In this document: piece after piece, positions 1 through 64,000 of the stretch | Layout: the number at the start of each line of letters is the position of its first letter | How positions within the stretch are numbered: position 1 is the stretch's first letter | From: Escherichia coli | Lineage (GTDB): Bacteria; Pseudomonadota; Gammaproteobacteria; Enterobacterales; Enterobacteriaceae | Length of the DNA stretch: 64,000 nt | NCBI RefSeq assembly: GCF_003334785.1 | Contig: NZ_QOWV01000001.1 | Reading direction: 5' to 3' (one strand) | Translations under genes and position numbers: made by a program | The notes under the pieces: generated by a model | Told to the model about the DNA's origin: nothing | The model's database searches: none | Seen by the model: the letters and a program-made list of their open reading frames with translations, nothing else

Positions 1-1609
1 TACCACTATCCGGGCCTTCGGCATCAATTCCTGTTGAGCCAGCGATACGAAGCTCTGCAAGATTATGTACATCAACCGCACGTTTTAATCGTACAACGCC
101 GGGATCTTGCGGTTCACGTTCGACAACATCGTGCGTTAAGACAGCTGCCTGCTGCCATTCTTGTAACGTTAATGCTGTCCAGGCTTGTTCAACCTCCAGA
201 TTAATATTACGTGGCTCGATCACTTCTGCTTTTTTTAATTCATTTTCTGCTGCACGAGGCCAACCGCGGGCTTGTAACACACTCGCGTAATCAATGCGCA
301 GTCCCTGATTTCCTGGTGCGTTATAAGCAAGCTCTCTGGCTGTCATTTCAGCCTGAGGAAGATCATTACTATATTTTGCTACGGTTGAGAGAAACGAATG
401 CCCCTGTAACCAGGTATCATTCGGGATGCTCGTAGGCGTGCCCATTAACCGAAGGAAAGGCGGCGAAGTATTAATGGTATGTTGGGTGACAGTTAGCGCG
501 CCCGGATAATTTTCACTCTCCAGGTGGCTGTAAAAGAGATCCGCAAGTTCTTCATCGGATAAATCCGGGGCAATGGTCTCCTTGTGATAAAAGAGCTCGG
601 TCATTATTGACTGTGCTTTTTTCGGCTGATGATCTTTGAGATAAGCCGATGCAACCCAATATTGCCCCCAGGGCGGAATAATTTGCCCCGTCTTTTTTAA
701 TCGCTGATAGTGAGAAATAACGTCTTTATAACGATCGCGAGTTAATAACGCGCCAAGATGATCAACCTGAATACGCTGGTACTGGGCAGTGCGGTCTGGG
801 TTATCGTGCCACAGAATTTCTAATGCAGCGTATTGGGCGAGGGCGCGATCGGCAATGGCATAACGTTCACTTTCACTGCGCGTAGGCATAAACGACAGTC
901 TGACCAGTTCGGCATGAATATCAGCGCGAATATCTGGCGTTAAATTGGCATCGTCAATCGCGGCAGCAAGTTGATTATTACGTAATGCCTGCACGTATTC
1001 TGTGGGATATTGTTGCGTAGATGCATTTTCAGGTAATGACTCTGTCATCGCCCGTAATTCATCCTGATGACGCCCCGCCAGTTTATAGATATAGGCTTCT
1101 GCGAGTAAATTGGCTTTGTCCGGTGCTCCAGAGTTAAGCTGCTTAAGTTTAACCAGCGCAGTATCATAGTGACCAGCATCTGCCAGGGTTAAAATTTGTC
1201 CCCGTTGATAATCCTTATTTTGCGGCTCCAGAGAGAGCGCCTTTTGCCACAGTGTAAGCGAGTTTTGCCATTGTTGCAGGTTACGATAAGCGACGGCGAC
1301 AGCTGCATAACCACGCGCTGGTAATTGCTGATGACGGTAGCGGTTGTAAACGGTAATAACCTGTTTATCTTGCCCGGCCCATAAGGCAATCTGTAACCAG
1401 TCAGCAATTTGGTTATTGCTGAGTGCTGATTTTAGTGCAAACCATGACAAAGCTGGCTGAGTATTACCCTTGCGAGCTTCAATAATCAATGCATCATAGG
1501 CGTTATTAACAGCACTCTTCGCCGCGGGACTCGCTGCTAAAAATGCGGCAGTAAGAAGTTTCAAAGCCCATTTGGTTTTCGGGCACCTTTTTCTGCTACT
1601 TGAATACAT
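1..1609 (-). CDS. pgaA: PGA export outer-membrane porin PgaA, N-terminal ~536 codons (gene continues beyond window start)
   Basis: Minus-strand reading from ATG (complement of 1607-1609) gives MYSSSRKRCPKTKWALKLL..., recognised as PgaA N-terminus; no stop before the window edge. Confidence 0.85.
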   Translation of the reverse strand, partial: MYSSSRKRCPKTKWALKLLTAAFLAASPAAKSAVNNAYDALIIEARKGNTQPALSWFALKSALSNNQIADWLQIALWAGQDKQVITVYNRYRHQQLPARGYAAVAVAYRNLQQWQNSLTLWQKALSLEPQNKDYQRGQILTLADAGHYDTALVKLKQLNSGAPDKANLLAEAYIYKLAGRHQDELRAMTESLPENASTQQYPTEYVQALRNNQLAAAIDDANLTPDIRADIHAELVRLSFMPTRSESERYAIADRALAQYAALEILWHDNPDRTAQYQRIQVDHLGALLTRDRYKDVISHYQRLKKTGQIIPPWGQYWVASAYLKDHQPKKAQSIMTELFYHKETIAPDLSDEELADLFYSHLESENYPGALTVTQHTINTSPPFLRLMGTPTSIPNDTWLQGHSFLSTVAKYSNDLPQAEMTARELAYNAPGNQGLRIDYASVLQARGWPRAAENELKKAEVIEPRNINLEVEQAWTALTLQEWQQAAVLTHDVVEREPQDPGVVRLKRAVDVHNLAELRIAGSTGIDAEGPDSG

Positions 1610-1843
1610 CCTGTATTACTCCATGTATTGCCAAAATCTCTCTCTGTATCTAATTACAGGTAACTGAAAAGAAAGATATTTTTGCACCTCATAATCCGTT
1701 ATTAAACGCGGAAGAGAGACGTGAATTGTTGATGATGAGAAGAAGAAATGATGAGCAGAGTGTCCATATAAAATCCTTTTCTCGCCCGAAAATCCATTCC
1801 AATGATGAGGATCTTCAGGAATACGGCATAAATCCCAATGCCT
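1610..1843 (-). promoter_or_regulatory. pgaA 5' leader / divergent pgaA-ycdT promoter region, AT-rich, multiple GGA motifs on the pgaA strand
   Basis: 586-bp AT-rich gap between divergent pgaA and ycdT; several GGA motifs on the minus strand including one at the SD. The pgaA leader is a known CsrA target (established knowledge); exact extent not determinable from sequence. Confidence 0.5.
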
Positions 1844-2195
1844 TTTTCAAAATAAATTAGGATTAAAATAATTAAATCAGTAAATTCCGATGCATGATTT
1901 CGGATTTTTCGAAAGTCCTGATGAAAGGCTGCGCTACGGCACTCACGGATTTAATTGTTATTCCTAATGTATCTATGAATTAATGTTTTATAAGGATTTT
2001 CTATAACCATTTATAAGTATTTTCAAGCCTGGCTTGTTGCAAACAATGTATAAAGCACTTAGGCAATAATAATTACATTCAGCAACTATCATCATCGGTA
2101 TTGTTTGTGGGCGGAATTTCATATTGACAACAGTACAGTTCTTATATCTATTAATAATAGAAAGGGATCTACAACCTACAGATTGGTGTAGCTTT

Positions 2196-3554
2196 ATGGA
2201 AAAAGACTATTTGAGAATGAGTAGTACTGTATTAGTGAGCTTATTGTTTGGGCTTGCTTTGGTTTTGGTGAATAGTTGGTTTAATCAGCCAGGCGTTGAG
2301 GAAGTTGTTCCACGATCAACCTATCTGATGGTAATGATTGCTTTATTTTTTATCGATACTGTTGCATTTATTTTTATGCAGTTGTATTTCATTTATGACC
2401 GTAGGCAATTTTCAAACTGTGTACTTAGTTTGGCTTTTCTGAGTTGTTTGATTTACTTTGTTATAACCGTCATTATCATTCAGCAAATTATTGAGGAGCG
2501 TTTGACAAGCAGTGTTGTCCAAAATGACATTGCAATCTATTATTTGTTTCGTCAGATGAGTTTGTGCATATTAATATTTCTGGCATTGGTGAATAAAGTT
2601 AGTGAAAACACAAAACAGCGCAATTTATTTTCCAAAAAAATGACTTTGTGCATAAGTTTGTTTTTTGTTTTTGGGGGGCCGATAGTTGCTCACATACTTT
2701 CTAGTCATTATGAGAGCTACAATTTACACATTGCCGAGTTAACCAATGAAAATGGTCAGGTGGTTTGGAAAGCCTCATATGTTACCATAATGATTTTCAT
2801 GTGGTTAACCTTGCTTTCGGTTAATCTATACTTTAATGGTTTACGCTATGATATCTGGAATGGAGTGACGGTGATTGCTTTTTGTGCCGTACTGTACAAT
2901 ATCTCTCTGTTATTTATGAGCAGGTATAGCGTGTCCACTTGGTATATTAGTCGCACTATTGAAGTAGTCAGTAAGTTAACCGTTATGGTAATATTTATGT
3001 GCCATATATTCAGTGCGCTACGAGTAACAAAGAACATTGCACATCGCGATCCCTTAACCAATATATTTAACAGAAATTATTTTTTTAATGAACTGACAGT
3101 TCAATCAGCATCAGCCCAAAAAACGCCTTATTGCGTCATGATTATGGATATCGACCACTTCAAAAAAGTCAACGACACCTGGGGGCATCCGGTTGGCGAT
3201 CAGGTGATAAAAACAGTGGTGAATATCATTGGGAAAAGCATACGACCAGATGACCTTTTAGCGCGCGTCGGCGGCGAAGAGTTTGGCGTCTTGCTGACGG
3301 ACATCGATACTGAACGTGCGAAAGCTTTAGCGGAAAGGATTCGGGAAAATGTTGAGCGTTTAACTGGCGATAATCCTGAATACGCTATACCACAAAAAGT
3401 GACGATTAGTATTGGCGCTGTTGTGACTCAGGAAAATGCGTTAAACCCAAATGAGATCTATCGACTGGCTGATAACGCACTTTACGAGGCGAAAGAGACC
3501 GGGCGTAATAAGGTGGTTGTGAGGGATGTGGTGAATTTTTGTGAGTCACCATAA
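2196..3554 (+). CDS. dgcT: Diguanylate cyclase (GGDEF domain, membrane-anchored) YcdT/DgcT
   Basis: ORF 2124..3554 trimmed to ATG at 2196 (MEKDYLRMSS...), 452 aa; N-terminal hydrophobic segments; GGEEF active-site motif (RVGGEEFGV) near the C-terminus. Confidence 0.9.
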   Translation: MEKDYLRMSSTVLVSLLFGLALVLVNSWFNQPGVEEVVPRSTYLMVMIALFFIDTVAFIFMQLYFIYDRRQFSNCVLSLAFLSCLIYFVITVIIIQQIIEERLTSSVVQNDIAIYYLFRQMSLCILIFLALVNKVSENTKQRNLFSKKMTLCISLFFVFGGPIVAHILSSHYESYNLHIAELTNENGQVVWKASYVTIMIFMWLTLLSVNLYFNGLRYDIWNGVTVIAFCAVLYNISLLFMSRYSVSTWYISRTIEVVSKLTVMVIFMCHIFSALRVTKNIAHRDPLTNIFNRNYFFNELTVQSASAQKTPYCVMIMDIDHFKKVNDTWGHPVGDQVIKTVVNIIGKSIRPDDLLARVGGEEFGVLLTDIDTERAKALAERIRENVERLTGDNPEYAIPQKVTISIGAVVTQENALNPNEIYRLADNALYEAKETGRNKVVVRDVVNFCESP

Positions 3555-3594
3555 AGCGGCATTTTGATCCTACCCACGTAATATGGACACAGGC

Positions 3595-4461
3595 CTAAGC
3601 GAGGTTCTTGTTTTCAAATTGTTCCGGACTGAGGCCGCCACACCAACTGTGCCGCCGCCACCGATTGTAATCACATTCGATATAATTAAACACCGTTGCC
3701 CGCATTATTTCCCGGCTGATAAAGTGTTCTCCATGGATACATTCCACTTTCAGCGAATGAAAGAAGCTTTCCACGCAGGCATTATCGTAGCAGCAACCTT
3801 TTGCGCTCATACTTCCACGCAGATTATGCCGCTTCAGTTGCGCCTGATAATCTGCTGAACAGTACTGGCCTCCACGGTCCGTGTGAACGATAACGTTCCG
3901 GGGCCTCTTACGCCGCCACAGCGCCATCTGCAGGGCATCGCAGGCCAGTTGCGCCGTCATGCGTGGCGACATTGACCAGCCAATAACGGCACGTGACCAC
4001 AGGTCAATGACCACTGCCAGATACAGCCAGCCTTCATCTGTACGTAAGTACGTGATGTCTCCTGCCCACTTCTGGTTCGGGCCACTGGCGTAAAAATCCT
4101 GCTCCAACAGATTTTCTGACACAGGCAGGCCGTGTGCGCGGTAGCTGACCGGGCTGAACTTCCGGGAGGCCTTTGCCCTCAGTCCCTGACGGCGCAGGCT
4201 TGCCGCCACGGTTTTTACGTTAAAGGGGTAACCCTGAGCACGCAGTTCATCCGTCAGGCGTGGGGCACCGTAACGCTGTTTTGACCGGGTAAAAGCCGCG
4301 AGGACAACGCTGTCGCAGTGTTGGCGGAACTGCTGACGCGTGCTTATCCTTGTCCGCCGCTGACACCACGTATACCAGCCGCTGCGGGCCACCCGGAGCA
4401 CGCGGCACATTGCTTTGATGCTGAACTCAGCCTGATGTTTTTCAATAAAGACATACTTCAT
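3595..4461 (-). CDS. insF: IS3 transposase OrfB (InsF), DDE integrase-type catalytic domain
   Basis: 288-aa ORF; start overlaps the orfA stop (ATGA); recognised as IS3 OrfB. Confidence 0.9.
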
Positions 4462-4766
4462 TTCAGGCGCTTCGCGAAGTATGTCGCGGCCTTTTGGAGG
4501 ATAGCCAGCTCTTCATCCCGTTCTGCCAGCTGGCGTTTGAGACGTGCAATCTCGGTAGACATCTCCAGTTCACGTTCAGAAGACGTCTGCTGATTTTGCT
4601 GTTTACTGCGCCAGTTGTAGAGTTGTGATTCATACAGGCTGAGTTCACGGGCTGCGGCAGTAACACCGATGCGTTCAGCAAGCTTCAGGGCTTCACTGCG
4701 AAATTCAGGCGAATGCTGTTTACGGGGTTTTTTACTGGTTGATACTGTTTTTGTCATGTGAGTCAC
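4458..4766 (-). CDS. insE: IS3 transposase OrfA (InsE), helix-turn-helix / leucine-zipper
   Basis: 102-aa ORF ([35 protein letters not shown]...); A-AAA-G slippery motif (ccaaaag on minus strand, plus ~4491-4497) near its 3' end, the established IS3 -1 frameshift site. Confidence 0.9.
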
Positions 4767-4822
4767 CTCTGACTGAGAGTTTACTCACTTAGCCGCGTGT
4801 CCACTATTGCTGGGTAAGATCA

Positions 4823-5166
4823 GTGCCTGGCACACGCGTTTGATGGAAGACGGCGTTCAGGCAATGCGCGATTATCTTGCCGGACTGGATATCGCTTCGC
4901 CAGAGCATCAGGTTCTGATGAACGTAACAGCAAAAAGCGAGGTCGCTCCGTCAATTATCAAAGAAAATCTCTCATTACACTTAACTCATACGGTGAAATG
5001 GACTGAATCTCTCGATACATTTCTGAATATGCCAACCCCGGTAGCTTTCCTTGAAATAAGTAATAAGCCCTATTTGGGGAATATGTTAAATGATTTTGCT
5101 GGCGTGGATCAGCAACGAGTTATGCATTGTCGTAAAGCATTTAGTGATGCAAAGGTATTCAAATGA
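4823..5166 (+). pseudogene. ymdE: ymdE remnant: C-terminal fragment of a FabD-like malonyl-CoA:ACP transacylase paralogue, truncated at the IS3 boundary
   Basis: Reading frame begins exactly at the IS3 right end; translation (…VKWTESLDTFLNMPTPVAFLEISNKPYLGNML…) resembles the C-terminus of FabD (…VQWTKSVEYMAAQGVEHLYEVGPGKVL…). No N-terminal part exists between ycdT and IS3. Confidence 0.6.
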
Positions 5167-6149
5167 TTCCTGATTATTTAACTTTTATTCGCTTTCAGGA
5201 TAAACGAAATCTGATATACATTTATGCTATTGGACTTATTCTGATAGGCTTTTATTGGAAGAATGCAGGGTTTACTTTTCCATCAGAGGATATTGGTGTA
5301 GTTAGTGGGATTCTGGCTCTGGTGCTGTATAATTTTATTTTTGATCTCAAGGCGTACTGGGCTTATAAATGCGTCACGAAGAATATCGATTTTTCGTGGT
5401 TTAAGAAAAAGCAGAACCACAAAATAGAATTATTTCTTACACAACCTCTGGTGGCAGGATTTCTGTCGTTAATCATGTTGAGTGCAATGAGTTGGGGGCT
5501 ATACCAGCTTCTACCCTCGTTATATGCGCTGTTCCTGATTTCGTTACTTGGGCCGTTGGTCATCTTTCTGCTGTTTCGGATGATCCGCACCAGTTATGTC
5601 AAGCAGGTCGCTATTTCAGTAGCGAAAAAAGTAAAATATAAAAGTCTGACTCGCTATGTGCTGCTTTCGGTGTGCATCTCAACGGTTGTTAACCTGCTTA
5701 CTATCAGCCCGTTGCGTAACAGTGATTCTTTTGTGACAGAGGGGCAGTGGTTAACGTTTAAATCGATAATTGCATTGCTCATTCTTTGTGGCGTAGTGTT
5801 GGCGATTAATCTGTTTTTTCTGCGCTTCTCCAAGCGGTACGCTTTTCTGGGCAGGCTTTTTTTGCAGGAAATCGATCTGTTTTTCTCCAGTGAAAATGCG
5901 TTGTCGACCTTTTTTGCCAAGCCGCTTTGGCTTCGGTTATTCATATTGCTGGTTATTGAAGTGATGTGGATTACGCTGGTGTCGGTATTGGCAACGCTTG
6001 TAGAATGGCGGATTTGGTTTGAAGCCTATTTTTTACTCTGCTATGTACCGTGCTTAATTTACTATTTTTTCTATTGTCGATTCCTCTGGCATAACGATTT
6101 TATGATGGCATGTGACATGTATTTCCGTTGGGGGCATTTTAATAAGTGA
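5163..6149 (+). CDS. ycdU: Inner membrane protein YcdU (multi-pass, function unknown)
   Basis: 328-aa ORF, highly hydrophobic, AT-rich codon usage; matches recalled YcdU length. Confidence 0.8.
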
Positions 6150-6280
6150 GGAAGTGATAGGAAGTGACCAGATAATACATATATGTTCTGTACTCTCTTG
6201 CGCATTTTGATTGTTGACTGAGTAACCAGACAGTTGATGTGCACGATTTCCCCTCGCCCTAACAGACGTGGGCGGGGGCA

Positions 6281-6903
6281 CCCGGTGTGTGCAATATACG
6301 AAAAAAAAGCCCGTACTTTCGTACGAGCTCTTCTTTAAATATGGCGGTGAGGGGGGGATTGACTCGCTTCGCTCGCCCTGCGGGCAGCCCGCTCACTGCG
6401 TTCACGGTCTGTCCAACTGGCTGTCGCCAGTTGTCGAACCCCGGTCGGGGCTTCTCATCCCCCCGGTGTGTGCAATATACGAAAAAAAAGCCCGTACTTT
6501 CGTACGAGCTCTTCTTTAAATATGGCGGTGAGGGGGGGATTGACTCGCTTCGCTCGCCCTGCGGGCAGCCCGCTCACTGCGTTCACGGTCTGTCCAACTG
6601 GCTGTCGCCAGTTGTCGAACCCCGGTCGGGGCTTCTCATCCCCCCGGTGTGTGCAATATACGAAAAAAAAGCCCGTACTTTCGTACGAGCTCTTCTTTAA
6701 ATATGGCGGTGAGGGGGGGATTGACTCGCTTCGCTCGCCCTGCGGGCAGCCCGCTCACTGCGTTCACGGTCTGTCCAACTGGCTGTCGCCAGTTGTCGAA
6801 CCCCGGTCGGGGCTTCTCATCCCCCCGGTGTGTGCAATATACGAAAAAAAAGCCCGTACTTTCGTACGAGCTCTTCTTTAAATATGGCGGTGAGGGGGGG
6901 ATT
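6281..6903. repeat. Tandem direct repeat array: three perfect 181-bp units (starts 6281, 6462, 6643) plus a fourth partial unit running into the serX 3' end
   Basis: Identical text recurs with 181-bp period; each unit holds a copy of the last 19 nt of serX (plus strand tggcggtgagggggggatt) and the adjacent hairpin plus A/T-run terminator. Confidence 0.95.
6843..6876 (-). terminator. Rho-independent terminator immediately downstream of serX (copied in each repeat unit)
   Basis: On the tRNA strand: short spacer after CCA, hairpin (gctcgtac gaaa gtacgggc), then a run of 8 T. Confidence 0.75.
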
Positions 6904-6972
6904 CGAACCCCCGATACGTTGCCGTATACACACTTTCCAGGCGTGCTCCTTCAGCCACTCGGACACCTCACC
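6885..6972 (-). tRNA. serX: tRNA-Ser (long variable arm, 88 nt, CCA encoded)
   Basis: Reverse complement reads GGTGAGGTGTCCGAGTGGCTGAAGGAGCACGCCTGGAAAGTGTGTATACGGCAACGTATCGGGGGTTCGAATCCCCCCCTCACCGCCA; GGTTCGAATCC T-arm and GGA anticodon loop context. Confidence 0.93.
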
Positions 6973-7166
6973 AAATTGTCGTTCCTGTCTTGCTGGAACG
7001 GGCGCTAATTTAGGGAAATCATGACCTGAGGTCAACAAACTTTTTGAAAAAATCGCGCGTTTATTCAAACTTCAATCAATGTGTGGTTTTAATAAGCGAA
7101 ATCTGCTTTTTTTGCCACCGACCACGGATTTGTTATGCTGGTGGCCTTTGTAGATCATAATGATAA

Positions 7167-8144
<978 letters not shown>

Positions 8145-8198
8145 TAAAGCATCAGGATTCCTGCTATCCTTGGCGGGAATTGAATACAGGAGAGAGTT

Positions 8199-8936
8199 AT
8201 GTATCCCGTCGACCTTCATATGCATACCGTTGCCAGCACACATGCATATAGCACATTAAGTGATTACATTGCCCAGGCCAAACAAAAGGGCATTAAACTT
8301 TTTGCGATCACCGATCATGGCCCGGATATGGAAGATGCGCCGCATCACTGGCACTTCATTAACATGCGTATCTGGCCGCGAGTGGTTGATGGGGTAGGGA
8401 TCCTGCGCGGCATCGAAGCTAACATTAAAAATGTTGATGGTGAAATTGACTGCAGCGGTAAAATGTTTGACTCGCTGGATCTAATTATTGCCGGTTTTCA
8501 TGAGCCGGTTTTTGCGCCACATGACAAAGCGACCAATACACAAGCGATGATCGCCACTATCGCCAGCGGCAATGTGCATATAATAAGCCATCCCGGAAAT
8601 CCCAAATATGAAATAGATGTGAAAGCCGTTGCTGAAGCAGCCGCGAAACATCAGGTGGCGCTGGAAATCAATAATTCCTCATTTTTACACTCACGTAAGG
8701 GCAGTGAAGACAAATGTCGTGAGGTAGCCGCAGCGGTACGTGATGCTGGAGGTTGGGTGGCATTAGGCTCGGATTCTCACACCGCGTTTACCATGGGGGA
8801 ATTTGAAGAGTGTCTTAAAATCCTCGACGCGGTAGATTTTCCGCCAGAGCGCATTTTGAATGTTTCTCCGCGCCGCTTACTGAACTTCCTTGAATCTCGC
8901 GGTATGGCACCGATTGCGGAATTTGCAGACCTTTAA
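8199..8936 (+). CDS. ycdX: PHP-domain metal-dependent phosphatase YcdX
   Basis: 245-aa [17 protein letters not shown]..., His-rich PHP motifs. Confidence 0.92.
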
Positions 8937-8959
8937 TTACTAGTAATGGAAATATATTA

Positions 8960-9514
8960 ATGAACGAGTTTTCTATCCTCTGTCGTGTGCTGGGTTCGCT
9001 CTATTACCGCCAACCACAAGATCCTTTACTGGTGCCGCTGTTTACCCTGATTCGTGAGGGGAAACTGGCTGCGAACTGGCCACTGGAGCAGGATGAGTTG
9101 CTGACACGTTTGCAGAAAAGCTGTGATATGACGCAAGTCTCTGCCGATTACAATGCGTTGTTTATCGGCGATGAATGTGCTGTGCCGCCATATCGTAGCG
9201 CATGGGTTGAGGGCGCGACGGAAGCGGAAGTGCGCGCTTTTCTTTCTGAGCGAGGGATGCCATTAGCGGATACGCCAGCCGATCACATCGGCACATTGCT
9301 GCTCGCAGCTTCCTGGCTGGAAGATCAGTCAACGGAAGATGAGAGCGAAGCACTGGAAACACTGTTCAGTGAGTATCTGTTACCCTGGTGTGGTGCGTTC
9401 CTTGGCAAAGTGGAGGCCCATGCAACCACGCCTTTCTGGCGCACCATGGCACCGCTAACCCGCGATGCCATTAGTGCAATGTGGGACGAGCTGGAAGAAG
9501 ATTCTGAAGAATAA
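8960..9514 (+). CDS. ycdY: Chaperone YcdY (TorD/DmsD-like redox enzyme maturation family)
   Basis: 184-aa ORF directly downstream of ycdX, same strand; matches recalled YcdY. Confidence 0.9.
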   Translation: MNEFSILCRVLGSLYYRQPQDPLLVPLFTLIREGKLAANWPLEQDELLTRLQKSCDMTQVSADYNALFIGDECAVPPYRSAWVEGATEAEVRAFLSERGMPLADTPADHIGTLLLAASWLEDQSTEDESEALETLFSEYLLPWCGAFLGKVEAHATTPFWRTMAPLTRDAISAMWDELEEDSEE

Positions 9515-9615
9515 GTGTGATCTACGTCACTCATAACTGCAACGGATAATTTGTTGTTGCATAAAATGTGTGCTCGATCTCATTCATGGCCGCGTTTTCT
9601 GCTATCATGCGCGGC

Positions 9616-10107
9616 ATGAACATACTTCTCTCTATTGCAATCACAACAGGCATTCTCTCCGGTATCTGGGGATGGGTGGCTGTTTCCCTGGGCTTACTAA
9701 GCTGGGCGGGCTTCCTGGGCTGTACGGCCTACTTTGCCTGCCCGCAAGGTGGGCTGAAAGGGCTGGCGATCTCCGCTGCAACCCTGCTTAGTGGCGTGGT
9801 GTGGGCGATGGTCATTATTTACGGTAGTGCACTGGCACCACATCTGGAAATTCTCGGTTATGTCATAACCGGTATTGTCGCGTTTCTGATGTGTATTCAG
9901 GCCAAACAGCTGCTGCTTTCATTTGTTCCGGGGACGTTTATAGGCGCATGCGCGACGTTTGCCGGGCAGGGTGACTGGAAACTGGTGTTACCTTCGCTGG
10001 CGCTTGGGCTGATATTTGGTTACGCAATGAAAAACAGTGGCCTGTGGCTGGCGGCGCGTAGTGCAAAGACGGCGCACCGTGAGCAGGAAATCAAAAATAA
10101 AGCGTGA
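9616..10107 (+). CDS. ycdZ: Inner membrane protein YcdZ
   Basis: ORF 9568..10107 trimmed to ATG 9616 (MNILLSIAITTGILSG...), 163 aa, hydrophobic. Confidence 0.85.
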   Translation: MNILLSIAITTGILSGIWGWVAVSLGLLSWAGFLGCTAYFACPQGGLKGLAISAATLLSGVVWAMVIIYGSALAPHLEILGYVITGIVAFLMCIQAKQLLLSFVPGTFIGACATFAGQGDWKLVLPSLALGLIFGYAMKNSGLWLAARSAKTAHREQEIKNKA

Positions 10108-10140
10108 GGGGCACTCACGCTTTCGCTTAAACAGTAAAAT

Positions 10141-10167
10141 GCCGGATGATAATTCCGGCTTTTTTAT
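10141..10167. terminator. Hairpin plus T-run between convergent ycdZ and csgG (probable bidirectional terminator)
   Basis: gccggatgataattccggc followed by tttttta on plus; A-rich on the other flank. Confidence 0.6.
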
Positions 10168-10170
10168 CTG

Positions 10171-11004
10171 TCAGGATTCCGGTGGAACCGACATATGGCG
10201 GTATTTCACCAGAATGTCATTCTGCCGTTCTGCTTTATTTTGCAAATCCCACAGACCACGGTCGATACCATCATTAATCAGGAAAATGACCCCTGTTTCG
10301 ATAGCCGACATCAGGCACAGCATAACAGGTTCGTTCGAGGTGTAACCCACTTCCCCTTCAAGCAAGCGCTGGTAGTCAATAAAGCGGAAAACCCCGGCCT
10401 GAACTTCATAGGAAAGTATCGTCTTACTGGTGTTCACCGAAGAAAGGATCTCGCCGGTACTCACATTGACGACGCGCAGGTTCACGGCAATCTGATCGAG
10501 CTGGTATTGCGTGTCGGCACCGATGCCAAAATATCTTGCCCCAACCCCGCCAGATTTGACGTTGCTTTCATAACCGATAATCGAACCTTCAACCATGATA
10601 TTTGCCGCCGTTAAAGATTGCAGCGGGATTCGGTTATTAATGGCAACCGTGCCGTTTTCTTGTGCCGCACGAATAATCTTGCGCTCGTTAAGCAGGTTTT
10701 GTAAGCCCTGGCGCTCCAGCGGTATAAACCAGCGAGAATCTTTCAGTGCCGTGACCAGCATTGCCGTGGCGCTTTGCGGAACAGCAGTGGAGAAGTTACT
10801 TGCCGGGTAGGGTTTAAATTGCCCGGTTTCGTCCTGAATGTTGTATACCGAAACAAAGATTTTACCCGTCGGCGCTGGCAGATGGGTCAAATCTTTGTAG
10901 CTCTGAGCACGAGGCATTAATGTCGGTCTGGCGGCTTCTTTAGGCGGGGCGGTTAAGCATCCGCTCAGTAACATGACGGCAACCAAAAGAAATAAGCGCT
11001 GCAT
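10171..11004 (-). CDS. csgG: Curli secretion outer-membrane lipoprotein channel CsgG
   Basis: 277-aa ORF, lipobox LLSGC near N-terminus; recognised sequence. Confidence 0.95.
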   Translation of the reverse strand: MQRLFLLVAVMLLSGCLTAPPKEAARPTLMPRAQSYKDLTHLPAPTGKIFVSVYNIQDETGQFKPYPASNFSTAVPQSATAMLVTALKDSRWFIPLERQGLQNLLNERKIIRAAQENGTVAINNRIPLQSLTAANIMVEGSIIGYESNVKSGGVGARYFGIGADTQYQLDQIAVNLRVVNVSTGEILSSVNTSKTILSYEVQAGVFRFIDYQRLLEGEVGYTSNEPVMLCLMSAIETGVIFLINDGIDRGLWDLQNKAERQNDILVKYRHMSVPPES

Positions 11005-11030
11005 GATTATTTTCCTTATGAAGCTGGGGC

Positions 11031-11447
11031 TTAAAAATCGGTTGAGTTATTTTGTAAACCCGAAACCTGGATGGTCGAGGTTTGTCCGGTTTTACGATCT
11101 GTCACGTTCAACTGCAATTGACCATCGCGGTTGGCAATATCGACAATATAATCGTTGGTCACCATGCGGCCCGGTTTACCGGTATTAATATTCGACAGTA
11201 GCCCACCTAAAATTTGTGACTGGATGGCCTGAGTAAAGTTATCTAACGCTGAGGGTGTTTCAATACCAAAGTCATCGTTATAGCTCGGATCTTTATAAGA
11301 GTTTTGGGCCTGAGCGCTATTTAATAAAAAAGCGCCATTATTTGGGTTACCACCAAAGTTTGGATTACGGAACTGGAAAGTCATGGTTCCAGCCCAACTT
11401 AATGGCGAAATAAGCATGAGTAGAACTACTGCATGTTTGACACGCAT
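11031..11447 (-). CDS. csgF: Curli assembly component CsgF
   Basis: 138-aa ORF with signal peptide ([19 protein letters not shown]), position in csgDEFG. Confidence 0.95.
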
Positions 11448-11471
11448 TGCAGCCTCCGAACAATTTTTTAT

Positions 11472-11861
11472 TTAGAATTCATCATGCGCCAAATCGCCCG
11501 TACTTAATAACGCCTGATTTATCTGGCGACGATTTAGTGCTTCTTCAGTTTGAATCAGTGCAAAGACGACAGTTTTCTCGAAGTCTCTTTTCAACGGAAA
11601 TAAAAAAGTCTGGAAAATAACGTCCTGATTGACCGTTATAGTGATCCAGCTTCCCCATCGTGCACTGGGCCTTTCATTAATCGTTAAGTTACCCGTATAG
11701 TCACTTTCCCATTTATCACTAAAGGCTCGGTAAAAATCATGGCCAATAGATGAAACAGTATGGTCAGTTAGCAATCCCGGGACTTCTACCTCAACGGCGT
11801 GAAGATTCCCTGCGGCGAACAGAAATTCTGCCGCCACAATCCAGCGTAAATAACGTTTCAT
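11472..11861 (-). CDS. csgE: Curli secretion specificity factor CsgE
   Basis: 129-aa ORF with signal peptide, between csgD and csgF. Confidence 0.95.
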
Positions 11862-11865
11862 GGCT

Positions 11866-12516
<651 letters not shown>

Positions 12517-13270
12517 GATGAAACCCCGCTTTTTTTATTGATCGCACACCTGACAGCTGCCTCTAAAATAGAAGCACCAGAAGTACTGACAGATGTTGCA
12601 CTGCTGTGTGTAGTAATAAATCAGCCCTAAATGGGTAAAATATAAAACTAATGGATTACATCTGATTTCAATCTAGCCATTACAAATCTTAAATCAAGTG
12701 TTAAACATGTAACTAAATGTAACTCGTTATATTAAAATGTTAACCTTAAGGTTTTATTAAGTTTAGAAATGATAGAAAAGTTGTACATTTGGTTTTTATT
12801 GCACAATTTTAAAAAATCATACAAATGGTGATAACTTACTAATAATGCATATAAAAAATATTTCGGTGTAGTCCTTTCGTCATGTAAAACGTTCTTGTTT
12901 TTTCTCCACACCTCCGTGGACAATTTTTTACTGCAAAAAGACGAGGTTTGTCACGGCTTGTGCGCAAGACATATCGCAGCAATCAGCGACGGGCAAGAAG
13001 AATGACTGTCTGGTGCTTTTTGATAGCGGAAAGCGGAGATTTAAAAGAAAACAAAATATTTTTTTGCGTAGATAACAGCGTATTTACGTGGGTTTTAATA
13101 CTTTGGTATGAACTAAAAAAGAAAAATACAACGCGCGGGTGAGTTATTAAAAATATTTCCGCAGACATACTTTCCATCGTAACGCAGCGTTAACAAAATA
13201 CAGGTTGCGTTAACAACCAAGTTGAAATGATTTAATTTCTTAAATGTACGACCAGGTCCAGGGTGACAAC
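12517..13270. promoter_or_regulatory. Divergent csgD / csgBAC intergenic control region (754 bp, strongly AT-rich)
   Basis: Long AT-rich gap between divergent start codons; holds the csgD 5'UTR and both promoters (established knowledge). Individual binding sites not mapped here. Confidence 0.85.
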
Positions 13271-13726
13271 ATGAAAAACAAATTGTTATTTATGATGTTA
13301 ACAATACTGGGTGCGCCTGGGATTGCAGCCGCAGCAGGTTATGATTTAGCTAATTCAGAATATAACTTCGCGGTAAATGAATTGAGTAAGTCTTCATTTA
13401 ATCAGGCAGCCATAATTGGTCAAGCTGGGACTAATAATAGTGCTCAGTTACGGCAGGGAGGCTCAAAACTTTTGGCGGTTGTTGCGCAAGAAGGTAGTAG
13501 CAACCGGGCAAAGATTGACCAGACAGGAGATTATAACCTTGCATATATTGATCAGGCGGGCAGTGCCAACGATGCCAGTATTTCGCAAGGTGCTTATGGT
13601 AATACTGCGATGATTATCCAGAAAGGTTCTGGTAATAAAGCAAATATTACACAGTATGGTACTCAAAAAACGGCAATTGTAGTGCAGAGACAGTCGCAAA
13701 TGGCTATTCGCGTGACACAACGTTAA
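13271..13726 (+). CDS. csgB: Minor curlin nucleator CsgB
   Basis: ORF 13244..13726 trimmed to ATG 13271 (MKNKLLFMMLTILGAPGIAAA...), 151 aa; imperfect Q/N/G/S/A-rich repeats. Confidence 0.95.
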   Translation: MKNKLLFMMLTILGAPGIAAAAGYDLANSEYNFAVNELSKSSFNQAAIIGQAGTNNSAQLRQGGSKLLAVVAQEGSSNRAKIDQTGDYNLAYIDQAGSANDASISQGAYGNTAMIIQKGSGNKANITQYGTQKTAIVVQRQSQMAIRVTQR

Positions 13727-13766
13727 TTTCCATTCGACTTTTAAATCAATCCGATGGGGGTTTTAC

Positions 13767-14222
13767 ATGAAACTTTTAAAAGTAGCAGCAATTGCAGCAA
13801 TCGTATTCTCCGGTAGCGCTCTGGCAGGTGTTGTTCCTCAGTACGGCGGCGGCGGTAACCACGGTGGTGGCGGTAATAATAGCGGCCCAAATTCTGAGCT
13901 GAACATTTACCAGTACGGTGGCGGTAACTCTGCACTTGCTCTGCAAACTGATGCCCGTAACTCTGACTTGACTATTACCCAGCATGGCGGCGGTAATGGT
14001 GCAGATGTTGGTCAGGGCTCAGATGACAGCTCAATCGATCTGACCCAACGTGGCTTCGGTAACAGCGCTACTCTTGATCAGTGGAACGGCAAAAATTCTG
14101 AAATGACGGTTAAACAGTTCGGTGGTGGCAACGGTGCTGCAGTTGACCAGACTGCATCTAACTCCTCCGTCAACGTGACTCAGGTTGGCTTTGGTAACAA
14201 CGCGACCGCTCATCAGTACTAA
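13767..14222 (+). CDS. csgA: Major curlin subunit CsgA (amyloid)
   Basis: 151-aa ORF; signal peptide then five imperfect repeats of the S-x5-Q-x-G-x-G-N-x-A type visible in translation. Confidence 0.96.
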   Translation: MKLLKVAAIAAIVFSGSALAGVVPQYGGGGNHGGGGNNSGPNSELNIYQYGGGNSALALQTDARNSDLTITQHGGGNGADVGQGSDDSSIDLTQRGFGNSATLDQWNGKNSEMTVKQFGGGNGAAVDQTASNSSVNVTQVGFGNNATAHQY

Positions 14223-14242
14223 TACATCATTTGTATTACAGA

Positions 14243-14268
14243 AACAGGGCGCAAGCCCTGTTTTTTTT
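14243..14268 (+). terminator. Rho-independent terminator after csgA
   Basis: cagggcgcaagccctg hairpin followed by 8 T. Confidence 0.8.
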
Positions 14269-14280
14269 CGGGAGAAGAAT

Positions 14281-15045
<765 letters not shown>

Positions 15046-15139
15046 GTTTCTGAACAACTCACGTTGCTGAGCAGAAAAATGCGATTTAACCAAAAAGCCT
15101 GCTGTACACTTAAGAAACAAGAAGGTGTAAGGAGGCGTT

Positions 15140-15673
15140 ATGAAAACGCGTATTCATGTTGTGCAGGGTGATATTACCAAACTGGCCGTTGATGTGATTG
15201 TGAATGCGGCTAATCCGTCATTAATGGGAGGCGGCGGCGTCGATGGGGCCATTCATCGCGCAGCGGGTCCGGCCCTGCTGGATGCTTGTTTAAAAGTCAG
15301 GCAACAGCAGGGCGATTGCCCTACGGGGCATGCCGTTATTACGCTTGCAGGCGATCTTCCCGCTAAAGCCGTAGTGCACACCGTCGGGCCAGTCTGGCGT
15401 GGTGGTGAACAAAACGAAGACCAGCTTTTGCAGGATGCCTATCTCAATAGCCTACGACTGGTGGCGGCAAACAGCTATACGTCAGTGGCTTTTCCTGCAA
15501 TCAGTACTGGGGTTTATGGTTACCCTCGTGCGGCAGCGGCTGAAATCGCAGTAAAAACCGTTTCAGAATTTATTACCCGTCACGCTTTACCCGAACAGGT
15601 ATACTTTGTCTGTTATGATGAAGAAAACGCCCACCTCTACGAAAGACTCCTTACCCAACAAGGAGATGAATGA
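15140..15673 (+). CDS. ymdB: Macrodomain protein YmdB (O-acetyl-ADP-ribose deacetylase)
   Basis: 177-aa [46 protein letters not shown]... (macrodomain signature). Confidence 0.93.
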
Positions 15674-15674
15674 T

Positions 15675-17096
15675 TTGCCCCGGCTGGCGAGCGCGGTGCT
15701 GCCACTGTGTTCGCAACATCCCGGTCAGTGTGGCCTTTTTCCTCTGGAGAAAAGTCTGGATGCGTTTGCCGCCCGGTATCGTCTGGCCGAAATGGCAGAG
15801 CATACGCTCGATGTTCAGTATTACATCTGGCAGGACGATATGTCGGGTCGGTTACTGTTTTCCGCCCTGTTAGCCGCAGCAAAGCGTGGCGTTCGCGTCC
15901 GTTTGTTGCTGGACGACAACAATACGCCCGGACTTGACGACATTTTACGCTTGCTTGACAGTCATCCACGCATTGAAGTCCGGCTTTTTAATCCTTTCTC
16001 GTTTCGCTTGCTGCGTCCGCTTGGTTATATCACCGACTTTTCCCGTCTTAATCGCCGTATGCACAATAAAAGTTTCACTGTCGATGGCGTGGTGACCCTG
16101 GTGGGAGGACGAAATATTGGTGATGCCTATTTTGGAGCAGGGGAGGAGCCACTTTTTTCGGATTTAGATGTCATGGCAATAGGACCCGTGGTAGAGGACG
16201 TTGCCGATGATTTCGCCCGCTACTGGTATTGCAAATCGGTTTCACCCTTACAGCAGGTGCTGGATGTCCCGGAGGGTGAAATGGCGGATCGCATCGAGTT
16301 ACCCGCCTCCTGGCATAACGATGCCATGACGCATCGTTATTTACGCAAAATGGAATCCAGTCCATTTATAAATCATCTGGTTGATGGAACATTGCCGCTT
16401 ATCTGGGCGAAGACACGTTTATTAAGTGATGATCCGGCGAAAGGGGAGGGCAAGGCAAAACGGCATTCACTGTTACCGCAGCGCCTGTTCGATATCATGG
16501 GCTCACCCAGTGAACGCATCGATATTATCTCTTCCTATTTTGTACCGACACGCGCAGGTGTGGCGCAACTCTTACGGATGGTGAGAAAAGGGGTAAAGAT
16601 TGCGATCCTAACCAATTCTCTTGCCGCTAACGATGTTGCTGTCGTCCATGCCGGATACGCGCGCTGGCGCAAAAAATTGCTCCGCTATGGCGTGGAATTA
16701 TATGAACTCAAGCCGACGCGTGAACAAAGTAGTACGTTACACGATCGCGGCATAACCGGTAATTCCGGAGCCAGCCTGCATGCTAAAACCTTTAGCATCG
16801 ATGGTAAAACGGTGTTTATCGGCTCTTTCAATTTCGATCCGCGTTCAACATTGCTCAATACTGAAATGGGCTTCGTGATAGAGAGCGAAACGCTGGCACA
16901 GTTAATTGATAAACGCTTTATTCAGAGCCAGTATGATGCGGCCTGGCAGCTCCGTCTGGACAGGTGGGGACGGATCAACTGGGTTGATCGTCATGCAAAG
17001 AAAGAGATTATTCTCAAAAAAGAACCCGCCACCAGTTTCTGGAAGCGGGTTATGGTCAGACTGGCGTCGATATTGCCCGTGGAATGGTTATTGTAA
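15675..17096 (+). CDS. clsC: Cardiolipin synthase C (phospholipase D family, two HKD motifs)
   Basis: Large ORF in a different frame from ymdB; HxK(x)4D motifs (HNKSF..., HAKTFSIDGK...). Start placed at TTG 15675 (473 aa; AGGAG 9 nt upstream); in-frame ATG at 15666 is an alternative (476 aa). Confidence 0.85.
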   Translation: MPRLASAVLPLCSQHPGQCGLFPLEKSLDAFAARYRLAEMAEHTLDVQYYIWQDDMSGRLLFSALLAAAKRGVRVRLLLDDNNTPGLDDILRLLDSHPRIEVRLFNPFSFRLLRPLGYITDFSRLNRRMHNKSFTVDGVVTLVGGRNIGDAYFGAGEEPLFSDLDVMAIGPVVEDVADDFARYWYCKSVSPLQQVLDVPEGEMADRIELPASWHNDAMTHRYLRKMESSPFINHLVDGTLPLIWAKTRLLSDDPAKGEGKAKRHSLLPQRLFDIMGSPSERIDIISSYFVPTRAGVAQLLRMVRKGVKIAILTNSLAANDVAVVHAGYARWRKKLLRYGVELYELKPTREQSSTLHDRGITGNSGASLHAKTFSIDGKTVFIGSFNFDPRSTLLNTEMGFVIESETLAQLIDKRFIQSQYDAAWQLRLDRWGRINWVDRHAKKEIILKKEPATSFWKRVMVRLASILPVEWLL

Positions 17097-17103
17097 ATGT
17101 GGC

Positions 17104-18261
17104 TTAACGGGCTGGTGCTTTATCGTTCTCACGCTTAACAACCGGTTTACCAGAGAACAAAAACTTCAGTAACGGGATGCGCAAATGAATTTCATACAGA
17201 ATTATCGCAATCCCTACTACAAATATCAGGCCACAGAGAAAACCAAGCCAGTTGGAGGTGATGTGCGGTGTAATGTATGCGCCGAAAAACAGCGTTAACG
17301 GGTGGTGAACCAGATAGATAAACAGCGATGCGTTAACAAAATAAGTCACCCGCGCTGACTGGAAGTTAAGCAAACGGTGGCCAAAGGAGAAGACCACATT
17401 CACCATCCACAGACCGAGGACCATGGTGATCACCGACTCGGTTTCGTACATCCAGGCATCGCCACTGCCATAGCGCTGGTTGAGTAAATAAGCGACAAAC
17501 GCCAATGCTGCTGCAAGGGTACAGCCACGAGACGGCGTGGTAAACAAGGCTTTAAGATGAGGGAAAATGAAAGCCAGTGCGCCGAGGATAAAGAACGGCA
17601 AATAAAACAGCGTTTGCATGACAATAAAATTGAACATGCCATTACTCAGAATGGGCGGATACACAATAAAAATCGTTCTTCTTATTACCGCATAACCGAT
17701 GCCGAGGCATAAAAAAATCACCGATAGTTTTACCATCGAGAATTTTTTATTCGTTTTATCAGAATTTTCTAAATTATTTCTGATGCGCTTAAATATCCAT
17801 ACGCACAGCGTCGTCATGACCACTAACACCAGTAAAAACCACAGGTGTGATATTAATTCCCAGGCCAACGTATTATATTTGTCATACAATGACAGCCCAG
17901 GCCAACTTTCCGCTTTTCCTTTGACATATTGCAGCATAATAAATTGCGGTAATGTCAGTAGGGGGATGGCTGTTAACATCGGGATACCTACACGTTCGAC
18001 ACGTACTTTCCACCATTTTTTCAAGGGATAGCGTAAAAAAAGCATGTAGGAAAAGTAGCCGGATATAACGAAAAATACCTGCATGCGGAACGAGTGGATG
18101 AAGTCATTAAAAAGGGTCAGCCACAATGATGATTCGGCGCTATTCACATGCCATGTATGGCTCGAATAGATTAAAGAAATATGAAAAGGTATCCCTAACA
18201 ACATCAGCCAGGCGCGGATGGAGTCGAGGAAATATTCACGTTGCGCGGGTACTGGGTTCAT
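17104..18261 (-). CDS. opgC: Osmoregulated periplasmic glucan succinyltransferase OpgC (MdoC), membrane acyltransferase
   Basis: 385-aa hydrophobic ORF convergent with clsC, divergent from opgGH. Confidence 0.92.
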
Positions 18262-18543
18262 ATATGGTTAACTAATCTCGGATTTTTCGTCTTATCCCTG
18301 TCGGGTTATGCCTTTAGGCTTGTTGCCATAGTGACACCGACCTGACCGCGCCAGGCGCAGGCTTCAAGGTTTTTATGCATAGCATCATCGCTACCACTAA
18401 CCAGAATGGAAGCGTCTGTAAGACGGTTGATAAATAAATTTGCTGGCAAACCCTACACGAAGTCGATGCTTCTGTCTTTAGGAGAAGCACGGAAAGTGAA
18501 AACGGTTGCAATCAGGTGCTTAATCCATGAGCCAGCGTGCTGA

Positions 18544-22726
<4,183 letters not shown>

Positions 22727-22735
22727 AAACGTAGT

Positions 22736-22840
22736 TGCCTGATGCGCTACGCTTATCAGGCCTACATCGTTCCTGCAATTTATTGATTTTGCAAGACTTT
22801 GTGGGTCGGATAAGGCGTTCACGCCGCATCCGGCAAAAAC
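22736..22840. repeat. REP/BIME-type palindromic units downstream of opgH
   Basis: gcctgatgcgctacgcttatcaggcctac ... cggataaggcgttcacgccgcatccggca: classic REP consensus in opposed orientation. Confidence 0.8.
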
Positions 22841-22854
22841 AACGAGCCAATAAA

Positions 22855-22884
22855 AATACCGGCGTTATGCCGGTATTTTTTTAC
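22855..22884 (+). terminator. Rho-independent terminator (end of opgGH transcript)
   Basis: ataccggcgttatgccggtat hairpin followed by 7 T. Confidence 0.8.
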
Positions 22885-22898
22885 GAAAGAGGTATCAA

Positions 22899-23126
22899 AT
22901 GCGTTTAATTGTGGTGAGCATCATGGTGACCTTGCTGAGTGGCTGTGGCAGCATTATTAGTCGCACTATACCGGGGCAGGGGCATGGCAACCAATATTAT
23001 CCCGGTGTGCAATGGGATGTGCGTGACTCCGCCTGGCGTTATGTCACGATCCTTGATCTGCCATTCTCTCTGGTTTTTGATACTTTACTGCTGCCGATCG
23101 ACATTCATCATGGCCCGTATGAGTGA
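22899..23126 (+). CDS. yceK: Lipoprotein YceK
   Basis: 75-aa ORF with lipobox (MRLIVVSIMVTLLSGC). Confidence 0.85.
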   Translation: MRLIVVSIMVTLLSGCGSIISRTIPGQGHGNQYYPGVQWDVRDSAWRYVTILDLPFSLVFDTLLLPIDIHHGPYE

Positions 23127-23501
23127 TTAACGTTCATCCCACTCATCAGCTGCTGCGCGTCCTTCCTCGGTATCCAGCGGTGGCTCAAGCTGAAATTCCC
23201 CCTCGTCCCATTCATGTAATGTATTCTCTTCCTGCCACTCCTGGCGTATCTCTATCTCATCATAGTCGCCATCAAAAACACTTTGCGCGGCTTCACCGCT
23301 AAGCATAGGTAAACATTCACCTTCTTCCCCTTCGTCGGCAAAAAACTCAACTTGCCACATGATGTCGCCGTCCTGCAAAACGTATTTTTGGGCATTGAAC
23401 TGTTGCACATTCGCATCTTCGGCGTCGATGCCGGGGTTGTCTGCAAGAAATTCTTCGCGTGCAGCGTCAATGGCTTCTTCAAGCGTTGCGTACATGGTCA
23501 T
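23127..23501 (-). CDS. msyB: Acidic protein MsyB
   Basis: 124-aa ORF (MTMYATLEEAIDAAREEF...), extremely D/E-rich; stop abuts the yceK stop. Confidence 0.9.
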   Translation of the reverse strand: MTMYATLEEAIDAAREEFLADNPGIDAEDANVQQFNAQKYVLQDGDIMWQVEFFADEGEEGECLPMLSGEAAQSVFDGDYDEIEIRQEWQEENTLHEWDEGEFQLEPPLDTEEGRAAADEWDER

Positions 23502-23583
23502 CACGATTCTCCCTTTGAGTTGATGAGGTTTCAGGGAAAAGGATAGCTGATTCTCCGCTTTTGCAAGTATGAAAGGCGAAAAA

Positions 23584-24810
23584 TCAGTTCGATACCTGGG
23601 GTATTCGACGACGACGTAGACTGTTCCATGAATAGACTGCGTTGAATAACACTACGCCAGCGGTGACGAGAAATACCGCTCTGAAACCGTAGTTCGCTGA
23701 AATCGCTGCTCCCATCAATGGTCCGGTAACGTTGCCAATATCACGAAACGATTGGTTATAGCTGAAGATACGCCCGGCGATCTGGTTGCTCGAGTTGTAA
23801 ACCAACAGTGTCTGTACGGCGGGGAGTAGTGCACCATCGGCGGCACCGAGCAAAAAACGTAAAATCCCAAGTTGCAATGGCGTCTGAACGTAAGACATTG
23901 GGATCAACAGCAGTACAGAAAAGATCAGCGCTGTAATCAGGATCTTTTCGGGTCCGATTCGATCGCCAAGTTTGCCGAGTCGTGGTGCACTTAGCAGAGC
24001 CGCCACGCCTGGCACCGAGGCGATCATGCCACTGATAAAGGCGACGTTACTGACGTTACCCGCCAGTTCGCGGACATACAGCGTCAGAATGGGGGCAATT
24101 GAGCCCGTCGCCACCTGGATGATTAACGTAGTGACAAACAGGCTGAGTACCAGTTTCGGGTTTTTAAGTGATGTCACCACTTCCCGCATGTGCAGCATCT
24201 CTTTTTTGCTGACCGGCTGGAATTTTTCTCTGATGCAAAACAGGGTGACGAAAAAGCAGAGTATGAGCACACTGGCGGTAATAAAGAATACCGGACGTAA
24301 GCCGTAGCTATCGGCGAGCAGGCCGCCAGCCATTGGGCCGAGCAACGCACCACTAACGCCGCCTGTGGAGAGCGTACCCAGCGCCCAGCCGCTTTTATTA
24401 CGCGGTACTTGTGTGGCGATAAGAGCATTAGCGTTGGGGACAAATCCGCCAAGTAACCCAAGAAGCGCCCGCAGGATCAAAAACTGCCAGATATTTTGTG
24501 CCAGCCCCATCAACACCATCACGATGCCCATGCCGAGGGCAGAGCGTAATAGCATGAGTTTTCGGCCTTTACGGTCGGCGAGTCCACCCCAAAACGGTGA
24601 GGCGATGGCCGAAAATAAAAATGTAATGCTGAAGACAATACCGGACCACATATTCAGGGCGGAGTGACCGGTAACGCCAAGCTGCTCAACGTAGAGGGGT
24701 AAGAAGGGCATTACCAGACTGAAGGCGGCACCGGTAAGAAAACAGCCTAGCCAGGCGACGATCAGGTTTCGTTTCCAGTTTATAGGGGTGTCATTTTCAC
24801 AGGGTGACAT
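23584..24810 (-). CDS. mdtG: MFS multidrug efflux transporter MdtG
   Basis: 408-aa polytopic membrane ORF with MFS signature, upstream of msyB on the same strand. Confidence 0.92.
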
Positions 24811-24981
24811 AGCAATCCGCTGTTGGTGCGCCAGGCGCGGTGAACATAAGAAGAAAAGATAAGCACACTAATTATGCGCCCGACTTCCAGGGGGCGCAAT
24901 CCAGAGAGCTTTTATCGCTAAATCAGGGGGATTTGCTGTGGTAATGCCGGATGCCATTCTGAAGCATCCGGCATGGGAGAT

Positions 24982-25902
24982 TTAATAGCGTGAAGGAACG
25001 CCTTCCGGGCGTGTTTTAAAGCGACGGTGTAACCACATATACTGCTCTGGTGCCATCATGATGCATTTTTCGACCACTTTGTTCATCCACGCGGCGGTAG
25101 TTTCGGCATCATCCAGTGGCGGAGAACACTCTGGCGGCAGCATAATCAATTGATACCCTTTGCCATCTGGCTTACGGCGTGGAACGAAGGGCACCAGACA
25201 TGCGCCGGACATCCGTGCCAGCATCCAGGTTCCGGTCGTGGTCGCAGCCTGCTCAACGGCAAACAACGGGACGAAAACGCTTGAGCGCGGGCCGTAATCA
25301 TGATCCGGTGCGTACCAGACCACTTCGCCTTTTTTCAGGGCTTTAATCATGCCTTTTAAATCTTTGCGGTCGAGCATCGATTTATTTGAGCGCAAACGGC
25401 CCCAGGTTTGTAGCCAGTCAATCAGTGGATTATCGTTCGGGCGATAAACGCCAATACCCGGTTCCTGCATACCAAACTGCCGCGCACCCAGCTCCAGTGT
25501 CAGAAAATGGATGCCAACTAACAGGATGCCGCGTTTTTGCGCCTGCACGTCACGAATGTGTTCCATGCCGATCACTTCCGTCCAGCGGGCGATTCGGCGG
25601 TCCGGCCAGAACCACGCCATGCCGGTTTCCATCAGGCCCATGCCAACGGATTCGAAATTCTTCACCACCATTTTACGGCGTTCTTGTTCGCTCATTTCCG
25701 GGAAGCACAGTTCCAGGTTGCGATGCACAATTTTTGCGCGTCGTTTCATAAAACGTAACGCCAGTTTTCCTAATCCACAACCGAGGCGGTAGATAACCGG
25801 GTAGGGCAATTGCACGACTAACCAAAGTACGCCAATACCCAACCAGGTTAACCAATAACGCGGATGAAGCAGTGCGGTGGAGAACTTGGGTAGATTCGTC
25901 AT
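24982..25902 (-). CDS. lpxL: Lipid A biosynthesis lauroyltransferase LpxL (HtrB)
   Basis: ORF trimmed to ATG (complement 25900-25902), [17 protein letters not shown]..., 306 aa. Confidence 0.93.
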
Positions 25903-26126
25903 ATCAATCCTGTTTTTCAACCTATTCGGGCAATTGTATGTATTGTCGCATTTTTTCGCCCGCAACCAAAATTTGTGGCTGAAGACTGGGCGAAATTGCC
26001 GCGCTTGTAAATAACAAATAATTTTTAATGCGCAAATGTAGCGTAAAATGTGTGGATGTTAATTATCGATAATTGCTATATCATGCCGCGGATTTTTACT
26101 TTCCCATCTCGCAGGAACCGTACACC

Positions 26127-39492: not shown

Positions 39493-39519
39493 TTATCGGC
39501 AAGGGACGGGTAATCTTTA
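39493..39519 (-). promoter_or_regulatory. Sigma-28 (FliA) class 3 promoter for flgMN, just outside the 3' end of flgA
   Basis: Minus strand reads TAAAGATT-N11-GCCGATAA (consensus TAAAGTTT-N11-GCCGATAA). Confidence 0.8.
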
Positions 39520-39524
39520 ACAGC

Positions 39525-40184
39525 TTACAGGTTTATAAGAATATTCCCATCTGCATCAACAACGCCGCTGACTACCTGTCCCGATACCATGCGCACCCGC
39601 GCATTCTGTGCGACGGCTGCATTGTTCAGCGCCTGACCTTCTGCGTTGGCGCTAAACCCATCACCGCTGGCGATCACATTGACGCGTTGTCCCGCTTTTA
39701 CCCGCCATGCCTGGCGAAACTGGGTTAACTGGATAGGTTGATCGGGTGATAGATCGCGCAGGCTAATGGCATCAACAAGTTGATTGATATCCAGCACCGT
39801 ACGCGGTGGCAGGGTATCCAGCCGTCCGCGTTTCAGTTTGACATTGCCAGCTTCCAGCTTTCCTCCCCGCGCAATGGGCATCGCGGCAACCACATAATTT
39901 CCTGTGGCCTGTACATTAACCTGTAAATATCGTTTGTCGTTACCGCAGCGTGCCAACACATTCACATTGCCCCACAGGCGGGAATTATTGCTCATCGAAA
40001 GCAATGGCTGCTCGCATGGCGGTAGTAGATTGGGCGCTGTACGAATAGAAACACGAACCTCATCACTTACCCCCGCGAGTTGGGCGCTAAAAAAGTTGTG
40101 CAATTGCGATGTGAGATTGCTCGCCGTACTTAACGGACTGAACAGTATCGCGATGATCGCCACGCTACGTTTTATTATCAGCAT
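39525..40184 (-). CDS. flgA: Flagellar P-ring assembly chaperone FlgA
   Basis: 219-aa ORF with signal peptide. Confidence 0.95.
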   Translation of the reverse strand: MLIIKRSVAIIAILFSPLSTASNLTSQLHNFFSAQLAGVSDEVRVSIRTAPNLLPPCEQPLLSMSNNSRLWGNVNVLARCGNDKRYLQVNVQATGNYVVAAMPIARGGKLEAGNVKLKRGRLDTLPPRTVLDINQLVDAISLRDLSPDQPIQLTQFRQAWRVKAGQRVNVIASGDGFSANAEGQALNNAAVAQNARVRMVSGQVVSGVVDADGNILINL

Positions 40185-40338
40185 TTTCGCCCCCAGCCAT
40201 TTCTACAACGTGAATTGTACCTGTCCGCAATGACCATCAACGGCATAAATAGCGACCCATTTTGCGTTTATTCCGCCGATAACGCGCGCGTAAAGGCATT
40301 TAAGCTGATGGCAGAATTTTGATACCTGCGGAGGAGAT
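40185..40338. promoter_or_regulatory. Divergent flgA / flgB class 2 flagellar promoter region
   Basis: 154-bp gap between divergent flgA and flgB start codons; FlhDC-dependent promoters known here (established knowledge); individual sites not resolved. Confidence 0.7.
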
Positions 40339-40755
40339 ATGCTCGATAAGCTCGACGCCGCCTTACGTTTTCAACAAGAGGCGCTCAATCTGCGCGCCCA
40401 GCGTCAGGAAGTGCTGGCAGCAAACATCGCCAATGCCGATACCCCTGGTTATCAGGCGCGCGATATCGATTTTGCCAGTGAACTTAAAAAAGTCATGCAA
40501 CGTGGACGGGATGCAACCAGTGTGGTTGCACTGACGATGACCTCAACGCAACACATTCCGGCGCAGGCGCTGACGCCTCCTACCGCAGAACTGCAATACC
40601 GTATTCCGGACCAGCCTTCGCTTGACGGTAATACCGTCGATATGGATCGCGAACGCACCCAGTTTGCCGATAACAGCCTGCAATACCAGATGAGCCTTAG
40701 CGCGTTGAGCGGGCAAATCAAAGGCATGATGAACGTTTTACAGAGCGGAAATTAA
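40339..40755 (+). CDS. flgB: Flagellar basal-body rod protein FlgB
   Basis: 138-aa [27 protein letters not shown]... Confidence 0.96.
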
Positions 40756-40758
40756 CGG

Positions 40759-41163
40759 ATGGCACTGCTGAATATTTTTGATATCGCCGGGTCGGCGTTA
40801 ACTGCCCAGTCCCAGCGCCTGAACGTGGCGGCCAGTAATCTGGCGAATGCTGATAGCGTGACCGGTCCCGATGGACAGCCATATCGGGCAAAACAGGTGG
40901 TATTCCAGGTTAACGCTGCACCAGGTGCTGCGACAGGCGGCGTAAAGGTTGCCGATGTTATAGAAAGTCAGGCCCCGGACAAACTGGTTTATGAACCGGG
41001 TAATCCGCTGGCAGATGCAAAGGGCTACGTAAAAATGCCGAACGTTGATGTTGTCGGAGAGATGGTTAACACCATGTCGGCGTCACGCAGCTATCAGGCC
41101 AATGTTGAAGTGCTCAACACGGTGAAAAGCATGATGCTGAAAACCCTTACGCTCGGTCAATAA
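40759..41163 (+). CDS. flgC: Flagellar basal-body rod protein FlgC
   Basis: 134-aa [26 protein letters not shown]... Confidence 0.96.
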
Positions 41164-41174
41164 AGGAGAAAGCT

Positions 41175-41870
41175 ATGTCCATTGCGGTAACCACCACCGA
41201 TCCGACAAATACCGGCGTCAGTACCACCAGCAGTAGTTCGCTCACGGGCAGCAACGCCGCAGATTTACAAAGCAGTTTTCTGACTTTGCTGGTGGCGCAG
41301 CTGAAAAACCAGGACCCGACCAATCCAATGGAAAACAACGAGCTGACGTCGCAATTGGCACAAATCAGCACGGTCAGCGGGATTGAAAAACTCAATACCA
41401 CGCTCGGATCTATTTCCGGACAGATTGATAACAGCCAGTCGTTACAGGCCAGTAACCTGATCGGTCACGGCGTGATGATCCCCGGCACCACTGTTCTTGC
41501 GGGAACCGGCAGTGAAGAAGGGGCTGTGACCACGACCACGCCGTTTGGTGTTGAGCTGCAACAGGCGGCAGACAAAGTTACGGCCACCATCACCGATAAA
41601 AATGGCGCGGTTGTGCGCACCATTGATATTGGTGAACTGACCGCCGGAGTTCACAGTTTCACCTGGGACGGTACGTTGACTGATGGCAGCACTGCGCCGA
41701 ACGGTTCTTACAATGTAGCGATTAGCGCCAGTAACGGTGGTACACAACTGGTTGCCCAGCCGCTGCAGTTTGCTCTGGTGCAGGGTGTGATCCGCGGCAA
41801 CAGCGGTAATACGCTGGATCTCGGCACTTACGGCACCACCACCCTCGACGAAGTACGGCAGATAATTTAA
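41175..41870 (+). CDS. flgD: Flagellar hook capping/assembly protein FlgD
   Basis: 231-aa ORF, T/S-rich N-terminus. Confidence 0.96.
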   Translation: MSIAVTTTDPTNTGVSTTSSSSLTGSNAADLQSSFLTLLVAQLKNQDPTNPMENNELTSQLAQISTVSGIEKLNTTLGSISGQIDNSQSLQASNLIGHGVMIPGTTVLAGTGSEEGAVTTTTPFGVELQQAADKVTATITDKNGAVVRTIDIGELTAGVHSFTWDGTLTDGSTAPNGSYNVAISASNGGTQLVAQPLQFALVQGVIRGNSGNTLDLGTYGTTTLDEVRQII

Positions 41871-41894
41871 GCCTTCACATTTCAGGAGTCAGTC

Positions 41895-43103
41895 ATGGCC
41901 TTTTCTCAAGCGGTTAGCGGATTAAACGCTGCCGCCACCAACCTCGATGTTATTGGCAACAATATCGCCAACTCCGCCACCTACGGCTTTAAATCAGGCA
42001 CGGCCTCTTTTGCCGATATGTTTGCCGGTTCGAAAGTGGGACTGGGGGTAAAAGTTGCCGGTATCACTCAGGACTTTACCGATGGCACGACCACCAACAC
42101 CGGGCGAGGTCTGGACGTTGCTATCAGCCAGAACGGTTTTTTCCGTCTGGTAGACAGCAACGGTTCGGTGTTCTACAGCCGTAACGGACAATTTAAGCTG
42201 GATGAAAACCGTAACCTGGTGAATATGCAAGGTTTACAGCTGACGGGTTACCCGGCAACCGGTACGCCGCCGACTATTCAGCAAGGGGCGAATCCGACCA
42301 ATATTTCGATCCCGAATACCCTGATGGCAGCGAAAACTACCACCACGGCATCGATGCAGATCAACCTGAATTCCAGTGATCCGCTTCCTACTGTTACGCC
42401 ATTCAGCGCCAGCAATGCGGATAGCTATAACAAAAAAGGTTCGGTGACTGTTTTCGACAGTCAGGGTAATGCTCATGACATGAGCGTCTACTTTGTGAAG
42501 ACCGGGGATAATAACTGGCAGGTCTACACCCAGGATAGCAGTGATCCAAACAGCATTGCGAAGACAGCGACAACACTGGAATTTAATGCTAATGGCACAT
42601 TAGTGGATGGTGCGATGGCGAATAATATCGCAACCGGCGCAATTAACGGTGCAGAACCCGCCACGTTTAGTCTGAGCTTCCTCAACTCCATGCAGCAAAA
42701 TACCGGCGCTAACAATATTGTGGCAACCACCCAGAACGGCTACAAACCGGGCGATCTGGTGAGTTATCAAATCAATGATGACGGTACGGTTGTCGGCAAC
42801 TATTCCAACGAACAAACCCAACTGCTGGGGCAGATTGTACTGGCGAACTTTGCCAACAACGAAGGTCTGGCATCCGAAGGCGACAACGTCTGGTCTGCGA
42901 CGCAATCTTCTGGCGTGGCGCTGTTGGGGACAGCCGGGACGGGAAACTTTGGCACCCTGACCAACGGTGCGCTGGAAGCGTCCAACGTCGATCTCAGTAA
43001 AGAACTGGTCAATATGATCGTTGCCCAGCGTAACTATCAGTCTAACGCCCAGACCATCAAAACCCAGGACCAGATCCTCAACACGCTGGTTAACTTACGC
43101 TAA
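41895..43103 (+). CDS. flgE: Flagellar hook protein FlgE
   Basis: 402-aa ORF MAFSQAVSGLNAAATNLDVIGNNIANS... Confidence 0.96.
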   Translation: MAFSQAVSGLNAAATNLDVIGNNIANSATYGFKSGTASFADMFAGSKVGLGVKVAGITQDFTDGTTTNTGRGLDVAISQNGFFRLVDSNGSVFYSRNGQFKLDENRNLVNMQGLQLTGYPATGTPPTIQQGANPTNISIPNTLMAAKTTTTASMQINLNSSDPLPTVTPFSASNADSYNKKGSVTVFDSQGNAHDMSVYFVKTGDNNWQVYTQDSSDPNSIAKTATTLEFNANGTLVDGAMANNIATGAINGAEPATFSLSFLNSMQQNTGANNIVATTQNGYKPGDLVSYQINDDGTVVGNYSNEQTQLLGQIVLANFANNEGLASEGDNVWSATQSSGVALLGTAGTGNFGTLTNGALEASNVDLSKELVNMIVAQRNYQSNAQTIKTQDQILNTLVNLR

Positions 43104-43122
43104 TCGCTGACGGGATAGCTCA

Positions 43123-43878
43123 ATGGATCACGCAATTTATACCGCGATGGGAGCAGCCAGCCAGACACTGAATCAACAGGCGGTAACCGCCAGTAATCTG
43201 GCCAATGCCTCAACGCCCGGTTTTCGCGCGCAGTTGAATGCTTTACGCGCGGTGCCAGTGGAAGGGCTTTCTCTGCCCACGCGCACGTTGGTCACGGCGT
43301 CAACGCCGGGCGCAGATATGACGCCCGGCAAAATGGATTACACCTCGCGCCCGCTGGACGTCGCGTTGCAGCAGGATGGCTGGCTGGCCGTGCAGACCGC
43401 TGACGGCAGCGAAGGGTATACGCGTAATGGCAGCATTCAGGTTGATCCCACCGGGCAACTGACAATTCAGGGGCATCCGGTGATAGGCGAGGCTGGGCCA
43501 ATTGCTGTGCCGGAAGGGGCGGAAATCACTATTGCTGCCGATGGCACAATCTCGGCGCTCAATCCGGGCGATCCGGCAAATACGGTTGCGCCAGTAGGGC
43601 GTCTTAAACTGGTGAAAGCCACGGGCAGCGAAGTGCAGCGCGGTGACGACGGCATTTTTCGTTTAAGCGCAGAAACCCAGGCCACGCGTGGGCCGGTACT
43701 GCAGGCAGATCCAACCTTGCGTGTGATGTCGGGGGTTCTGGAAGGCAGTAACGTCAATGCCGTTGCGGCAATGAGCGACATGATTGCCAGCGCGCGGCGT
43801 TTTGAAATGCAGATGAAGGTGATCAGCAGCGTCGATGATAACGCAGGCCGTGCCAACCAACTGCTGTCGATGAGTTAA
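43123..43878 (+). CDS. flgF: Flagellar proximal rod protein FlgF
   Basis: 251-aa ORF MDHAIYTAMGAASQTLNQQAV... Confidence 0.96.
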   Translation: MDHAIYTAMGAASQTLNQQAVTASNLANASTPGFRAQLNALRAVPVEGLSLPTRTLVTASTPGADMTPGKMDYTSRPLDVALQQDGWLAVQTADGSEGYTRNGSIQVDPTGQLTIQGHPVIGEAGPIAVPEGAEITIAADGTISALNPGDPANTVAPVGRLKLVKATGSEVQRGDDGIFRLSAETQATRGPVLQADPTLRVMSGVLEGSNVNAVAAMSDMIASARRFEMQMKVISSVDDNAGRANQLLSMS

Positions 43879-43905
43879 TTGAAAGGATACATGACAAGTA
43901 TAAGT

Positions 43906-44010
<105 letters not shown>

Positions 44011-44031
44011 ACATATGCACTTTGTCACTAA

Positions 44032-44832
<801 letters not shown>

Positions 44833-44884
44833 GGCTTAACCGGTGGCAGGTTCACCGGTTTACTGATTTTTGAAGATGATAGCC

Positions 44885-45583
44885 ATGCAAAAAAACGCTG
44901 CGCATACTTATGCCATTTCCAGCTTGTTGGTGCTTTCACTAACCGGCTGCGCCTGGATACCCTCCACGCCGCTGGTGCAGGGGGCGACCAGTGCACAACC
45001 GGTTCCCGGTCCGACGCCCGTCGCCAACGGTTCTATTTTCCAGTCTGCTCAGCCGATTAACTATGGCTATCAACCGCTGTTTGAAGATCGTCGACCACGC
45101 AATATTGGCGATACGCTGACCATCGTGTTGCAGGAGAACGTCAGCGCCAGCAAAAGCTCCTCTGCGAATGCCAGCCGTGACGGTAAAACTAATTTTGGCT
45201 TTGATACTGTGCCGCGCTATTTGCAGGGGCTGTTTGGTAACGCTCGTGCCGATGTCGAAGCCTCCGGTGGTAACACGTTCAACGGAAAGGGCGGGGCCAA
45301 TGCCAGCAATACCTTTAGCGGCACGTTGACGGTGACGGTTGACCAGGTACTGGTCAACGGCAACCTGCATGTGGTGGGTGAAAAACAGATTGCCATTAAT
45401 CAGGGTACCGAATTTATTCGCTTCTCTGGCGTGGTTAATCCACGCACTATCAGCGGCAGCAATACCGTACCGTCTACTCAGGTGGCGGATGCGCGCATTG
45501 AATACGTAGGCAATGGCTACATTAACGAAGCGCAAAATATGGGCTGGTTGCAGCGTTTCTTCCTTAACCTGTCGCCAATGTAA
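44885..45583 (+). CDS. flgH: Flagellar L-ring lipoprotein FlgH
   Basis: ORF 44870..45583 trimmed to ATG 44885 ([22 protein letters not shown], lipobox), 232 aa. Confidence 0.93.
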
Positions 45584-45594
45584 GTGAGGCTGTG

Positions 45595-46692
45595 GTGATT
45601 AAATTTCTCTCTGCATTAATTCTTCTACTGGTCACGACGGCGGCTCAGGCTGAGCGTATTCGCGATCTCACCAGTGTTCAGGGGGTAAGGCAAAACTCAC
45701 TGATTGGCTATGGTCTGGTGGTGGGGCTGGATGGCACCGGTGACCAGACAACCCAGACGCCGTTTACCACACAAACGCTTAATAACATGCTCTCACAGCT
45801 GGGAATTACCGTTCCGACGGGCACCAATATGCAGCTAAAAAACGTCGCTGCGGTAATGGTGACAGCGTCACTTCCTCCGTTTGGACGTCAGGGGCAAACC
45901 ATCGATGTGGTGGTTTCTTCCATGGGAAATGCCAAAAGCTTGCGTGGAGGTACGTTGTTGATGACACCGCTTAAGGGCGTTGACAGTCAGGTGTATGCGC
46001 TGGCGCAGGGCAATATTCTGGTTGGCGGCGCAGGAGCCTCCGCTGGCGGTAGCAGTGTTCAGGTTAACCAACTGAACGGTGGACGGATCACCAATGGTGC
46101 GGTTATTGAACGTGAATTGCCCAGCCAGTTTGGCGTCGGGAATACCCTTAATTTGCAACTTAACGACGAAGATTTCAGCATGGCGCAGCAAATCGCTGAC
46201 ACCATCAACCGCGTGCGTGGATATGGCAGCGCCACCGCGTTAGATGCGCGGACTATTCAGGTGCGCGTACCGAGTGGCAACAGTTCCCAGGTCCGCTTCC
46301 TTGCCGATATTCAGAATATGCAGGTTAATGTCACCCCGCAGGACGCTAAAGTAGTGATTAACTCGCGCACCGGTTCGGTGGTGATGAATCGCGAAGTGAC
46401 CCTCGACAGCTGCGCGGTAGCGCAGGGGAATCTCTCAGTAACAGTTAATCGTCAGGCCAATGTCAGCCAGCCAGATACACCGTTTGGTGGTGGACAGACT
46501 GTGGTTACTCCACAAACGCAGATCGATTTACGCCAGAGCGGCGGTTCGCTGCAAAGCGTACGTTCCAGCGCCAGCCTCAATAACGTGGTGCGCGCGCTCA
46601 ATGCGCTGGGCGCTACGCCGATGGATCTGATGTCCATACTGCAATCAATGCAAAGTGCGGGATGTCTGCGGGCAAAACTGGAAATCATCTGA
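45595..46692 (+). CDS. flgI: Flagellar P-ring protein FlgI
   Basis: GTG start at 45595 ([19 protein letters not shown] signal peptide), 365 aa; the ORF track begins one GTG codon earlier. Confidence 0.9.
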
Positions 46693-47633
46693 TGATCAGC
46701 GACAGCAAACTACTGGCAAGTGCGGCCTGGGATGCGCAATCACTCAACGAACTAAAGGCGAAAGCGGGCGAAGATCCGGCGGCAAATATCCGTCCGGTGG
46801 CCCGTCAGGTGGAAGGGATGTTCGTGCAGATGATGTTGAAAAGCATGCGCGACGCTTTACCAAAAGATGGCCTGTTCAGCAGCGAGCACACTCGCCTGTA
46901 TACCAGTATGTATGACCAGCAGATTGCCCAACAGATGACGGCGGGCAAAGGTCTGGGGCTTGCAGAGATGATGGTTAAACAGATGACGCCAGAACAACCA
47001 TTGCCAGAGGAGTCCACGCCAGCAGCACCGATGAAATTCCCGCTCGAAACTGTGGTGCGTTATCAAAATCAGGCGCTTTCGCAGCTGGTGCAAAAGGCCG
47101 TGCCACGTAACTACGATGATTCGCTGCCGGGTGACAGTAAAGCATTCCTCGCGCAACTCTCGCTGCCCGCCCAACTGGCAAGCCAGCAAAGCGGTGTGCC
47201 ACATCATTTGATCCTCGCTCAGGCGGCACTGGAATCTGGTTGGGGGCAACGGCAAATCCGCCGCGAAAACGGCGAGCCGAGCTATAACCTGTTTGGTGTC
47301 AAAGCCTCTGGCAACTGGAAAGGGCCAGTTACTGAAATCACCACGACTGAATATGAAAACGGCGAAGCGAAGAAAGTAAAAGCGAAGTTTCGCGTCTACA
47401 GCTCGTATCTGGAAGCCTTGTCGGATTACGTTGGGCTGTTAACGCGTAACCCGCGCTACGCCGCCGTGACGACCGCCGCGAGTGCGGAACAGGGGGCGCA
47501 GGCCCTACAGGACGCGGGCTATGCCACCGATCCTCACTATGCCCGCAAACTCACCAACATGATTCAGCAGATGAAATCGATAAGCGACAAGGTGAGCAAA
47601 ACCTACAGTATGAACATTGATAATCTGTTCTGA
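46692..47633 (+). CDS. flgJ: Flagellar rod-assembly protein / peptidoglycan hydrolase FlgJ
   Basis: ORF 46662..47633 trimmed to ATG 46692 ([22 protein letters not shown]...), 313 aa; start overlaps flgI stop by 1 nt. Confidence 0.93.
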   Translation: MISDSKLLASAAWDAQSLNELKAKAGEDPAANIRPVARQVEGMFVQMMLKSMRDALPKDGLFSSEHTRLYTSMYDQQIAQQMTAGKGLGLAEMMVKQMTPEQPLPEESTPAAPMKFPLETVVRYQNQALSQLVQKAVPRNYDDSLPGDSKAFLAQLSLPAQLASQQSGVPHHLILAQAALESGWGQRQIRRENGEPSYNLFGVKASGNWKGPVTEITTTEYENGEAKKVKAKFRVYSSYLEALSDYVGLLTRNPRYAAVTTAASAEQGAQALQDAGYATDPHYARKLTNMIQQMKSISDKVSKTYSMNIDNLF

Positions 47634-47638
47634 ATAAC

Positions 47639-47665
47639 TCAAGTCCGGCGGGTCGCTGCCGATAA
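47639..47665 (+). promoter_or_regulatory. Candidate sigma-28 class 3 promoter upstream of flgKL
   Basis: GCCGATAA at 47658-47665 with tcaagtcc 11 bp upstream (5/8 match to TAAAGTTT), about 35 nt before the flgK ATG. Confidence 0.65.
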
Positions 47666-47698
47666 TACTCTGTAATTGAAGGCTTATAAGGAACCTCC

Positions 47699-49342
47699 AT
47701 GTCCAGCTTGATTAATAACGCCATGAGCGGACTGAACGCGGCCCAGGCGGCGTTAAATACGGCAAGTAATAATATCTCCAGCTATAACGTTGCCGGATAT
47801 ACCCGCCAAACCACTATTATGGCGCAGGCCAATAGCACGTTGGGCGCTGGCGGCTGGGTTGGCAATGGTGTCTACGTTTCTGGTGTGCAGCGTGAGTATG
47901 ATGCGTTTATTACCAACCAGTTACGTGCGGCGCAGACGCAAAGTAGCGGTCTGACTGCCCGCTATGAGCAGATGTCGAAAATCGACAATATGCTCTCCAC
48001 CAGTACCTCTTCGCTGGCAACACAGATGCAGGATTTCTTCACCAGCCTGCAAACGCTGGTGAGTAACGCGGAAGACCCGGCAGCGCGCCAGGCGCTGATT
48101 GGGAAATCAGAAGGATTGGTGAATCAGTTTAAAACCACCGATCAATATCTGCGCGACCAGGACAAACAGGTCAATATCGCGATAGGTGCCAGCGTTGATC
48201 AGATCAACAACTACGCTAAACAAATTGCCAGCCTGAACGATCAAATCTCGCGCCTGACAGGCGTGGGGGCAGGGGCGTCACCTAACAATCTGCTGGATCA
48301 ACGCGATCAACTGGTGAGCGAATTAAACCAGATTGTTGGTGTAGAAGTCAGCGTTCAGGATGGCGGCACTTATAACATCACGATGGCCAATGGTTACTCA
48401 CTGGTTCAGGGAAGTACGGCGCGGCAACTGGCGGCAGTTCCTTCCAGCGCTGACCCTTCTCGTACGACTGTCGCTTATGTTGATGGGACGGCAGGCAATA
48501 TTGAGATCCCGGAGAAATTACTGAATACCGGGTCGCTGGGCGGCATTCTGACATTCCGTTCTCAGGATCTGGACCAGACGCGTAATACGCTTGGACAACT
48601 GGCGCTGGCATTTGCCGAGGCTTTCAACACCCAACACAAAGCCGGATTTGATGCTAACGGCGATGCCGGTGAAGATTTCTTTGCTATCGGTAAGCCCGCG
48701 GTTCTGCAAAACACGAAAAACAAAGGTGACGTTGCGATCGGTGCCACGGTAACTGATGCCTCCGCGGTACTGGCGACAGATTACAAAATCTCGTTCGATA
48801 ATAATCAGTGGCAGGTCACCCGCCTTGCCAGCAATACCACTTTTACGGTGACGCCGGATGCCAACGGTAAAGTGGCATTTGATGGTCTGGAGTTGACGTT
48901 TACAGGAACGCCTGCCGTTAACGACAGCTTCACGCTGAAACCAGTAAGTGACGCCATCGTCAACATGGATGTATTAATCACCGACGAAGCGAAAATAGCG
49001 ATGGCGAGCGAAGAAGATGCGGGTGATAGCGATAACCGCAACGGTCAGGCCCTGCTGGATCTGCAAAGCAACAGTAAAACGGTGGGCGGTGCGAAATCCT
49101 TTAACGACGCTTATGCCTCGTTAGTGAGTGATATCGGTAATAAAACCGCGACGTTGAAAACCAGTAGCGCCACGCAAGGTAATGTGGTGACGCAGCTTTC
49201 CAATCAGCAGCAGTCGATTTCCGGTGTCAATCTCGATGAGGAGTACGGAAATCTGCAACGTTTTCAGCAGTATTACCTGGCGAATGCGCAGGTTCTGCAG
49301 ACGGCAAACGCGATTTTTGATGCGCTGATTAACATTCGCTAA
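47699..49342 (+). CDS. flgK: Flagellar hook-associated protein 1 FlgK
   Basis: 547-aa ORF MSSLINNAMSGLNAAQAALNTASNNISSYNVAGYTRQ... Confidence 0.96.
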   Translation: MSSLINNAMSGLNAAQAALNTASNNISSYNVAGYTRQTTIMAQANSTLGAGGWVGNGVYVSGVQREYDAFITNQLRAAQTQSSGLTARYEQMSKIDNMLSTSTSSLATQMQDFFTSLQTLVSNAEDPAARQALIGKSEGLVNQFKTTDQYLRDQDKQVNIAIGASVDQINNYAKQIASLNDQISRLTGVGAGASPNNLLDQRDQLVSELNQIVGVEVSVQDGGTYNITMANGYSLVQGSTARQLAAVPSSADPSRTTVAYVDGTAGNIEIPEKLLNTGSLGGILTFRSQDLDQTRNTLGQLALAFAEAFNTQHKAGFDANGDAGEDFFAIGKPAVLQNTKNKGDVAIGATVTDASAVLATDYKISFDNNQWQVTRLASNTTFTVTPDANGKVAFDGLELTFTGTPAVNDSFTLKPVSDAIVNMDVLITDEAKIAMASEEDAGDSDNRNGQALLDLQSNSKTVGGAKSFNDAYASLVSDIGNKTATLKTSSATQGNVVTQLSNQQQSISGVNLDEEYGNLQRFQQYYLANAQVLQTANAIFDALINIR

Positions 49343-49353
49343 GGGGAGATAAG

Positions 49354-50307
49354 ATGCGTTTCAGTACACAGATGATGTACCAGCAAAACATGCGTGGTAT
49401 CACCAATTCTCAGGCAGAATGGATGAAGTACGGCGAACAGATGTCGACGGGTAAGCGAGTCGTTAACCCTTCTGACGATCCCATTGCTGCATCACAAGCC
49501 GTAGTTCTCTCCCAGGCACAGGCGCAAAACAGCCAGTACACGCTGGCGCGTACTTTCGCCACTCAAAAAGTGTCACTGGAAGAGAGTGTACTTAGCCAGG
49601 TCACCACTGCTATCCAGAATGCTCAGGAAAAAATTGTCTACGCCAGCAATGGCACCTTGAGTGACGATGACCGGGCCTCGCTGGCTACGGATATTCAGGG
49701 GCTTCGTGACCAGTTGCTGAATCTGGCAAACACCACTGACGGTAACGGGCGCTACATTTTTGCCGGTTATAAAACAGAGACTGCGCCGTTTAGCGAAGAG
49801 AAAGGGAAATACGTCGGTGGAGCAGAAAGTATTAAACAACAGGTCGATGCTTCGCGTTCGATGGTGATAGGGCACACGGGTGACAAAATTTTCGACAGTA
49901 TTACCAGCAACGCGGTAGCGGAACCAGACGGTAGCGCTTCTGAAACCAATCTTTTTGCCATGCTGGATAGTGCCATCGCAGCCCTGAAAACGCCGGTCGC
50001 GGATAGCGAAGCGGATAAAGAAACCGCCGCTGCGGCGTTAGATAAAACCAACCGCGGACTGAAAAACTCGCTGAACAATGTGCTGACTGTTCGCGCGGAA
50101 TTAGGCACGCAGCTGAACGAACTGGAGTCGCTGGATTCATTAGGTAGCGATCGCGCTTTAGGGCAAACGCAGCAGATGAGCGATCTGGTTGATGTGGACT
50201 GGAATGCAACTATTTCATCTTACATCATGCAGCAAACGGCATTGCAGGCATCGTATAAAGCATTTACCGATATGCAGGGATTGTCGCTCTTCCAGCTCAG
50301 CAAATAA
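49354..50307 (+). CDS. flgL: Flagellar hook-associated protein 3 FlgL
   Basis: 317-aa ORF MRFSTQMMYQQNMRGITNSQAEW... Confidence 0.96.
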   Translation: MRFSTQMMYQQNMRGITNSQAEWMKYGEQMSTGKRVVNPSDDPIAASQAVVLSQAQAQNSQYTLARTFATQKVSLEESVLSQVTTAIQNAQEKIVYASNGTLSDDDRASLATDIQGLRDQLLNLANTTDGNGRYIFAGYKTETAPFSEEKGKYVGGAESIKQQVDASRSMVIGHTGDKIFDSITSNAVAEPDGSASETNLFAMLDSAIAALKTPVADSEADKETAAAALDKTNRGLKNSLNNVLTVRAELGTQLNELESLDSLGSDRALGQTQQMSDLVDVDWNATISSYIMQQTALQASYKAFTDMQGLSLFQLSK

Positions 50308-50451
50308 TTTCGCTTTAAAACATATCATGAAACTGGGTATGTTTTGTCTGCCTGCTCTGGGATCGCTGGGGCGGGCATTTTTTTGCCTATTTTGCATTGT
50401 TGGTTAGCAAGGATGCCATTCGATGAATTTTAATATGTTGATTCAAAGATG

Positions 50452-50483
50452 AAATAAAAAAGCCCTGGCAGTTACCAGGGCTT
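50452..50483 (-). terminator. Rho-independent terminator after rne (convergent with the flgKL end)
   Basis: agccctggtaactgccagggct hairpin followed on the minus strand by tttttta. Confidence 0.75.
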
Positions 50484-50502
50484 GATTACTTTGAGCTAAT
50501 TA

Positions 50503-64000: not shown

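Follow-up and report, generated by a model that had tools for sequence, protein, structure and literature searches.

Organization of the pgaA-serX region

The window, a stretch of 64,000 nucleotides of Escherichia coli DNA, carries the following features between pgaA and serX (position, strand where there is one, feature and its support).

1..1609, minus: pgaA 5' part (poly-GlcNAc export porin), reading frame stop-free from its ATG at 1609; RefSeq annotation of identical DNA
1610..2195: pgaA-dgcT divergent intergenic region, GC 0.338, the most AT-rich part of 1610-6149
2196..3554, plus: dgcT (ycdT), membrane-anchored GGDEF diguanylate cyclase, 452 aa; NCBIfam GGDEF domain, 156.9 bits
3555..3564: remnant of dgcT-downstream sequence, 10 bp, forming the IS3 left junction; O157 match
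3565..4822, minus: IS3 (IS3D of K-12), intact, 1258 bp; IRR at 3565, IRL end at 4822
3595-4461, minus: IS3 orfB
4458-4766, minus: IS3 orfA
4823..5166, plus: ymdE stub, the C-terminal 113 codons and stop of a 313-aa FabD-like acyltransferase
5163..6149, plus: ycdU, intact, 328-aa helical membrane protein
6150..6280: island right end, non-coding; boundary at 6280/6281
6281..6903, minus: RtT tandem array, 181 bp x 3.4 (TRF); Rfam RF00391 three times at 46.3 bits; outside the island
6885..6972, minus: serX, tRNA-Ser(GGA); ARAGORN and Rfam tRNA

A sequence-only reading had taken 1610-6149 to be one low-GC, horizontally acquired and since decayed island on the 3' side of serX. Since pgaA starts at 1609, that range begins just outside pgaA, though its title names the gene. 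The sequence features behind that reading are confirmed overall (low GC outside IS3, IS3 itself, the stub, ycdU and the serX repeats). Of its interpretation, the stub and ycdU as a remnant and the IS3 deletion survive; the single island and the classical tRNA signature do not.

We compared base composition with 47 ORFs to the right of serX (GC 0.515 +/- 0.033, GC3 0.541 +/- 0.056). GC and GC3 are 0.386 and 0.411 in dgcT, 0.436 and 0.412 in the ymdE stub, 0.473 and 0.405 in the pgaA part, and 0.405 and 0.480 in ycdU. The GC3 of the first three lies 2.3-2.4 sd under the reference, that of ycdU just 1.1 sd. The stretch had been called more AT-rich than its flanks, which is right for dgcT, the stub, ycdU and the intergenic region and wrong for IS3, whose GC of 0.536 exceeds the window average, so that the low GC holds outside IS3 only. 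It is real, yet not unique to 1610-6149: the 64-kb window has seven runs of 500-bp windows with GC <0.40, two of them there, and the csgD-csgB intergenic region is among the others. One could read all this as ordinary core genome, with low GC due to membrane-protein amino-acid composition and AT-rich regulatory DNA, given the abundant hydrophobic residues of dgcT and ycdU, the GC3 of ycdU and a csgD-csgB region that is as AT-rich. The low third-position GC of dgcT, pgaA and the stub speaks against this, and it is contradicted by presence/absence data, since at least five structural alleles differ in this way across 5,426 genomes; we consider it extremely improbable.

IS3, its junctions and the ymdE stub

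The IS3 ends read TGATCC...AAGATCA, and the terminal inverted repeats match at 28 of 40 positions. The element is intact, as had been proposed, with both orfs and a transposase scoring 339 bits against a cutoff of 160 (NCBIfam transpos_IS3). In RefSeq the identical copy is labelled not a pseudogene but an IS3 transposase with programmed frameshift. The position of IS3D in MG1655 has been published (PMC5635171). The absence of a 3-bp target duplication, also noted earlier, is confirmed by flanks that differ, TTT (3562-3564) against GTG (4823-4825). Between the dgcT stop and IS3 there are just 10 bp (AGCGGCATTT), which leaves no room for an N-terminal part of ymdE, again as claimed. These 10 bp agree with O157 (GCGGCATTTTAGCGGG) at every base up to IS3, and the dgcT-IS3 left junction is identical in 2,299 of the 5,426 complete E. 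coli genomes.

K-12 and O157 agree up to CATTT/T on the left (a slash marks a junction) and again from O157rc 33166 on the right, from where the stub is collinear with full-length O157 ymdE. The O157 segment that IS3 replaces in K-12 measures 31,741 bp and carries the full-length 313-aa ymdE. This bears out the proposal that the N-terminal part of ymdE was lost by an IS3-associated deletion, IS3 having replaced the intervening DNA. Full-length YmdE matches Pfam Acyl_transf_1 (1.8e-24). The gene had rightly been called truncated: 113 C-terminal codons remain of 313 aa, covering only positions 197-264 of 290 in TIGR00128, and the GHSxG nucleophile region is missing. With its catalytic serine region gone, the K-12 stub is a dead gene fragment.

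YcdU matches no Pfam or NCBIfam family, and its homologs are found in Enterobacterales only. In the three contexts inspected (Enterobacter, Klebsiella and one further enterobacterium) the homolog is the last gene, preceded by KS-KS, KS, ABC/FtsX, LolA-like and FabD-like genes. A conserved enterobacterial lipid/polyketide-type cluster, the functional unit here, closes with ymdE and ycdU. The ycdU gene is intact in all five alleles compared, and in the window it survives whole as an orphan after the loss of its cluster.

Allele census and stepwise loss

Across 5,426 complete E. coli genomes we count the following.

Full-length ymdE: 390/5,426
dgcT-vmpA junction: 389/5,426
Extra 182 bp of ymdE: 1,117/5,426
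Any ymdE/ycdU DNA: 2,627/5,426
dgcT-IS3 junction: 2,299/5,426
IS3-less junction: 9/5,426
Short allele, dgcT then serX directly: 1,398/5,426
Only a DUF2726 gene in the phoH-serX interval: 1,044/5,426

The K-12 type (~1,510) and the RM10042 type (~720) are counted by subtraction, and ~70 genomes with the dgcT-IS3 junction are assigned to neither. RM10042 shares the left junction of K-12, and its IS3 shows 2 differences in 1258 positions. On the right the junction is 188 bp farther upstream within ymdE (...ATCA/GGCGGTTAAAGG), so that IS3 replaces 31.55 kb of island and leaves a 528-bp ymdE stub. This allele is intermediate between the O157 and K-12 forms. K-12 lacks 31.74 kb relative to the intact form, lost in two steps, and the deletion is not small: it has the size of OI-47.

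A synteny check of strains without IS3 finds no identical stub. The nine IS3-less genomes instead carry the longer 528-bp stub and one of three scars at the exact IS3 position (GCGGC/GGTT, GCGG/TTAA, GCGGCA/GGCGGTT), each of which a deletion between GGC, GCGG or CA repeats could produce from the RM10042 allele. Three microhomology scars at that exact position indicate secondary losses of IS3. None of the 5,426 genomes combines the island with a simple IS3 insertion at one of the two junctions. What we observe in this series is the structure of the alleles, their junction sequences, their counts and the order of events.

The 33-kb island

OI-47 of O157:H7 EDL933 was reportedly described by Perna et al. 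in 2001. The DNA missing at the IS3 site of the window is OI-47, flanked likewise by dgcT on the left and by the 3' part of ymdE and then ycdU on the right, and nearly equal in size, 31,741 bp here against a published 31,727 bp (z1528-z1556, defined as O157 DNA absent from K-12; PMC8565820). The inserted unit is larger, 33.2 kb, adding the dgcT tail, the ymdE 3' part, ycdU and 131 bp more. It runs from dgcT codon ~441 to the serX-proximal RtT repeat, contains the new dgcT tail, OI-47, full-length ymdE and ycdU, and is intact in ~390 genomes.

Its limits are visible in the window. Homology of dgcT to the short allele breaks at 3517, and the last 12 codons (3518-3554) are not ancestral and derive from the island left end; the tail common to the short allele and the outgroup differs from that of the window (...KEAEILINRKDDE and stop / ...TEAENLMNWKDDD and stop). 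On the right, homology to the RtT/serX-downstream sequence of the short allele and the outgroup resumes at 6281, a boundary identical in O157 and RM10042. Window positions 3518-6280 are the remnant of the 33-kb island, of which ~1.5 kb is left over. The sequence-only reading of the stub and ycdU as decayed, horizontally acquired DNA beside serX is thereby upheld, the intact form being the O157-type island.

The literature treats OI-47 as an O157 gain; our junctions make it a K-12 loss through IS3. An O157-specific insertion into a K-12-like ancestor, with the K-12 arrangement the older, is what the name O island suggests and would agree with the definition of OI-47 as O157 DNA missing from K-12, with the description by Richter et al. 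of vmpA inserted immediately downstream of ycdT, and with a full form in only ~390 of 5,426 genomes. Yet a stub cannot regenerate full-length ymdE, K-12 keeps 4 bp (ATTT) of O157-type dgcT-downstream sequence beyond the IS3-less junction, and in other genera ymdE-ycdU always lies within the whole cluster. We find this order of events very improbable.

pgaA-dgcT and the serX repeats

In the outgroup, a divergent Escherichia (locus L017), pga-dgcT occupies the same place in the same synteny; it is only 78% identical to K-12, against ~90% in the ghrA-csg region. The short allele encodes a 455-aa DgcT with the outgroup tail, and in both RtT-type sequence directly follows the dgcT stop. The pgaA-dgcT intergenic region is kept alongside both genes in every allele that bears them. 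The 33-kb island thus appears to be an insertion relative to the ancestor, with polarity taken from the single outgroup locus, and pgaA-dgcT appears to be an older accessory module with a history separate from that of the ymdE-ycdU island.

The ycdU-serX gap of 735 bp comprises 131 bp of unique sequence and the RtT array, so the stretch does lie on the 3' side of serX, not immediately beside it. The 181-bp units (3.4 copies, 100% identity by TRF) each end with the last 19 nt of serX, giving three extra copies, with a 14-bp core, TGGCGGTGAGGGGG, at 6342, 6523, 6704 and 6885. Tandem RtT RNA repeats downstream of tyrT are said to have been described by Egan and Landy in 1978 and by Bosl and Kersten in 1991. 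Those units too are ~180 bp long and each closes with the final 19 nt of the tRNA before it, and the serX units carry the RefSeq label RtT sRNA and pass the Rfam gathering score in all three units, though barely (46.3 against 45 bits). They differ in lying downstream of serX and in a copy number of 0 to 3 among strains. RM8082 lacks the whole pga-ycdU region and has the array, so the repeated tRNA 3'-end fragments, correctly noticed earlier, are not a footprint of the ymdE-ycdU island.

serX is a known integration site for P4-integrase islands, and its att repeat has been described (PMC3064760). Islands of this kind at serX/serW (OI-43/48, SpLE1, SRL-PAI) lie on the same side of the same tRNA gene; serX integrase islands are inserted in O157 and O104:H4, where they directly adjoin ycdU. 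An integrase and a copy of the 14-bp repeat at either end mark them out; the ymdE-ycdU island shows neither feature and is located past the distal repeat. No integrase is found in the island or region, and no att copy at the island left edge (dgcT) or near phoH/pgaD (in the 50-bp phoH-pgaD gap); the right edge is 61 bp past a serX 3'-end copy, not at it. The claim of a classical tRNA-island signature therefore falls.

Could all of 1610-6149 still be one acquired island, placed by an integrase at the serX 3' end and then decayed? All of the phoH-serX interval varies (in 1,044 genomes it holds the DUF2726 gene only), pgaA and dgcT both have low GC3 (~0.41), serX is a proven integration site, and Goldstone et al. 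(2016) report a genome island pgaABCD-ycdT-insEF-ymdE-ycdU flanked by efeB/phoH and ghrA (PMC4951805). Against it, besides the missing integrase, the att core occurs on the serX side only, inside RtT units that strains without any pga-ycdU also have. Moreover, pga-dgcT occurs without ymdE/ycdU, dgcT abutting RtT/serX, in 1,398 genomes and the outgroup, so the two modules have separate histories. These separate distributions contradict the single-island reading, which we regard as unlikely. Our analysis agrees with Goldstone et al. on the genes, on IS3 truncating ymdE, on a 945-bp ymdE homologue in other phylogroups and on the absence of the region from part of the population. It differs in finding two modules where they have one island, in a stub without the catalytic serine region that they consider maybe functional, and in documenting the intermediate 528-bp allele and the IS3-loss scars (PMC4951805).

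Proposed history

Our preferred reading, which we hold with considerable confidence, is a history in three layers: an old pgaA-dgcT module, an inserted 33-kb island and erosion by IS3. In the ancestor, an AT-rich accessory biofilm module, pgaA-dgcT, would have stood directly beside serX. We infer that a 33-kb foreign island then entered, with dgcT codon ~441 on one side and the serX-proximal RtT sequence on the other, replacing the native dgcT tail and ~45 bp downstream. It is made up of a new dgcT tail, vmpA, grvA, an SDR gene, a chaperone-usher fimbrial operon, a two-partner secretion pair and a 15-gene lipid/polyketide-type cluster ending in ymdE-ycdU. The island, most of which is OI-47, persists in O157:H7/O55:H7 and a few other strains.

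Next, in the line of descent to most A/B1-like strains, IS3 would have taken the place of 31,553 bp that began 10 bp past the dgcT stop and ended midway through ymdE. As the most likely route we infer homologous recombination between two IS3 copies in direct orientation that left a single IS3; its flanks would come from two insertion sites, hence the missing target duplication. With no simple IS3 insertion beside the island among the 5,426 genomes, this route is indistinguishable from another IS3-linked deletion. A second like event probably removed 188 bp more of ymdE to give the K-12 allele of the window (~1,500 genomes), and a few strains later lost IS3, probably by slippage between 2-4-bp repeats beside its ends.

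IS-mediated adjacent deletions through recombination of a resident IS with a freshly inserted copy are said to have been reported in 2001 by Cooper et al., for IS150 at the rbs operon of E. coli B under long-term evolution. There, as here, one IS3-family element is left, one junction is unchanged, and adjacent DNA is lost stepwise with no target duplication around the surviving copy. Unlike those, the events here are natural, ancient and common to ~2,300 genomes, and the two-copy intermediate is present in 0 of 5,426, which makes the recombination route one argued by analogy.

Almost all of the region was already known from publications on OI-47, the pga-ycdU genome island and the IS3-truncated ymdE; the new detail is the stepwise allele series.

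Layout and composition of the pgaA-serX region

The features listed here lie in the opening 7.2 kb of the window, and the published description of MG1655 (IS3D, the IS3 copy of the window, then pseudogene ymdE, ycdU and serX) matches these coordinates (PMC5635171).

Features of this 7.2-kb part, with GC content and GC at third codon positions (GC3)
1609 to 1, minus strand: pgaA (ORF calls, RefSeq); visible part GC 0.473, GC3 0.405
586 bp: divergent intergenic region between pgaA and dgcT; GC 0.338
2196-3554: dgcT (ycdT); GC 0.386, GC3 0.411
Ten bases: spacer between dgcT and IS3, AGCGGCATTT
3565-4822: IS3, transposase genes on the minus strand; GC 0.536
4823-5166: 3' fragment (stub) of ymdE, 343 bp; GC 0.436, GC3 0.412
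5163-6149: ycdU; GC 0.405, GC3 0.480
131 bp: unique DNA 3' of ycdU
6281-6903: 181-bp tandem repeat, 3.4 copies
6885-6972, minus strand: serX, with ghrA next

As a reference we used the 47 ORFs to the right of serX (GC 0.515 +/- 0.033, GC3 0.541 +/- 0.056), and both the GC and the GC3 of dgcT and of the ymdE stub fall 2-4 standard deviations under it. A sequence-only reading had taken 1610-6149 as a single decayed low-GC island associated with a tRNA gene. Low GC is found in all of the features but IS3, and it is weakest in ycdU. The 64-kb window has four or five further low-GC stretches; 500-bp GC also drops below 0.40 at 12201-13500 (the csgD-csgB intergenic region), 17601-18200, 28201-28900 and 30001-30900. 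The region combines atypical composition with presence/absence polymorphism, as expected of a genomic island, and we count five structural alleles. A promoter and terminator scan of 3400-7100 returned hit counts equal to the shuffled expectation and no evident promoter from IS3 into ymdE-ycdU; only a serX promoter-like site and repeated serX-terminator hairpins were prominent.

Structural alleles between dgcT and ycdU

We compared 5,426 complete E. coli genomes, of which 5,139 fall into five classes. The full-island class, with full-length ymdE in 390 genomes and a dgcT-vmpA junction in 389, includes O157:H7, O55:H7 and a few others, and has 31.7 kb after dgcT. The dgcT-IS3 junction of the window is found in 2,299 genomes; by subtraction, about 720 genomes carry a 528-bp ymdE stub and about 1,510 the 343-bp stub. 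In the short allele (1,398 genomes), serX lies approximately 105 bp after dgcT, without ymdE, ycdU or the repeat array. In the DUF2726 allele (1,044 genomes), pga and dgcT are missing, and a DUF2726 gene is the only one between phoH and serX; at two such loci, L010 and L011, that gene stands in place of pga-dgcT-ymdE-ycdU at 8306-8992 in each. Finally, nine genomes have an IS3-less junction in which dgcT is joined to the 528-bp ymdE stub. In one inspected strain, USDA-ARS-USMARC-51688 (locus L045, 2271-4486), a deletion linked to IS1 has brought pgaD up to the start of ycdU; pgaCBA, dgcT, IS3 and the ymdE stub are gone, and ycdU is intact.

In the O157 form, the DNA after dgcT carries vmpA, which encodes an EAL protein, then a hypothetical gene, grvA and an SDR gene, followed by a fimbrial operon of the chaperone-usher type and a pair of two-partner secretion genes. 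Next are acpS, a ketoreductase, a FabZ-like dehydratase, an ACP, a GcvT-like protein, an 852-aa double ketosynthase, a second ketosynthase and an ABC/FtsX exporter. After these come the gene of a LolA-like protein, three genes for hypothetical proteins, full-length ymdE (313 aa) and ycdU. The 31.7-kb segment after dgcT is OI-47, which spans 31,727 bp (z1528-z1556; GC 0.463 in our analysis) and has been known since the genome of O157 was sequenced (reviewed in PMC8565820). The pga-ycdU region, located between phoH and ghrA, has been described as a genome island in which IS3 foreshortens ymdE, with a 945-bp version of the gene elsewhere (Goldstone et al., PMC4951805).

Succession of alleles at the IS3 site

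The window IS3 shows these features of the element: approximately 1.26 kb (1258 bp), TG...CA ends with imperfect inverted repeats (TGATCC...AAGATCA, with 28 of the 40 terminal inverted-repeat positions matching) and two overlapping ORFs that yield a DDE transposase through a -1 frameshift. The ORFs, orfA (102 aa) and orfB (288 aa), overlap at 4458-4461. The NCBIfam model transpos_IS3 matches strongly, covering model positions 1-87 and 90-369, and RefSeq annotates identical DNA as an intact transposase with a "programmed frameshift". The copy is more than 99.6% identical to IS3 copies across E. coli. There is no 3-bp target-site duplication at the window IS3, flanked by TTT and GTG, nor at the IS3 of strain RM10042, flanked by TTT and GGC. 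Its absence does not argue against the identity of the element, since it is expected for a copy that took part in a deletion.

Junction sequences around IS3
O157, left site: ...TAAAGCGGCATTTTAGCGGG...
O157, inside ymdE: ...AATGCTGGCGGTTAAAGG...; 188 bp further on, ...GTGAGCGGTGCCTGG...
RM10042: ...GCGGCATTT[IS3]GGCGGTTAAAGG...
Window (K-12): ...GCGGCATTT[IS3]GTGCCTGG...

The RM10042 and K-12 alleles have a common left junction and differ only in the right one, and their IS3 copies are identical at all but 2 of 1258 positions. Relative to the O157 form, 31,553 bp are missing from the RM10042 allele and 31,741 bp from the K-12 allele. The RM10042 allele retains more of ymdE, and is therefore the older of the two. 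Read from these junctions, the K-12 allele is the RM10042 allele with a further loss of 188 bp beside IS3.

An alternative is that the deletions in K-12 and in O104:H4, whose left ends lie 4 bp apart, arose independently. The nine IS3-less genomes bear on this question. They show three junctions (GCGGC|GGTT, GCGG|TTAA and GCGGCA|GGCGGTT), each of which corresponds to the RM10042 allele minus IS3, lost between GGC, GCGG or CA repeats that sit at most 4 bp from the IS3 ends. The reverse path, from an IS3-less junction to the RM10042 allele by simple insertion, does not work because the RM10042 allele holds ATTT, matching O157. The scar derivations together with this ATTT make the IS3-less state secondary, and the three scars indicate that IS3 was lost at least three times. 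We rejected independent deletions because the RM10042 allele and the three scars place the IS3-less form downstream of an IS3-bearing one.

The sequence-only reading had also proposed an IS3-associated loss of the N-terminal part of ymdE, and here it proved correct: IS3 stands in place of 31,741 bp of the O157 form. Across the 5,426 genomes the K-12 stub is never seen without IS3, and strains that now lack the element formerly carried it, as witnessed by the three scars and the 528-bp stub.

IS3-family transposition is copy-out-paste-in, and adjacent deletions in this family usually arise via a nearby second copy followed by recombination between copies. Here, a second IS3 would have inserted nearby and recombined with the first. 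This route would leave a single IS with flanks from two target sites, matching the window. IS150 at rbs is reportedly an example of IS-linked adjacent deletion (Cooper et al., in 2001), and the window IS3 would resemble it in having one IS with flanks from different target sites. Synthetic queries for the junctions that IS3 would form at the left or at the right site while OI-47 is retained each matched 0 of 5,426 genomes. We infer the two-copy route rather than observe it, because neither a two-copy nor a simple-insertion intermediate survives in any genome.

Edges of the island and the pga-dgcT module

When the window is aligned to the short allele, homology breaks at 3517 and resumes at 6281 (at a repeat copy) or at 6783. 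On the simplest reading of this alignment, window 3518-6280, which corresponds to 33.2 kb in O157, would be foreign DNA, and the island would have replaced the native dgcT tail and approximately 45 bp downstream. The DgcT proteins of K-12/O157 (452 aa) and of the short allele (455 aa) diverge after ...GRNKVV. A DgcT search of genome contigs gave one useful outgroup locus, L017, from a divergent Escherichia; the other 27 matches were unrelated GGDEF proteins or fragments. L017 has the order efeB-phoH-pgaDCBA-dgcT-RtT units-serX (RtT being the Rfam family of the repeat units) and approximately 90% identity to the window in ghrA-csg. Its 455-aa DgcT ends in ...TEAENLMNWKDDD, which the short-allele end ...KEAEILINRKDDE matches and which is unlike the K-12/O157 end ...RDVVNFCESP. 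In both L017 and the short allele, RtT-type sequence directly follows the dgcT stop. The last 12 codons of K-12 dgcT (window 3518-3554) are not ancestral, the native tail having 15 codons. The right edge of the island lies 61 bp beyond a serX 3'-end copy, not at the copy.

The proposal that 1610-6149 is one island does not survive this comparison, as pga-dgcT is present without the island in both the short allele and L017. The pga-dgcT genes form an accessory module of their own, older than the island and low in GC3, that is missing from about a quarter of the genomes. Between L017 7816-11331 and window 3-3526, pgaA-dgcT is 78-79% identical, compared to approximately 90% for the adjoining ghrA-csg genes; the module therefore evolves faster or was exchanged.

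In one enterobacterium (L015 9058-21002, and L016), an SDR gene 80% identical to that of OI-47 directly follows the ymdE-ycdU cluster. Beyond it are conjugative-transfer genes (TraG_N, coupling protein), a winged-helix regulator and a chaperone-usher operon. From this gene context, both halves of OI-47 may derive from a conjugative element.

serX, the RtT array and integrase islands

The serX att site has a described 14-bp core, TGGCGGTGAGGGGG, and islands at serX are known (PMC3064760). In the window the core occurs at 6342, 6523, 6704 and 6885, one copy within serX and one per 181-bp unit. All four lie on the serX side of the island; allowing 2 mismatches, neither the dgcT edge nor the vicinity of phoH/pgaD has one. 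The window contains no integrase ORF from pgaA to serX, and none is annotated in the 33-kb O157 form, where the nearest one belongs to the neighbouring OI-48-type island. True integrase islands do insert at serX in O157 and O104:H4. The classical tRNA-island signature read into the region is thus absent, with neither an integrase nor an att repeat at the left edge: the 33-kb island adjoins a tRNA gene but has no integrase-island signature of its own.

RefSeq annotates the 181-bp units as RtT (RF00391), and the Rfam model gives three matches, each to model positions 1-130, at 46.3 bits, a small margin over the gathering score of 45. RtT units number 0 in RM10042 and STEC299, 1 in O104:H4, 2 in MB56, and 3 in the window, RM8082 and USMARC-51688. 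The array is present in RM8082 even though pga, dgcT, ymdE and ycdU are entirely absent there, so it is a property of serX. The repeated tRNA 3' ends seen in the sequence-only reading are real, as the four 14-bp cores, but they are not the footprint of this islet.

In the window array (6281-6903) the units are 100% identical; between E. coli strains their number ranges from 0 to 3, with no dependence on the neighbouring island. Variant RtT units are also found in L017 (11370-11760). In O104:H4 (L001 7218-10057), a tyrosine recombinase and a DUF3987 protein come directly after the single RtT unit, so serX holds a P4-type island in this strain, as it holds OI-48 in O157.

ymdE, ycdU and the lost cluster

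Full-length O157 YmdE has a Pfam acyltransferase domain (Acyl_transf_1) and scores 178.7 with TIGR00128, below the FabD equivalog cutoff of 260.9, and is therefore a FabD paralog and not FabD itself. The window stub aligns only to positions 197-264 of the 290 in that model, with 37 bits against the cutoff of 261. It is the last third of the gene, starting just before the conserved His, and the nucleophile motif GHSVGEYS (GHSxG) is in the deleted part. Judging from what is left of the protein, the K-12 stub cannot be an active transferase. Both ymdE and ycdU have been placed in a proposed mastitis-specific core genome of phylogroup A (Goldstone et al., PMC4951805). For ymdE, a junction artefact without the catalytic part weakens the suggestion of a functional, selected gene in mastitis strains.

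YcdU homologs occur only in Enterobacterales, at 39-73% identity, and YcdU is the last gene of an OI-47-type cluster in Enterobacter, Klebsiella oxytoca and the L015 enterobacterium. In O157 and in three other enterobacterial contexts, ymdE and ycdU are adjacent at the 3' end of the cluster in identical gene order (the YmdE proteins of O157 and L015 share 74% identity). The window retains only the last 1.3 genes of the cluster. The AlphaFold model of YcdU (pLDDT 87.9, pTM 0.85) is an all-helical membrane protein, for which we found no informative structural relative and no Pfam or NCBIfam family. NCBIfam gave no match for the LolA-like protein or for any of the three hypothetical proteins of the cluster, and a literature search on its gene combination returned nothing relevant.

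In all five alleles compared, ycdU is intact, and K-12 and O157 differ by 10 synonymous and 4 non-synonymous codon changes. We consider it rather unlikely that ycdU is a still-functional orphan membrane protein, under selection after the loss of a 15-gene cluster that may make an uncharacterised exported enterobacterial lipid (AcpS, KR, DH, ACP, GcvT-like, fused double KS, KS, MacB-type ABC exporter, LolA-like, FabD-like and YcdU). The idea is compatible with these data because of the intact gene, the 10 to 4 changes and the listing by Goldstone et al.

Implications

The locus was already known, and its importance beyond housekeeping is little. What the sequence-only reading observed is confirmed, and its interpretation is only partly right. 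We add the polarity of the difference, in that K-12 lost OI-47; an IS3 series in two steps, whose intermediate allele is common, plus the scars of IS3 loss; the replaced tail of dgcT; and the assignment of ymdE-ycdU to the tail end of a conserved cluster. The modest residual question is that of YcdU and the lost cluster; ycdU gives an entry point to this uncharacterised lipid cluster of enterobacteria. The common reading of this K-12/O157 difference is corrected: OI-47 was lost by K-12 through IS3, not simply gained by O157. The locus cleanly illustrates, in natural strains, a stepwise erosion linked to IS3 and, after it, the rare loss of IS3 itself with microhomology scars.

Follow-up and report, generated by a model that had tools for sequence, protein, structure and literature searches.

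The IS3 copy between dgcT and the ymdE remnant

The window, by which we mean the whole 64,000-nucleotide stretch of Escherichia coli DNA that was analysed, carries on its minus strand a complete IS3 element, of the IS3 group of the IS3 family, with its two terminal inverted repeats and the overlapping reading frames insE and insF. Both this copy and IS3D of strain MG1655 lie between dgcT and the ymdE pseudogene, the latter being the remnant of a truncated ACP S-malonyltransferase gene. The element is laid out as follows (window coordinates):

3565..4822, minus strand: complete IS3 element, 1258 bp, corresponding to IS3D of E. coli K-12
4784..4822, minus strand: left terminal inverted repeat IRL, 39 nt, starting 5'-TGATC, 72% complementary to 3565-3603
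3565..3603, minus strand: right terminal inverted repeat IRR, ending ...GGATCA-3', partner of 4784-4822
4458..4757, minus strand: orfA (insE; insE4 in MG1655), 99 aa by translation, with the DNA-binding domain HTH_Tnp_1 (Pfam PF01527) on residues 12-78
3595..4461, minus strand: orfB (insF; insF4 in MG1655), 288 aa by translation, in the -1 frame, with HTH_21 and rve (DDE) domains by Pfam

The annotated IS3D of MG1655 (NC_000913 1094245-1095502, 'insertion sequence:IS3D') is 100% identical to window positions 3565-4822 over the full 1258 bp, and so is the IS3 of the F plasmid (NC_002483 1-1258); alignment to the IS3 reference, which the original prediction had proposed as a check, thus brought out no differences. 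E. coli records with a match of at least 99% identity number 4414, and plasmid records 797. Imperfect 39-nt inverted repeats bound the 1258-bp unit, its termini read TGATC...GATCA with the TG...CA ends expected of IS3, and all of the defining features tested are present except the flanking 3-bp duplication. When set beside IS3 of E. coli (the K-12 copies IS3A-E and that of plasmid F, with genes insE/insF), the window copy is the same in length, sequence, inverted repeats, orfA/orfB, A_AAG motif, pseudoknot and ATGA overlap, and it differs from the reference copies in its flanks alone, i.e., dgcT and the ymdE pseudogene without a target-site duplication.

A 3-bp (3-5 bp) target-site duplication was sought at both junctions and none was found, the minus strand reading CAC (4825..4823) on one side and AAA (3564..3562) on the other; therefore, the present junctions of the window IS3 are not those of a simple insertion. 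Strain WCHEC020031 carries an identical IS3 with the same right junction, likewise without a duplication, but at the IRL side its ymdE remnant is longer by 185 bp (our locus L082, 1549-1733). The junction differences suggest successive IS-adjacent deletions, and the missing duplication tells of what happened at this locus and does not mark the element as defective.

The surrounding 8 kb differ from MG1655 by four single bases, at window positions 2219, 6438, 6478 and 7161, so the window is K-12-like and not MG1655 itself; it starts near MG1655 coordinate 1,090,681. Two of the four differences fall in RtT-like repeats, three tandem copies with a 181-nt period at 6342-6840 on the minus strand that match Rfam RtT RNA at 46.3 bits (threshold 45) and lie directly downstream of the tRNA-Ser(GGA) gene serX (6885-6972). 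The other Rfam matches above the gathering threshold, at 12572-12663, 22758-22800, 31929-31978, 53713-54049 and 55910-56078 (ES056 sRNA, ES036 (CssrF), PyrC leader, rne 5' UTR element, SraB), are ordinary for that part of the E. coli chromosome.

Reading frames, slip site and the OrfAB fusion

Neither orfA (4757..4458) nor orfB (4461..3595) contains an internal stop, and the orfB ATG overlaps the orfA TGA as ATGA at 4461..4458 on the minus strand, as the original prediction had it on both counts. The orfB frame is open from window position 4512 (IS position 311) down to the orfB stop, which leaves a 55-nt stretch with both frames open, and the -1 frame can accordingly be read from the slip site through orfB, a point that had been named for checking. 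The minus strand from 4500 to 4458 reads CCTCCAAAAGGCCGCGACATACTTCGCGAAGCGCCTGAAATGA. This junction and the sequence beyond it hold the following elements:

4491..4497, minus strand: slip site C_CAA_AAG, in phase with orfA, core tetramer A_AAG at 4494..4491 (PMC5009743, PMC6815119, PMC4066793)
4486..4490, minus strand: 5-nt spacer GCCGC between slip site and pseudoknot, seen in the sequence and in the cassette of PMC4066793
4477..4485, minus strand: 5' arm of stem 1 (S1), GACAUACUU, pairing with 4458..4450
4463..4468, minus strand: 5' arm of stem 2 (S2), GCCUGA, within the S1 loop, pairing with 4435..4430
4458..4461, minus strand: ATGA, the orfB ATG overlapping the orfA TGA, inside the pseudoknot
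4450..4458, minus strand: 3' arm of S1, AAGUAUGUC, its last 8 nt being orfB codons 2-4; nested folding also recovers this helix
4430..4435, minus strand: 3' arm of S2, UCAGGC; in relatives U-A becomes U-G and G-C becomes G-U

The motif CCAAAAG at 4497..4491 is separated from ATGA at 4461..4458 by 29 nt, so the ccaaaag foreseen about 30 nt upstream on the minus strand is indeed in place. The orfA-frame codons here are CUC CAA AAG GCC, and A_AAG is the only in-phase Z_ZZN motif within the 55-nt overlap of the two frames. CCAAAAG is not enriched in the window (nine copies against 11.8 expected by chance), and motif frequency was rejected as evidence for the slip site. The significance of the motif comes instead from its context, i.e., its phase, its position as the sole Z_ZZN in the overlap, its invariant AAAA core and a pseudoknot 5 nt downstream.

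The original prediction had described ccaaaag as the heptamer class used by IS3-family elements for -1 frameshifting to OrfAB. Its reading as a frameshift signal holds, but it is not the canonical heptamer of the family. The canonical X_XXY_YYZ heptamer typical of IS3-family elements is A_AAA_AAG, from which the CCAAAAG of IS3 departs, and the functional motif of IS3 is the tetramer A_AAG or the imperfect heptamer C_CAA_AAG (PMC5009743, PMC6815119, PMC4066793), with C_CA(A) listed as the imperfect first half of a heptamer (PMC5009743). The IS3 signal consists of a slippery A_AAG upstream of a pseudoknot, and frameshifting requires both (PMC6815119). Six tetramers combined with the IS3 pseudoknot spanned 0.26-5.6%, A_AA.G being the most shift-prone (PMC4066793), and frameshifting was measured in reporters carrying a cassette identical to that of the window (PMC4066793, PMC6815119).

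The predicted OrfAB fusion is 387 aa long, with the junction ...EELAILQK| at the point where Lys-tRNA would slip from AAG to AAA. It scores 392.7 bits against the NCBIfam model NF033516 transpos_IS3 (cut-off 160) in one stretch, residues 18-382 aligning with profile positions 1-369 of 369, and because this single match spans the junction, the family profile is collinear through it. Pfam places HTH_Tnp_1 in the OrfA portion and HTH_21 and rve in the OrfB portion, where all three residues of the DDE triad are present (D234, D294 and E330 in OrfAB numbering, with spacings of 60 and 36 residues). The exact 387-aa fusion sequence exists in NCBI as 'IS3-like element IS3 family transposase', and for another strain RefSeq splits this gene into a CDS of two pieces with the note 'programmed frameshift'. 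In most NCBI entries of the 387-aa IS3 transposase, residue 88 is Pro, the annotated join lying one codon early (CUC|CCA AAA GGC; window 4491-4499, minus strand). Slippage on C_CAA_AAG predicts Gln88 (...AILQKGRD...), and versions with Pro88 and with Gln88 both occur in databases; the difference looks like annotation convention, not biology.

The pseudoknot and its conservation

S1 and S2 cannot both be nested, and jointly they make an H-type pseudoknot that begins 5 nt after the slip site, within the 4-10 nt at which a stimulatory structure with covariation support was looked for. The original prediction had suggested a search for a pseudoknot or stem-loop downstream, and it is a pseudoknot, with covariation, that was found; the interval 4458-4500 given there takes in the slip site and ATGA but breaks off within the stimulator, whose far end is at 4430. 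Taken singly, the helices have energies of -8.8 kcal/mol (S1) and -7.5 kcal/mol (S2), and ATGA is found where loop 2 meets the 3' arm of S1. The placement agrees with the IS3 cassette of PMC4066793, written ...CCUCCA-ZZZN-GCCGC- up to 'the start of the PK', and the no-stimulator control of that study was made by removing 'the 3' half of the PK' just past the stop codon; the published pairs were deduced from the construct sequences quoted in the paper.

Nested minimum free energy folding of a 101-nt region was no better than that of shuffled sequences (z = -0.51), its signal being split into mutually exclusive helices. Such an unremarkable result is expected when the true fold is a pseudoknot, and mutually exclusive helices mean that nested folding alone cannot show it. 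S1 does emerge when 48 nt are folded in the nested mode (z = -2.19). At E <= 10, Rfam had no family of frameshift elements matching 3400-4950, not even IS1222_FSE, which is the Rfam family of the IS1222 frameshift element, and its sole match was a chance snoRNA-like one. An alternative pseudoknot with a first stem that begins on the final base of the slip site (GGC-GC/GCGCC, 4491-4486 with 4470-4466) was rejected since it leaves zero spacer and is essentially without covariation, with two pairs broken in 10-16 of 44 sequences.

For the comparison, 80 loci coding for OrfB relatives from other species (52-91% protein identity) were fetched, and 88 nt around the junction were aligned without gaps in 44 distinct sequences having the same stop/start geometry. 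In these relatives 97.7% of S1 cells are paired, and five of the nine pairs vary on both sides. A-U is replaced by G-C at two of them, in 16 and 15 sequences respectively, and a further pair goes from G-C to C-G in 3 sequences. The observed covariation was never attained in 500 shuffles, and pairing fell to 33-47% once the partner columns were offset by 1-3 positions. The swaps alter amino acids in both frames, which argues for selection at the level of RNA and not of protein. S2 is paired in 76.9% of cells in the IS3 register, with the U-A to U-G and G-C to G-U changes listed above, and its changes are mostly one-sided, not true compensatory pairs. About 38 of the 44 preserve the GCCUG(A)/(U)CAGGC complementarity, including more distant relatives in which the 3' arm is displaced by 1-4 nt, and an equivalent helix was not found in about six of the 44.

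The AAAA core of the slip site is invariant in all 44 aligned relatives, and nearly all of them have ATGA or GTGA at the overlap, with ATCA in locus L017. Among 27 close relatives, column identity is 0.97-1.00 in the cassette versus 0.86-0.89 in the flanks, a difference owed in part to the dual coding of the overlap, which favours conservation by itself. Among 65 intact sequences (IS3 and 64 relatives), the slip motif is C_CAA_AAG in 30 and A_AAA_AAG in 32, with neither in three (AAAAAC in two, a degenerate AACAAAG in one). Among loci L027-L063, whose junction lies about 60 nt upstream of the orfB match, the more distant relatives have A_AAA_AAG for C_CAA_AAG and GTGA for ATGA, and their A runs are 6-7 long. 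A third group of relatives (Vibrio, Pseudoalteromonas and others) has an orfA ending in TAG without an overlapping start; the slippery run persists there, but stem 1 is reduced to 6 bp.

A small hairpin, CGCGA/UCGCG (4488..4484 with 4477..4473, minus strand; 6-nt loop, -6.9 kcal/mol), shares bases with both the spacer and the 5' arm of S1. It is about 90% paired in the 44 relatives (90.5%), with C-G to G-C swaps in five sequences. It could be a conserved competitor of S1 that governs in what share of the mRNAs the pseudoknot forms and thereby how often frameshifting and transposition occur, a role that we regard as unlikely; if true, the hairpin would be a conformational switch not described in the literature examined. 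Its conservation may merely reflect the Ala and Phe-Ala codons that it contains.

Origin of OrfAB and standing of the signal

We conclude, with a probability of about 95%, that the window IS3 is a full copy whose OrfAB arises by a ribosomal -1 slip at C_CAA_AAG stimulated by the H-type pseudoknot. For most ribosomes on orfA, translation would end with the UGA at 4460..4458 and yield the 99-aa OrfA. A minority, a few per cent, would stall while the AAG Lys codon of C_CAA_AAG occupies the decoding centre, as the pseudoknot 5 nt downstream blocks the mRNA entrance. Lys-tRNA would then re-pair one base back on AAA, with or without Gln-tRNA moving from CAA to CCA, and translation would go on in the orfB frame to give the 387-aa OrfAB, in which the N-terminal HTH domain is joined to the DDE catalytic domain to make the transposase. 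The ATGA within the pseudoknot may let terminating ribosomes restart and make OrfB alone. Sekine, Eisaki and Ohtsubo reportedly found in 1994 that OrfAB is the active transposase and that OrfA and OrfB modulate it, and OrfB is said in the same work to be made by coupling at AUGA. For the window copy, the analysis itself shows how the signal is laid out, that the slip site is in phase and the -1 frame open, that the fusion is collinear with the profile, that the pseudoknot is conserved and covaries, and that the sequence is identical to the reference; the actual frameshifting at A_AAG and its dependence on the pseudoknot are supported by the literature (PMC4066793, PMC6815119, PMC5009743). Nothing in the analysis contradicts a ribosomal frameshift.

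OrfA and OrfB might be made separately without any recoding, OrfB by termination-reinitiation at ATGA and CCAAAAG being a coincidence. The near-universal ATGA/GTGA overlap in the 44 relatives, the ordinary frequency of CCAAAAG in the window and the coupling of OrfB reportedly described by Sekine et al. in 1994 would all suit such an arrangement, and the coupling route probably coexists with the frameshift. We nevertheless consider the absence of recoding extremely improbable: the IS3 transposase profile is collinear through the junction, the AAAA core does not vary among the 44 relatives and is strengthened to A_AAA_AAG in distant ones, the relatives ending in TAG keep the slippery run and the stem even without an overlapping start, and frameshifting has been measured on the IS3 cassette (PMC4066793, PMC6815119). 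There is equally little to be said for OrfAB stemming from transcriptional slippage, in which RNA polymerase on the A run would produce an mRNA one base longer or shorter. Distant relatives do bear runs of 6-7 A's, but IS3 has four, and an A4 run is too short for efficient transcriptional slippage in E. coli. Transcriptional realignment is used by some IS elements (mentioned in PMC10379815, and the topic of PMC5009743), yet it would give the covarying pseudoknot at the canonical 5-nt spacing no role, and reporters depend on the pseudoknot and on motif identity at the level of tRNA (PMC4066793, PMC6815119).

A different objection accepts the signal as intact and takes the window copy for a stranded, immobile remnant whose frameshift site has no current function. 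The junctions without a 3-bp direct repeat and the adjacent deletion, which left the ymdE remnant 185 bp shorter than in WCHEC020031, could be read in this way; adjacent deletions are, however, a product of IS activity and not of decay. The 39-nt terminal repeats and the coding sequence are identical to those of copies at many chromosomal and plasmid sites, and IS3 transposition was observed in K-12 W3110 (PMC10379815), so that a stranded remnant seems very unlikely. Intact reading frames alone do not imply the ability to transpose, on which the original prediction had relied; that the window IS3 could transpose is a reasonable inference from its intact ends, its DDE triad and its identity with copies at many other sites.

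Besides IS3 itself, the closest systems are other bacterial frameshift signals. IS911 and IS150, also of the IS3 family, resemble IS3 in shifting to -1 in the orfA/orfB overlap to make OrfAB, with a slip on lysine codons and a downstream RNA stimulator. They use the full heptamer A_AAA_AAG, and IS911 has an upstream SD-like element and a stem-loop (PMC4066793, PMC5009743), whereas IS3 uses the tetramer A_AAG (C_CAA_AAG) and a pseudoknot, and we identified no SD-like stimulator in it. In the IS1222 frameshift element and in dnaX, too, a bacterial -1 shift takes place on a lysine motif of the A_AAG type that has a structure on its 3' side (PMC5009743). The dnaX signal differs from that of IS3 in its A_AAA_AAG, SD-like element and simple hairpin.

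The feature in the window is the textbook programmed -1 frameshift signal of IS3, already known and characterised experimentally; it is one of the standard model -1 recoding cassettes and serves as a stimulator in reporter studies. The window holds the reference element, and the finding matters little beyond correct annotation. It provides a coordinate map of the slip site and the pseudoknot, the comparison of 44 relatives independently confirms both stems, and insE and insF are better read as one recoded transposase gene.

Follow-up and report, generated by a model that had tools for sequence, protein, structure and literature searches.

Variable-number RtT repeats directly behind the tRNA-Ser(GGA) gene serX of Escherichia coli

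Directly behind the tRNA-Ser(GGA) gene serX, the Escherichia coli DNA analysed here (the window, a whole stretch of 64,000 nt) carries a tandem array of RtT repeats (Table 1). The reading that we favor, with a probability of roughly 0.8, is that of a variable-number RtT array in which units change in number by recombination or slippage, and whose read-through RNA would be processed to a CCA end. The array itself is real. Tandem Repeats Finder returned a single array at 6281–6903 with a period of 181, 3.4 copies, 100% matches, 0% indels, and a score of 1246, and a unit-by-unit comparison found zero differences between the units of the window, which holds 3.44 perfect copies of a 181-bp unit, with one end of the array inside serX. 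A perfect repeat of 623 bp makes a chance origin impossible. The initial annotation of the locus had described identical units starting at 6281, 6462, and 6643 and a fourth, partial unit running into serX, and both the repeat finder and the sequence agree with it, except that it placed the end of the array at 6904, one base too far. Its further description of each unit as containing the last 19 nt of tRNA-Ser and a hairpin/T-run terminator, so that the tRNA 3′ end is present four times, also holds: the plus-strand 19-mer tggcggtgagggggggatt occurs at 6342, 6523, 6704, and 6885, and on the serX strand the 19-mer AAUCCCCCCCUCACCGCCA is the tRNA end and closes every unit. The repeat stops at 6281, just short of the expected start of the next RtT 5′ arm, at a distal junction (between ...GCACACACCGG and GTGCCCCC) that is common to all E. 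coli alleles examined.

Table 1. Features of the serX array in the window.
Feature	Position	Strand	Basis
serX, tRNA-Ser(GGA)	6885–6972	−	ARAGORN; Rfam tRNA model, 53.8 bits
Whole tandem array, three full 181-bp units and an 80-bp partial unit	6281–6903	−	Tandem Repeats Finder; sequence
Full units (plus-strand register)	6281–6461, 6462–6642, 6643–6823		Sequence
Partial unit of 80 bp, including the genuine tRNA 3′ end and terminator copy 1	6824–6903		Sequence
Last 19 nt of serX, proximal end of the repeat	6885–6903	−
Terminator-like hairpin and U8, copy 1 of 4, directly after serX	6844–6879	−	Sequence, MFE fold, terminator scan
Terminator-like hairpin and U8, copy 2	6663–6698	−	Copy 1 repeated at an offset of 181
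Terminator-like hairpin and U8, copy 3	6482–6517	−	Repeat identical to copy 1
Terminator-like hairpin and U8, copy 4 (distal)	6301–6336	−	Sequence
RtT module 1 (tRNA 3′-end copy at 6704–6722)	6704–6840	−	RF00391, 46.3 bits, E=3e-07
RtT module 2 (tRNA 3′-end copy at 6523–6541)	6523–6659	−	RF00391, 46.3 bits
RtT module 3 (tRNA 3′-end copy at 6342–6360)	6342–6478	−	RF00391, 46.3 bits

The repeats were assigned to RtT RNA (RF00391), a family that is defined on the 178-bp tyrT repeats. The model matches all three units on the minus strand and is covered in full, at 46.3 bits each against a gathering score of 45; this score is marginal, and the K-12 unit with two substitutions reaches 36.1 bits. Besides passing the gathering score, the serX units lie 3′ of a tRNA gene on the same strand, are arranged in tandem within the ∼170–180 bp range, end in a copy of the tRNA 3′ end with CCA, have a conserved structure, and share core homology with tyrT. 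The first RtT begins ∼45 nt past the serX 3′ end on the minus strand and recurs with a period of 181. At the K-12 tyrT locus there are 3.1 copies of 178 bp and four RtT matches of 133–137 bits, one of which is located between tyrT and tyrV. In the alignment of serX and tyrT units, the shared blocks are GGATGAGAAGC, CGACC, GGTTCGAC, the region of a GCCCG-loop-GGGCGA hairpin, and the tRNA-derived 3′ end AATCC, and the tyrT unit folds with the same closing helix and second hairpin as the serX unit; the 45–60 nt after CCA are unrelated in a direct alignment. The likeness to the ∼178-bp units of tyrT that had been noted earlier can consequently be restated as homology, on the basis of the model matches and the core alignment.

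In RefSeq/PGAP, serX units of E. coli already carry the label 'RtT sRNA', among them those of a genome that matches the window at 100%, and the curated K-12 record NC_000913.3 has no annotation between ycdU and serX. In a literature search, no paper was found that discusses the serX array. Other Rfam families (sX4, MicC, Thr-leader, and plastid) gave matches far below thresholds and were discarded; the sX4 match at serX comprises only tRNA-Ser and the first RtT bases. At the paralogous gene serW, RtT is absent in K-12; there, a paralogous terminator is followed by a CRISPR-repeat remnant. The serX array is an ordinary, already-annotated member of the poorly understood RtT family. Possibly new are the terminator that systematically precedes Ser-linked RtTs, the way in which four segments covary with the host tRNA, the wide range of hosts and taxa, and the 0–4 copy polymorphism at serX, none of which was found discussed in the searched literature.

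Read along the serX strand, the 181-bp unit consists of a predicted intrinsic terminator followed by an RtT module of ∼137 nt. The predicted terminator, GCUCGUAC-GAAA-GUACGGGC followed by U8, forms a 16-bp hairpin in the minimum-free-energy fold, and in sequence and fold it has the G+C-rich hairpin and the immediate U-run of intrinsic terminators. Each hairpin of the array stands between an A-tract and a U-tract, and the scan flags these hairpins on the plus strand as well. No promoter-like site was found by scanning inside the serX units. Given a terminator before the units and no internal promoter, expression of the serX RtTs should depend on read-through, and with terminators ahead of each unit it is uncertain. 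At the RNA level, we propose that a polymerase passing a terminator would transcribe an RtT, that the read-through RtT would fold into the conserved closed structure described below, and that the tRNA-processing machinery would trim it to a CCA-ended RNA, as is reported for the tyrT rtT RNA. The anatomy of such an RNA would be compatible with a putative uncharged-tRNA mimic or processing decoy. The presence of the terminator depends on the host. Between the tRNA and the first RtT, a terminator-like hairpin with a T-run is present in 39 of the 44 listed Ser-GGA loci, in 5/5 Ser-GCT loci, and in the one Ser-CGA (1/1) and one Arg (1/1) locus, and it occurs in 0/58 Tyr-linked copies among the matches listed and in none of the K-12 tyrT repeats. 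In the Ser(GGA)-linked spacers, the hairpin and T-run are conserved and the stem sequences differ.

These hairpins could be the purpose of the array rather than part of its units. It would then be a fail-safe stack, in which four tandem, possibly bidirectional terminators insulate the convergent ycdU and serX, and the RtT cores would be spacers. The four hairpins are strong, with A-tract and U-tract sides and a plus strand that is flagged as well, and ycdU does converge on the array. However, a terminator stack leaves the conserved RtT core and its covariation unexplained, arrays of the tyrT type do without terminators (the 0/58 listed copies above), and alleles with a single terminator are common, so that we consider such a role improbable.

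On the plus strand, the array contains two identical 137-aa ORFs (6287–6700 and 6468–6881) that are offset by exactly one unit. If the array were a protein-coding repeat, its product would be either these ORFs or a tpr-like small peptide, and both the identical ORF pair and the tpr ORF that is annotated within the tyrT repeats could be cited in its favor. Yet the ORFs start with GTG and exist solely through repetition: because 181 is not a multiple of 3, each of them reads successive units in different frames. They vanish in the 0- and 1-copy alleles, and RefSeq annotates no CDS at the array. A coding function is thus highly improbable, and the 137-aa ORFs are the repeat artefacts that the initial annotation took them for, as is evident from their identity, the one-unit offset, the frame changes, and the GTG start. 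For annotation, this means that the serX array should be recorded as an RtT repeat, neither as genes nor as a scar, and that the 137-aa ORFs should be ignored.

Copy number was analysed by using the two 800-bp flanks alone as the query against 5,426 complete E. coli genomes. In 2,062 of the 5,426, no more than 1.3 kb separated the two flanks. Unit counts per genome were taken from an evenly spaced 60-row sample of the matching rows, and the sampled genomes contained 0 (n=5), 1 (n=8), 2 (n=5), 3 (n=2), or 4 (n=3) full units. These 0–4 full units lie between flanks that are at least 98.5% identical, and the whole range is also seen among strains whose flanks are at least 99.9% identical to those of the window. 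Differing copy number between conserved flanks, the defining property of a VNTR, is therefore found at serX, and the variation between strains that had been anticipated is confirmed by genome comparison. In all nine alleles that were walked unit by unit, serX, its terminator, and the distal junction are the same. The repeat includes the 80 bp made up of the tRNA 3′ end, the terminator, and a short spacer, and because of this, units can be gained or lost without damage to serX. Three alleles were seen in the K-12 lineage. The reference allele is made up of two identical units and a distal variant (A45G, T85G), in two other MG1655 assemblies the same variant accompanies three identical units, and the allele of the window consists of three identical units alone. 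Such changes in number would arise by unequal homologous recombination or by replication slippage between identical units. For the origin of the unit, unequal crossing-over at a shared GGGGTTCGA motif was considered and discarded, as this simple model fails to reproduce the observed unit.

Perfect repeats that are longer than short reads are often mis-assembled, and the K-12 records themselves disagree on the number of units (3 versus 4), which might raise the suspicion that the array is an assembly artefact. But hundreds of complete genomes carry the array, its alleles differ by exact multiples of 181 bp, and the allele of the window is matched at 100% in one complete genome. We assign next to no probability to an artefact. 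Because its copy number changes quickly, the serX array can mislead short-read assembly and might be used as a typing marker.

In most of the remaining genomes the flanks were unjoined, and among the cases examined this had two causes, either an island at serX or the absence of ycdU. In the island cases, an integrase is located next to ycdU together with a 14-bp direct repeat. In a strain without ycdU, a truncated and degenerate 5′ part of RtT is fused to the end of dgcT; this truncated remnant suggests that the element behind serX predates the divergence of these lineages. Zero-unit alleles and strains with only a remnant are common, so the element is dispensable.

The islands bear directly on another reading, already raised in the initial annotation, by which the units would be stacked attachment-site scars, each of them left by its own site-specific integration event at the serX 3′ end. 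serX is a real integration hot spot, where islands with a P4-type integrase, seen in O157 among other strains, produce a second copy of the tRNA 3′ end (PMC3064760). The genuine serX scar, however, is 14 bp (CCCCCTCACCGCCA) and not 19 nt (PMC3064760). The direct repeat of OI-43/48 and SRL-PAI is TGGCGGTGAGGGGG, and the island junctions examined at serX agree with it (PMC3064760). There is no integrase between ycdU and ghrA in the allele of the window, and the combination that marks an integrase scar, an adjacent integrase or island with a direct repeat equal to its att core, was not found at the array. In addition, the units are identical, which is expected of duplication and not of independent events, and their core comes from a conserved structured family that is also present at tyrT with the same T-loop break. 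The P4-family islands at serX/serW (OI-48, OI-43, and SRL-PAI) thus resemble the array in using the same tRNA gene and in duplicating its 3′ end, but their 14-bp repeat flanks tens of kilobases that include the integrase and lack the RtT core, and in the O157 strain examined the island scar precedes the terminator and RtT units are absent. After the real island junctions at serX had been checked in O157 and in another strain, the scar reading was rejected as very improbable.

The distribution of the family was examined by scanning one genome per species for the motif GGRTGAGAASCNNCGACNNNGGTTCG, which gave at least 120 loci. The matches listed are mostly from Enterobacterales, with a few from Pseudoalteromonas, one from Stenotrophomonas, and one from a Paenibacillaceae MAG. 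In nearly all listed loci with an upstream tRNA inside the fetched stretch, the first motif copy is located 57–74 nt past the tRNA. Among the matches listed, the hosts are tRNA-Tyr(GTA), tRNA-Ser(GGA), and tRNA-Ser(GCT), with tRNA-Ser(CGA) and tRNA-Arg(TCT) found once each. Ser(GGA)-linked RtTs were also found in Citrobacter, Enterobacter, E. albertii, Salmonella arizonae, Klebsiella, Pantoea, and others. Each RtT ends in a 19-mer identical to the 3′ terminus of the tRNA that it follows, and this holds for species variants too, such as CCTTCTCCC in Pantoea and CCCCCGCC in Buttiauxella. Three further RtT segments track the T-stem of the host, and the 5′ arm follows species-specific tRNA variants. 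The 5′ arm, second segment, and third segment are GGGGAAGG, CTTCG, and YAAGG with Tyr hosts, GGGGGG, CCCCG, and CGGGG with Ser-GGA hosts, and GAAGGNGG, CCTCG, and YAGGG with Ser-GCT hosts. The single-stranded motifs UGAGAA and GGUUCG are invariant across the Tyr-, Ser-, and Arg-linked copies. The serX locus represents an extension of the RtT family to tRNA-Ser, with a structure that tracks the host tRNA.

Ser-linked arrays of 2–3 units are present in Citrobacter, E. albertii, Phytobacter, Atlantibacter, Franconibacter, and others. Units are 93–100% identical within most arrays, compared with ∼75–91% between genera, and this excess of within-array identity is a signature of concerted evolution or repeated recent duplication. 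The recent amplification or homogenization that the perfect identity at serX had been taken to indicate is supported by these arrays of other genera, in which units are closer to each other within an array than to those of other genera; judged from the sequences, the within-array identity would fit either process.

The structural features of the RtT module were derived from folds of the E. coli unit and from alignments. The closing helix is formed by the 5′ arm GGGGGGAU, which pairs with the 3′ arm AUCCCCCC; inside it lie a GAAGCCCC/GGGGUUC hairpin and others. The module measures ∼137 nt, and its 3′ tail, which is identical to the 3′ strand of the tRNA acceptor and CCA, is single-stranded. The fold of the E. 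coli unit has a z-score of −5.1 and comprises the terminator hairpin and a closed RtT with several hairpins, from which 10 nt (...CUCACCGCCA) protrude as a single-stranded tail. In a mixed alignment of Ser-linked, Tyr-linked, and other copies, RNAalifold identified two helices, the closing helix and a GAA-G-CNN / NNG-G-UUC hairpin, and in both of them G-C pairs change to A-U in step with the host type. When 30 Ser(GGA)-linked modules from different genera were aligned, RNAalifold predicted 34 pairs in six helices, and pair counting found 97.9% of cells paired. Double compensatory changes affect 12 pairs, versus 4.8 in shuffles, with 0/500 shuffles reaching the observed value; slid controls, in which the partners were moved by 1–3 columns, gave 2–4 compensatory pairs. 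One G-U pair is invariant; read from the opposite strand, it would become an A-C mismatch, which points to the tRNA strand as the structured one. Much of the covariation in the two outer helices follows the host tRNA type and thus represents few independent events, and the outer-helix changes also permit A:B and C:D pairing instead of A:D and B:C. The internal hairpins, as modeled from the alignment, are independent support for the predicted structure.

This conservation has to be weighed against the view that the array is a neutral minisatellite, with non-functional units whose number changes merely by repeat recombination and which have neither a meaningful RNA nor a role. A terminator lies ahead of the units, no internal promoter was found, and zero-copy alleles and truncated remnants are frequent, all of which is in keeping with neutrality. 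The function of RtT has moreover been regarded as unknown since 1991, according to an article that cites Bosl & Kersten 1991 and raises the possibility of a connection with the response to amino-acid starvation (PMC7542023); a modulation of that response is the only role proposed in print. On the other hand, the structure is conserved across many genera, with its 12 compensatory pairs far above the shuffled and slid controls, the UGAGAA and GGUUCG motifs are invariant, and the 5′ arm follows tRNA variants, none of which is expected of a neutral relic. For E. coli, we consider a purely neutral minisatellite rather unlikely.

At the opposite end, RtT may be more than a variable-number repeat that is processed upon read-through. 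In a broader interpretation, it would be a widespread class of structured RNA modules linked to tRNA 3′ ends that coevolves with its hosts and acts as a functional tRNA mimic made only on terminator read-through. As a whole, this interpretation is speculative and rather unlikely. Four RtT segments coevolve with the T-arm and acceptor strand of the host, and the hosts are mostly tRNAs with a long variable arm, Tyr and Ser; with every non-Tyr host, the module would lie behind an intrinsic terminator. If the mimic interpretation were true, RtT could act as a decoy that RelA, the ribosome, or processing enzymes take for uncharged tRNA, or it could instead offer RNase P an entry site by which read-through pre-tRNA is rescued, and the copy number of the array would tune the RtT dose. 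The terminator position of the Ser type and the host-tracking structure provide concrete, testable handles on the role of RtT.

Returning to the variable-number RtT array as the preferred reading, several known systems can be compared with it. The 3′ external transcribed spacers of tRNAs act as RNAs in their own right, an example being 3′ETS-leuZ. Like RNAs of this type, RtT is encoded in the trailer of a tRNA transcript and would be released by tRNA processing; unlike them, it is repeated, copies the tRNA 3′ end, and at serX is located behind a terminator. We know of no sponge or target activity of RtT. Bacterial VNTR/minisatellite loci have in common with serX a perfect repeat of ∼0.2 kb and a copy number that is polymorphic among close strains. 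In contrast to anonymous VNTR repeats, the serX unit is a member of a conserved structured-RNA family that is tied to a tRNA gene.

The closest relative is the tyrT/tyrV locus (rttR). The tyrT rtT RNA was reportedly identified by Bosl and Kersten in 1991 as a processed product released from the tRNA transcript; a processed RNA is thus reported for tyrT, whereas the serX RtT is known here from DNA. The two loci differ in their host, which is tRNA-Ser(GGA) at serX and tRNA-Tyr at tyrT, and accordingly in their helices (GGGGGG/CCCCCC versus GGAAGG/CCUUCC). The spacer after CCA contains a predicted intrinsic terminator in the Ser type and none in the Tyr type, and the two spacer sequences are non-homologous. 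Middle hairpins are longer at serX than at tyrT, units are 100% identical within the serX array versus 95% within that of tyrT, and the Rfam score is 46 bits at serX versus ∼135 bits at tyrT. Both loci nevertheless consist of tandem units of ∼180 bp placed directly 3′ of the tRNA on the same strand. Their units end in the last 19 nt of the host tRNA with the same T-loop break between UUCG and AAUCC, and their cores share the UGAGAA motif, the GAAGCNN...NNGGUUC hairpin, and a closing helix formed by the 5′ arm and the tRNA-derived 3′ arm.

The presence of a terminator in the spacer between the host tRNA and the first RtT copy cleanly separates the Ser- and Arg-linked elements from the Tyr-linked ones. 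Among the loci listed from our conserved-motif scan (L009–L128; at least 120 loci, one genome per species), a hairpin followed by a T-run precedes the first copy in 46 of 51 Ser-/Arg-linked cases, whereas such a terminator was found in none of the 58 Tyr-linked spacers. Nearly all RtT hosts among the matches listed are tRNAs with a long variable arm (Tyr and Ser), a list that is biased by the search motif. RtT-like modules also occur beyond Enterobacterales, where the matches listed lie behind tRNA-Ser(GCT), tRNA-Ser(CGA), and tRNA-Arg(TCT). The 3′ strand of the host tRNA is complementary to the 5′ arm of the module here too. Tyr-linked loci with typical enterobacterial RtT sequence were additionally found in assemblies labelled as an alphaproteobacterium (Martelella alba, L068) and as Bacteroidota (Chryseobacterium sp., L124); these assemblies are probably contaminated or mislabelled.

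The number of RtT units behind serX differs between K-12 records when the reference locus is compared with two other MG1655 assemblies and the array in the window. This disagreement reflects either differences between stocks or the collapse of one unit in the reference.

RtT-like loci outside Enterobacterales and serX arrays compared for copy number
Feature	Locus	Coordinates	Units
Pseudoalteromonas RtT-like loci	L009, L046, L071, L099, L119		
Stenotrophomonas RtT-like locus	L118		
Paenibacillaceae MAG RtT-like locus	L101		
Reference MG1655, serX	L004	NC_000913.3 1095500–1098500	3 full units: 2 identical and a distal variant (A45G/T85G)
Other MG1655 assemblies, serX	L001, L132		4 units: 3 identical and a distal variant (A45G/T85G), as in the reference
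Window array, serX		6281–6903 (−)	3 identical units, without the A45G/T85G variant

Several loci carry incomplete or unusual copies. In strain AVS0787 (L006), a degenerate, truncated RtT 5′ part (GGGGGGATGAGAAGCCCCAGGCGGAGGTTGACAACTAGCGACAG) lies ∼45–105 nt 3′ of serX. In Ser-linked arrays from several genera (L063, L079, L114, and L032), the last copy is truncated at the third hairpin, after its GCCCG. In the first three of these, the place of the tRNA 3′-end copy is taken by a conserved hairpin that reads ACAAAAACGCCGGGAGCGTTTTT or differs slightly from it. Such distal copies may hint at what the ancestral single-copy arrangement looked like. An odd allele 3′ of tRNA-Ser in E. coli SCPM-O-B-8794 (L034) contains two RtT 5′ motifs spaced by only 106 nt; part of a unit may have been duplicated or deleted internally. 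The truncated 5′ part in AVS0787 exemplifies genomes that lack ycdU, in which it is joined to the 3′ end of dgcT. It is a deletion remnant and indicates that the RtT behind serX is old. Directly upstream of ycdU in the window, an IS3 element adjoins ymdE, a truncated ACP S-malonyltransferase pseudogene, the same arrangement as in K-12 (by identity to positions 1–967 of locus L002).

The paralogue serW is identical to serX and has a near-identical terminator, and RtT is absent behind it in the reference region (L134, NC_000913.3 924800–927000). Its trailer leads instead into the remnant of a CRISPR direct repeat, which lies between clpA and serW and matches the Rfam model CRISPR-DR4 with 50 bits.

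The Rfam model of sX4, a Xanthomonas sRNA, matches the window at 6815–6983 (−) with 34 bits, below its gathering score of 70. The model covers tRNA-Ser and a downstream GGGGGG-UGAGA, which corresponds to the beginning of an RtT-like module. This arrangement hints at sX4 being a read-through transcript of tRNA-Ser that extends into an RtT-like element.

Follow-up and report, generated by a model that had tools for sequence, protein, structure and literature searches.

How a long stretch of DNA between two divergent curli genes governs both of them, and which of its parts carry that control, is the question raised by the locus described here. The DNA analysed, called the window below, is a stretch of 64,000 nt from Escherichia coli. 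Within it csgD begins with an ATG at 12516 (minus strand) and csgB with one at 13271 (plus strand), leaving a spacer of 754 bp (12517..13270, assigned to neither strand), exactly the position and length claimed in an earlier note made from the sequence. Translation of the flanking ORFs gives CsgD (216 aa, minus strand) and CsgB (151 aa, plus strand), a divergent pair. The spacer is 100% identical to that of strain FORC 064, and it matches E. coli K-12 MG1655 (NC_000913.3 1103197..1103950) at 753 of 754 positions, with the same flanks, orientation, and length, the same offsets of the OmpR D1, MlrA, MqsA, and CsgD motifs, and a leader of 147/148 nt and a match to the Rfam family ES056 that are shared as well. 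The sole difference, a G at 13033 where K-12 has an A, falls 369 bp upstream of where csgD transcription starts, in the centre, which is not conserved; it is expected to be neutral. (The sequence with the G allele is carried by FORC 064 and many other isolates.) The RefSeq (PGAP) annotation places no gene within the 754 bp in either K-12 MG1655 or FORC 064, and of 5426 complete E. coli genomes, 5330 contain the spacer at a coverage of at least 80%. It is thus virtually certain that this is the well-studied csgD/csgB divergent control region of the curli operons csgDEFG and csgBAC, and that it encodes no protein; nothing that contradicts this identification was encountered, and there is nothing unusual or new in the region as such.

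With gene boundaries transferred from the FORC 064 annotation, no gene-free spacer in the window is longer than this one, so that the earlier description of it as one of the longest was an understatement; it is followed by ycdU-serX, whose 735 bp are occupied by RtT repeats, and then by pgaA-dgcT (586 bp) and rne-rluC (572 bp). It has been described as 754 bases with 65.5% AT (PMC5745457). Its GC content of 0.346, against 0.501 for the window, falls among the lowest 1.5% of 754-bp windows, and the AT-richness claimed for it is real; the claim that it is the most AT-rich part does not strictly hold, since the 754 bp at 1949..2702 have a GC content of 0.325 and place it second. The pgaA-dgcT spacer (1610..2195) is likewise divergent, long, and just as AT-rich (GC 0.340), and it also lies upstream of a biofilm-matrix operon, but its sequence and its regulators are different. 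Within the csgD–csgB spacer, AT content is highest in the csgD upstream module (12665..12829; GC 0.230).

Base composition of this kind, together with the reported binding of H-NS (PMC12713406, PMC13304067), is also what might be seen if the stretch were not ancestral regulatory DNA but a remnant or boundary of a horizontally acquired, H-NS-silenced island. However, the same flanks, orientation, length, and conserved ends recur in 76 loci that run from Escherichia to Buttiauxella and Kosakonia, 99% of complete E. coli genomes have the spacer, and the RefSeq annotation has no mobile-element features within it. Neither insertion scars at the ends of the spacer nor a csg phylogeny at odds with the species tree was seen. 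On this ortholog distribution a horizontal origin was considered and rejected, and we regard it as exceedingly improbable. The csgD-csgB (agfD-agfB) region of Salmonella enterica is a close counterpart: it has the same architecture and a nearly equal length of 755 bp (PMC6611641, PMC13304067), or 760 bp at a locus of subsp. diarizonae, and it conserves the csgD promoter, OmpR D1, the MlrA site, the leader, and the csgB modules. It differs in sequence, with an identity of only about 63% across the spacer and about 38% in the centre; H-NS, moreover, is reported to activate in Salmonella and to repress in E. coli (PMC12713406).

A phylogenetic footprint of orthologous spacers from 75 species shows conservation of both end modules and not of the centre. 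Before the modules are considered, two other properties of the DNA need to be dealt with, its A/T tracts and its small ORFs. Long A and T tracts suggesting curvature had been proposed in the earlier note. Tracts are indeed present, as 12 homopolymer A/T runs of 5-7 nt, at a density of 15.9/kb versus 4.1/kb in the window. None is longer than 7 nt, and the excess is mostly compositional, because 500 shuffles of the spacer that preserve dinucleotides average 8.0 +/- 2.1 runs, 28 of them reaching 12. Fourier analysis of AA/TT over the whole 754 bp gives no region-wide periodicity of 10-11 bp (10.5 bp; z between -0.3 and 1.8), and the idea that the entire spacer is a phased A-tract array was rejected for want of significant helical phasing. 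What remains of the proposal is a single strong predicted local bend at 12898..12940 (neither strand), made up of T6 at 12898-12903, T6 at 12924-12929, and A5 at 12935-12939. In a wedge model, whose values are approximate, curvature peaks at 12934; no other position in the 64 kb exceeds its 25.4 degrees per turn (window median 6.2), and the mean for the spacer is in the top 5%. This predicted peak is retained only in Escherichia and some Citrobacter. Strong inherent curvature of the region has been reported (PMC12713406, PMC5745457).

The three small ORFs exist just as the earlier note listed them: ORF1 (12732..12923, minus strand, 63 aa, TTG start), ORF2 (12948..13142, plus strand, 64 aa, TTG start), and ORF3 (12983..13177, minus strand, 64 aa, ATG start). 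If at least one of them encoded a real small protein, part of the intergenic region would be coding. The frames are open at 63-64 aa in the window, ORF1 and ORF3 are named in some GenBank records of E. coli or Shigella, and the ATG and open frame of ORF3 are retained in four other Escherichia lineages. The name given is only "hypothetical protein", however, and the lengths called vary from 45 to 147 aa. Across the 75 orthologous spacers the ORFs are intact in 0, 1, and 0 cases, respectively. For ORF2 the median first stop is at codon 7. Even in other Escherichia species ORF1 and ORF2 meet stops within the first 1-22 codons (codon 6-21 for ORF1), and in Salmonella all three are interrupted. ORF3 also has stops in E. 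albertii and Citrobacter. Its substitutions are spread evenly over codon positions (e.g. 12/9/12), the codon changes being overwhelmingly non-synonymous (14-23 versus 1-4 synonymous), and the apparent conservation of its N-terminal half comes solely from overlap with the csgB promoter block. ORF1 passes antisense through the MlrA and MqsA sites. None of the three has an NCBIfam match, RefSeq PGAP annotates none of them, and the exact sequence of ORF2 is absent from a collection of 15 billion proteins. With frames that are not preserved and no codon-position bias, the three ORFs are judged non-coding, as the note had thought most likely; a coding function was rejected on this non-preservation and is highly unlikely.

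The csgD end of the region can be anchored to its transcription start. The start was placed by matching the sequence to previously mapped ends, namely Rfam ES056, primer coordinates, and three published sites, and on this basis it is 12664 (C) or 12663 (A), 147/148 nt upstream of the ATG. The ES056 match begins at 12663 on the minus strand, and the mapped start of Rau 2015 is 1 nt away from the ES056 5' end. Primer CD6R, whose 5' end falls at 12598, is described as ending at +67 of csgD (PMC12388358), which makes +1 position 12664; in addition, the csgD UTR has been given as 147 nt (PMC6061853). Alignment to the csgD start, which the earlier note had proposed as a check, thus arrives at 12664/12663 through both ES056 and the primer coordinates. 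Read from the sequence relative to this start, the core promoter P1 (12670..12697, minus strand) consists of a -10 element TAGATT (12670-12675) with a C just upstream at 12676, a 16-bp spacer, and a -35 element TTGATT (12692-12697). The block 12667-12676 has a conservation of 0.99 across the 75 species. A simple σ70 consensus scan returned two other sites, a count below chance, and missed P1 because P1 matches the consensus at only 8 of 12 positions; the scan was set aside as uninformative for an activator-dependent promoter such as that of csgD. Dependence on σS is taken from the literature.

Upstream of P1, several regulator motifs fall at their published offsets. The OmpR activating site D1, GTTACATTTAGTTACA (12708..12723, minus strand, -59..-44), matches GTTACAN4GTTACA without a mismatch, and a review places D1 at -51 of csgD (PMC13304067). 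(The same GTTACATTTAGTTACA also fits an RstA box and overlaps a CpxR-like half-match.) The palindrome AACCTTAAGGTT (12742..12753, neither strand), an exact match on both strands at -78..-89, also reads as CTTAAGGTT, the motif of a BasR box. It is the MqsA site, and an MqsA palindrome has been described 78 bp upstream of the csgD start (PMC4894380). Farther upstream lies the MlrA palindrome AAAGTTGTACA-N12-TGCACAATTTT (12777..12810, neither strand, -146..-113), with 2 mismatches in 22 specified bases against a chance expectation of 0.00 and with its half-site 12777-12786 conserved at 0.97. Both the MlrA consensus and the position -146..-113 reportedly come from Ogasawara 2010. Just upstream of the MlrA site there is a further conserved block, TCATACAAAT (12817..12826, neither strand; 0.88 across 75 species), which is a candidate contact for IHF or another factor; no match to the IHF consensus above chance is found at that position.

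Other regulators leave no comparable trace. Consensus scans of the spacer for IHF, CpxR, CRP, Cra, H-NS, and a σS -10 element all gave counts at or below chance, and sites for them are therefore without independent sequence support; of the motifs that the earlier note suggested scanning for, OmpR is perfect, but CpxR, IHF, and RpoS-type -10 elements stay at chance level. A scan for RcdA was likewise at or below chance, and there is no exact TTGTNNACA match in the spacer, though RcdA binding has been published. Binding by H-NS, IHF, CpxR, RcsB, CRP, and others is taken here from published reports (PMC12713406, PMC12388358, PMC13304067). The view of the region as a highly integrated regulatory hub is borne out by the OmpR, MlrA, MqsA, and CsgD motifs at their published offsets, and the literature puts it in nearly the same words (PMC12713406, PMC5745457, PMC13304067).

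Downstream of the start, the csgD leader (12517..12664, minus strand, 147/148 nt) bears out the claim of a long 5' UTR targeted by several sRNAs. Its 5' end matches the 92-nt Rfam family RF02752, "ES056 sRNA" (12572..12663, minus strand), over model positions 1-92 of 92 with a cmscan score of 119.7 bits (gathering score 43, E = 1e-22), as does K-12; because the match coincides with the 5' part of the leader, it is here a leader fragment. Complementarity was measured as the longest contiguous run between the leader and each sRNA, using sRNA sequences from K-12, and it falls in a single block, 12577..12614 (minus strand), with OmrA/OmrB at 12577-12595, McaS at 12597-12612, and RprA at 12602-12614. 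The runs are 19 nt for OmrB (-79..-61 from the AUG), 16 nt, perfect, for McaS (-96..-81), and 13 nt, perfect, for RprA (-98..-86), and in no case does any of 300 shuffled versions of the sRNA reach the same length. (Pairing whole sRNA molecules with the leader in RNAduplex was dropped; it gave unrealistically long duplexes and, for OmrA/B, a weak contrast with shuffles.) The pairing block is also the most conserved part of the leader (0.88-0.97). Overlapping it is a stem-loop (12546..12596, minus strand), with an outer stem that pairs +69..+75 with +113..+119 and an inner hairpin at +90..+106, and it corresponds to stem-loop II of PMC6061853, a study that describes the action of seven sRNAs plus Hfq/RNase E on the csgD leader. 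In an RNAalifold consensus over 18 genera, 11 of the 18 consensus pairs show compensatory double changes, and the single-sequence fold has z = -2.9. A Shine-Dalgarno sequence GCGGGG, read from the sequence, lies 8-13 nt upstream of the ATG (12524..12529, minus strand), within a block (12517-12527) conserved at 0.95. The rpoS and flhDC leaders (named in PMC4676190) are likewise long 5' leaders of master regulators, in which multiple Hfq-dependent sRNAs pair far upstream of the ribosome-binding site. Their genes and sequences differ from csgD, and the likeness is one of mechanism only, with no homology implied.

At the csgB end, a conserved block, AATACTTTGG ... AAAAATAC (13097..13135, plus strand; 0.75-0.84 across 75 species), lies upstream of the promoter and is followed by CGGGTGAGTTA (13136..13146, plus strand, -135..-125 from the csgB ATG; conserved at 0.92). 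The latter is an exact match to CGGGKGAKNKA, the consensus of the CsgD box, where 0.08 matches would be expected by chance. Next comes GACATACT (13164..13171, plus strand), at least 90% conserved in non-Escherichia species, in which CATACT (13165-13170) is the probable csgB -10 element; the position of the csgB transcription start was not found in the literature searched, and the assignment is therefore left to rest on conservation. Two conserved copies of GCGTTAACAA follow (13187-13196 and 13207-13216, together 13187..13216, plus strand, as read from the sequence), the first of them inside a CpxR-like match, GTAACGCAGCGTTAA (13179-13193), whose 2 mismatches put it at about the chance rate. 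The ribosome-binding region CCAGGTCCAGGGTGACAAC (13252..13270, plus strand; 0.94-0.95) completes the module. Hairpins at 12905-12920 (plus strand) and 13203-13218 were considered as terminators and rejected; both are weak (-6 to -7 kcal/mol), and the first is not conserved.

Between these two ends lies a central spacer (12830..13096, neither strand) whose sequence is poorly conserved and whose length is conserved. Outside Escherichia its identity to the window is 0.28-0.45; within Escherichia it is 0.66-0.72, compared with 0.64-0.68 at csgD 4-fold sites, and in other clades the centre diverges at the 4-fold-site rate or faster. Yet 72 species, belonging to over 15 genera, have a centre of 267-282 bp (sd 3.5), and the whole spacer measures 733-802 bp in 74 of the 76 loci. 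Between the csgD -10 element and the CsgD box there are 462-476 bp in 54 species from many genera, the distances having two modes, 466 and 472-474 bp. Because there are two modes and the span exceeds one turn, strict helical phasing of the promoters is unsupported (a Rayleigh-type statistic on these distances is invalid for related sequences). What is modestly new in this analysis is that the centre turns over at the synonymous rate while the promoter-to-promoter distance stays fixed; a limited search of the literature found no statement that this spacing is conserved.

Two readings of this pattern have to be weighed. The central ~270 bp may be constrained in length, acting as a "ruler" and not through sequence-specific sites; we put this forward tentatively. 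Alternatively, only the two ends may be functional, with 12830-13096 being neutral filler that is AT-rich through GC-to-AT mutation bias and constant in length by historical accident; we consider this possible, though doubtful. Neutrality accords with the divergence of the centre, at the csgD 4-fold-site rate in Escherichia and at that rate or faster elsewhere, with its low identity in other genera, with the loss of the bend at 12934 beyond Escherichia and some Citrobacter, and with a GC content (0.38) that is unremarkable for non-coding DNA and higher than that of the csgD upstream module (0.23). Against it, the sd of 3.5 bp across 72 species persists although substitutions are saturated, and only 2 gap columns separate Escherichia species at ~30% divergence. 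Footprints have been placed within the segment in Salmonella, for H-NS at -69..-339 and for OmpR D3-D6 at -86..-267 (PMC13304067), and there is a small conserved island, TTTGTCAC, at 12947-12954.

Taken together with published work, these results indicate how the region operates. In the csgD module (12517-12829), transcription starts at 12664/12663 from a promoter that is weak and depends on activators; judging from the motifs, it would be switched on by OmpR, at the perfect direct repeat centred around -51, and by MlrA, at -146..-113, while, according to the literature, IHF, H-NS, and further regulators may occupy the 77%-AT DNA around the OmpR and MlrA sites. The leader so produced folds into the conserved stem-loop and exposes the conserved 38-nt block, where Hfq-dependent sRNAs (OmrA/B, McaS, RprA, and others) could pair, leading to a block of translation or to RNase E cleavage, the cleavage being taken from the literature. 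In the csgB module (13097-13270), CsgD would then bind the CGGGTGAGTTA box beside a weak core promoter and turn on csgBAC. The AT-rich central spacer of ~270 bp, with its predicted bend, may set a fixed distance between the two modules, and it may also serve as a low-specificity binding surface for H-NS, OmpR, and IHF.

This region is among the most densely regulated DNA in E. coli, and it decides the production of curli fibres and the commitment to biofilm. For the strain itself, near-identity to K-12 means that it has an intact, standard curli switch, and no more. If the conserved length of the centre does act as a ruler, the divergent promoters would be coupled through nucleoprotein geometry. 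H-NS might provide it as a filament or bridge; alternatively, IHF might bend the DNA into a loop in which the csgD-proximal OmpR and MlrA act on csgB. Curli expression is bimodal, on or off, and coupling of this sort could be its basis. The one forward-looking point is a promoter distance that is conserved across Enterobacteriaceae without conservation of the sequence in between, which offers a handle on the communication between the two promoters and on how bimodal curli expression arises.

[quoted passage not shown] Translation of the open reading frames places CsgD (216 aa) on the minus strand at 11866..12516 and CsgB on the plus strand in the frame from 13271, where another ATG lies upstream in frame at 13244; csgD is followed by csgEFG, and csgB by csgA and csgC. 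Since csgD and csgB flank 12517..13270, this gap is the csgD-csgB spacer, 754 bp in length. When the FORC 064 annotation is mapped onto the window and the spacers are ranked, it is not simply one of the longest, as had been claimed, but the longest, followed by ycdU-serX (735 bp), pgaA-dgcT (586 bp), and rne-rluC (572 bp). By megablast, it is matched in 5,372 of 5,426 complete E. coli genomes and at least 80% covered in 5,330 of them, nearly always as a single copy per chromosome. The same 754 bp are found in K-12 MG1655 and FORC 064, and the RefSeq annotation of these two strains has no feature inside them. The sequence is identical to that of FORC 064 and differs from K-12 only at 13033, which is G in the window and FORC 064 and A in K-12 and other Escherichia species; this position, 369 bp upstream of the csgD start, belongs to the central part that is not conserved. 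(Aside from an IS1 insertion of 769 extra bp that FORC 064 has between rluC and rne, at ~54190, and that the window is without, the two are 99.96-100% identical over 64 kb. In the ycdU-serX spacer, 6150-6884, a 181-bp unit is repeated perfectly in tandem 3.4 times at 6281-6903, one unit more than in FORC 064, which brings the spacer to nearly the length of the csg spacer; Rfam RtT matches fall in three of these units, at 6342-6478, 6523-6659, and 6704-6840 on the minus strand, downstream of tRNA-Ser(GGA) at 6885-6972.)

The region has been described as having strong inherent curvature and 65.5% AT, with 26 of its 32 mapped protein sites lying no more than 200 bp from the csgD start (PMC5745457), and two further papers agree with that account (PMC12713406, PMC13304067). 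In the window, the GC content of the spacer is 0.346 against 0.501 overall, within the lowest 1.5% of 754-bp windows. The description "most AT-rich" is a slight overstatement because 1949..2702 (0.325) and the pgaA-dgcT spacer (0.340) are lower still. The latter (1610-2195, 586 bp) is a divergent spacer upstream of another biofilm-matrix operon, and 1949-2702, the lowest-GC 754-bp window of the whole sequence, overlaps it. Within the csg spacer AT-richness is uneven: the csgD upstream module (12665..12829) has a GC content of 0.230, a value kept in orthologues (0.245 +/- 0.022), and the leader, centre, and csgB module lie at 0.36-0.39. The A/T tracts from which curvature had been suggested are present: homopolymers of 5-7 nt occur 12 times, at four times the density of the window. 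Shuffled versions of the spacer with dinucleotides preserved have 8.0 +/- 2.1 of them, and 28 of 500 reach 12. An approximate wedge-model calculation puts the mean curvature of the spacer in the top 5% and predicts that, over the whole 64 kb, the DNA bends most strongly at 12934, amid T6/T6/A5 tracts; the peak is shared by other Escherichia and by some Citrobacter but is not widespread. There is no AA/TT signal at the helical period across the whole spacer. At this predicted peak, in mid-spacer, the plus strand (12905-12929) has a weak hairpin resembling a terminator, TCCACACCTCCGTGGA with a T6 run after it (-6.3 kcal/mol, z = -3.7), which is not conserved outside Escherichia.

The only significant Rfam match in the spacer is ES056 (RF02752; 12663..12572, minus strand), with a score of 119.7 bits (gathering score 43). 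In its original description, ES056 occupies 1102475-1102566 of K-12 (version 2) on the minus strand, its 5' end 1 nt away from a mapped start site (PMC4676190); in window terms these coordinates lie 56-147 nt upstream of the csgD ATG, and ES056 is therefore the 5' part of the csgD leader. (Other matches above gathering score in the window are the rne 5' UTR element, 53713-54049, minus; SraB sRNA, 55910-56078, plus; the PyrC leader, 31929-31978, minus; and ES036/CssrF, 22758-22800, minus.) An anchor independent of ES056 comes from a probe spanning -335 to +67 of the csgD start, with the primer GCACTGCTGTGTGTAGTAAT at its +67 end (PMC12388358); the 5' end of this primer is at 12598, giving +1 at 12664. 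Together with the published leader length of 147 nt (PMC6061853), these positions bear out the long csgD 5' UTR that had been proposed and set the csgD transcription start at 12664 or 12663. Upstream on the minus strand lie a -10 element, TAGATT (12670-12675, with a C just before it), and, across a 16-bp spacer, a -35 element, TTGATT (12692-12697). Because this pair matches the consensus at only 8 of 12 positions, a consensus scan missed it; the block 12667-12676 shows 99% conservation across 75 species. At +4..+9 of the csgD mRNA there is an AUG-UAA "start-stop" (12656-12661, minus strand), seen in Escherichia only.

On its own, the 151-nt leader folds more stably than its shuffles (z = -2.9). 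In an RNAalifold consensus from 18 genera there are 18 predicted pairs, of which 11 show compensatory double changes, and in the inner hairpin (12559-12575) up to 8 of the 18 sequences are altered on both sides of a pair; the predicted stem-loop is the counterpart of the conserved stem-loop II in PMC6061853. K-12 OmrA, OmrB, McaS, and RprA were each searched for their longest unbroken complementarity to the leader, with 300 shuffles for each sRNA. As the earlier note had proposed, the leader appears to be an sRNA target: OmrB (19 nt, -79..-61 from the AUG), McaS (16-nt perfect match, -96..-81), and RprA (13-nt perfect match, -98..-86) show complementarity reached by 0 of 300 shuffles in each case, and their targets make up 12577-12614, where the leader is best conserved.

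The spacer was also scanned with published consensus patterns, and counts were compared with first-order Markov randomisations. Four sites stand well above chance and at their published offsets: OmpR D1 (GTTACATTTAGTTACA, -59..-44 of the csgD start; placed at -51 in a review, PMC13304067), the MlrA palindrome (-146..-113; chance expectation 0.00), the MqsA palindrome (AACCTTAAGGTT, beginning at -78; reported 78 bp upstream of the start, PMC4894380), and the CsgD box (CGGGTGAGTTA, 13136-13146, 125-135 bp upstream of the csgB ATG). The postulated regulatory hub is thereby recovered at the motif level for these regulators, OmpR included, but not for IHF, CpxR, CRP, Cra, H-NS, or the sigma-S -10 element, whose patterns occur in the spacer at or below chance and which rest on the literature rather than on any claim from the spacer sequence.

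We conclude that the three small ORFs in the spacer are chance ORFs in AT-rich DNA, in keeping with the earlier view that they are most likely non-coding. They are present exactly where first reported, at 12732..12923 (minus), 12948..13142 (plus), and 12983..13177 (minus); projected through the alignment of 75 orthologous spacers, they are intact in 0, 1, and 0, respectively, and no NCBIfam model matches any of them. Even in other Escherichia species, the first two are interrupted by stops within their first 1-22 codons. The third remains open in four Escherichia lineages; a coding reading of it was rejected given that the half of it that is conserved, the N-terminal one, falls on the csgB promoter block, that its substitutions are even over codon positions (e.g. 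12/9/12), with 14-23 codons non-synonymous versus 1-4 synonymous, and that it has stops in E. albertii, Citrobacter, and Salmonella. Some submitters label two of the three "hypothetical protein" (45-147 aa), in E. coli/Shigella only.

A single scan of species-representative genomes with CsgD gave 80 loci, spanning Escherichia, Citrobacter, Salmonella, Enterobacter, Lelliottia, Leclercia, Trabulsiella, Phytobacter, Kosakonia, Atlantibacter, Buttiauxella, and others. In 76 of them csgD and csgB are both present and divergent, with a spacer GC of 0.32-0.43 and a length of 733-802 bp in 74 and 586-589 bp in two Kosakonia species. The short spacers belong only to K. pseudosacchari (L083) and K. quasisacchari (L084), in which simple pattern searches found neither MlrA half-sites nor a CsgD box. 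In the alignment, conserved blocks span 12517-12826 (ribosome-binding site, leader, core promoter, OmpR sites, MlrA site, and the TCATACAAAT block) and, on the csgB side, 13097-13216 and 13252-13270, which include an upstream block and the CsgD box, along with a conserved GACATACT, GCGTTAACAA in two copies, and the ribosome-binding site of csgB. A mapped csgB start was not found in the literature searched; conservation points to CATACT (13165-13170) as the probable csgB -10 element. The GCGTTAACAA copies, 20 bp apart (13187-13196 and 13207-13216) and both conserved across genera, lie between this element and the csgB ribosome-binding site, the second inside an imperfect palindrome, GGTTGCGTTAACAACC (13203-13218).

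The centre (12830-13096) has only 28-45% identity to the window outside Escherichia. Within Escherichia, identity is 66-72%, versus 64-68% at four-fold degenerate csgD sites, and in other clades the centre has diverged as much as such sites or more. Across 72 species (loci L005-L082 of the scan) the centre measures 267-282 bp (sd 3.5), and in 54 species the csgD -10 element and the CsgD box are 462-476 bp apart, a distance taken independently of the alignment; variation in total spacer length arises mostly in the two leaders. This combination of synonymous-rate turnover and tightly conserved length was not found stated in a limited literature search. It hints at a geometric constraint on the promoter-to-promoter distance, with the centre as a "ruler", a tentative reading that we think less likely than not; low-specificity H-NS/OmpR binding plus few indels could also account for the combination.

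Overall, the evidence fits the established model of csgD/csgB regulation. In this model, a weak, activator-dependent csgD promoter would integrate OmpR, MlrA, and nucleoid-protein inputs within an extremely AT-rich 165 bp, and the long structured csgD leader would integrate sRNA inputs. CsgD would then activate csgBAC by way of its box (13136-13146), which adjoins a weak core promoter.

Follow-up and report, generated by a model that had tools for sequence, protein, structure and literature searches.

Translational coupling between neighbouring genes is efficient when the stop and start codons are a short distance apart and the Shine-Dalgarno (SD) sequence lies within the upstream gene, and three overlap spacings, -8, -4 and -1 nt, are enriched in prokaryotes. 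Coupling has been described for trpE-trpD and trpB-trpA (Brown & Wade 2025, PMC12548453), which, like ymdB-clsC of Escherichia coli, are same-strand operon neighbours with a stop and a start codon within a few nucleotides of each other, and in which, as for clsC, the SD sits within the coding sequence of the upstream gene and the downstream gene is weak alone. For the operon status of ymdAB-clsC, the source is the title of Kim & Kim 2017. One published passage states that clsC clones containing ymdB yield more ClsC 'by an unknown mechanism'; as late as 2020, a paper regarded ClsC and YmdB as forming a complex, and the title of Sawasato & Bogdanov 2024 (PMC11678504) states that the ymdB product is not required. 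Two simple explanations in cis are available at the junction: translational coupling, or a ClsC N-terminus encoded within ymdB. The start codon of clsC bears on the poor production of ClsC from clones without ymdB, and its choice determines which ClsC protein is cloned, tagged, modelled and named.

The window analysed is a 64,000-nt stretch of E. coli DNA, to which all coordinates refer. Aligned to the MG1655 genome (NC_000913.3) from position 1090681, it differs by 14 substitutions and one extra A (at approximately 30544-30552); the window is E. coli K-12, and no differences from MG1655 are present within 15000-17200. The ymdB coding sequence (15140..15673, plus strand; ORF list and mapped MG1655 annotation) encodes a 177-aa macrodomain O-acetyl-ADP-ribose deacetylase and ends with a TGA at 15671-15673. 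After a gap of 1 nt on the same strand, clsC in its curated MG1655 form (15675..17096, plus strand) begins with a TTG and encodes a protein of 473 aa and 53.7 kDa. ClsC possesses both HxK(x)4D motifs expected of a phospholipase D-type cardiolipin synthase, HNKSFTVD (16062-16085, residues 130-137) and HAKTFSID (16779-16802, residues 369-376), and PF13091 (PLDc_2) is on record for its homologues. Among the NCBIfam profiles, hits to the ClsA and ClsB models did not reach the cut-offs and no model specific to ClsC scored, and so the N-terminus of the family could not be placed by profile; no Rfam family was found at the ymdB/clsC junction. The ClsC N-terminus (…LPLC) was also judged by eye as a possible lipoprotein or signal peptide and rejected, given that the residue preceding the Cys does not fit a lipobox and that the Citrobacter protein reads M-TRL directly.

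All possible initiation signals for clsC fall within ymdB or a single base past it. Positions 15660-15677 read AAGGAG ATG AAT GA T TTG, in which the SD (AAGGAG, 15660..15665, plus strand; AGGAG core at 15661-15665) is formed from the YmdB Gln-Gly-Asp codons CAA GGA GAT. Its duplex with the 16S tail is worth -8.5 kcal/mol, a strength equalled or exceeded in 13 of the 67 genes of the window (top fifth). The proximal candidate, TTG (15675..15677, plus strand; 473 aa), is in the clsC frame 1 nt past the ymdB stop (TGAtTTG), at +2 from that stop and 9 nt after the SD; with a gap of 8-9 nt it has the layout of a canonical SD-directed start and is the only candidate with a well-spaced SD. The in-frame ATG at 15666..15668 (plus strand; 476 aa) is formed from the YmdB Asp176-Glu177 codons GAT GAA and overlaps ymdB by 8 nt (ATGAATGA). 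Both positions, +2 and -8, are close enough to the stop for a coupled pair, whereas no nucleotide separates AGGAG from ATG 15666, where an SD would be placed 5-10 nt upstream. Further inside ymdB, the codons for YmdB Tyr159-Asp160-Glu161 (TAT GAT GAA) provide a double ATG at 15615..15620 (plus strand; ATG 15615 and 15618, 493 and 492 aa, 60 and 57 nt upstream of TTG), and the best SD duplex of ATG 15615 is -3.8 kcal/mol at a 13-nt gap. The first possible start in the open frame, a TTG at 15606..15608 (plus strand; 496 aa), is preceded at 4 nt by a weak SD-like CAGGU and is otherwise without support. The initial annotation located the ymdB stop, ATG 15666, TTG 15675 and the SD correctly; its framing of the start as a choice between these two codons was too narrow, as it missed TTG 15606 and, more importantly, ATG 15615/15618, which is used by the automated annotation pipeline of NCBI (PGAP) and has comparative support.

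The best explanation, with a probability of roughly 40%, is that TTG 15675 is the main proximal clsC start and relies on translation of ymdB in cis. The AAGGAG within the YmdB codons would direct initiation at TTG 15675, which would be used mostly by ribosomes fresh from ymdB translation rather than by free 30S subunits. On terminating at the TGA, a ribosome would stand 1 nt from the TTG and would already have melted a predicted hairpin between CUCCUU and the SD, such that the same ribosome, or a 30S subunit recruited at that moment, could start ClsC. In E. coli the older start shared across the family, ATG 15615/15618, remains intact and probably yields some 493-aa ClsC too. Coupling at TTG 15675 could account, in a way that can be tested, for the higher ClsC levels seen with ymdB.

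The predicted CUCCUU/AAGGAG hairpin (15647..15665, plus strand; 6 bp, 7-nt loop, -5.1 kcal/mol alone) would sequester the SD and appears in all MFE folds tried, with overall z-scores of only -1.1 to -2.6. No conservation of the hairpin was found outside E. coli, Lelliottia and Enterobacter ENT03, and it was therefore dropped as a conserved regulatory element and is treated as a minor E. coli-specific feature. A second predicted hairpin of 12 bp (15687..15714, plus strand; -18.1 kcal/mol) begins 12 nt past the TTG and adds to the cost of opening the ribosome-binding region at the TTG, which is computed at 17.7 kcal/mol (64th of the 67 window genes). On these folding models, a hairpin of -18 kcal/mol at +12 should hinder initiation at the TTG. 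Computed opening energy is a poor predictor: the costliest gene of the window, grxB, still shows a strong TIS peak.

Published maps from cell-free INRI-seq (five replicates) and in vivo Ribo-RET were consulted for initiation at the junction. The TIS peak of ymdB is strong, at 150-320 CPM in vitro and 51 in vivo. The initial annotation had named such maps as a check on its choice, and they did not bear it out: the clsC TTG registered 0 CPM in 5/5 INRI-seq replicates despite an abundant transcript fragment (316 CPM), clsC registered 0 in Ribo-RET, and ATG 15666 (-9) showed no INRI-seq peak, although in-frame -9 sites do appear for other genes in the same table. The clsC fragment in INRI-seq extends from -30 to +153, and ATG 15615 falls outside this coverage. 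An abundant clsC fragment without a TIS signal, set against a strong ymdB, is the pattern expected of a coupling-dependent start; however, INRI-seq misses approximately 30% of annotated starts, which makes the clsC negative a weak one. In retapamulin or Onc112 profiling, coupled starts may be scarce after ribosomes have cleared the upstream gene. Neither the TRAINSPOTTER supplementary files nor those accompanying a riboproteogenomics study of N-terminal proteoforms list clsC, and neither ymdB nor clsC is mentioned in the main text of Meydan 2019. With no footprint in INRI-seq or Ribo-RET and no N-terminal peptide in the proteoform supplements, TTG 15675 does not rank as an experimentally verified start.

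Within E. coli, the SD, ATG 15666, TGA and TTG are unchanged in all junctions examined (eight other records, locus L003 and the window), and the 51-mer at 15645-15695 has an exact match in 3789 of 5424 genomes. Variation at the junction lies mostly downstream of the TTG, along with a single ACC to ACT substitution in the loop of the hairpin, and does not discriminate between the starts. Across close relatives, five Citrobacter species have ATG at the codon aligned to TTG 15675, and C. sedlakii and the metagenome contig L091 have TTG there. The layout of a stop, 1 nt and a start recurs as TGAtATG in four Citrobacter and as TGAgTTG in C. sedlakii and L091, and C. werkmanii has an ATGA junction and upstream in-frame stops that make the proximal start its sole start. 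L091 has an in-frame TGA at -33, and its Leu171 codon, CTG, shuts the frame and occurs together with a proximal TTG. The aligned codon is TTA in E. albertii (two assemblies) and CTG in a Pluralibacter, where clsC is intact; a non-start Leu codon in an intact gene implies that another start must work in those close relatives. The preference of the initial annotation for TTG is thus upheld by the curated start, the only well-spaced SD and the aligned ATG in five Citrobacter, and is weakened by the missing TIS peak and the TTA of E. albertii. Start conservation, which it had also proposed as a check, is divided: a start aligned to the TTG is found in close relatives, but the E. albertii and Pluralibacter codons do not follow it, and 23 of 24 orthologues have an ATG between -54 and -66.

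A close rival, itself tentative, is that ATG 15615/15618 is the principal or only start, with the first 20 residues of ClsC (493/492 aa) encoded by the 3' end of ymdB in another frame. TTG 15675 would then be an internal Leu codon and AAGGAG plain YmdB coding sequence, the TTA of E. albertii and the CTG of Pluralibacter would be synonymous, and clones without ymdB would produce a truncated or poorly initiated enzyme. Identical DNA has given rise to three database proteins, of 473, 476 and 493 aa. TTG 15675 (473 aa) is the curated start in MG1655 and UniProt, whereas PGAP uses ATG 15615 in 8/8 other E. coli records inspected, one of them a K-12 derivative, and the 493-aa product is found on at least 1000 contigs. 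This conflict is an ordinary annotation problem of a kind already known, and the choice made by PGAP is algorithmic, not experimental.

Comparative evidence for the 493-aa product comes from the clsC frame over the last 22 ymdB codons, which bears an ATG and is free of stops in 22 of 24 enterobacterial orthologues, against 6.2-6.6 expected from synonymous randomisation, although the orthologues are related to each other and the effect rests on two sites, Leu171 and Tyr159. The Tyr159 codon is TAT in 17/17 Tyr-bearing orthologues read from alignments. At YmdB Leu171 (CTT in the window, 15650..15652, plus strand), Leu codons besides CTT and CTC put a stop in the clsC frame, and this residue is encoded by CTT or CTC in 22 of 23 orthologues (approximately 21% expected), the CTG of L091 being the sole exception. 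The 493-aa model therefore has a conserved overlapping frame, in the sense of a start and a stop-free frame beyond expectation. Six loci (Lelliottia, Leclercia, Enterobacter ENT03, Superficieibacter, Intestinirhabdus and L093) lack any in-frame ATG, GTG or TTG from -42 to +45 and conserve the downstream T-R-L motif with synonymous variation, which indicates that the start there must be upstream. For Enterobacter-type junctions, a non-canonical start at an ACG or ACA past the stop was considered and set aside as implausible. ClsC orthologues without an upstream ymdB carry a tail of 7-16 aa ahead of the T-R-L motif, a further point for the 493-aa product. A protein search with the N-terminal 122 aa of ClsC returned mainly truncated or frameshifted fragments; beyond these it led to three additional loci and to another E. 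albertii-type contig.

Set against a start at ATG 15615 are its lack of an SD, its position inside a well-translated ORF, and the closed upstream frames of C. werkmanii and L091, which rely on the proximal start. Synonymous variation of ymdB is not significantly reduced in the overlap, where normalised codon entropy is 0.668 compared with 0.762 elsewhere (Mann-Whitney p = 0.23). A fuller version of the argument holds that the true N-terminus of ClsC lies approximately 60 nt inside ymdB, that an out-of-frame overlap of approximately 55-70 nt has been selected across Enterobacteriaceae (anti-stop and pro-ATG), and that the long-reported need for YmdB in full ClsC activity arises from clsC-only constructs built on the 473-aa model, which lack the native start and tail; this is rather unlikely. 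Points counted against TTG 15675 include the codons of E. albertii and Pluralibacter, the signs of selection in the upstream frame, the PGAP start, the weak and non-conserved SD hairpin, and the hairpin at +12.

It is improbable that clsC starts instead at ATG 15666 (476 aa), which ribosomes terminating 5 nt further on, at the ymdB stop, would use without the help of an SD, in the manner of a classic -8 overlap. In favour of this reading, ATG initiates far more strongly than TTG, the arrangement (ATGAATGA, equivalent to NTGNNTGA) has a spacing enriched in overlapping gene pairs and shares its geometry with opgG/opgH, the codon has the lowest computed opening cost among the candidates (5.8 kcal/mol), and the 476-aa form is annotated on 72 contigs. 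Its equivalent is kept in L092, in E. albertii and Pluralibacter, both of which lack the TTG, and in L091, with its closed far-upstream frame. However, zero spacing rules out SD-directed initiation, the -9 peak is missing from INRI-seq, and the ATG arises incidentally where the common Asp codon GAT precedes a Glu codon and is absent from C. sedlakii (GAC), while the ATG of Citrobacter lies at -18, unlike that of E. coli. Least probable of all is that TTG 15675 is an independent SD-directed start whose tight spacing to ymdB reflects genome compaction and no coupling: the SD is strong and properly spaced, and the opgH, flgJ and yceM junctions of the window give their own TIS peaks in vitro, but the isolated fragment with SD and TTG formed no initiation complexes in any replicate despite its abundance, and ymdB in cis is reported, in the passage quoted above, to raise ClsC levels.

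The other non-ATG starts and tight junctions listed in the initial annotation agree with MG1655. The GTG starts of grxB (33375, minus strand), yceM (36127), flgI (45595) and fabF (61260) have INRI-seq peaks in 5/5 replicates, and that of fabF is also seen in vivo; the TTG of plsX (56942) has no TIS peak and is backed by homology. A further GTG start, that of yceQ (53823), was missing from the list and has no TIS peak, and the yceH/yceM junction (TAAaGTG), also missing, has the same 1-nt gap as ymdB/clsC. The confirmed junctions are opgG/opgH (8-nt overlap), flgI/flgJ (1-nt overlap), insE/insF (ATGA) and pabC/mltG (2-nt gap), and the spacing makes translational coupling a reasonable suggestion for them. 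For insE/insF, which contains an A AAA G motif at 4495-4491, -1 frameshifting is the main known route to the transposase. Non-ATG starts make up 7 of the 69 annotated in the window (10%), compared with approximately 12% genome-wide, and the non-ATG starts and overlaps of the window are typical of E. coli, with nothing beyond chance or the norm.

Compared with the trp-type pairs, ymdB-clsC differs in its spacing of +1 (TGAtTTG), rather than -4, -1 or -8, unless the start is ATG 15666, and in its TTG start codon. In MS2 coat-lysis and rpmI-rplT, a hairpin covering the ribosome-binding site is opened by ribosomes of the upstream gene, as proposed for clsC, but the clsC hairpin has only 6 bp and -5.1 kcal/mol, is statistically ordinary and is not conserved in relatives. 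The opgG/opgH pair (ATGAATAA) has the same 8-nt overlap as ATG 15666 and the ymdB stop, and no obvious SD; unlike clsC, opgH has an independent TIS peak in vitro in 5/5 replicates. Long out-of-frame overlaps (>30 nt) are rare in prokaryotes, and the 493-aa clsC model requires one of 59 nt in E. coli and approximately 55-70 nt in other genera, an overlap that persists through several enterobacterial genera and in which apparently only frame openness and the ATG are selected, the overlap peptide not being conserved beyond the coding constraint of YmdB. The comEB-comEC pair of Bacillus subtilis, as described in a preprint (bioRxiv 10.1101/2020.12.30.424838), involves other genes in another organism, and for ymdB the published passage concerns presence in cis. 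In that pair the upstream protein is dispensable, whereas translation of its ORF is needed for the downstream membrane-associated protein, whose suboptimal ribosome-binding site lies within the upstream gene, the logic at which the 2024 ClsC title hints and which is proposed here for ymdB-clsC.

The ymdB/clsC junction (15660-15677) reads AAGGAG ATG AAT GA T TTG, and the TGA stop of ymdB (15140-15673; stop 15671-15673) lies between two candidates in the clsC frame, ATG 15666 (476 aa) and TTG 15675 (473 aa), as the initial annotation had described with correct coordinates, overlap, spacing and product length. ATG 15666 overlaps ymdB by 8 nt with zero spacing to AGGAG, and TTG 15675 lies 1 nt past the ymdB stop and 9 nt past AGGAG. 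The earlier preference for TTG is supported in part: it agrees with the curated MG1655 start (NP_415564.2), but no initiation peak was found at this codon and a third candidate was overlooked, as the clsC frame is stop-free back to TTG 15606 and includes ATG 15615 and ATG 15618. PGAP places the start at the equivalent of ATG 15615 (493 aa, 59-nt overlap with ymdB) in all eight other E. coli records opened, among them one K-12 derivative and one divergent strain (91% identity over a 241-nt junction query), and public collections contain 473-, 476- and 493-aa products of identical DNA. The ambiguity is therefore three-way, and is a genuine conflict between curated and automated annotation.

Reviews report more ClsC from clsC clones that include ymdB, 'by an unknown mechanism', and list this as an open question; others state that ClsC activity depends on ymdB, or refer to a ClsC-YmdB complex, and the title of a 2024 paper states that the ymdB product is not required. 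Two explanations in cis may be proposed: clsC initiation would be coupled to ymdB translation, or the N-terminus of ClsC would be encoded inside ymdB. A TTG start with coupling to ymdB translation is tentatively favoured, with a probability of roughly 0.4. The Shine-Dalgarno (SD) duplex of TTG is predicted at -8.5 kcal/mol with a gap of 8-9 nt, a strength that only 13 of 67 window genes equal or exceed. CUCCUU (15647-15652) is paired with AAGGAG in all predicted folds, but this hairpin reaches only -5.1 kcal/mol and is not conserved, and the folds are not unusual relative to shuffles. A predicted 12-bp hairpin of -18.1 kcal/mol (15687-15714) begins 12 nt past TTG; it falls within clsC codons 5-14, immediately beyond what a ribosome initiating at TTG would cover. 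The junction region has no match in Rfam.

Conservation of the candidate starts was compared in 22 ymdB-clsC junctions taken from a collection with one genome per species, plus four obtained via protein look-ups, with offsets counted from the TTG-aligned codon. Three groups emerge: the proximal start is the only or main one in five Citrobacter, C. sedlakii and contig L091, TTG is lost in a second group, and a third has no proximal start. No one start is conserved family-wide. The aligned codon is ATG in five Citrobacter, as TGAtATG in four and as ATGA in C. werkmanii, where in-frame stops upstream leave the proximal start as the only option. C. sedlakii, without an ATG at -9, and L091, whose frame is interrupted by a TGA at -33, both have TTG. 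Every E. coli junction read has the SD, ATG, TGA and TTG unchanged, and so population data do not discriminate between the starts.

Initiation at the upstream ATG, which has no SD at 15615, is a serious but somewhat less probable alternative. Lelliottia, Leclercia, Enterobacter ENT03, Superficieibacter, Intestinirhabdus and contig L093 have no in-frame ATG, GTG or TTG from -42 to +45, and the T-R-L-G-R-A motif just downstream is conserved in these six loci with synonymous changes, so that they must initiate at ATGs at -54 to -66. When synonymous codons were randomised with each YmdB protein kept, ~20% of cases were expected to lack a stop in the clsC frame across the final 22 codons of ymdB. 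Among 24 orthologues, 22 have this frame open and carrying an ATG, versus 6.6 expected, and the other two are precisely those bound to the proximal start. The signal derives chiefly from one codon, Leu171: 22 of 23 orthologues use CTT or CTC, and any other Leu codon would create a stop in the clsC frame. The start site adds a second signal, as Tyr159 is TAT in 17 of 17 Tyr-bearing orthologues and creates the upstream ATG; because the orthologues are related, these counts should be read as suggestive, not as probabilities. Synonymous diversity across the overlap shows no overall reduction (p = 0.23), suggesting that only the openness of the frame, and not the overlapping peptide, is constrained. 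In Intestinirhabdus alba, the ymdB match is limited to residues 113-177 with an in-frame stop near the end (…LLT*RDDE), clsC is intact and the codon aligned to TTG is CCG; clsC appears to survive there with a decayed ymdB and an upstream ATG only.

Initiation at ATG 15666 is unlikely. E. albertii (two independent assemblies) and a Pluralibacter have replaced TTG with TTA and CTG, respectively, and retain the ATG at -9 together with the far-upstream ATG. INRI-seq, a cell-free retapamulin footprinting of synthetic fragments that cover -30 to +153 of each MG1655 gene, lists in-frame -9 sites for other genes but none for clsC. An uncoupled TTG start is less probable still: the clsC fragment is abundant (316 CPM) and includes AAGGAG, ATG 15666 and TTG, and the annotated start gave 0 CPM in five of five replicates, the sole signal being at a CTG at +69, below threshold and seen in one replicate. 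The fragment stops short of ATG 15615, and the negative result is weak because the method finds ~70% of annotated starts. In vivo Ribo-RET signal for clsC is likewise 0, and ymdB gives 150-320 CPM in vitro and 51 in vivo. Supplementary data of published start and N-terminus surveys contained no N-terminal proteomic support for any clsC start.

The window is E. coli K-12 DNA: NC_000913.3 from 1090681 aligns with the whole 64 kb end to end, with 14 substitutions, a single-A insertion in a poly-A tract upstream of dinI, and no difference within 15000-17200. Gene coordinates were transferred from MG1655. The differences (2219, 6438, 6478, 7161, 8714, 13033, 19361, 20296, 26251, 30544-30552, 31014, 33159, 33415, 35428 and 57065) look like private changes or source-sequence errors. 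By bit-score arithmetic, no exact match to the first 24 kb exists among 5426 complete E. coli genomes, with ~7 mismatches to the top genome and ~9 to MG1655-like strains. A perfect tandem repeat between ycdU and serX (6281-6903; 181-nt unit, 3.4 copies) has no feature in the MG1655 table. A frameshifted clsC is annotated in two complete E. coli genomes, O145 RM8843-C1 and NCTC11151, the latter missing one C from the CCCC run directly after TTG; the frameshifts reflect either a dispensable clsC or errors of assembly.

The remaining non-ATG starts (GTG in grxB, yceM, flgI and fabF; TTG in plsX) and tight junctions (opgG/opgH, 8-nt overlap; flgI/flgJ, 1-nt overlap; insE/insF, ATGA; pabC/mltG, 2-nt gap) listed by the initial annotation agree with the curated record, which adds yceQ (GTG) and the yceH/yceM junction (TAAaGTG). 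The four GTG starts have INRI-seq peaks in five of five replicates, with an in vivo peak at fabF as well. plsX is expressed, yet its TTG (56942-56944) gives no peak in either INRI-seq or in vivo Ribo-RET, so that neither of the window's TTG starts gives a signal in these assays; homology supports the plsX start, with residues 2-4 of the solved PlsX proteins 1VI1, 6A1K and 1U7N aligned to residues 4-5 of the E. coli protein, ahead of the next ATG. The GTG of yceQ, a putative gene (53823-54143) in the rne upstream region, has no peak in vitro or in vivo. Independent in vitro peaks are present at opgH (20183), flgJ (46692) and yceM (36127), and mltG (63433), like clsC, has none; reliance on the upstream gene is not predictable from junction tightness alone. 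An A AAA G motif (4491-4495, minus strand) lies ~30 nt upstream of the insE/insF overlap, and IS3 transposase is produced by -1 frameshifting, suggesting that ATGA coupling is not the main route to functional transposase.

The clsC start bears on both annotation and the ymdB-ClsC puzzle. Non-ATG starts make up 7 of 69 (10%) in the window, ~88% of E. coli starts being ATG, and prokaryotic overlaps are enriched at spacings of -8, -4 and -1 nt, so that the starts and overlaps were reported accurately and are ordinary for E. coli. Non-ATG starts, short overlaps, coupling and alternative starts are well-known kinds of feature, and the genes concerned are already characterised.

Follow-up and report, generated by a model that had tools for sequence, protein, structure and literature searches.

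The two sequence motifs studied here, one between flgA and flgM and the other between flgJ and flgK of Escherichia coli, are almost certainly PflgM and PflgK, the FliA (sigma-28) class 3 promoters of the E. coli flagellar regulon. Both are already documented and experimentally characterised promoters, and the sole new element of the present analysis is a modest one: the two promoters carry distinct -35 variants, and this difference is fixed across the order. The motifs were found in a 64,000-nt stretch of E. coli DNA (hereafter the window, in whose coordinates all positions are given) by an initial annotation made from the letters alone, which described a near-consensus sigma-28 promoter for flgMN and a weaker one before flgK. 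The flgMN promoter is the top FliA match of the whole window, the flgKL promoter is established by its position, by experiment and by conservation, and both lie directly behind class 2 operons that read through into them.

Results

Gene setting and layout of the two promoters

The flg block of the window (36321-55321, 19 kb) is base-identical to that of E. coli K-12 MG1655, and the experimental data obtained with K-12 therefore apply to the DNA examined here. In this region, the NC_000913.3 coordinate equals the window position + 1,090,679. The window as a whole is not strictly MG1655, as 13 SNPs (e.g., A replacing G at 35428 in rimJ) and a single 1-nt gap distinguish its first 36 kb (1-36321), and a further SNP is found at 57065 in plsX. 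Gene identities were taken from the list of open reading frames together with the RefSeq annotation, and the FlhDC peak was placed by applying the offsets +776 and 1090679 to the position 1130152 reported in NC_000913.2 (PMC4183435 Table 1). The features are collected in Table 1.

Table 1 Features of the flgMN and flgKL promoter regions, with one motif seen in other genera (last line, in the coordinates of the respective loci).
Feature	Position	Strand	Remark
flgN CDS	38735..39151	-	FlgK/FlgL export chaperone; co-transcribed with flgM
flgM CDS	39156..39449	-	anti-sigma-28 factor, 97 aa
flgM class 3 5' leader	39450..39484	-	36-37 nt including +1
flgM class 3 start (+1 used in the literature)	39485..39486	-	7-8 nt past the last A of the -10
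flgMN class 3 promoter, -10 element GCCGATAA	39493..39500	-	GC extended -10 + core
flgMN class 3 promoter, 11-nt spacer ACCCGTCCCTT	39501..39511	-	
flgMN class 3 promoter, -35 element TAAAGATT	39512..39519	-	
flgA CDS	39525..40184	-	opens the class 2 flgAMN operon, which reads through into flgM
flgA-flgB divergent class 2 control region	40185..40338		FlhDC ChIP peak near 40249
flgKL class 3 promoter, -35 element TCAAGTCC	47639..47646	+	
flgKL class 3 promoter, -10 element GCCGATAA	47658..47665	+	11-nt spacer between the elements
Predicted flgK class 3 start	47672..47674	+	from the 7-9 nt spacing and the 18-22 bp rule
flgK and flgL CDSs	47699..50307	+	hook-filament junction proteins
FlgO sRNA with the flgKL intrinsic terminator	50307..50384	+	annotated in NC_000913.3
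Putative intra-flgK FliA motif, Erwinia/Pantoea	L064 12066-12093; L065 12050-12077; L078 12038-12065		

The sigma-28 motif for flgMN had been placed just 3' of flgA, and this is where it lies: its -35 element begins 5 nt past the flgA stop codon (TAA at 39527-39525). The distance to flgM, first given as ~45 nt, was measured as 43 nt from the -10 to the ATG at 39449, and the minus strand running from the promoter toward flgM reads ctgTAAgctgtTAAAGATTacccgtcccttGCCGATAAataagcAAcacatg...ATG. Compared with the consensus TAAAGTTT-N11-GCCGATAA, the flgM site has one mismatch in 16 positions, located in the -35; its -10 is fully matched, and its spacer measures 11 nt. The flgK site is arranged in the same manner. 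Its -35 also begins 5 nt past a stop codon, that of flgJ (TGA at 47631-47633), and 33 nt separate its -10, again perfect and again preceded by an 11-nt spacer, from the flgK ATG at 47699; the mismatches amount to three in 16, all of them in the -35.

A terminator scan of 39449-39527 and 47631-47699 gave no hairpin resembling a terminator on the strand concerned. The strongest plus-strand terminator of the region is the one behind flgKL, with a 12-bp stem at 50349-50377 followed by a T-run, and a convergent bidirectional hairpin is present at 50460-50483, just past the rne stop codon. The flgKL terminator belongs to the small RNA FlgO, for which sigma-28 dependence and processing out of the flgL 3'UTR were reported (PMC10578931); this dependence would presumably act through PflgK. 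The FlgO region matched no Rfam family at the gathering threshold, and the Rfam scan of the flg cluster returned no matches. Elsewhere in the window, the segment 6281-6904 (minus strand), downstream of the serX tRNA gene (6886-6973), consists of three tandem copies with a 181-nt period that are 99-100% identical by self-BLAST, and each copy gives the same borderline Rfam match to RtT (46.3 bits versus a gathering score of 45).

Transcription starts

For flgM, a start 7-10 nt past the -10 had been expected, and the +1 used in the literature falls at 7-8 nt. The flgM fusion of Romilly et al. (2020) spans "+1 to 105" and ends after codon 23, which corresponds to a 36-nt leader and a +1 at 39485, and their flgM 5'UTR primers start with AACACATG / AACACATGATAAAAGCG, i.e., at window position 39486 (PMC7549644); this +1 was adopted, not mapped, by these authors. 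The spacing matches the open-complex structure of Pseudomonas aeruginosa sigma-28, in which GCCGATAA is numbered -15 to -8. A distance of 18-22 bp from the motif centre to the start was described in a preprint for flagellar FliA promoters, and this rule was used along with the spacing to predict the flgK start listed in Table 1. The accessible papers contained no mapped flgK start, and no start was found in the Cappable-seq supplements (PMC4782308) searched with coordinate prefixes in both genome versions or in the SMRT-Cappable-seq supplements searched by gene name.

FliA binding and expression on identical DNA

Both sites are bound by FliA in vivo and in vitro. The FliA ChIP-seq table (PMC4183435 Table 2) contains the two 28-mers verbatim, TAAAGATTACCCGTCCCTTGCCGATAAA for flgMN with a FAT of 48 and TCAAGTCCGGCGGGTCGCTGCCGATAAT for flgKL with a FAT of 47, and a later correction to that paper changed only a footnote, leaving the flgMN and flgKL rows unaffected. 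Genomic SELEX with the reconstituted sigma-28 holoenzyme gave values of 15.0 at flgA/flgM and 27.2 at flgJ/flgK (PMC5493296). The proposed sigma-28 promoter between flgA and flgM is listed in the ChIP-seq table, bound in vitro and, as described below, kept in 73/73 loci. The second promoter, before flgK, had been located exactly, and ChIP, in-vitro binding and conservation agree on it.

The label "weaker" given to the flgK site fared less well. It is correct as a count of consensus positions, but binding does not follow this order, as ChIP occupancy is practically equal and SELEX favours flgK. The RNA does not follow it either, because deletion of fliA lowered flgK (318 to 138) more than flgM (451 to 318), although neither change was significant in the RNA-seq data (PMC4183435). 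Promoter strength ranked by consensus count is thus contradicted by the binding data. In a follow-up preprint, 15/20 intergenic lacZ fusions were FliA-dependent and the exceptions named or implied were fliA, fliD, fliL, pntA, and cvrA; by elimination from these five, the flgM and flgK fusions were presumably active.

The same RNA-seq study separates the two sources of transcript. In cells without FlhD, flgAMN RNA collapsed from 319 to 3, and when FliA was overexpressed in the flhD deletion, flgM and flgK were back to wild-type levels or above (PMC4183435). Overlapping flgAMN/flgMN operons were reported, and RT-PCR across the flgJ-flgK junction was positive (PMC4183435). Because the drop in the fliA deletion is modest, most of the flgM and flgK transcript in liquid culture would come from the class 2 promoters. 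The initial annotation also held that transcription from the class 2 flgA promoter continues into flgM, and this is supported by the lack of a terminator, the collapse in the flhD deletion and the overlapping operons. Its remark that both promoters fit the flagellar hierarchy was sound as well, as the dual class 2/class 3 picture is the textbook one.

Given these RNA levels, one may ask whether the two sites are genuine FliA promoters that yield little transcript in ordinary growth and play a conditional role, such as the repair of sheared filaments, swarming or the fine-tuning of FlgM after hook completion. The RNA-seq data on the fliA deletion, with little effect on dual-regulated genes despite strong occupancy, speak for such a role, as does the requirement of the Salmonella class 3 flgKL and fliDST promoters for swarming and filament repair (Wozniak 2010, as summarised in PMC4183435). 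On the other hand, the strict conservation of the promoters throughout the order argues that they matter. We regard the conditional role as a minority view that nevertheless deserves attention; it qualifies the physiological weight of the promoters and is no true rival on their identity as PflgM and PflgK.

Motif scores within the window

To score the motifs, we used a 28-column position weight matrix (PWM) built from 23 FliA ChIP-seq sites with a FAT >4 (Fitzgerald et al. 2014), from which flgMN and flgKL were left out. When the whole window was scanned for FliA promoters, the flgM site was exceptional: at 27.5 bits it was the top match on both strands of the 64 kb, and this score was reached in 0/200 random windows. 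The flgK site was recovered in the same scan, but its 16.3 bits placed it at rank 4 and within the range of random windows, being equalled by the best match of 48/200. When the search was restricted to the 65-nt flgJ-flgK spacer, a Markov model put the P of the flgK match at ~4e-5 to 1e-4, a calculation made post hoc. The flgM promoter is therefore callable from sequence alone and the flgK promoter is not, since two better-scoring sites of the window are unbound. The reality of the flgK site rests on its position, on experiment and on conservation.

One of these two sites lies inside flgD (41573-41600, plus strand, CAAAGTTACGGCCACCATCACCGATAAA, 17.9 bits) and has no peak in the published FliA ChIP table; the other is antisense to pabC (63209-63236, minus strand, TACAGAATTGTCGCATAATGCCGTTAAC, 17.7 bits), and no ChIP peak was reported for it. 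Outside E. coli, the codons of the flgD look-alike (~aa 133-134, ...TITDK) score 16.6-21.8 bits only in E. albertii, Citrobacter, and Siccibacter, and the match seems to be a side effect of the conservation of the coding sequence. The 8-mer GCCGATAA itself is over-represented in the window, with 10 copies versus 2.1 expected from dinucleotide shuffles. Most copies are coding, and the excess is probably an effect of codon structure (Ala-Asp-Lys/Asn or Pro-Ile frames), not a sign of extra promoters.

Two further candidates in the cluster were rejected. A copy of GCCGATAA at 40275-40282 (plus strand), in the flgA-flgB spacer and 56 nt upstream of the flgB ATG, stands without a -35 and scores 10.9 bits; the flgB upstream regions of other species are negative as well, and FliA overexpression cannot rescue flgB in the flhD deletion (PMC4183435). 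In the flgF-flgG spacer (43879-44049) the best PWM score was just 4.4 bits. At 171 nt this spacer is exceptionally long, and a REP-like palindrome, GCCGGATAAGGCGTTTACGCCGCATCCGGC, lies in it; it coincides with a 6.7-fold peak in the genomic SELEX with sigma-28 holoenzyme (PMC5493296).

Conservation across Enterobacterales

We compared 80 flg loci from ~35 genera, taken from species-representative genomes with FlgG as the anchor and ranging from Citrobacter and E. albertii to Yersinia, Erwinia, Xenorhabdus, and Edwardsiella; Salmonella is not among them. Fourteen flg genes were located by tblastn, and the sense strand upstream of their start codons was scored with the leave-out PWM. Within 120 nt upstream, the median best score was 23.0 bits for flgM and 18.5 bits for flgK, and at least 15 bits were reached in 90% and 82% of the loci, respectively. 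The medians of the 12 control flg genes ranged from -1.8 to 5.6 bits and 15 bits were essentially never reached, so that among the 14 genes a FliA motif is found upstream of flgM and flgK only. When the range was extended to 400 nt, flgM had at least 15 bits in 73/73 loci and flgK at least 12 bits in 75/77, and the controls stayed low except for flgN, whose upstream region includes the flgM promoter. In the 2.26 Mb scanned, 142 of the 166 matches of at least 15 bits were flgM or flgK promoters.

Conservation is concentrated in the two elements. With one sequence per genus (34 genera), the mean information content per column was 1.57-1.65 bits in the -35 and 1.71 (flgM) and 1.81 bits (flgK) in the -10, compared with 0.17-0.35 bits in the spacers (0.35 for flgM) and 0.29-0.44 bits in the flanks. 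The flgMN spacer is thus fixed in length and not conserved in sequence. The position of the flgM promoter is also retained, with its -35 located 4-6 nt past the flgA stop codon in 58/73 species. The distance from the flgM -10 to the ATG varies, being 43 nt in E. coli and E. albertii, ~60 nt in most other Enterobacteriaceae and ~90 nt in Serratia, Photorhabdus, and Xenorhabdus; the class 3 leader of flgM is therefore ~17 nt shorter in Escherichia than in most of the family. Inside flgK of Erwinia/Pantoea species (~aa 435), the sense strand carries a strong FliA motif (19.7-22.4 bits) that E. coli lacks and that may act as an intragenic promoter, specific to this lineage, upstream of flgL.

These data bear on the idea that the flgK match resembles a FliA site by chance and that all expression of flgKL comes from the end of the class 2 flgB-L transcript. 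The frequency of its score among random windows, the two unbound sites that score higher and the non-significant effect of the fliA deletion on flgK RNA could all be cited in its favour, but the FliA ChIP signal is centred on the flgK motif, holoenzyme SELEX enriches it 27.2-fold, FliA restores flgK in the flhD deletion, and 75/77 species have the site in the same place with its elements conserved and its spacer free. We consider a chance origin extremely improbable, and in effect already refuted. Still less credible is the notion that the motifs serve another sigma factor or overlapping sigma-70 promoters, because the single weak sigma-70 match that overlaps the flgM -35 (TTAACA-17-AATATT, 39517-39545, opposite strand) points away from flgM, the sigma-70 scan gave 8 matches where 10.9 are expected by chance, conservation falls exactly on the columns of the sigma-28 elements, and FliA was the factor used in ChIP and SELEX.

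Distinct -35 variants of PflgM and PflgK

The two promoters differ at position 2 of the -35. All 73 orthologous flgM loci have A there (TAAAG), and 74/75 species have C in the flgK element (TCAAG), the exception being Edwardsiella with T. The C departs from the A of the consensus of the Ptar/PfliC type. Because this non-consensus C is near-invariant beside a spacer that is free to vary, it is a fixed feature of the flgK promoter, not the result of decay or drift.

The pattern of substitution suggests, as a possibility that we take seriously but hold somewhat short of probable, that TCAAG is a selected, promoter-specific setting and that the distinct -35 variants have been frozen across Enterobacterales. 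Alternatively, the flgK element might sit in a context where C is as good as A for region 4 of sigma-28. Tuning and equivalence of C and A would each agree with the equal ChIP occupancy and with the stronger binding of flgK in vitro. In Pseudomonas, TCAAG may be the usual -35 of FliA promoters, a point on which the argument does not rely. The text of a P. putida preprint does not mention TCAAG as a FliA -35, and the -35 is TCTAAAG in the P. aeruginosa sigma-28 structure paper.

Discussion

PflgM and PflgK can be placed in a simple model. In the sigma-28 RNA polymerase, region 4 reads TAAAGATT or TCAAGTCC and regions 2 and 3 read GCCGATAA across a fixed 11-nt spacer, and transcription would begin ~7-8 nt downstream of the -10. 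Each promoter is positioned 5 nt past the last stop codon of an FlhDC-activated class 2 operon (flgA in one case and flgB-J in the other), with no terminator between. Since the promoters stand at terminator-free ends of class 2 operons, flgMN and flgKL are made twice. The first round occurs while the hook-basal body is being built, when flgMN and flgKL are transcribed as the tails of the class 2 transcripts, and the second from their own promoters, after the completed hook-basal body has exported FlgM and so freed sigma-28. In the case of flgM, this arrangement forms a negative feedback in which sigma-28 promotes production of the factor that inhibits it. PflgK, with the help of FlgN made from flgMN, supplies the junction proteins independently of FlhDC, and the flgKL transcript would also yield the 3'UTR-derived sRNA FlgO.

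The promoters of the window and the E. coli K-12 flgMN and flgKL promoters described by Fitzgerald, Bonocora and Wade (2014; PMC4183435) are the same DNA, with no difference. The flgMN and flgKL class 3 promoters of Salmonella enterica (Gillen and Hughes 1993; Kutsukake and Ide 1995; Wozniak et al. 2010), as far as they are presented in PMC4183435 and PMC8527033, which cite this work, have the same dual class 2/class 3 overlapping operons and an orthologous position. In the close relatives Citrobacter and Enterobacter, the flgM leader is ~17 nt longer than that of E. coli. Ptar and PfliC share the two elements and the 11-nt spacing, Ptar being a perfect TAAAGTTT-N11-GCCGATAA, but these promoters depend on FliA alone (251 to 0 and 2319 to 11 upon deletion of fliA), whereas flgM and flgK are dual and barely drop.

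The pair also provides a calibration for the reading of such motifs: a sigma-28 motif with one mismatch can be called from the sequence, and one with three mismatches needs position, conservation or experiment. If the TCAAG element is indeed a selected setting, it might tune the strength or the timing of the synthesis of the junction proteins and FlgO relative to that of FlgM. As for PflgM and PflgK themselves, they link the expression of flagellar genes to the assembly of the flagellum, which is established biology.
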